Shown here: piece by piece, positions 1-20,000 of the stretch
Layout: every line of letters begins with the position of its first letter
How positions within the stretch are numbered: the stretch's first letter is position 1
IMG/VR virus record: IMGVR_UViG_3300031787_008284
Strand: one strand, 5' to 3'
Source: an uncultured virus (IMG/VR IMGVR_UViG_3300031787_008284)
Taxonomy: Duplodnaviria > Heunggongvirae > Uroviricota > Caudoviricetes
DNA: 20,000 nt
The notes under the pieces: generated by a model
The model's database searches: none
What the model was told of the DNA's origin: nothing
The model's input: the letters and a program-made list of their open reading frames with translations, nothing else
Translations under genes and position numbers: made by a program

Positions 1-210
1 GTTTCTCCAATAGCGGTAGAGATCCATATAAGCAAATGCTATACAATCTTCTCTATCAGCAGGATCGCGATATGTAAGCTTGGTTGAACATTTATCTGCT
101 AATAACATTAAGAACTCTAAAGCCTTTGGTGTTAATTCATCGAGTTCTTTTGATTTACGTATTTCGTCTAAAAGATCTCTATTATTTAAGTAATTCCTTT
201 TTCTAGGCAT
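1..210 (-). CDS. T4 gp55-like late-transcription sigma factor (5' part, runs off the window)
   Basis: Not in the ORF track. Manual translation from ATG at 210: MPRKRNYLNNRDLLDEIRKSKELDELTPKALEFLMLLADKCSTKLTYRDPADREDCIAFAYMDLYRYWRN. YLNN.DLL, MLLA and the RED.I...W.N segment resemble gp55 (YVNNKELL...MLIA...EMI...HNF). Confidence 0.8.
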   Translation of the reverse strand, partial: MPRKRNYLNNRDLLDEIRKSKELDELTPKALEFLMLLADKCSTKLTYRDPADREDCIAFAYMDLYRYWRN

Positions 211-228
211 AACCTGAACTGTTTTTTT

Positions 229-255
229 ATTATATGCAAAAAAAGCCGACAGTTT
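229..255 (-). promoter_or_regulatory. Putative phage promoter AAAC-N17-TATAAT upstream of gp55-like gene
   Basis: AAAC at 255-252, 17-nt spacer, TATAAT at 234-229. The same architecture recurs at five other gene starts. Confidence 0.6.
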
Positions 256-270
256 ACCTGTCAGCTTTTT
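238..270 (-). terminator. Intrinsic terminator after the large unknown gene
   Basis: Minus-strand RNA AAAAAGCUGACAG-GUAAA-CUGUCGGCUUUUUUU: stem with one G-U pair followed by U7. Confidence 0.75.
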
Positions 271-286
271 ATATAAAGGTTAGCGA

Positions 287-2116
287 TTAAATTTCAACCT
301 TAAGGCTTGCCTTCTTTACGATTTTAGATTTATCGGTTTCAGGGACGATGATATTAAGTAAATCAGTATCACCTAAAGAAGTATATTCTTCTGCATTAAC
401 AAAAACAGTTTGACCTTTCTTTAATCCATTTACGTTATCTTGAACTTTTGCTTCAACATAACCGTCGTTTAGATATTGGTCTTTACTTTTTTTTTCAACT
501 ATAGAATAAGTTTCTTGAAGTTCTTTTTCAAACTTAATGATTTCGGTATTGATTAATTTTAATGCTTCCTGTAATTCTTCAGAATCTCCTAATGATTTGA
601 TTGCTTCAGATACCTTATTCTTCTTCTCTTCTAAGAAAGAAATTTTATCATTGATTTCATTTCTCTTTTTATCAGCAACTGCTTTTTGATTACCTTCAGC
701 CACTAATCTTTCAGAAAGAATAGATGATGCATCATAATTAATGAATTCTTTAATCATCTTAACAGCTTCAGTTGCAGATGAATAGAATTTCATTTCATTT
801 ACCTGCATTCCAAAGTTAACTTTATTAACCCATACACCTTCCTCAACAGCAATTACAGTTAAGAAAAGATTTAAGAATTCAGTAGAAGTAATTCCAGTGA
901 AATTATCCATTTCATGTAAAAGATCTACATTCTCAAAGAATTTACATACAGTATCAGATTTCCACTGATCTCTATAACCAAAGAATCTTGTTGCAATAAG
1001 GGATTCCTTTAATTCTACGATACTTGCATTGGTAAGATCTACTCCACCTAAGCTTAATGTACCTTCAGTAAGGTTATATTCTAAAGTTTTTCCATTTTCA
1101 GAAAAAGTAACTAATGAATTACCGTCAAGTTTAAACATTTTAATACCTTCTAAAACATCAAAGAAACGAGAATCAGTTACTTCAGTTTCAGAAATCTTAC
1201 CTTCGGTAAAGATATAGTTCTTACCATGTAAGTGGAATGTTAATCCTTCTTCAGACTCCAACACGGGTGAAAGAATTTTAGAAACCTTACCACCATGATT
1301 TGAATAGGCCTTTTGCTCAGAGGAAGCCATTTCGTTTAGAATGTTTTTACATTCAGCAGACCATGGGTTCTTTGCAGCAATAATAGCAAATTTAGATTTA
1401 ATGTCTTCAGAAGATTCTTTTAAAAGAATTTCAAATTGATTGGTTAGACTTTCGTATAGTTTACCTTTTTGTGAATTTGATCTATCGATTGCTTCAGCAA
1501 TTCTAAATGACCATTTAGAAGAATCATATGCAGCCATGATATAGCTTCTTAATTCTCTAACTGGGTTTAACCATTCAGATGCAGCAAGATCTCTGTGAAG
1601 ATTTTTTGCAATCTTAAATTTAAGAGCGGGGTTTACGTTGTTTTCAATATCTTCACTAATTATTGAAATATCTCCGCTAGAGAATCTCATTGGAAAATTA
1701 CCTAAAGAATTTTCTAAAATGTTAAGTGCATTTTTTGCGGAATAAGATACTCGTGATTGATCTTCTCCCATCGTATTTAATGCATTAATGGCTTTCATAA
1801 CGTTTTCATACAAGCCTGCAAGTGTAAATTTCATATTATTATGATTTTTTTGATTGTTTTCGGTTGTGAATGTTTGAGCAGCGGCTTTATATGCATTAAT
1901 ACCAGATAATGCTAATTGTTGTGGAGTACCCATTCCTACAAGAATAGCTAAAACTTGACTATCTGATTTACCACTTTTATAAAATGCGGTAATAAGATCA
2001 ATCAATTGCTTTGGGGGATTATTTAGATACGGAGCATCAGTGTTTACACCATATTGAGGCTCAATAGTACCATTCGCATAGACTTGAGTTTGTCCTTCAT
2101 TAACTGCTTTACTCAT
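287..2116 (-). CDS. Large hypothetical protein, possibly virion-associated; C-terminal coiled coil plus small beta domain
   Basis: Long ORF. Start moved from 2185 to the ATG at 2116 (MSKAVNE), which removes the overlap with the upstream gene and follows an A-rich leader. No recognisable catalytic motif. Confidence 0.6.
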   Translation of the reverse strand: MSKAVNEGQTQVYANGTIEPQYGVNTDAPYLNNPPKQLIDLITAFYKSGKSDSQVLAILVGMGTPQQLALSGINAYKAAAQTFTTENNQKNHNNMKFTLAGLYENVMKAINALNTMGEDQSRVSYSAKNALNILENSLGNFPMRFSSGDISIISEDIENNVNPALKFKIAKNLHRDLAASEWLNPVRELRSYIMAAYDSSKWSFRIAEAIDRSNSQKGKLYESLTNQFEILLKESSEDIKSKFAIIAAKNPWSAECKNILNEMASSEQKAYSNHGGKVSKILSPVLESEEGLTFHLHGKNYIFTEGKISETEVTDSRFFDVLEGIKMFKLDGNSLVTFSENGKTLEYNLTEGTLSLGGVDLTNASIVELKESLIATRFFGYRDQWKSDTVCKFFENVDLLHEMDNFTGITSTEFLNLFLTVIAVEEGVWVNKVNFGMQVNEMKFYSSATEAVKMIKEFINYDASSILSERLVAEGNQKAVADKKRNEINDKISFLEEKKNKVSEAIKSLGDSEELQEALKLINTEIIKFEKELQETYSIVEKKSKDQYLNDGYVEAKVQDNVNGLKKGQTVFVNAEEYTSLGDTDLLNIIVPETDKSKIVKKASLKVEI

Positions 2117-2137
2117 ATTTGATGATTTTATTTGTTT

Positions 2138-2145
2138 TATATATT
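2138..2145 (-). promoter_or_regulatory. Possible late promoter AATATATA (T4 TATAAATA-like)
   Basis: Lies 21 nt upstream of ATG 2116. A similar AATAAATA lies at the same distance before the gp15-like gene. Confidence 0.35.
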
Positions 2146-2162
2146 CTAAGATCCTAAAGTTA

Positions 2163-3143
2163 TTATCCTTCGTCATCTTCTGCATTTCTGTATTCTTTAC
2201 TCTCTGGTGCCTCTAAATCATCATATTTTTTAGCATCAAAGTCAAAGTTGGCAGAAGTCGTTTCAGTTTCTATATAAGGTCCTCCACGATTAATATCAGA
2301 AGGATTAACATACTGCTTATTGGATAATACATTTTCTGGAGCAATCTTTGCAATGTTATCAATTGTGTATTCAAATTTCTGGAATACACCACCAAATGAT
2401 ATTCCAATATCTCCATTTGGTCCAGTTCTAAATAGACCAACACCTTCGGCATCAGGGTTACTCTGAATTGAATCTCTGGCTATTAGATCAACCTCTGATA
2501 AGAGAACACCATTTTCAAAACATGGCATAAATGATTTAACTTCCAAATCAAAGGTTACATTAAATTCTTTCTTATCGTTAAGGGCAAATTCAAAGAGACG
2601 ATCTTGGCTATAGTCTTCAGGAACTGACATACCAGCCTGAACTCTTGTCATACCTAAATCAACACTATAAAGAGTTGTCTTATAGAGTTTTGATAAAATT
2701 GATTCGGTAACCTTTAACATTTCAAGATTATTGGAACAAACAACAGTTACTCCAAATGTCATAGTAAGAGGTAAAAAGTTTGTCTCTAGTGAAAATCTTT
2801 TTAAGACGCCGTTCCACTCTCTGACAAATTCACCTCTAATAAATTTATTTGTCTGGGCGCCTGAATCAATTGAAAGAGAATTTAATTGAAGTACACCTCT
2901 TGGTACAACTTCATAATCTCCTATAGCTTTACCTTCTGCAATAGCATCATATAAGAAGTTATCTGCCAGAAACCGATCATCACCCGTAACAGAATAATAG
3001 AAAGGTACATTTACCTTTTGTACAGTATCCTCATCAATCTGATTATAATAGTAAACTTTATTTCTTAATTCAGCAAGAGTAGCTACAGTTACATATCGTA
3101 ATATTGTGTTGTCTTTATTAAATTCCTGGTTATAAGCAGACAT
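2163..3143 (-). CDS. T4 gp15-like tail sheath stabiliser / tail terminator
   Basis: Pattern LRY...VNVPFYY...VPRGVLQL...TN...PLTMTFGVTV...MLKVTESIL parallels gp15 (RRY...IRVPITY...LPRINLHL...KTN...PIKMIYELSI...MFQIVEQIL). Confidence 0.7.
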   Translation of the reverse strand: MSAYNQEFNKDNTILRYVTVATLAELRNKVYYYNQIDEDTVQKVNVPFYYSVTGDDRFLADNFLYDAIAEGKAIGDYEVVPRGVLQLNSLSIDSGAQTNKFIRGEFVREWNGVLKRFSLETNFLPLTMTFGVTVVCSNNLEMLKVTESILSKLYKTTLYSVDLGMTRVQAGMSVPEDYSQDRLFEFALNDKKEFNVTFDLEVKSFMPCFENGVLLSEVDLIARDSIQSNPDAEGVGLFRTGPNGDIGISFGGVFQKFEYTIDNIAKIAPENVLSNKQYVNPSDINRGGPYIETETTSANFDFDAKKYDDLEAPESKEYRNAEDDEG

Positions 3144-3164
3144 TTAGTAGTGATTATTTACTAT

Positions 3165-3172
3165 TATTTATT
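3165..3172 (-). promoter_or_regulatory. Possible late promoter AATAAATA
   Basis: One mismatch from the T4 late consensus TATAAATA, 21 nt upstream of a structural gene start. Confidence 0.35.
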
Positions 3173-4835
3173 TAATGCTTTCAATTGTAAACTCAGAAAA
3201 GCCGCCATCCTTTGTAATTTCCAACTTCTTATCAAAATATTCACTTGGCAGGACGGTATGATTAATAACAAATGTGTTTAACCCAATCTCTTGTATCGTT
3301 TCATGAAGAATATTTACGATATGATAAACACCATCAGCATCAATTGAAGAAAAGATTTCATCCAGGAATAAGATGTTAAGACTAGAGAATCTAACCTTAA
3401 TCATTTTAATTAAAGCCATGATAATTACAAAATCAACTTTTTTCTTTTCTCCAGTACTTAAGGTTTTAGGACTAATCTCCTGACCTAAATGATGGATAGT
3501 ACAATTAAATTTATCGTCAAAACGGATCCCAAACGGTATACCCATTTCCTTTGCCATAACAAGGATATTATTGTTAAAGGATGGTAGAATGGACCTAACT
3601 GCCAAGTTTTTAATTCCATCATCACCCATAAGAGTTTCAAGAATACTTAAGTAATAGTCTTCGCCTTCGCTCTTAAGTTTTACCTGACCCTTTTCTTCTT
3701 TCTTTTCCTTAAATTCTTTTATAAGTTCTTTAAGATGCCCAGAAGATGAATCATCCTTTTCGGCTAATTCAATAATCTCATTCTTTAAGGTATTCATTTG
3801 GGATTCCAATTGACCAACCTTTACATGGATTTGTCTACCCTGTTCCCTGAGTGTGGTTAAAGAATCATCAATTTTTGCAACCTCATCTTGTATCTTTTGA
3901 TACTTAGCATTTAATGTTTCTAAAAGATCCTGCTTTTCCTTTTTAATATGTTGATGAAATTCTGAATCAAGAGGAGAGTTACATGTTGGGCATGTATTAT
4001 TTTCATAAAGCTCTAATCCTTTTTTAACCGCATTAATCTCAGATTTTAATTCAGTTTCTTTTGAAGATTTAGTTTTATATTTTTTATCGTTTTCATCAAT
4101 TCTTACCTTGGTCTTATCATTGGCATCCTTTAGTTTCTTTCTCATTTCATTAAGAGAAACTAATTTCTTTTTAAGTTCAGCTACTTTATTGGCATCTTTT
4201 TCTTTTGATGCTTCTTCGTATTGTTCTATTTTAAGTAAGACAGATTGGATAGATTCTTCAAGTGTTCTGATTTCATCATCAAAGGTTCTAATTTCATCTA
4301 TGATTAACTTTCTCTTATTCTTTACCAATTCTCTCATCTGATTGATTACAGAGAAACCAAATATCCTATCAATGATCTGTTTCTTATCAAATGGAGACAT
4401 TGTAATAAAAGACTTAAAATCATTTACAGATAAGATGATAACATTCTTAAATACATGATAAGGAATTTCATAAATCTCGGATTCTAAAAACTCTTGTAAA
4501 TTGGACTTACCTGCAACATCATATTCGGTTCCATTTATTGAAACATTAAATATTCCTGGAGATACTCCTCTTTCAATCTCAATTTGATTTCCTTTACTTT
4601 CAATCCAGATTTTTCCCCAAAGATTTCCGTTAACACGATTAGGAAGGTCTTTAAGATTTGCCCCTTCAACTCTACCATAACATAGATAGGTAATTACTTT
4701 GGCTAAGGTACTCTTTCCAGCACCGTTACCGCCTAATACTAGATAAAGATCGCTTTGTTCTTTATCAAATTCAATTACCTGCTTTCTATTACCGTAACTT
4801 GCAAAATTCTTAAACTCTACTTTATTAATCCTCAT
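3168..4835 (-). CDS. gp46/Rad50/SbcC-like recombination ATPase
   Basis: Walker A GGNGAGKST, long coiled coil with CPTC zinc hook, signature LSTGEKK, Walker B LFLDE, D-loop SSID, H-loop INH. Confidence 0.95.
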   Translation of the reverse strand: MRINKVEFKNFASYGNRKQVIEFDKEQSDLYLVLGGNGAGKSTLAKVITYLCYGRVEGANLKDLPNRVNGNLWGKIWIESKGNQIEIERGVSPGIFNVSINGTEYDVAGKSNLQEFLESEIYEIPYHVFKNVIILSVNDFKSFITMSPFDKKQIIDRIFGFSVINQMRELVKNKRKLIIDEIRTFDDEIRTLEESIQSVLLKIEQYEEASKEKDANKVAELKKKLVSLNEMRKKLKDANDKTKVRIDENDKKYKTKSSKETELKSEINAVKKGLELYENNTCPTCNSPLDSEFHQHIKKEKQDLLETLNAKYQKIQDEVAKIDDSLTTLREQGRQIHVKVGQLESQMNTLKNEIIELAEKDDSSSGHLKELIKEFKEKKEEKGQVKLKSEGEDYYLSILETLMGDDGIKNLAVRSILPSFNNNILVMAKEMGIPFGIRFDDKFNCTIHHLGQEISPKTLSTGEKKKVDFVIIMALIKMIKVRFSSLNILFLDEIFSSIDADGVYHIVNILHETIQEIGLNTFVINHTVLPSEYFDKKLEITKDGGFSEFTIESIK

Positions 4836-5913
4836 AAGAAGGTGCTAATGTTTGTTTATACAATTCAGATACTGACTTAATAAGTCTTTCTTTTAGGTCA
4901 TCATCATAACCTAAACCATTTATAAAGTCAGCAGCAATTGTCATTAAATTAAATTCTCCATTAAAGTCAGAAGACTGTACATCGTCATCTAATTCGATTG
5001 GATTTTCTTCATCGTATATCTTAGGTTCTAGATTCTTGGCATATCCATCCATAAAATCCATAAACTTATTAATATTATACTTACCTAGAACGTTGGATGG
5101 AATATTAATATCAACAAAATTATCTTTAATTTCATTAAGTATATCCTCCATACGCCTCTCTAGAATATCATTTATATAATACCGAATAAAGATAGGTGAT
5201 CTCTCATTCTGGATAAATTCATGATTACCAGTCTTAAGATCTAGTAGATATATTCCTTTAATATTTCCACGGTCGGATCTTGTCATTTGATATGGATTAC
5301 CTACCAAAATAAAGTTTTCTTTTTCTTGACGATAATGAATATGACCAGAATAAACCCTCTTAAATCTTTTAAATGTACTTAGATCATTTCCACCTTCGTG
5401 GAGATGTTTTGTGCTAGGGCTAGTTTGTACCCCTTGGGTTTCCGTATGACAAAACATATAATCAATCTTCTTCTTAATTGAAGATAGAGTTTCTTTTTCA
5501 TGTTCAGCATTTCTACGCCAAGGCATTAGAAGACAAGTAGCACCGTCATATTCCAAAATCTTAGGTTCTTTATGTACAGTAACATTAGGAATATACTTAA
5601 GGCAATCAACAGAAGATATATCATTTGAATTCTTTCTCATGATATCATGATTACCAACTATGATATGTATTTCTGGGAATATTTTTGAGAGTTCTTCAAA
5701 AACTCGTATGCCTAAATCTTGAGCAGCTAGGTTTAAACTTTGGCGGTTATCAAATACATCACCTAAGTGAAAAAGAACATCGCCCTGTTTATACTCTTTC
5801 TTTACAAGAGGAATAAAAAAGTTAAAGAAATAATCTTCAATGATACCAAGCCACAGAACAGAATTAGATCTGCAGCCAAGGTGTGTATCACTTATCATCC
5901 AAACTCTACTCAT
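4825..5913 (-). CDS. gp47/Mre11/SbcD-like recombination nuclease
   Basis: Metallophosphoesterase motifs SDTHLG, GDVFDNR, GNHD, CHTE, SGHIH; adjacent to the Rad50-like gene. Confidence 0.95.
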   Translation of the reverse strand: MSRVWMISDTHLGCRSNSVLWLGIIEDYFFNFFIPLVKKEYKQGDVLFHLGDVFDNRQSLNLAAQDLGIRVFEELSKIFPEIHIIVGNHDIMRKNSNDISSVDCLKYIPNVTVHKEPKILEYDGATCLLMPWRRNAEHEKETLSSIKKKIDYMFCHTETQGVQTSPSTKHLHEGGNDLSTFKRFKRVYSGHIHYRQEKENFILVGNPYQMTRSDRGNIKGIYLLDLKTGNHEFIQNERSPIFIRYYINDILERRMEDILNEIKDNFVDINIPSNVLGKYNINKFMDFMDGYAKNLEPKIYDEENPIELDDDVQSSDFNGEFNLMTIAADFINGLGYDDDLKERLIKSVSELYKQTLAPSYED

Positions 5914-5914
5914 A

Positions 5915-6349
5915 TTAAAATAATTTTCTTATCTTTCGTTTTTCTAAAATATTATACTTATCATCAAGTTCCTTAATTAATTCATCCTTGAATTTATTTG
6001 ATAATGAGTTATAGAACTTATTAGGAAAAACATCAAAGTAATCTGATATAACACTAAATAGATCAACTCTGGTATATGAAGTACCTAAATGTTCAATGAT
6101 ATGAAAATAGATCTTATTAATCTGAACCTTATTAAGTTTCTTAATTACGCCATCTTTAGTTACCATATTAAGATGTTCGAATTCACTACCACGAATTAAG
6201 GAATCCACTTTTGAAAATAGCATATTATAATGCATCTTATCATCAGGGTCCATGTTATCACCATAGGTATTAGAAACATTAAATGTTATCTTATTTTCAG
6301 ACGGATCCTGTTCGCCGTATGAATTATTGAAAATCTTGTCGTGTTGCAT
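5915..6349 (-). CDS. Probable gp33-like late-transcription coactivator
   Basis: C-terminal DLFSVISDYFDV...NSLSNKFKDELIKEL...NILEKRKIRKLF resembles the gp33 core and basic/hydrophobic tail of T4-like phages. A gp55-like gene is in the same window. Confidence 0.5.
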   Translation of the reverse strand: MQHDKIFNNSYGEQDPSENKITFNVSNTYGDNMDPDDKMHYNMLFSKVDSLIRGSEFEHLNMVTKDGVIKKLNKVQINKIYFHIIEHLGTSYTRVDLFSVISDYFDVFPNKFYNSLSNKFKDELIKELDDKYNILEKRKIRKLF

Positions 6350-6354
6350 AAATG

Positions 6355-7641
6355 TTAATGTGTTATATCATCAGTTTCGGTAAGGCGCATGTTATCATAG
6401 TTTATATTAAATCTGCATCGGCTGCCTTTTCCTTGACCATCACGAATTTTTAGAACCTTTAACCAATACTCACGATTTGCATGCATCATACTATCTTGAA
6501 TAAGAGCATACATTACATCGGCGGTATGGGCAAGACCTGCAGATTCAGCAATGTTTTCCATTTTAATTTCAGTTGAATCCCAGGCACCACGATTAAGCTG
6601 TGTTGCAGAGATTACTAACATATCTCTCTTTACTGCCAATGCCCTAAGATCTTCAGCGATTTGCTTAATCTTCATATAGGTATTTTCAGTATTAGGATTG
6701 CGATAGTTAGATAAAATGTTAATGTAGTCAACTACCAAAACATTAACTTTATGATCTTGTGATTCTTGTAATTCTTTAAGATAGGCTTCTATATCAAGAA
6801 CAGAACCTTGTGATGTTGGAAATTCCTTAATAAAAAGTTTTCCTGGTGGTAATAAACCGCGAGATATCTTTTCTAATCGGCGTTTCATAAAATCACGATT
6901 AACTGATTTTTGATCATACTCCATCATAGGAATATCTAAAAGGTTAGCACCAATTCTTTTAAGAACTTTTTGTGCAGACATTTCAGCAGTAATGAATACT
7001 ACATTATGACCCATCCTTACAAAGTTAGCAGCATCATTTGCCAACCAAATAGACTTACCTACGTTTTGTTCACCTGCATATATTACTAATGATTTAGGAT
7101 CATAACCACCACCTGATACATTATCAATAAAAGTCCAACCTGTTTCTAGTTTCTTATTCTTTCGCTGTATGTGATGTTCAGGATTAAAGAAGTCTAAACC
7201 TATATCAGAATCAAAACTTAATGAACCTTCTCCTGATATCATACCAATTGCTCTGGTTACAATATCTTCAACATTATCAGGTGATACATCTTGTGTTTTT
7301 ACATATTCAATTGTTTTAACCAATTGCTTATCAAAATGTTTCCATTTAATCCATGATTCACTGGTTCTTTTTATCCAATCCTGATCATACTCATTAATGT
7401 TTATTGAATAAACCGCAGAAACGATTTCATCGGAAATTTCATTAGGATCATCTTTAACTAAAGCTTTCATTTGATCCTTTGATGGACTTTCTCCAAATTT
7501 GGTATGAAAATCTTTTGCTAATTTTGCAAGATGATCTACATCACTATTAGAAAAGAAACCTGGTTTTACCGACTTAAGGTAATGAGGCTTATTTATAAAA
7601 TAGTTAAAGAATATTTTTTCGTGATCTACGCCTGAATACAT
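6355..7641 (-). CDS. gp41/DnaB-like replicative helicase
   Basis: Walker A AGEQNVGKS, ITAEMS, IKEFPT, VVDYINI, IAEDLRALA, SATQLNR, AESAGL, LKIRDG. Confidence 0.95.
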   Translation of the reverse strand: MYSGVDHEKIFFNYFINKPHYLKSVKPGFFSNSDVDHLAKLAKDFHTKFGESPSKDQMKALVKDDPNEISDEIVSAVYSININEYDQDWIKRTSESWIKWKHFDKQLVKTIEYVKTQDVSPDNVEDIVTRAIGMISGEGSLSFDSDIGLDFFNPEHHIQRKNKKLETGWTFIDNVSGGGYDPKSLVIYAGEQNVGKSIWLANDAANFVRMGHNVVFITAEMSAQKVLKRIGANLLDIPMMEYDQKSVNRDFMKRRLEKISRGLLPPGKLFIKEFPTSQGSVLDIEAYLKELQESQDHKVNVLVVDYINILSNYRNPNTENTYMKIKQIAEDLRALAVKRDMLVISATQLNRGAWDSTEIKMENIAESAGLAHTADVMYALIQDSMMHANREYWLKVLKIRDGQGKGSRCRFNINYDNMRLTETDDITH

Positions 7642-7648
7642 GTTTATT

Positions 7649-7675
7649 TTTTTATGAAAATAGTTGACTTAGTTT
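7649..7675 (-). promoter_or_regulatory. Putative promoter AAAC-N17-TAAAAA (degenerate copy)
   Basis: AAAC at 7675-7672, 17-nt spacer, TAAAAA at 7654-7649, just upstream of the helicase ATG. Confidence 0.4.
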
Positions 7676-7974
7676 TATTCATAAGGATTTTTAAGTACCT
7701 CGTATGTTACATATGCCGAGGTGGAATTAACTTCTCCTAAAATTTTATCTGCAACTAATCTCTCTATTATAGTGGAGGTCTGTTCTTCGGTTAAACTGTA
7801 TTTCTTTTGTAAAGAAACATTAGTGAATTTAATCTCCTTTGCAACTTTACCACAATAATCTCTAATTAATTCAAAGATTACATCTTCAGGATCGGGATAT
7901 CCTGATAATGCCGTGTGATTGCCTAATACATACTTAACCTTAAGTTTAGCAGTATTAAGCGTTTTCTTCAGCAT
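7675..7974 (-). CDS. Small hypothetical protein, possible winged helix
   Basis: 99 aa ORF packed between uvsX and helicase. The C-terminal half (SLQKKYSLTEEQTSTIIERLVADKILGEV...TYEV) has a helix-turn-helix plus beta-hairpin pattern. Confidence 0.6.
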   Translation of the reverse strand: MLKKTLNTAKLKVKYVLGNHTALSGYPDPEDVIFELIRDYCGKVAKEIKFTNVSLQKKYSLTEEQTSTIIERLVADKILGEVNSTSAYVTYEVLKNPYE

Positions 7975-9154
7975 GTTCAGAAAGAATTTCAGTTAGGTTA
8001 CCAAGATCTACATCATCAGTTCCATAACAGAACTTAGCATTAACAATAGGTTCTAAACGATCAAGAACATCTTGTGTGATTACTCTAGGCGTAAATAATT
8101 CATTTAGTTCAACTAGGTCATTAAGATGGGCAACTGCTAATTTACGAGCGGTTGCTGAAGGTTGAAAATAAACGGTTACTTCTTTACCGTCTCTGTTATA
8201 AATATGTTGACGACATTCAGTTTTACCTGCTTCAGTTAGTTTTTCATATTGACCTTCTGTAATGAATCTTCCTTTTTCAATACCGCAATTATCCCAACTA
8301 ATATATTCCTCTAATCCAATATAAGGATTCATTCCTTTACTAAATGAAATGTGGAATTTAATTGGAGAAGGTTTTGCAAAACGGTTCTTATTAGGTTTAG
8401 CAGTTACAACAATACCAGTTTGTTCTGTACCTTCTTTAAGTTTTGCCTTACCTAAGAAAAGAATGATTGATGCAGCATATTCCGGACCGGTACCACCACC
8501 TGAAACCGTTTGTGAAAATAGGTCTTGTGTTTGGTATGTGTGGTTAGTGAATAAGAAAGGAATCTTACAGATACCTAATTTAGTCATAAGAATACGAAAT
8601 GCAGATTTCAATAATTTAGCACGGGTCATATCTGCTTTATCAGATCCACTCTTGGCATCATCAATTTCTTTTTGTGTAGCAAGGTTACCGGCAGAATCCA
8701 ATGCAATAAGAATCTTTGGTAATTCTACTCCTTTACTTTTTTGTTCAATTAATAGGTCAGTTAATGCAGTTACCGAACTTCTAAATTCTTGAACAGTATT
8801 ACACGGTTCATAGCGGAATTTTGAAGGATCAATTCCAAACTTTTCAACTAGGTCACGATCTACTGCATTTTCAGAATCGTAAAATACAATACTATAACCC
8901 ATAAGTTGAGCCTGTTTAATTGCATTAAGAAGAAGGAATGTTTTTCCAGTTCCTGATGGTCCGGCTAATGCAACTGCTCTGTTATTAGGATATCCGCCAC
9001 TAAAGGAGCCGGTTAAACATGCATTAAGATTAAAATTGCCAGTTGGGATGAAGTGATCAATTTCTGATACTGTTGATTTATCAAGAGTGTCTCCATACTG
9101 AGAGTGTTTTGACATTTCCTTGTTTAAATCGTCGAATGAAAATTCTTTACTCAT
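7955..9154 (-). CDS. uvsX: UvsX/RecA-like recombinase
   Basis: Walker A GPSGTGKT, YDSE, Walker B IALDSAGNL, ADMTRAK, FTNHTY, SGGGTGPEYAASII, KNRF. Confidence 0.93.
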   Translation of the reverse strand: MSKEFSFDDLNKEMSKHSQYGDTLDKSTVSEIDHFIPTGNFNLNACLTGSFSGGYPNNRAVALAGPSGTGKTFLLLNAIKQAQLMGYSIVFYDSENAVDRDLVEKFGIDPSKFRYEPCNTVQEFRSSVTALTDLLIEQKSKGVELPKILIALDSAGNLATQKEIDDAKSGSDKADMTRAKLLKSAFRILMTKLGICKIPFLFTNHTYQTQDLFSQTVSGGGTGPEYAASIILFLGKAKLKEGTEQTGIVVTAKPNKNRFAKPSPIKFHISFSKGMNPYIGLEEYISWDNCGIEKGRFITEGQYEKLTEAGKTECRQHIYNRDGKEVTVYFQPSATARKLAVAHLNDLVELNELFTPRVITQDVLDRLEPIVNAKFCYGTDDVDLGNLTEILSEHAEENA

Positions 9155-9165
9155 ATTCTTTTATT

Positions 9166-9193
9166 TTTATATGCAAATTACTTACTATTGTTT
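9166..9193 (-). promoter_or_regulatory. Putative promoter AAAC-N18-TATAAA upstream of uvsX
   Basis: AAAC at 9193-9190, 18-nt spacer, TATAAA at 9171-9166. Confidence 0.5.
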
Positions 9194-10083
9194 AATAAAA
9201 ATTTATCCTTAAAGATAGTCTTCCAATATTGATTAACAACATTATCCCAATTAAGTTCCTTAGTTATTTCATCATATACTTCTTCTGTATATTTTTTAAG
9301 TTTATCTGGATTAAGATTAAAATCTTTTATGATACTTACCGCTTCTTCAACGGTTTCAAATGTTTTAATACTCTTAAATTTATTTGCAAATCCTGTTTTA
9401 GTTGATAATACAGGAATTTTACAAAATGCGGCTTCAGCTATTCCATAAGGTCCTCTATCATTAGTACTTGTACAAATATACATATCAATATCATTATACA
9501 TAGTCCGAGATTCGCCTAAGTCTTTACCATGAATAAATACCGCATCACCACCAATACCTTTTGCAATGTTAACTAACATATGAGGTCTTTTTATCTGATC
9601 CCAACCAGGATTTATGAAAGGGGCTCCATTAAGACCTACTTTATTAATCTTTGTTACTTTGCGATTAGGAATAAATTCTTTGGAATCAACGCCAGCTATT
9701 ATAAGAGAGGAGTCCAGATTATACTGTTCTTTAAGTACTTTTTGCAAGTCTTCGCCAGCAGAACACCAGGTAATACCTTCTCTAGGTATAATATTTTCTC
9801 TAAAATGAGAACTAAGATTTGGGATAGACCATATTGCACATACCATTTTTTGATATGCTTCTTTAGGAAGTCCTTCTATAGCAGATAGTGTGCCATTACC
9901 TAATATAATATCAAATTCTTTCCACCCACCATCTCTCCAAAGATAATTAACATGGTCTGAATTAGACCAGTTAAAATGAACAAATTCATACTCGTCAGAT
10001 AAAGCATTACCTAGACCAGTATGAATTCGTCCTATAGCCCAACCGGGCTCATTATATGTTGCTATTCTGGTTTTTTTTTCCCT
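9178..10083 (-). CDS. GT-B (GT4-like) glycosyltransferase domain lacking its own start codon; likely reached by frameshift from the upstream GT
   Basis: The frame stays open upstream of ATG 9846 to 10083 (REKKTRIATYNEPGWAIGRIHTGLGNALSDEYEFVHFNWSN...), a GT-B first strand/helix. C-terminal motif YICTSTNDRGPYGIAEAAFCKIPVLST. Confidence 0.75.
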   Translation of the reverse strand, partial: REKKTRIATYNEPGWAIGRIHTGLGNALSDEYEFVHFNWSNSDHVNYLWRDGGWKEFDIILGNGTLSAIEGLPKEAYQKMVCAIWSIPNLSSHFRENIIPREGITWCSAGEDLQKVLKEQYNLDSSLIIAGVDSKEFIPNRKVTKINKVGLNGAPFINPGWDQIKRPHMLVNIAKGIGGDAVFIHGKDLGESRTMYNDIDMYICTSTNDRGPYGIAEAAFCKIPVLSTKTGFANKFKSIKTFETVEEAVSIIKDFNLNPDKLKKYTEEVYDEITKELNWDNVVNQYWKTIFKDKFLLNNSK

Positions 10084-11243
10084 CTATTAGTAGAATACAT
10101 TTTTTCAACCCATTTTTTAGTATATAATTCTGGATCTTCTATTGTGTACCAACCTTTATCTAGTGTTACATATAAGGCTTCTCTAAAATATTTTTCATAT
10201 TTTGGAGCAATTGCCTCAAGAGAGAAGTTTTCGCCATGCTTACGGCAATCGATAGATTTAATTTTACCAGCTTGGCAATCGCGAGCGGCTTTAACAAAAT
10301 CTTCAAAAGAACGGCAGCGATATCCAGTTACACCATGAATATTATTTTCAGCAAATGCACCCCAATCAGTCGTAATTGTTGGAGTACCACATAATAGGTT
10401 TTCAATTTGAACTCCACCAAAAGGTTCAACATACATTGAAGGTAAGAATGATGCAATTGCGCCTTTCATTAAATTCTTTCTCTGTTCTGCATCAACATAT
10501 CCAATGAATTCAACGTGTTTAGGCCACGGATTCTTTGTATAAAATTCATCACCAATTTGTCCGGCTATTTTAAGCTTTGCTCCAATTGCCTCGGTTGCCT
10601 GGATTGCAATATTAACACCTTTACCATCATATACACGGCCTACATAAAGGAAGTAGTCTTCTTTCTTTGTTGAATATTCAAATTCGTCAAGATCAAAATA
10701 ATTAGGAATAACCTGGTCATACCAGCTCTGACGACACATACTTACATTACCTAAACCGCAGTACGCATGGTAAATTGCATATGATTCAAAGATCTTAAAT
10801 ACTGACCACATACCACCTGCATATCCAATGCCTGGTTCAATAATACATAAATCAGGGTGGGCATCACAGATAGGACGAACACCAGATCCCCAGAAAGGCA
10901 AAATAATATCACCGGGTTGTTTTCTCTTTTCTATTTCTTGAATAGCATTTTTATAAAATGTTTGATATGCTTCATCCTGTGTATCATACTTAAATAAATG
11001 AGTCTTATAATCATGACTTCCATAAACCTTTTCCCAAACATCATTTGTAATTACTGTGATGTTTTCATTTGCATCCGGGTTAGAATCTTCATGACCATAA
11101 TGCATTAAGTAATGTCCTCGTGATTTCATCATTTTACAAAACTTCCATGCCTTTTGTGTATAGGCACAAGCAGTAAAATCTTTAGTTGTTTTAGTATGAG
11201 GTAAACCTAAAACGTGTATTCTGAACTTTTTGTCTTTTTCCAT
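10062..11243 (-). CDS. GT4-family glycosyltransferase
   Basis: VIPNYFD, YVGRV..GKG, EPFGGVQIE (EX7E), GTPTITTDWGAFAE, HGVTG. Confidence 0.9.
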   Translation of the reverse strand: MEKDKKFRIHVLGLPHTKTTKDFTACAYTQKAWKFCKMMKSRGHYLMHYGHEDSNPDANENITVITNDVWEKVYGSHDYKTHLFKYDTQDEAYQTFYKNAIQEIEKRKQPGDIILPFWGSGVRPICDAHPDLCIIEPGIGYAGGMWSVFKIFESYAIYHAYCGLGNVSMCRQSWYDQVIPNYFDLDEFEYSTKKEDYFLYVGRVYDGKGVNIAIQATEAIGAKLKIAGQIGDEFYTKNPWPKHVEFIGYVDAEQRKNLMKGAIASFLPSMYVEPFGGVQIENLLCGTPTITTDWGAFAENNIHGVTGYRCRSFEDFVKAARDCQAGKIKSIDCRKHGENFSLEAIAPKYEKYFREALYVTLDKGWYTIEDPELYTKKWVEKMYSTNRGKKKPE

Positions 11244-11256
11244 ATTTTATTTATTT

Positions 11257-12375
11257 TTAGAATAAACTCGTTGTATAAATAAGATTTCTATTAAATCCCT
11301 TAAATCCCATTGCAGTTACTACTCTATTTATTGGATCTAAAATTGTCTTTTCAAATTGTACATCATAATCTACTTGAGGTGAAAATTCATAAGGATATTC
11401 GCCCGGAGTATATGCAAATACATCACATGATTTATCAGTAGAAAAGTACATTTTTAATTTTTCACCGTTTCCTAAAGGCTTATACTTTCCTTTAAGTTTA
11501 TTGTTATTATTCAAAAGGTAATTATGATAACCTGCAGCCCTTACACCTATTGGGCATTTAGAACCAATTTCAAATTGATCATAATCATTAATAATGTAGT
11601 TTTGATAGTTATTAACCTTTTTAGAGAAACTAATTTGATCAATATTTGCAAGTTTAAACTGCCTCTTAATATCTTTTAATAAAGCGGCAAACTCTTTCAT
11701 ATTTAGTTGGTTATTTGAAAAGATATAGGTTAACAGTTCCTTTAGTTTCTCTCTTGCAAACTGTGGGGTTGATGATTGAATAATCTCAAACCCCTTGGCA
11801 CTAATTTTACTTAGTTCATCATAATGAATATCAGGATCTTTCCATACAATGTTTTGCATATACTTTTTCTTGGCAAGCCATATTGCATTTTTAGCAATAC
11901 TCTCCAATTCAAAGCTTAAGAAGTTTTCAGCATTATTATCATCAGCATATTTCTGAAGAATCTTTTCAATATAATCTGCTAACCTAGTTTTATAGAGGTT
12001 AAGAATAAACTCCTTTTCGTTGCCAGACCAATCAGATTTTTCAATAACTTCATCAAACTTAACATAGATTGAATCCGTATCAATATAAATACCTACTGGT
12101 TTTTCAATTTTACCAGTGACAGTAATACCCATTTGTTTATGGGTTTCTAAATCTTTATGCCAAAATTCACGGAAGTATTTATTAATTAGTTTTTCAGTGT
12201 AGAGAATTGCATCCTTTCCCTGAAGAGTAATAGTTTCCGCAATATCAACATTAAAGAAATAGAAGTAAGGATTACCAAATGCACCATAAATAGAGTTAAG
12301 CATTAGCTTAACAGCCTGTTCATAGTTATAATATTTGGAAGCCTCTTCTTTAATCTGTTGTATCTCTTCAGTCAT
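11257..12375 (-). CDS. Family B DNA polymerase, C-terminal subunit of a split gp43
   Basis: Begins at the fingers helix with motif B KLMLNSIYGAFGN, then motif C YIDTDSIY, KKKY, KGFE and thumb. No exonuclease domain or motif A. Ends in SLF. Confidence 0.92.
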   Translation of the reverse strand: MTEEIQQIKEEASKYYNYEQAVKLMLNSIYGAFGNPYFYFFNVDIAETITLQGKDAILYTEKLINKYFREFWHKDLETHKQMGITVTGKIEKPVGIYIDTDSIYVKFDEVIEKSDWSGNEKEFILNLYKTRLADYIEKILQKYADDNNAENFLSFELESIAKNAIWLAKKKYMQNIVWKDPDIHYDELSKISAKGFEIIQSSTPQFAREKLKELLTYIFSNNQLNMKEFAALLKDIKRQFKLANIDQISFSKKVNNYQNYIINDYDQFEIGSKCPIGVRAAGYHNYLLNNNNKLKGKYKPLGNGEKLKMYFSTDKSCDVFAYTPGEYPYEFSPQVDYDVQFEKTILDPINRVVTAMGFKGFNRNLIYTTSLF

Positions 12376-12383
12376 ATTTTATT

Positions 12384-12410
12384 TTTATATGAAACCTTTG
12401 TAAAAGGTTT
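12384..12410 (-). promoter_or_regulatory. Putative promoter AAAC-N17-TATAAA overlapped by an 8-bp inverted repeat
   Basis: AAAC at 12410-12407, TATAAA at 12389-12384. Palindrome AAACCTTT-gta-AAAGGTTT at 12392-12410. Confidence 0.55.
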
Positions 12411-12420
12411 AACTTTAATA

Positions 12421-12488
12421 TTCCGTTATTACTCGTAACGGAAAGGAATTTTCATTCCTCTCCGCTTGAGAATCTAAGTTAATAGATT
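12421..12488 (-). other. Structured intergenic element (hairpin cluster) between clamp and polymerase genes
   Basis: Minus RNA: AAUCUA-UUAACU-UAGAUU; GCGGAGAGGAAU-GAAA-AUUCCUUUCCGU; and an overlapping alternative UUCCGUUA-CGAGUAA-UAACGGAA. Confidence 0.6.
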
Positions 12489-12494
12489 ATGAGA

Positions 12495-13244
12495 TTATTC
12501 TTCATCAGTAATAGCAACGGCTACAGTAAGATGCGTATTAGTATCTAATGAACGAAATACTACTTTATTCTCGCATACCATTACCTTGTAATTTTCCTTA
12601 TCTAGAAGGTTCAAATACTTTTTGTAAATAACCACCTTTGCACCGCTATCAACATTACTTTCAAATGTATGACAAAGTGTAGCATCGTATGAAGAACCTT
12701 TGATACAGATTCCTTTATTACTTGTGTAAATAGTAAAAGTATCTTCATCCTTATCAAGGTTAAACAATGATTTCATTTTATCTACATGAGTAGTAAGAAG
12801 ATCAAATTCAAACATTTTGTTATCGGTACCAAAGGCACGATCAGTTTCTTCTTTACTCATTTCCATAAAAGAAAGTGAAGGATCGGTACAAGCAAGACTG
12901 ATTTGAAGATCATCATTTTCTAAGATAAAATCACTTGCCATTAATTCTCCATCGTATTCAGTATATCTGATACGTCCTTTAACATCTCCGTTAAAATGAG
13001 TAAGAGCATCAATTACTTTACTCCCATTATAAAAGCTTACCTTGAGCGGGGAACTAATCTCTGCATCAAAGATATCCTTTGTTGGCGTGTTAACTAATTT
13101 AACCGCATCTCTCTCAGGAAAATATACTGATGAAACGGTTCCTTCCTTACCAATCTTCATAAAGATGAATTTATCAATTGGAAGAAGCTTCTTAACAAAC
13201 GAACTTAATTCGTATGCATCGATTTTGTTAATTGTGGTTTCCAT
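12495..13244 (-). CDS. Probable sliding clamp (gp45/PCNA-like)
   Basis: 249 aa acidic protein with an apparent two-repeat beta-alpha-beta pattern, directly upstream of the polymerase gene. No diagnostic motif, so the call rests on size, pattern and context. Confidence 0.55.
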   Translation of the reverse strand: METTINKIDAYELSSFVKKLLPIDKFIFMKIGKEGTVSSVYFPERDAVKLVNTPTKDIFDAEISSPLKVSFYNGSKVIDALTHFNGDVKGRIRYTEYDGELMASDFILENDDLQISLACTDPSLSFMEMSKEETDRAFGTDNKMFEFDLLTTHVDKMKSLFNLDKDEDTFTIYTSNKGICIKGSSYDATLCHTFESNVDSGAKVVIYKKYLNLLDKENYKVMVCENKVVFRSLDTNTHLTVAVAITDEE

Positions 13245-13257
13245 TATTTGTTTTTTA

Positions 13258-13285
13258 ATTATATTGATTATTGATTACTTGGTTT
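13258..13285 (-). promoter_or_regulatory. Putative promoter AAAC-N18-TATAAT upstream of clamp gene
   Basis: AAAC at 13285-13282, 18-nt spacer, TATAAT at 13263-13258. Confidence 0.55.
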
Positions 13286-13290
13286 TAAGA

Positions 13291-14301
13291 TTAAAAGACA
13301 GATGACACTTTAACTGCAGATTTTTTCATTTTACTTTGAACTGCTTTAAATGCAGGAGGTCTCCATGATTCATCATATAAGATATCCTTCAATTCATATT
13401 TAGGTTGATATTCAAATCCAAACTTCCACTCAATTCCTCGTAAGAACTGACGTAAGAAAATAGGCTTCTTTGTTCCAATAGGATAATGCAAAAGTGACGG
13501 TGTAACTTGCTTTAGATAAAGAGGCTGTATATTATTAGCAAGAGCTTCCTTATCAACATTTTGCATAAGACGAAGATCTTTACTCTTTAACATATTTACA
13601 GTTCTGCCTTCCTTTCTAAGTCTATGAAAGTTAAAATGATGGAACCTCTGTTCTACAGTCCAACTCGTATATCCTACAAAATCAAAGAATAGGTGATGTA
13701 CCATCTTGTGATTCATAAATCTTTGAAAGTAATATTCCATTTTAGGATCATGGCCATAAATAACATTTCCTGCATTAATTGATAATGCATTCATTTCTTC
13801 TAATGTAAAATTACTTTCAAAGATTTCATTAAATGCAGAAAGTACTTCATACTTATCAGCATTTCTTAGATTAAAAAGATTTTCTTTTTTATAACCGAAC
13901 TCTTGGTATTCGGTAAACATATAACTTAAATCATTAAAGATAAATACATCATCATCTGAAACATAGGTTCTTTTAACTTTATACTTATCTAAAAGATACA
14001 TTGGCATTAAAGCCTTAAATAGACAGCCATGAGTATAAAGGAATTCTTTAGCCTTACCTTCATACTCATGCTTCTCTACATAATAATCATATACGCCCTT
14101 AATACTGATATAGGTTGCATTCTTGAATGATTCAATATTATGATTACCTATAACTTCTCTTACACTTTCCTCGGTGACTTTAGTATCATCTAAGAAAAGG
14201 TAAATATCAAAATTTTCTTGAACATCCTTAGGATAGTATGTTAAAAGAATGTTCATAAACTCATGGCTAGAAACGCCAATCGCTAATGCATTTTCTCTCA
14301 T
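13291..14301 (-). CDS. GT-A fold glycosyltransferase (GT8-like)
   Basis: DxD motif YVSDDDVFIF, INAGNVIY (compare NSGV), EQ (compare DQ) and LLHY. ATGA-coupled to the methyltransferase-like gene. Confidence 0.65.
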   Translation of the reverse strand: MRENALAIGVSSHEFMNILLTYYPKDVQENFDIYLFLDDTKVTEESVREVIGNHNIESFKNATYISIKGVYDYYVEKHEYEGKAKEFLYTHGCLFKALMPMYLLDKYKVKRTYVSDDDVFIFNDLSYMFTEYQEFGYKKENLFNLRNADKYEVLSAFNEIFESNFTLEEMNALSINAGNVIYGHDPKMEYYFQRFMNHKMVHHLFFDFVGYTSWTVEQRFHHFNFHRLRKEGRTVNMLKSKDLRLMQNVDKEALANNIQPLYLKQVTPSLLHYPIGTKKPIFLRQFLRGIEWKFGFEYQPKYELKDILYDESWRPPAFKAVQSKMKKSAVKVSSVF

Positions 14302-15560
14302 ATTACACTGTTTACTTTATATCTTTTTTTAGGTTCTTGATTAAGTTCTTCAACTTCAATTATTTTATTTAAGGTATTGTCCTGCTTCATGAATTTATAC
14401 TGTGTCATTTTAGCAGTACCTTGACAGAATTTTTTAACCTCATCAGCCATATCCTGCGCAGTTCTTACTGGCACATTTTGTGCAATATGATTTATGTGGC
14501 GAGAATCTTGAATTTCAAAATCATGAGGCATACCCATAAGATGTAACATTTCTCTTACATTAAGATAACGATTTTCTACAGGGTGTACGCCGTTAAACAT
14601 ATTTCTTCCGATAAGAGCAGAAAAAGAATCATGGAAAAAGTGTGGAGATGCATCCCAATATCCTTTTCCATCATCAACTTTAGCCTGTTGGTGTTGGAGC
14701 ATATCAATAAACGTTTTAGTACTTTTCTTATTAGAAAATCCTTCCTTTGGATATTTTTCTTGTAACCAAGAGATACATTCATCAATTAGTTTATGTTCAT
14801 CGAGATATTGTGCAATGGTACCTTTCTTAAATTCCGCAGCAAATTCTGCATGAGTTAAACCTTTCTTTTCAAGAATAAATTCATAAGGTCTAAAGTGGTC
14901 AGTTACTTTTCCATCCACCATAAACATATCTTGTAGAGTTGCATCTTCAGGAATTTCATTTAGATATTCTAATAAAGTTTTTCTTTCCCTAAATTTCCAA
15001 TCCAACATAGGTACAGTTGGAGTGTTCCAAAAGAAATAGAATGTACGGATTCTTCTTTGAGGAATACCATGCAATTCAGTATTAGTTTTAATAAGAGAAA
15101 AACTATAACCATGTTTTTCAGCAATTTCCTTAAGCCTACGAACTACACCTTCACCCATTTTAGTAAAAAGACCTGGCGCATTTTCACCCCAAAGAACTTT
15201 AGGTTTTACGTGTTCTAAAATATATTCAGATGATTCATACATCCATTTATTTTGAACCGCGTCAGATCCACGAGAAGCGGCACTACCTCTAGCAGAATTA
15301 AGTAGACTAAGACCTGCGCATGGACATACAGAGTTTACATAATCAACATTTTCAAATGTATTATTAGGAATCTCAAGTTCAGGGTGATCTAAACGATACA
15401 TAGGAATACCTTCCCAATATCTTTCTATATGACTTTCATTTGCAGCAAATGCTTCATAACTTAAATGAAATGCAGGTTTAGATTCAGCTGACCTAGAACA
15501 ACCTATTGCACTTCCACCGATAAGGGGAATAATTGTACCCCATTTAATTTCTTTACTCAT
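14298..15560 (-). CDS. C5-cytosine DNA methyltransferase-like protein with atypical cofactor motifs
   Basis: Motif IV CPCAGLS, motif VI WGENAPGL, motif VIII HGIPQRRIRTF, motif IX RYLNVREMLHLMGMP. Motif I reads IPLIGG and motif X reads IAQNVPV. Confidence 0.85.
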   Translation of the reverse strand: MSKEIKWGTIIPLIGGSAIGCSRSAESKPAFHLSYEAFAANESHIERYWEGIPMYRLDHPELEIPNNTFENVDYVNSVCPCAGLSLLNSARGSAASRGSDAVQNKWMYESSEYILEHVKPKVLWGENAPGLFTKMGEGVVRRLKEIAEKHGYSFSLIKTNTELHGIPQRRIRTFYFFWNTPTVPMLDWKFRERKTLLEYLNEIPEDATLQDMFMVDGKVTDHFRPYEFILEKKGLTHAEFAAEFKKGTIAQYLDEHKLIDECISWLQEKYPKEGFSNKKSTKTFIDMLQHQQAKVDDGKGYWDASPHFFHDSFSALIGRNMFNGVHPVENRYLNVREMLHLMGMPHDFEIQDSRHINHIAQNVPVRTAQDMADEVKKFCQGTAKMTQYKFMKQDNTLNKIIEVEELNQEPKKRYKVNSVI

Positions 15561-16579
15561 ATTTTAACTTTTTCAATTTGAAGATCCTCCATAAATGTAT
15601 AGGGATCTATGTTACCTTTCTTTACCTCTTCTTCTAGATATGTAATGGTTTCTTTAATTGTATCTTCCATACTCTTTTTAGGTTCCCATCCCATAGATTT
15701 TGCTTTAGATATATCAGCACGAATATTAAGAGCCTCACCGGCAATAGCACCATATTGGTCATAATTAACAGTTTCAATTCCCATAACCTTACCGATGATA
15801 TCTTTAAGATCCGCTAAGGTTGTCATTTTACCAGTACCTAGATTAAATGTTTGATTAGCAGTTTCTTCATTTTCCATGCATAACATATGAAAGGCATTTA
15901 CGTCATCTACGTCGATGTAGTCTCTTGCCTTCATAGGATCGCCAAAGATAATAGGATTCTTACCACCCATTAGACGAATAATAAAACCTGCAAAAACCGG
16001 AGGTACCGTTCTATTATAATCCTGAAGAGGGCCTGCTACATTAAAGTAACGAAGAGCAGTATAATTAACACCCTTTGTACGTGAATATGATTCTGCTAAT
16101 AGTGCAAGACATGCTTTAGTTGTAGAATAAATTGTAGTAGGATCAGATTGACCTTCGTGAAACCCAGTAGGGGCCATTAATTCATTTTCATAAACCGCTG
16201 AAGTTTCACTAAAGATGATTCTTTTAACTCCGCTCTCCGCTGCTGCATCTAGGATATTAATACTACCTAGAATGTTATTATCAACAGCTTCATAAGGATT
16301 AGCATGGCAATCATAAATTGAAACAAGACCTGCAAAGTGATAAATGTATTCAGGCTTAAATTCAGAAATGATACTCTTTACATACTCATTACGGATGTCT
16401 TCCTGATAAAAGTTTTTAATCCTGTCATGAACTTGTGGTAAATAAGTACCATGTGAAAGATTATCTACAACCGCAATGCAGTCTGGATTATGACCTCGTT
16501 TTAAGAGATCGTTAATAAAATTTGTTCCAACAAAACCGGCTCCACCAGTAATAAGGATTCTCGTTTCTTTGTTATACAT
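15557..16579 (-). CDS. Extended SDR NDP-sugar epimerase/dehydratase (GalE-like)
   Basis: GGAGFVG, DNLSHG, HFAG, catalytic YSTTK, LRYFNVAG, RDYIDVDD, FNLGTG. Confidence 0.92.
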   Translation of the reverse strand: MYNKETRILITGGAGFVGTNFINDLLKRGHNPDCIAVVDNLSHGTYLPQVHDRIKNFYQEDIRNEYVKSIISEFKPEYIYHFAGLVSIYDCHANPYEAVDNNILGSINILDAAAESGVKRIIFSETSAVYENELMAPTGFHEGQSDPTTIYSTTKACLALLAESYSRTKGVNYTALRYFNVAGPLQDYNRTVPPVFAGFIIRLMGGKNPIIFGDPMKARDYIDVDDVNAFHMLCMENEETANQTFNLGTGKMTTLADLKDIIGKVMGIETVNYDQYGAIAGEALNIRADISKAKSMGWEPKKSMEDTIKETITYLEEEVKKGNIDPYTFMEDLQIEKVKI

Positions 16580-16586
16580 TTTATAA

Positions 16587-17834
16587 TTAATTTTGAGTTA
16601 CGCGTTCATATGCTTCCCAGATCTTGTTATCAACATGTTCACCGGTATAATATGAATCTTTTAGATATTTAGTTTGAAGGTTATAGAATAAAGTTTTATA
16701 ATGCTCTGGGTTTTCGTTTAGATACTCAATTTTCTTTTTAAGATCTTCAGGTGATTTACAACGAATAAAATGATCCTTTGGAAACACATTACATTCAGTA
16801 TCGTAGGATGGATGTAAGAAAGGTATAATACCATAGTGCAGCATTTCAGCATACTTAGAAGTGACCATACCCTCTTTAATAGGAACGCAGAATGTATATT
16901 TAGTGTTAAGGAGTTCTTTAGTTAAAGATTCAATTCTCATTTCCCCCTTAAAGTAATTAGGGTATTGTTGAACCAATTCTTCATCCCATTTACCATAGAT
17001 ATCGGTTTGAACACCAGTTTTAACAATGTATTCTCTAACAGGATCCCAACGATCCATTCCGCCGGAACCTTTACCTTGATTCTGTAACATCATAAATGAA
17101 TTAGTCTTTTTCATATTAAATAATTCATCAATGTTATATCTTTTCTTATCTAATAAGAATACCGTTTCAATTCCTGAATATTCAAAAGTAGAATGTATCT
17201 TTGCAGTTTCACGAGTAGGTGGATTACAAAAATACTCTTCATCCAATTCAAAATTATTCTGTGCAAGATAATAAGTAGGGCGGTTATGAGCCTGATAATC
17301 TTTTGCAGCAAGAATAAATCTATTATCAACCAATAGACCTACAATAGGAGTCTTTGGCATTTCATTAAGAGCCTTAATAATTGGTGCAGCATAATACTTA
17401 AAGAAGTCTAATGACTTAACAGTACCAGTACCATCAACCTTATTAATAAAGTTTTCAATATTTACAGTACTTGCCGGTCCTGTATAGAAAAAGATATAGT
17501 CTAATCCTAATGACTTAATAGTTTCAACTGTTTCTTCGGTTGATTTTCTTTCATCCATTTTAGAATGAAATTCCTTAATATTAGAAGGAATCGTATTTGA
17601 TGATTCTGGTGCTGGTCCAAACAGAGGTGCTGCTTTAGGTTTTTCTTTTGCTCTAACCTTTCCTAAATCATTTGGACTAAGAAGCCAATACTCGACATTA
17701 GGATTTCTTTTTGCAATTGCACAGATTAATTGTTTAGGTTCACAATCTCCGCCAATCGCATTCCAACTATTTTCATTAAACTTAATAGCCTTGCCAAGTT
17801 TAAAGAAGCCTACCTTTTTTACATTTTCTTTCAT
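16587..17834 (-). CDS. T4 DNA beta-glucosyltransferase-like (GT-B) enzyme
   Basis: Collinear by-eye match to T4 BGT as recalled: LLVDNR/LFTDIR, EYSGIE/EYFPIE, R...REYIVKTGVQTDIYG/R...VEFLFDTGLNIEFFG, FKGEM/FTGKI, VTSKYAE/ITLRVWE, SYDT/EFDT, EDLKKKIEYL/AELIDRVNEL. Confidence 0.75.
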   Translation of the reverse strand: MKENVKKVGFFKLGKAIKFNENSWNAIGGDCEPKQLICAIAKRNPNVEYWLLSPNDLGKVRAKEKPKAAPLFGPAPESSNTIPSNIKEFHSKMDERKSTEETVETIKSLGLDYIFFYTGPASTVNIENFINKVDGTGTVKSLDFFKYYAAPIIKALNEMPKTPIVGLLVDNRFILAAKDYQAHNRPTYYLAQNNFELDEEYFCNPPTRETAKIHSTFEYSGIETVFLLDKKRYNIDELFNMKKTNSFMMLQNQGKGSGGMDRWDPVREYIVKTGVQTDIYGKWDEELVQQYPNYFKGEMRIESLTKELLNTKYTFCVPIKEGMVTSKYAEMLHYGIIPFLHPSYDTECNVFPKDHFIRCKSPEDLKKKIEYLNENPEHYKTLFYNLQTKYLKDSYYTGEHVDNKIWEAYERVTQN

Positions 17835-17835
17835 A

Positions 17836-18540
17836 TTATTTAGCTTGGATTAATTCTTCAATTACTTTTTTATCTTGTTCATATGTTAAATCATACCAAT
17901 CAATATCAAGATGTTGAATATCCAGGTTATTCATTGAATTGATAAGATGGGTAATTTCATATTCATTACGATTAGATAATTTAATACTGCTTAAATTATC
18001 AAATGCTTCTTTTGCAAATATCATATAACCACAAAAATATCTACCGCTTACTACACCGTGCGGTTTTTCCACAACCACGTTATCTAGGATAGTTGCCAAT
18101 TGGAGATTCCTTGCTCGCGTTTCATAATCTCTATAGGTAATTACACTCTTCTTAGGATCATGATATTCTAATCCAATATTTCCACGATAAAAGTTATCAC
18201 CAAATAGGCAAAGGAACGGTTCATAAAAGGCACCTTGCCATGCTTTAATAGCAGCACCAGGACCATACTCGTCATCCTTTTGGAATTCATAGTAAATATC
18301 TATCTTATCTTTATATTGTGATAAAGATTCAATAATAGGATGAGATAACTTAATGTTATTCTTAAAGAAGAAGTCTGATTTACTGATTGTTATGTATGCT
18401 TCTTCAATTCCATTTTCAATGCAAAATTCAATACAATACTGAATTGTTGATTTACCGAGAATAGGATCAATTAATTTATTTGATCCGTATCTGGTTGATT
18501 TTCCAGCAGCCAGGATAATTGCCTTTTTTACTCTACTCAT
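17836..18540 (-). CDS. Sugar-1-phosphate nucleotidyltransferase (RmlA-like)
   Basis: IILAAGKSTRY..NKL, FQ...GPGAA, LFGDN, VEKP, LSNRNEYEIT, WYD. Confidence 0.88.
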   Translation of the reverse strand: MSRVKKAIILAAGKSTRYGSNKLIDPILGKSTIQYCIEFCIENGIEEAYITISKSDFFFKNNIKLSHPIIESLSQYKDKIDIYYEFQKDDEYGPGAAIKAWQGAFYEPFLCLFGDNFYRGNIGLEYHDPKKSVITYRDYETRARNLQLATILDNVVVEKPHGVVSGRYFCGYMIFAKEAFDNLSSIKLSNRNEYEITHLINSMNNLDIQHLDIDWYDLTYEQDKKVIEELIQAK

Positions 18541-19283
18541 TTTGAATATTTTATTTCAAGTTCATTAAATAACTCGTGACCTTTTTTAAGGAAGGTACCT
18601 GCCAATTCATATCTTTCATTCAATTCAAAAAATGGAACAGCTCCTAAGAGATGTACCGCTAAATAAAATTTCAAAAGATACTCATCGTACCATTCATACA
18701 TAATCTTTTCAGCTTCTTTACAAAACCTTGAATATTTTGTACTTTGGTTATTGTATATATGGGTTTCATACTCCATCACAAACGATTGCATAAGTTTACC
18801 AAAGTCATAATAATCTTGTTCTTCGGTACCCCTAGGATCAATAAAGATAAATTTATTATCATAAAGAATATTACTTACGGTTAAGTCTCCATGTACAAAA
18901 CCCCATTTAGAAACACCATCGAGTTTACCTTCATAATAATAACCGGTTCTTCCTTCTAATTTATCAAGATATGATCTGGTATCAACATCTTTACCATATC
19001 CTTCAAACTTATTGATTATTTGAATAAGATCCTCTAATTGAGATACAGACTTTGTAATAGGTTGATCACAAATTTGATCATACCATGTTGGAAACTTTTT
19101 CATTCTATATGAAAATTCACCAATAGGATCAATCTTAATAAAGTTAGGATGTGGACAATTAATAAGCCAATCCATCTGCTGCTTAAACTTTTCAGGATAA
19201 ACTCCAGCTTCTTTAATTACATGATCCTCGTGGAGATATACTCTATCCCCGCTGTTTCCTATTAAAATTTTACTATCAGACAT
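18537..19283 (-). CDS. APH/choline-kinase-like phosphotransferase
   Basis: GNSG Gly loop, VIK, catalytic HGDLTVSNIL, FIDPRG, YDFGKL. Confidence 0.85.
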   Translation of the reverse strand: MSDSKILIGNSGDRVYLHEDHVIKEAGVYPEKFKQQMDWLINCPHPNFIKIDPIGEFSYRMKKFPTWYDQICDQPITKSVSQLEDLIQIINKFEGYGKDVDTRSYLDKLEGRTGYYYEGKLDGVSKWGFVHGDLTVSNILYDNKFIFIDPRGTEEQDYYDFGKLMQSFVMEYETHIYNNQSTKYSRFCKEAEKIMYEWYDEYLLKFYLAVHLLGAVPFFELNERYELAGTFLKKGHELFNELEIKYSK

Positions 19284-19819
19284 TCAATACCAAGTTTACG
19301 TGCAAAAGTAGAATCAACTTCAGAATCACCTATCATTAGGTAATCTTCTCTATTCCATCTATGTGAAGTATGATCATTAAAAATAAGTTCCCCCATTTGA
19401 GGATGAGGTTTCTTTTTAGAAACCATTTCTCTAGTATAAATTCCTAAAAATAGATTAGGATCAATTCCATGATATGCCATTATTTTATCAACATTTTCTC
19501 TGGAAGAATTTGATGCTATAATACATTTTTTAGGATAGTGATTCTTTATAACATAATGTAATAAATGATTCACCTGAGTTCTATGAATCATTTTTGAGAA
19601 TATATCTTTTTTATATTCTTGTGCTAATAATGATTCTTCTTCGGATAGTTGATATTTTTTTAATAGAACATCCATTCCATAATTAATATCAGCATGTATG
19701 CTTTCAATCGGGATTTCAATATCCAATACCCGCTCAAGAGCATGTTGCCATGATTCTGCATGTACATCAATAGTCTTTACTAAAGTATCATCAAAATCTA
19801 TAATTAAGCACTTCTTCAT
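19262..19819 (-). CDS. HAD-family phosphatase (beta-PGM/YqaB-like)
   Basis: DFDDTL motif I, HAESW cap, ASNS motif II, KKPHP motif III, IGDSEVD motif IV. Confidence 0.88.
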   Translation of the reverse strand: MKKCLIIDFDDTLVKTIDVHAESWQHALERVLDIEIPIESIHADINYGMDVLLKKYQLSEEESLLAQEYKKDIFSKMIHRTQVNHLLHYVIKNHYPKKCIIASNSSRENVDKIMAYHGIDPNLFLGIYTREMVSKKKPHPQMGELIFNDHTSHRWNREDYLMIGDSEVDSTFARKLGIECLIVKF

Positions 19820-19838
19820 TGCTATCTTTGAATTTATT

Positions 19839-19865
19839 ATTATACAAAGATATTGAAAAAGGTTT
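19839..19865 (-). promoter_or_regulatory. Putative promoter AAAC-N17-TATAAT heading the modification operon
   Basis: AAAC at 19865-19862, 17-nt spacer, TATAAT at 19844-19839, downstream of a terminator. Confidence 0.6.
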
Positions 19866-19886
19866 TAAGCAAATAGGACTTTTTAT

Positions 19887-19920
19887 AAAAGAAAAGGACC
19901 ATCTTTCGATGGCCCCTTCT
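19887..19920 (-). terminator. Intrinsic terminator with GAAA tetraloop
   Basis: Minus RNA AGAAGGGGCCAUC-GAAA-GAUGGUCCUUUUCUUUU. Confidence 0.8.
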
Positions 19921-19973
19921 CGGATCAAGGATGCGCCTAACTTAATAGGCGCTAAAACGATTAAAGATTATTC

Positions 19974-20000
19974 TTAGTCTCCTGTACGTGAACTCTTAAC
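19974..20000 (-). CDS. Probable 3' end of an upstream gene (...VKSSRTGD*)
   Basis: Eight codons ending in TAA, followed by a hairpin and a terminator. Too short to identify. Confidence 0.3.
   Translation of the reverse strand, partial: VKSSRTGD

Follow-up and report, generated by a model that had tools for sequence, protein, structure and literature searches.

A Cytosine-C5 DNA Methyltransferase-Fold Enzyme with Conserved Catalytic Residues and a Family-Wide Altered Cofactor Pocket in a Freshwater T4-like Phage

Few DNA enzymes are understood as well as the C5-cytosine methyltransferases, whose S-adenosylmethionine (SAM)-binding motifs are treated as universal. Among class I methyltransferases, the first Gly of motif I and the Glu of motif II are the most conserved SAM contacts, and in M.HhaI, M.HaeIII, and E. 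coli Dcm (PF00145) motif I reads F-x-G-x-G-G. The T-even phages produce glucosylated 5-hydroxymethylcytosine (hmC) with the dCMP hydroxymethylase gp42, the kinase gp1, and the alpha- and beta-glucosyltransferases, and this system has no C5-methyltransferase-fold enzyme. A phage pathway made up of a C5-methyltransferase, a TET enzyme (5mYOX) that converts 5-methylcytosine (5mC) to 5-hydroxymethylcytosine, and glycosyltransferases is described in the accessible portion of Burke et al. 2021 (PMC8256090). CmoX of Synechococcus phage S-B43 (PDB 8YF3) is a natural DNA cytosine C5-carboxymethyltransferase; the accessible portion of its report (PMC12783734) gives Arg at the position of the motif X Asn, an SPPC motif, and Phe25, Glu47, Phe48, and Asp69 as the residues used for the cofactor, and makes the enzyme dependent on a phage CmoA. 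Here we describe a large natural subfamily in which the catalytic machinery is kept and four cofactor contacts are replaced in one fixed way, and which is found alongside a pathway that already substitutes the C5 of cytosine. If these enzymes bind SAM in an unrecognized way, annotation and enzyme engineering would benefit; if the fold has been co-opted for a new type of DNA modification, the consequences would extend to phage-host arms races and epigenomic tools.

The window, by which we mean the whole 20,000-nucleotide stretch of DNA analyzed, belongs to a 139.8 kb virus record that represents ∼45% of the genome of a freshwater T4-like phage. The gene of interest (P0001; 14298..15560, on the minus strand, as are all window features given below) encodes a protein of 420 amino acids. 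It scores 69 bits with Pfam PF00145 (cut-off 22), with only profile positions 54-324 covered and motif I unmatched, and it matches NCBIfam TIGR00675 (dcm) over profile positions 53-325 with 47.7 bits, below the curated cut-off of 100.65. The two-domain fold of the C5-methyltransferases is present, as are the catalytic motifs. Motif IV reads VCPC, whose Pro80-Cys81 (15318..15323) aligns to the PC of M.HhaI and M.HaeIII and supplies the catalytic nucleophile; motif VI reads ENAP (residues 126-129, 15174..15185) in place of the canonical ENV to which it aligns, with the Glu kept; and motif VIII has QxRxR at residues 168-172 (15045..15059), within PQRRIR (167-172). These data confirm a complete C5-cytosine DNA methyltransferase fold with intact catalytic motifs and altered cofactor motifs.

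The cofactor motifs were placed by aligning the profile of 113 relatives to one built from five canonical C5-methyltransferases (E. coli Dcm and four phage enzymes), with a resulting probability of 99.7 and an E value of 2e-25. An hhalign comparison with Dcm alone reached a probability of just 59 and misplaced motif II, and it was superseded by the five-enzyme profile. Motif I departs from FxGxGG and reads IPLIGG (residues 11-16, 15513..15530; IIPLIGG spans 10-16), with Ile11 at the Phe, Pro12 at the Ala, Leu13 at the first Gly, and Gly15-Gly16 at the GG of F-A-G-x-G-G. The motif II acidic residue, the ribose binder at the end of strand 2, is absent; Ser34 stands at its Glu and Tyr35 at the Trp that follows. 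The motif III Asp, which contacts adenine N6, is retained as Asp58. Motif X reads AQNVP (residues 360-364, 14469..14483) and aligns to GNAVP of M.HaeIII, where HMMER alignments set Ala360-Gln361 on the Gly-Asn, with Gln361 replacing the Asn. In comparison with M.HhaI, M.HaeIII, and Dcm, motif I has thus become [IV]-P-L-[IV]-G-G, the motif II Glu has become Ser, the motif X Asn has become Gln, ENV has become ENAP, and the protein ends in a polymerase-like C-terminal tail.

The 113 aligned relatives show how far these features extend. Cys81, Glu126, Arg170, and Arg172 are each invariant (113/113), as is Ala128, while Asn127, Pro129, and the motif VIII Gln168 are each present in 112/113. A sequence-only reading of this gene had held that the PC, EN, and QxRxR motifs were conserved and that motifs I and X read IPLIGG and AQNV, and the alignment bears this out. 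The Phe position of motif I is occupied by Ile or Val, Pro12 is found in 111/113 relatives, and Leu13, Gly15, and Gly16 are found in all 113; at motif X, Gln361 is shared by 112/113 and Asn362 by 108/113. PLIGG/AQNV is accordingly a family-wide pattern, and the exchange of four canonical cofactor contacts (Phe, first Gly, Glu, and Asn) is not a quirk of one gene. Motif II had been said to align poorly, which is correct for the Glu (Ser34 in 98/113; Asp or Glu at position 36 in 31/113) but not for the helix that follows, where Asn41 (109/113) and Asp/Glu42 (108/113) form a conserved pair one to two turns after the motif. Position 79, in VCPC, is Cys in 64/113 and Pro in 48/113. The adenine-side contacts are retained: an aromatic residue fills position 35 in 103/113, and position 58 is Asp in 83/113, Asn in 11, and Glu in 9. 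The strong constraint on the pocket positions suggests that a ligand is still bound. The loss of the cofactor motifs, together with tight linkage to the BGT-like gene described below, might be taken to mean that the protein is a catalytically dead DNA-binding or base-flipping helper of the glycosyltransferases; we find this barely credible, as neither the complete invariance of Cys81, Glu126, Arg170, and Arg172 nor a conserved pocket would be expected of a dead enzyme.

The family is large, with 2063 matches at E<=0.001 among 3916 candidates and with 965 cluster representatives. It is carried by phages from freshwater and marine settings and by a Bacillus jumbo phage, and it also occurs in eukaryote-like transcripts; cyanophage S-TIM5, Bacillus phage G, and Pseudoalteromonas phage XG4 are cultured carriers. 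A search of the ESM Atlas returned just the protein's own kind of cluster. Our literature search found no paper on the subfamily and no assayed member, and the accessible portions of papers on dinoflagellate and diatom DNMTs hold no match to it. With a 16-sequence alignment as the query, we collected 78 related loci, 28 close and 50 distant. Three of the 78 carry tandem paralogues of the methylase, which are 53-58% identical in their catalytic halves and 21-27% identical in the target-recognition region. As judged from these sequences, such divergence is the pattern of enzymes that would recognize different DNA motifs. The sequencing runs contain the stretch solely as assembled contigs, which carry no information on base modification, and the 5-6% of the stretch's words present in two RNA runs are not evidence of expression.

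The reading that we favor, to which we assign a probability of roughly 45%, is that the methylase still depends on SAM and acts, in association with the replisome, as a site-specific cytosine-C5 transferase. The enzyme would flip a cytosine out of duplex DNA, Cys81 would attack C6 with the assistance of Glu126 and Arg170/Arg172, and the activated C5 would receive a one-carbon group from a donor in the rebuilt pocket. The donor would be SAM and the product 5mC, placed at specific sequence motifs of newly replicated phage DNA while the enzyme is docked to the replisome, probably through its tail. The invariant catalytic residues, the retained aromatic residue at 35 and Asp58, the constraint on the pocket, and the concentration of paralogue divergence in the target-recognition region all argue for this proposal, as do the features of the eukaryote-like relatives and of the C-terminal tail that are taken up below. 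Against it stand the family-wide replacement of four canonical cofactor contacts and the low dcm score.

The same evidence on the pocket can be read in favor of another donor, with the covalent chemistry unchanged and SAM replaced in the pocket by a different adenine-bearing cofactor, such as a derivative of SAM or some other activated group, such that a non-methyl substituent is left at C5. The adenine contacts would be kept in this case, and the ribose and amino-acid side would have been rewritten and then frozen, as seen at Leu13, Ser34, Gln361, and Asn362; the change from ENV to ENAP lies beside the target C5, and CmoX, which is altered at the same motif X Asn and uses carboxy-SAM (Cx-SAM), is a natural precedent. 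However, CmoX retains the Phe, Glu, and Asp contacts, of which the Phe and the Glu are lost in the methylase. No donor-making gene such as CmoA is found in the 139.8 kb analyzed (TIGR00740 has no match in this record, ∼45% complete), and across the 78 loci none is a recurrent neighbor of the methylase. The same unusual donor would, moreover, have to serve the eukaryote-like and TET-fused relatives. Taken together, these points make another donor unlikely. Assignment as a CmoX-type carboxymethyltransferase was considered and rejected, as both the Arg and the SPPC are missing: the methylase has Gln361 and VCPC, and it has lost the Phe and the Glu. An engineered motif X variant of M.MpeI, cited in PMC12783734, is said to use carboxy-SAM, the change being to a basic residue that pairs with the carboxylate. 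The analogy drawn earlier between that variant and the present enzyme extends to the changed motif X Asn but is otherwise a poor fit, the residue here being a neutral Gln accompanied by three other pocket changes.

The eukaryote-like relatives bear on the product. They are 32-60% identical to the methylase, keep the variant motifs, and carry add-ons of the DNA-methylation type, namely, zf-CXXC domains and C2H2 fingers. In one of these forms the protein also contains a fused TET2-like 5mC-dioxygenase domain, which matches TET2 at E 1.4e-12 and aligns to it in the Cys-rich part and the HxD; the same fusion is seen in 47 cluster members drawn from three sources. A search for more methyltransferase-TET fusions found the query's own cluster alone. 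The fusion hints that the product of the family may be 5mC, in cells without the phage pathway. We note that the TET-fused relative itself deviates in the pocket, with Asn instead of Leu at position 13 and QGVP instead of QNVP at motif X, which counts against the SAM-using, 5mC-making reading.

The sequence-only reading had proposed that the methylase makes the hydroxylated acceptor for the BGT-like enzyme and that this accounts for the missing TET. A thymidylate synthase (TS) paralogue of the dCMP-hydroxymethylase type (G000 78254-79135) is encoded in the same genome, directly after a dNMP-kinase gene. Its closest solved relatives are the CMP hydroxymethylase MilA and the T4 dCMP hydroxymethylase (gp42), with E values of 3e-25 to 1e-23, versus 4e-11 for true TS. 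Published criteria for 5hmdCMP synthases (PMC13326640) call for Asp at the position of ThyA N177 together with an acidic residue at that of L143, and the paralogue has Asp at both positions and keeps Asp169 (..GTPTD, ..KDFVC). The alternative assignment as a 5-hydroxycytosine synthase was rejected, as the diagnostic Asp169-to-Asn change is missing in the gene itself and in 18/18 relatives. A paralogue of this type is present in 18/37 related records, including the 4/4 that are complete, and in 3/3 cultured phages, so that all 7/7 complete genomes examined combine it with a member of the methylase family. With this gene and its adjacent dNMP kinase present in the same genome, the proposal that the methylase is the source of the hydroxymethyl handle for sugar-coating of the DNA, and so explains the missing TET, is not supported.

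A more specific form of that proposal, direct hydroxymethylation of DNA cytosine from formaldehyde or methylene-tetrahydrofolate to serve the BGT-like enzyme, would be in keeping with the altered SAM contacts, with the linkage to a BGT-fold transferase gene, and with the failure to find TET. C5 methyltransferases deprived of SAM do add formaldehyde to cytosine in vitro. As the sole source of hmC, this route is contradicted by the dCMP-hydroxymethylase-type gene and kinase here and in 7/7 complete relatives; a folate site is without evidence, and a domain that already produced hmC would have no need of a fused TET. Even in its weaker form, as a post-replicative back-up that turns leftover C into hmC, we regard it as very improbable. 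The absence of TET is itself weak evidence, because the search had no positive control: under that condition, no TET/JBP match over the Pfam cut-off was obtained in the phage's own record (139.8 kb, ∼45% of the genome), in any of 37 related virus records (mostly fragments), or in any of 3 cultured phages. The expected co-occurrence with BGT in the absence of TET was recovered in its first part, with a BGT-like gene within 6 kb of the methylase in 23/28 close and 10/50 distant loci, and carries little weight in its second.

The nucleotide-level pathway also presents a difficulty for the SAM-using reading, since fully replaced cytosine would offer no free C5. Under that reading, hmC would be supplied separately by the dCMP-hydroxymethylase-type enzyme and the dNMP kinase, the BGT-like transferase would then decorate it with a home-made NDP-sugar, and the methylase would cover the cytosines that escape replacement. 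The paralogue, the adjacent kinase, and the BGT fold liken this phage to the T-even system, from which it differs by having a C5-methyltransferase-fold enzyme embedded in the operon and by making its own NDP-sugar; no dCTPase (gp56-type) was recognized by Pfam among 148+20 ORFs, ∼45% of the genome. As far as the accessible portion of Burke et al. 2021 (PMC8256090) allows comparison, that pathway in uncultured phages likewise has a C5-methyltransferase gene beside DNA glycosyltransferase and epimerase genes, but here no TET is seen and a nucleotide-level hydroxymethylase takes its place.

The strict linkage of the methylase to the hmC pathway could instead mean that hmC is its substrate. Cys81 would add to C6, the 5-CH2-OH group or its phosphorylated form would leave, and a nucleophile would be added, an exchange at the level of the DNA analogous to thymidine hypermodification. 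The neighborhoods of 13/50 distant loci are in line with this, as genes there encode a protein that has the helical domain of 5-hmdU DNA kinase and an inositol-1-phosphate-synthase-like product; at one of the related loci (L057), the gene for the 5-hmdU-kinase-domain protein lies directly upstream of the methylase. Work from the Klimasauskas laboratory reportedly shows that C5 methyltransferases can act in vitro on 5hmC, either taking off its hydroxymethyl group or exchanging it. Yet the 5-hmdU-kinase-like gene has no match in the window's own genome, the TET-fused and CXXC-bearing relatives favor ordinary cytosine, and the conserved adenine contacts would be pointless, all of which leads us to consider an hmC substrate quite improbable. 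We also considered the proposition that 5mC is not the product at all, in which the pocket would hold either a non-SAM donor or the (phospho)hydroxymethyl group of hmC and a non-methyl C5 substituent would be installed or exchanged on the replisome. This is somewhat unlikely in our estimation; if true, cytosine hypermodification would have a third enzymatic route in addition to those of the thymidylate-synthase type and of methylase plus TET.

The association with the replisome that forms part of the SAM-using reading is suggested by the C-terminal tail. The methylase ends in ..RYKVNSVI (14301..14324), a candidate clamp-docking peptide that resembles the tails of the C-terminal half of the DNA polymerase (..YTTSLF), the topoisomerase (..NKSLF), and the downstream 336-aa protein (..SSVF). 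The tail pattern stands at the end of 26/80 members of the methylase family and of 28/913 other ORFs, and in three lineages the methylase and polymerase tails change together. These observations are consistent with docking of the methylase on a sliding clamp via its tail. No clamp gene was recognized in the analyzed part of the genome, where PF09116 and PF02916 are without a match and a 223-aa candidate is without a family. The C-terminal half of the split family-B polymerase is encoded at 11257..12375 (Pfam DNA_pol_B positions 142-379), and its N-terminal half lies at G000 8480-9886. The 336-aa protein (13291..14301), whose start overlaps the methylase stop, has no Pfam, PHROG, NCBIfam, or PDB sequence match and occurs in 16/28 close and 2/50 distant loci.

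On the other side of the methylase lie the genes that would supply and transfer the sugar. The 415-aa BGT-like DNA glycosyltransferase (16587..17834) is assigned by fold alone, with no Pfam or sequence-level PDB match: in a Foldseek search with its AF2 model (pLDDT 82.5), T4 beta-glucosyltransferase takes all of the top six places (E 3e-11 to 8e-9), and the next GT-B match comes at 4e-7. Between it and the methylase is an NAD-dependent sugar-nucleotide epimerase/dehydratase (15557..16579; Pfam Epimerase, E 5e-44; NCBIfam GalE, 145.9 bits, under the cut-off). Beyond it are a sugar-1-phosphate nucleotidyltransferase (17836..18540; Pfam NTP_transferase, with NCBIfam glmU/rmlA-type matches under their cut-offs), an APH-family kinase-like protein that is a probable sugar kinase (18537..19283; weak Pfam APH match), and a HAD-family hydrolase/phosphomutase-like protein (19262..19819; Pfam HAD_2, E 6e-21; NCBIfam beta-phosphoglucomutase family, under the cut-off). 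The NTP_transferase and APH domains are fused as one protein in other lineages (fam38). Two further glycosyltransferase genes are variable in relatives. One encodes a 393-aa GT4-type protein (10062..11243; Pfam Glycos_transf_1, E 4e-19; phrog_3408, E 1e-163) and is found no more than 6 kb from the methylase in 15/28 close loci; the other encodes a short glycosyltransferase-like protein of 222 aa (9178..9846; weak Pfam GT1 matches under the cut-offs) and is that near in 14/28. AGT-like genes are also present in related loci.

The 420-aa methylase P0001, encoded at window 14298-15560 on the minus strand, is recognized only in part by sequence models of C5-methyltransferases. PF00145 matches it at 69 bits over profile positions 54-324 only, the NCBIfam dcm model scores 47.7 bits, below its cut-off of 100.65, and sequence matches to the solved M.HaeIII and M.HhaI are limited to motifs IV-VIII and IX-X. 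We aligned 113 near-full-length relatives (30-81% identity), chosen from 270 listed rows after exclusion of fragments, near-duplicates, and long eukaryote-like forms. The AlphaFold2 model built on this alignment has a mean pLDDT of 95.3, and its best Foldseek matches are MET1, M.HaeIII, M.HhaI, DNMT1, and CmoX (E 3e-14 to 2e-12); from the model and these matches, P0001 is predicted to have the complete C5-methyltransferase fold, with the Rossmann-like cofactor half included. The family comprises 2063 matches at E ≤ 0.001 among 3916 candidates, and 965 cluster representatives.

Profile-profile alignment of the 113 sequences with E. coli Dcm and four phage C5-methyltransferases (probability 99.7, E 2e-25) places Ile11, Pro12, and Leu13 at the Phe, Ala, and first Gly of motif I, with its GG at Gly15-Gly16, Ser34 and Tyr35 at the Glu and following Trp of motif II, and Asp58 at the motif III Asp. 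In HMMER alignments, AQNVPV lies opposite GNAVPV of M.HaeIII, and therefore the motif X Asn is replaced by Gln361; ENAP stands where canonical enzymes have ENV. Leu13, Gly15, and Gly16 are each present in 113/113 relatives, Pro12 in 111, Ser34 in 98, an aromatic residue at position 35 in 103, Asn41 in 109, Asp or Glu at position 42 in 108, Gln361 in 112, and Asn362 in 108, while Asp58 is found in 83 (Asn in 11, Glu in 9). Cys81, Glu126, Arg170, and Arg172 occur in all 113. The sequence-only reading, which had described intact catalytic motifs beside rewritten cofactor motifs, is thus borne out, and the pattern is family-wide. Because the catalytic residues are invariant and those of the pocket strongly conserved, the alignment argues for an active enzyme with a ligand in its pocket, and a dead enzyme is scarcely credible.

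The replacement of four canonical cofactor contacts, namely the motif I Phe and first Gly, the motif II Glu, and the motif X Asn, speaks against SAM and for a pocket that holds another donor. However, the family retains both adenine contacts of canonical enzymes, the aromatic residue and the Asp. Relatives at 32-60% identity with the same variant motifs are found as long eukaryote-like proteins, some bearing zf-CXXC or C2H2 fingers and some with copepod (Neocalanus) transcriptome names. In the eukaryote-like P0249 (838 aa), a methylase domain of this family, 32% identical over 413 residues, is joined to a C2H2 finger and to a TET2-like dioxygenase domain; the last aligns with human TET2 (E 1.4e-12) through the Cys-rich part and HxD, and reaches just 22.8 bits with Pfam Tet_JBP. 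P0249 departs from the family at position 13, which is Asn, and at motif X, which reads QGVP. This form recurs on 3.2-4.9 kb contigs in a 47-member cluster drawn from three sources (JGI, ENA, Logan), and no second methylase-TET fusion was found beyond that cluster. Fusion to a 5mC dioxygenase suggests that 5mC is the product of the methylase domain. Given the adenine contacts, the shared variant motifs of the eukaryote-like relatives, and this fusion, the donor is most simply of adenosyl type, with SAM the simplest candidate, and a donor other than SAM appears unlikely. We favor, at a probability of roughly 0.45, a methylase that uses SAM to make 5mC at specific sites and so covers the cytosines that hmC has not replaced.

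By its sequence, P0001 is not a carboxymethyltransferase of the CmoX kind: the CmoX report (PMC12783734) gives Arg at the motif X Asn together with SPPC, whereas P0001 has Gln361 and VCPC. No CmoA was found in the 139,776-bp virus record that contains the window, which is ∼45% complete by CheckV estimate.

The same record (G000) holds two thymidylate-synthase-family genes. The first (372 aa, 292 bits) has Asn at its specificity position and is an ordinary ThyA-type gene. The second, a 293-aa paralogue of hydroxymethylase type at 78254-79135, has the MilA CMP hydroxymethylase (E 3e-25) and the T4 dCMP hydroxymethylase (E 1e-23) as its top matches among solved proteins, with the closest thymidylate synthase far behind (E 4e-11). 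It has Asp at the position of E. coli ThyA Asn177, retains Asp169, and has a further Asp three positions N-terminal to the catalytic Cys, at the ThyA Leu143 position as counted from the Cys, the alignment being gapped there. By the residue criteria of Lee et al. (2026, PMC13326640), this is the signature expected of a 5hmdCMP synthase, not a 5-hydroxy-dCMP synthase. Guanylate-kinase-like and thymidylate-kinase-like genes precede the paralogue, and an ATP-grasp ligase-like gene (G000:C1:79102-80103) overlaps its 3' end. The BGT-like glycosyltransferase (window 16587-17834) was modeled with a pLDDT of 82.5; its six best Foldseek matches are all T4 beta-glucosyltransferase (E 3e-11 to 8e-9), and other GT-B enzymes trail by three to four orders of magnitude. 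Because the record combines this fold with a hydroxymethylase-type gene, the simplest acceptor for the BGT-like enzyme is hmC that, as in T-even phages, is synthesized at the nucleotide level. A 633-aa NodU/CmcH-type carbamoyltransferase gene (G000:C1:105265-107166) adjoins the Asn-type ThyA gene at 107350-108468; a published 5hmC carbamoyltransferase was discovered through this kind of pairing with thymidylate-synthase-family genes (PMC8670742).

We collected 78 related loci from IMG/VR and searched 37 of their virus records for both enzyme families. Tet_JBP gave no match over the cut-off in the 37 records (two 13-bit matches) or in cyanophage S-TIM5, Bacillus phage G, and Pseudoalteromonas phage XG4 (0/3), weak negatives in that the searches had no positive control. 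A thymidylate-synthase-family match is present in 20/37 records, and 18 carry the Asp-type paralogue, which in all 18 retains Asp169 and has Asp at the Leu143 position; the 17 records lacking a match are 6-26% complete, and the two with a ThyA-type gene only are 26-30% complete. All four complete related records have the Asp-type paralogue, as do phage G, XG4, and S-TIM5 (where Cys occupies the Leu143 position), for a total of 7/7 complete genomes. The proposal that P0001 itself supplies the hydroxylated acceptor, and so accounts for the missing TET, is therefore unsupported, and direct hydroxymethylation by P0001 is very unlikely.

Neighbors were counted by clustering the 1521 ORFs of the 78 loci (28 close and 50 distant, not dereplicated). 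Within 6 kb of the methylase, a BGT-like gene is found in 23/28 close and 10/50 distant loci, and a hydroxymethylase-type gene in 0/28 and 25/50; in the window's lineage the latter lies ∼55 kb away. Counts made for the distant loci only gave a dCMP deaminase in 17/50, an NTP-transferase/kinase fusion in 8/50, and an AGT-like gene (Pfam AGT, E 1e-5) in 6/50. Among the 18 distant loci flanked by 8 kb or more on each side, four have neither glycosyltransferase nor hydroxymethylase within 8 kb, and two of these instead carry 5-hmdU-DNA-kinase-like and inositol-1-phosphate-synthase-like genes. Thus, the methylase belongs regularly to gene sets for hmC-type hypermodification, where it accompanies the nucleotide-level hydroxymethylase and does not replace it. 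That the methylase performs chemistry on hmC itself is improbable.

Three loci (L057 5153-9998, L060 966-9295, L076 2533-9721) place 5-hmdU-DNA-kinase-like (Pfam HMUDK_hel), myo-inositol-1-phosphate-synthase-like, small PNK-like, and GT4 genes beside the methylase, which hints at a different tailoring chemistry. The only thymidylate-synthase-family gene of S-TIM5, a 'ThyA' (L115 5763-6599) 2.4 kb from its methylase homologue, may make a C5-modified dCMP rather than dTMP, since it has Asp at the N177 position and Cys at the L143 position. In one phage lineage (L059 4513-4803), a homologue of ribosomal protein S21 is encoded between methylase and UvsX; it is present in 13/50 distant loci.

Tandem methylase paralogues occur in 3/78 loci (L040 9974-12410, L043 9962-12378, L072 9959-12407), with 53-58% identity in the catalytic halves and 21-27% in the target-recognition region; both copies in each pair end in ..LF tails. 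The tails in G000 are alike (methylase ..NSVI, downstream 336-aa protein ..SSVF, polymerase C-half ..TSLF, topoisomerase subunit ..KSLF), and across loci the methylase tail tracks the polymerase tail in three lineages: ..S[VIT][IF] with polymerase ..TSLF; ..[KS]xLF, together with BGT- and AGT-like tails ..KSLF/..TALF; and ..LQLDxFMV with polymerase ..TLEEFFA. The pattern ends 26/80 family members vs 28/913 other ORFs. The divergent target regions of the paralogues and the tails shared and covarying with the polymerase argue for what would be a sequence-specific, DNA-directed enzyme working at the replication fork. By analogy with T4 gp43, we read these tails as candidate clamp-docking peptides; no clamp gene was recognized in the incomplete 139,776-bp record.

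The window corresponds to record positions 17786-37785 on the minus strand, has a GC content of ∼31%, and carries all its long ORFs on the minus strand. The record is a T4-like myovirus, with gp20-type portal, gp23-type capsid, sheath, terminase, UvsX, DnaB-like helicase, SbcCD, clamp loader, and split family-B polymerase genes. Near-identical DNA is present in assembled contigs from runs labeled lake water, freshwater, and 'fungus' metagenome, and, with rows flagged as possible sources excluded, 84-97% of sampled words are present in three further studies. The two polymerase genes (window 11257-12375 (-) and, outside the window, G000:C1:8480-9886) lie ∼15.5 kb apart, with ribonucleotide reductase, many sugar-pathway genes, the BGT-like gene, and the methylase between them. 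Sugar metabolism in the record is unusually rich (for example, 12778-13518, 13954-17591, 92971-93690, and 138538-139161) and includes KDO-8-P-synthase-like, CMP-KDO-synthetase-like, SIS isomerase, PseB-like dehydratase, PglD-like acetyltransferase, and DegT aminotransferase genes, as well as several GT2/GT25/GT32-type transferases.
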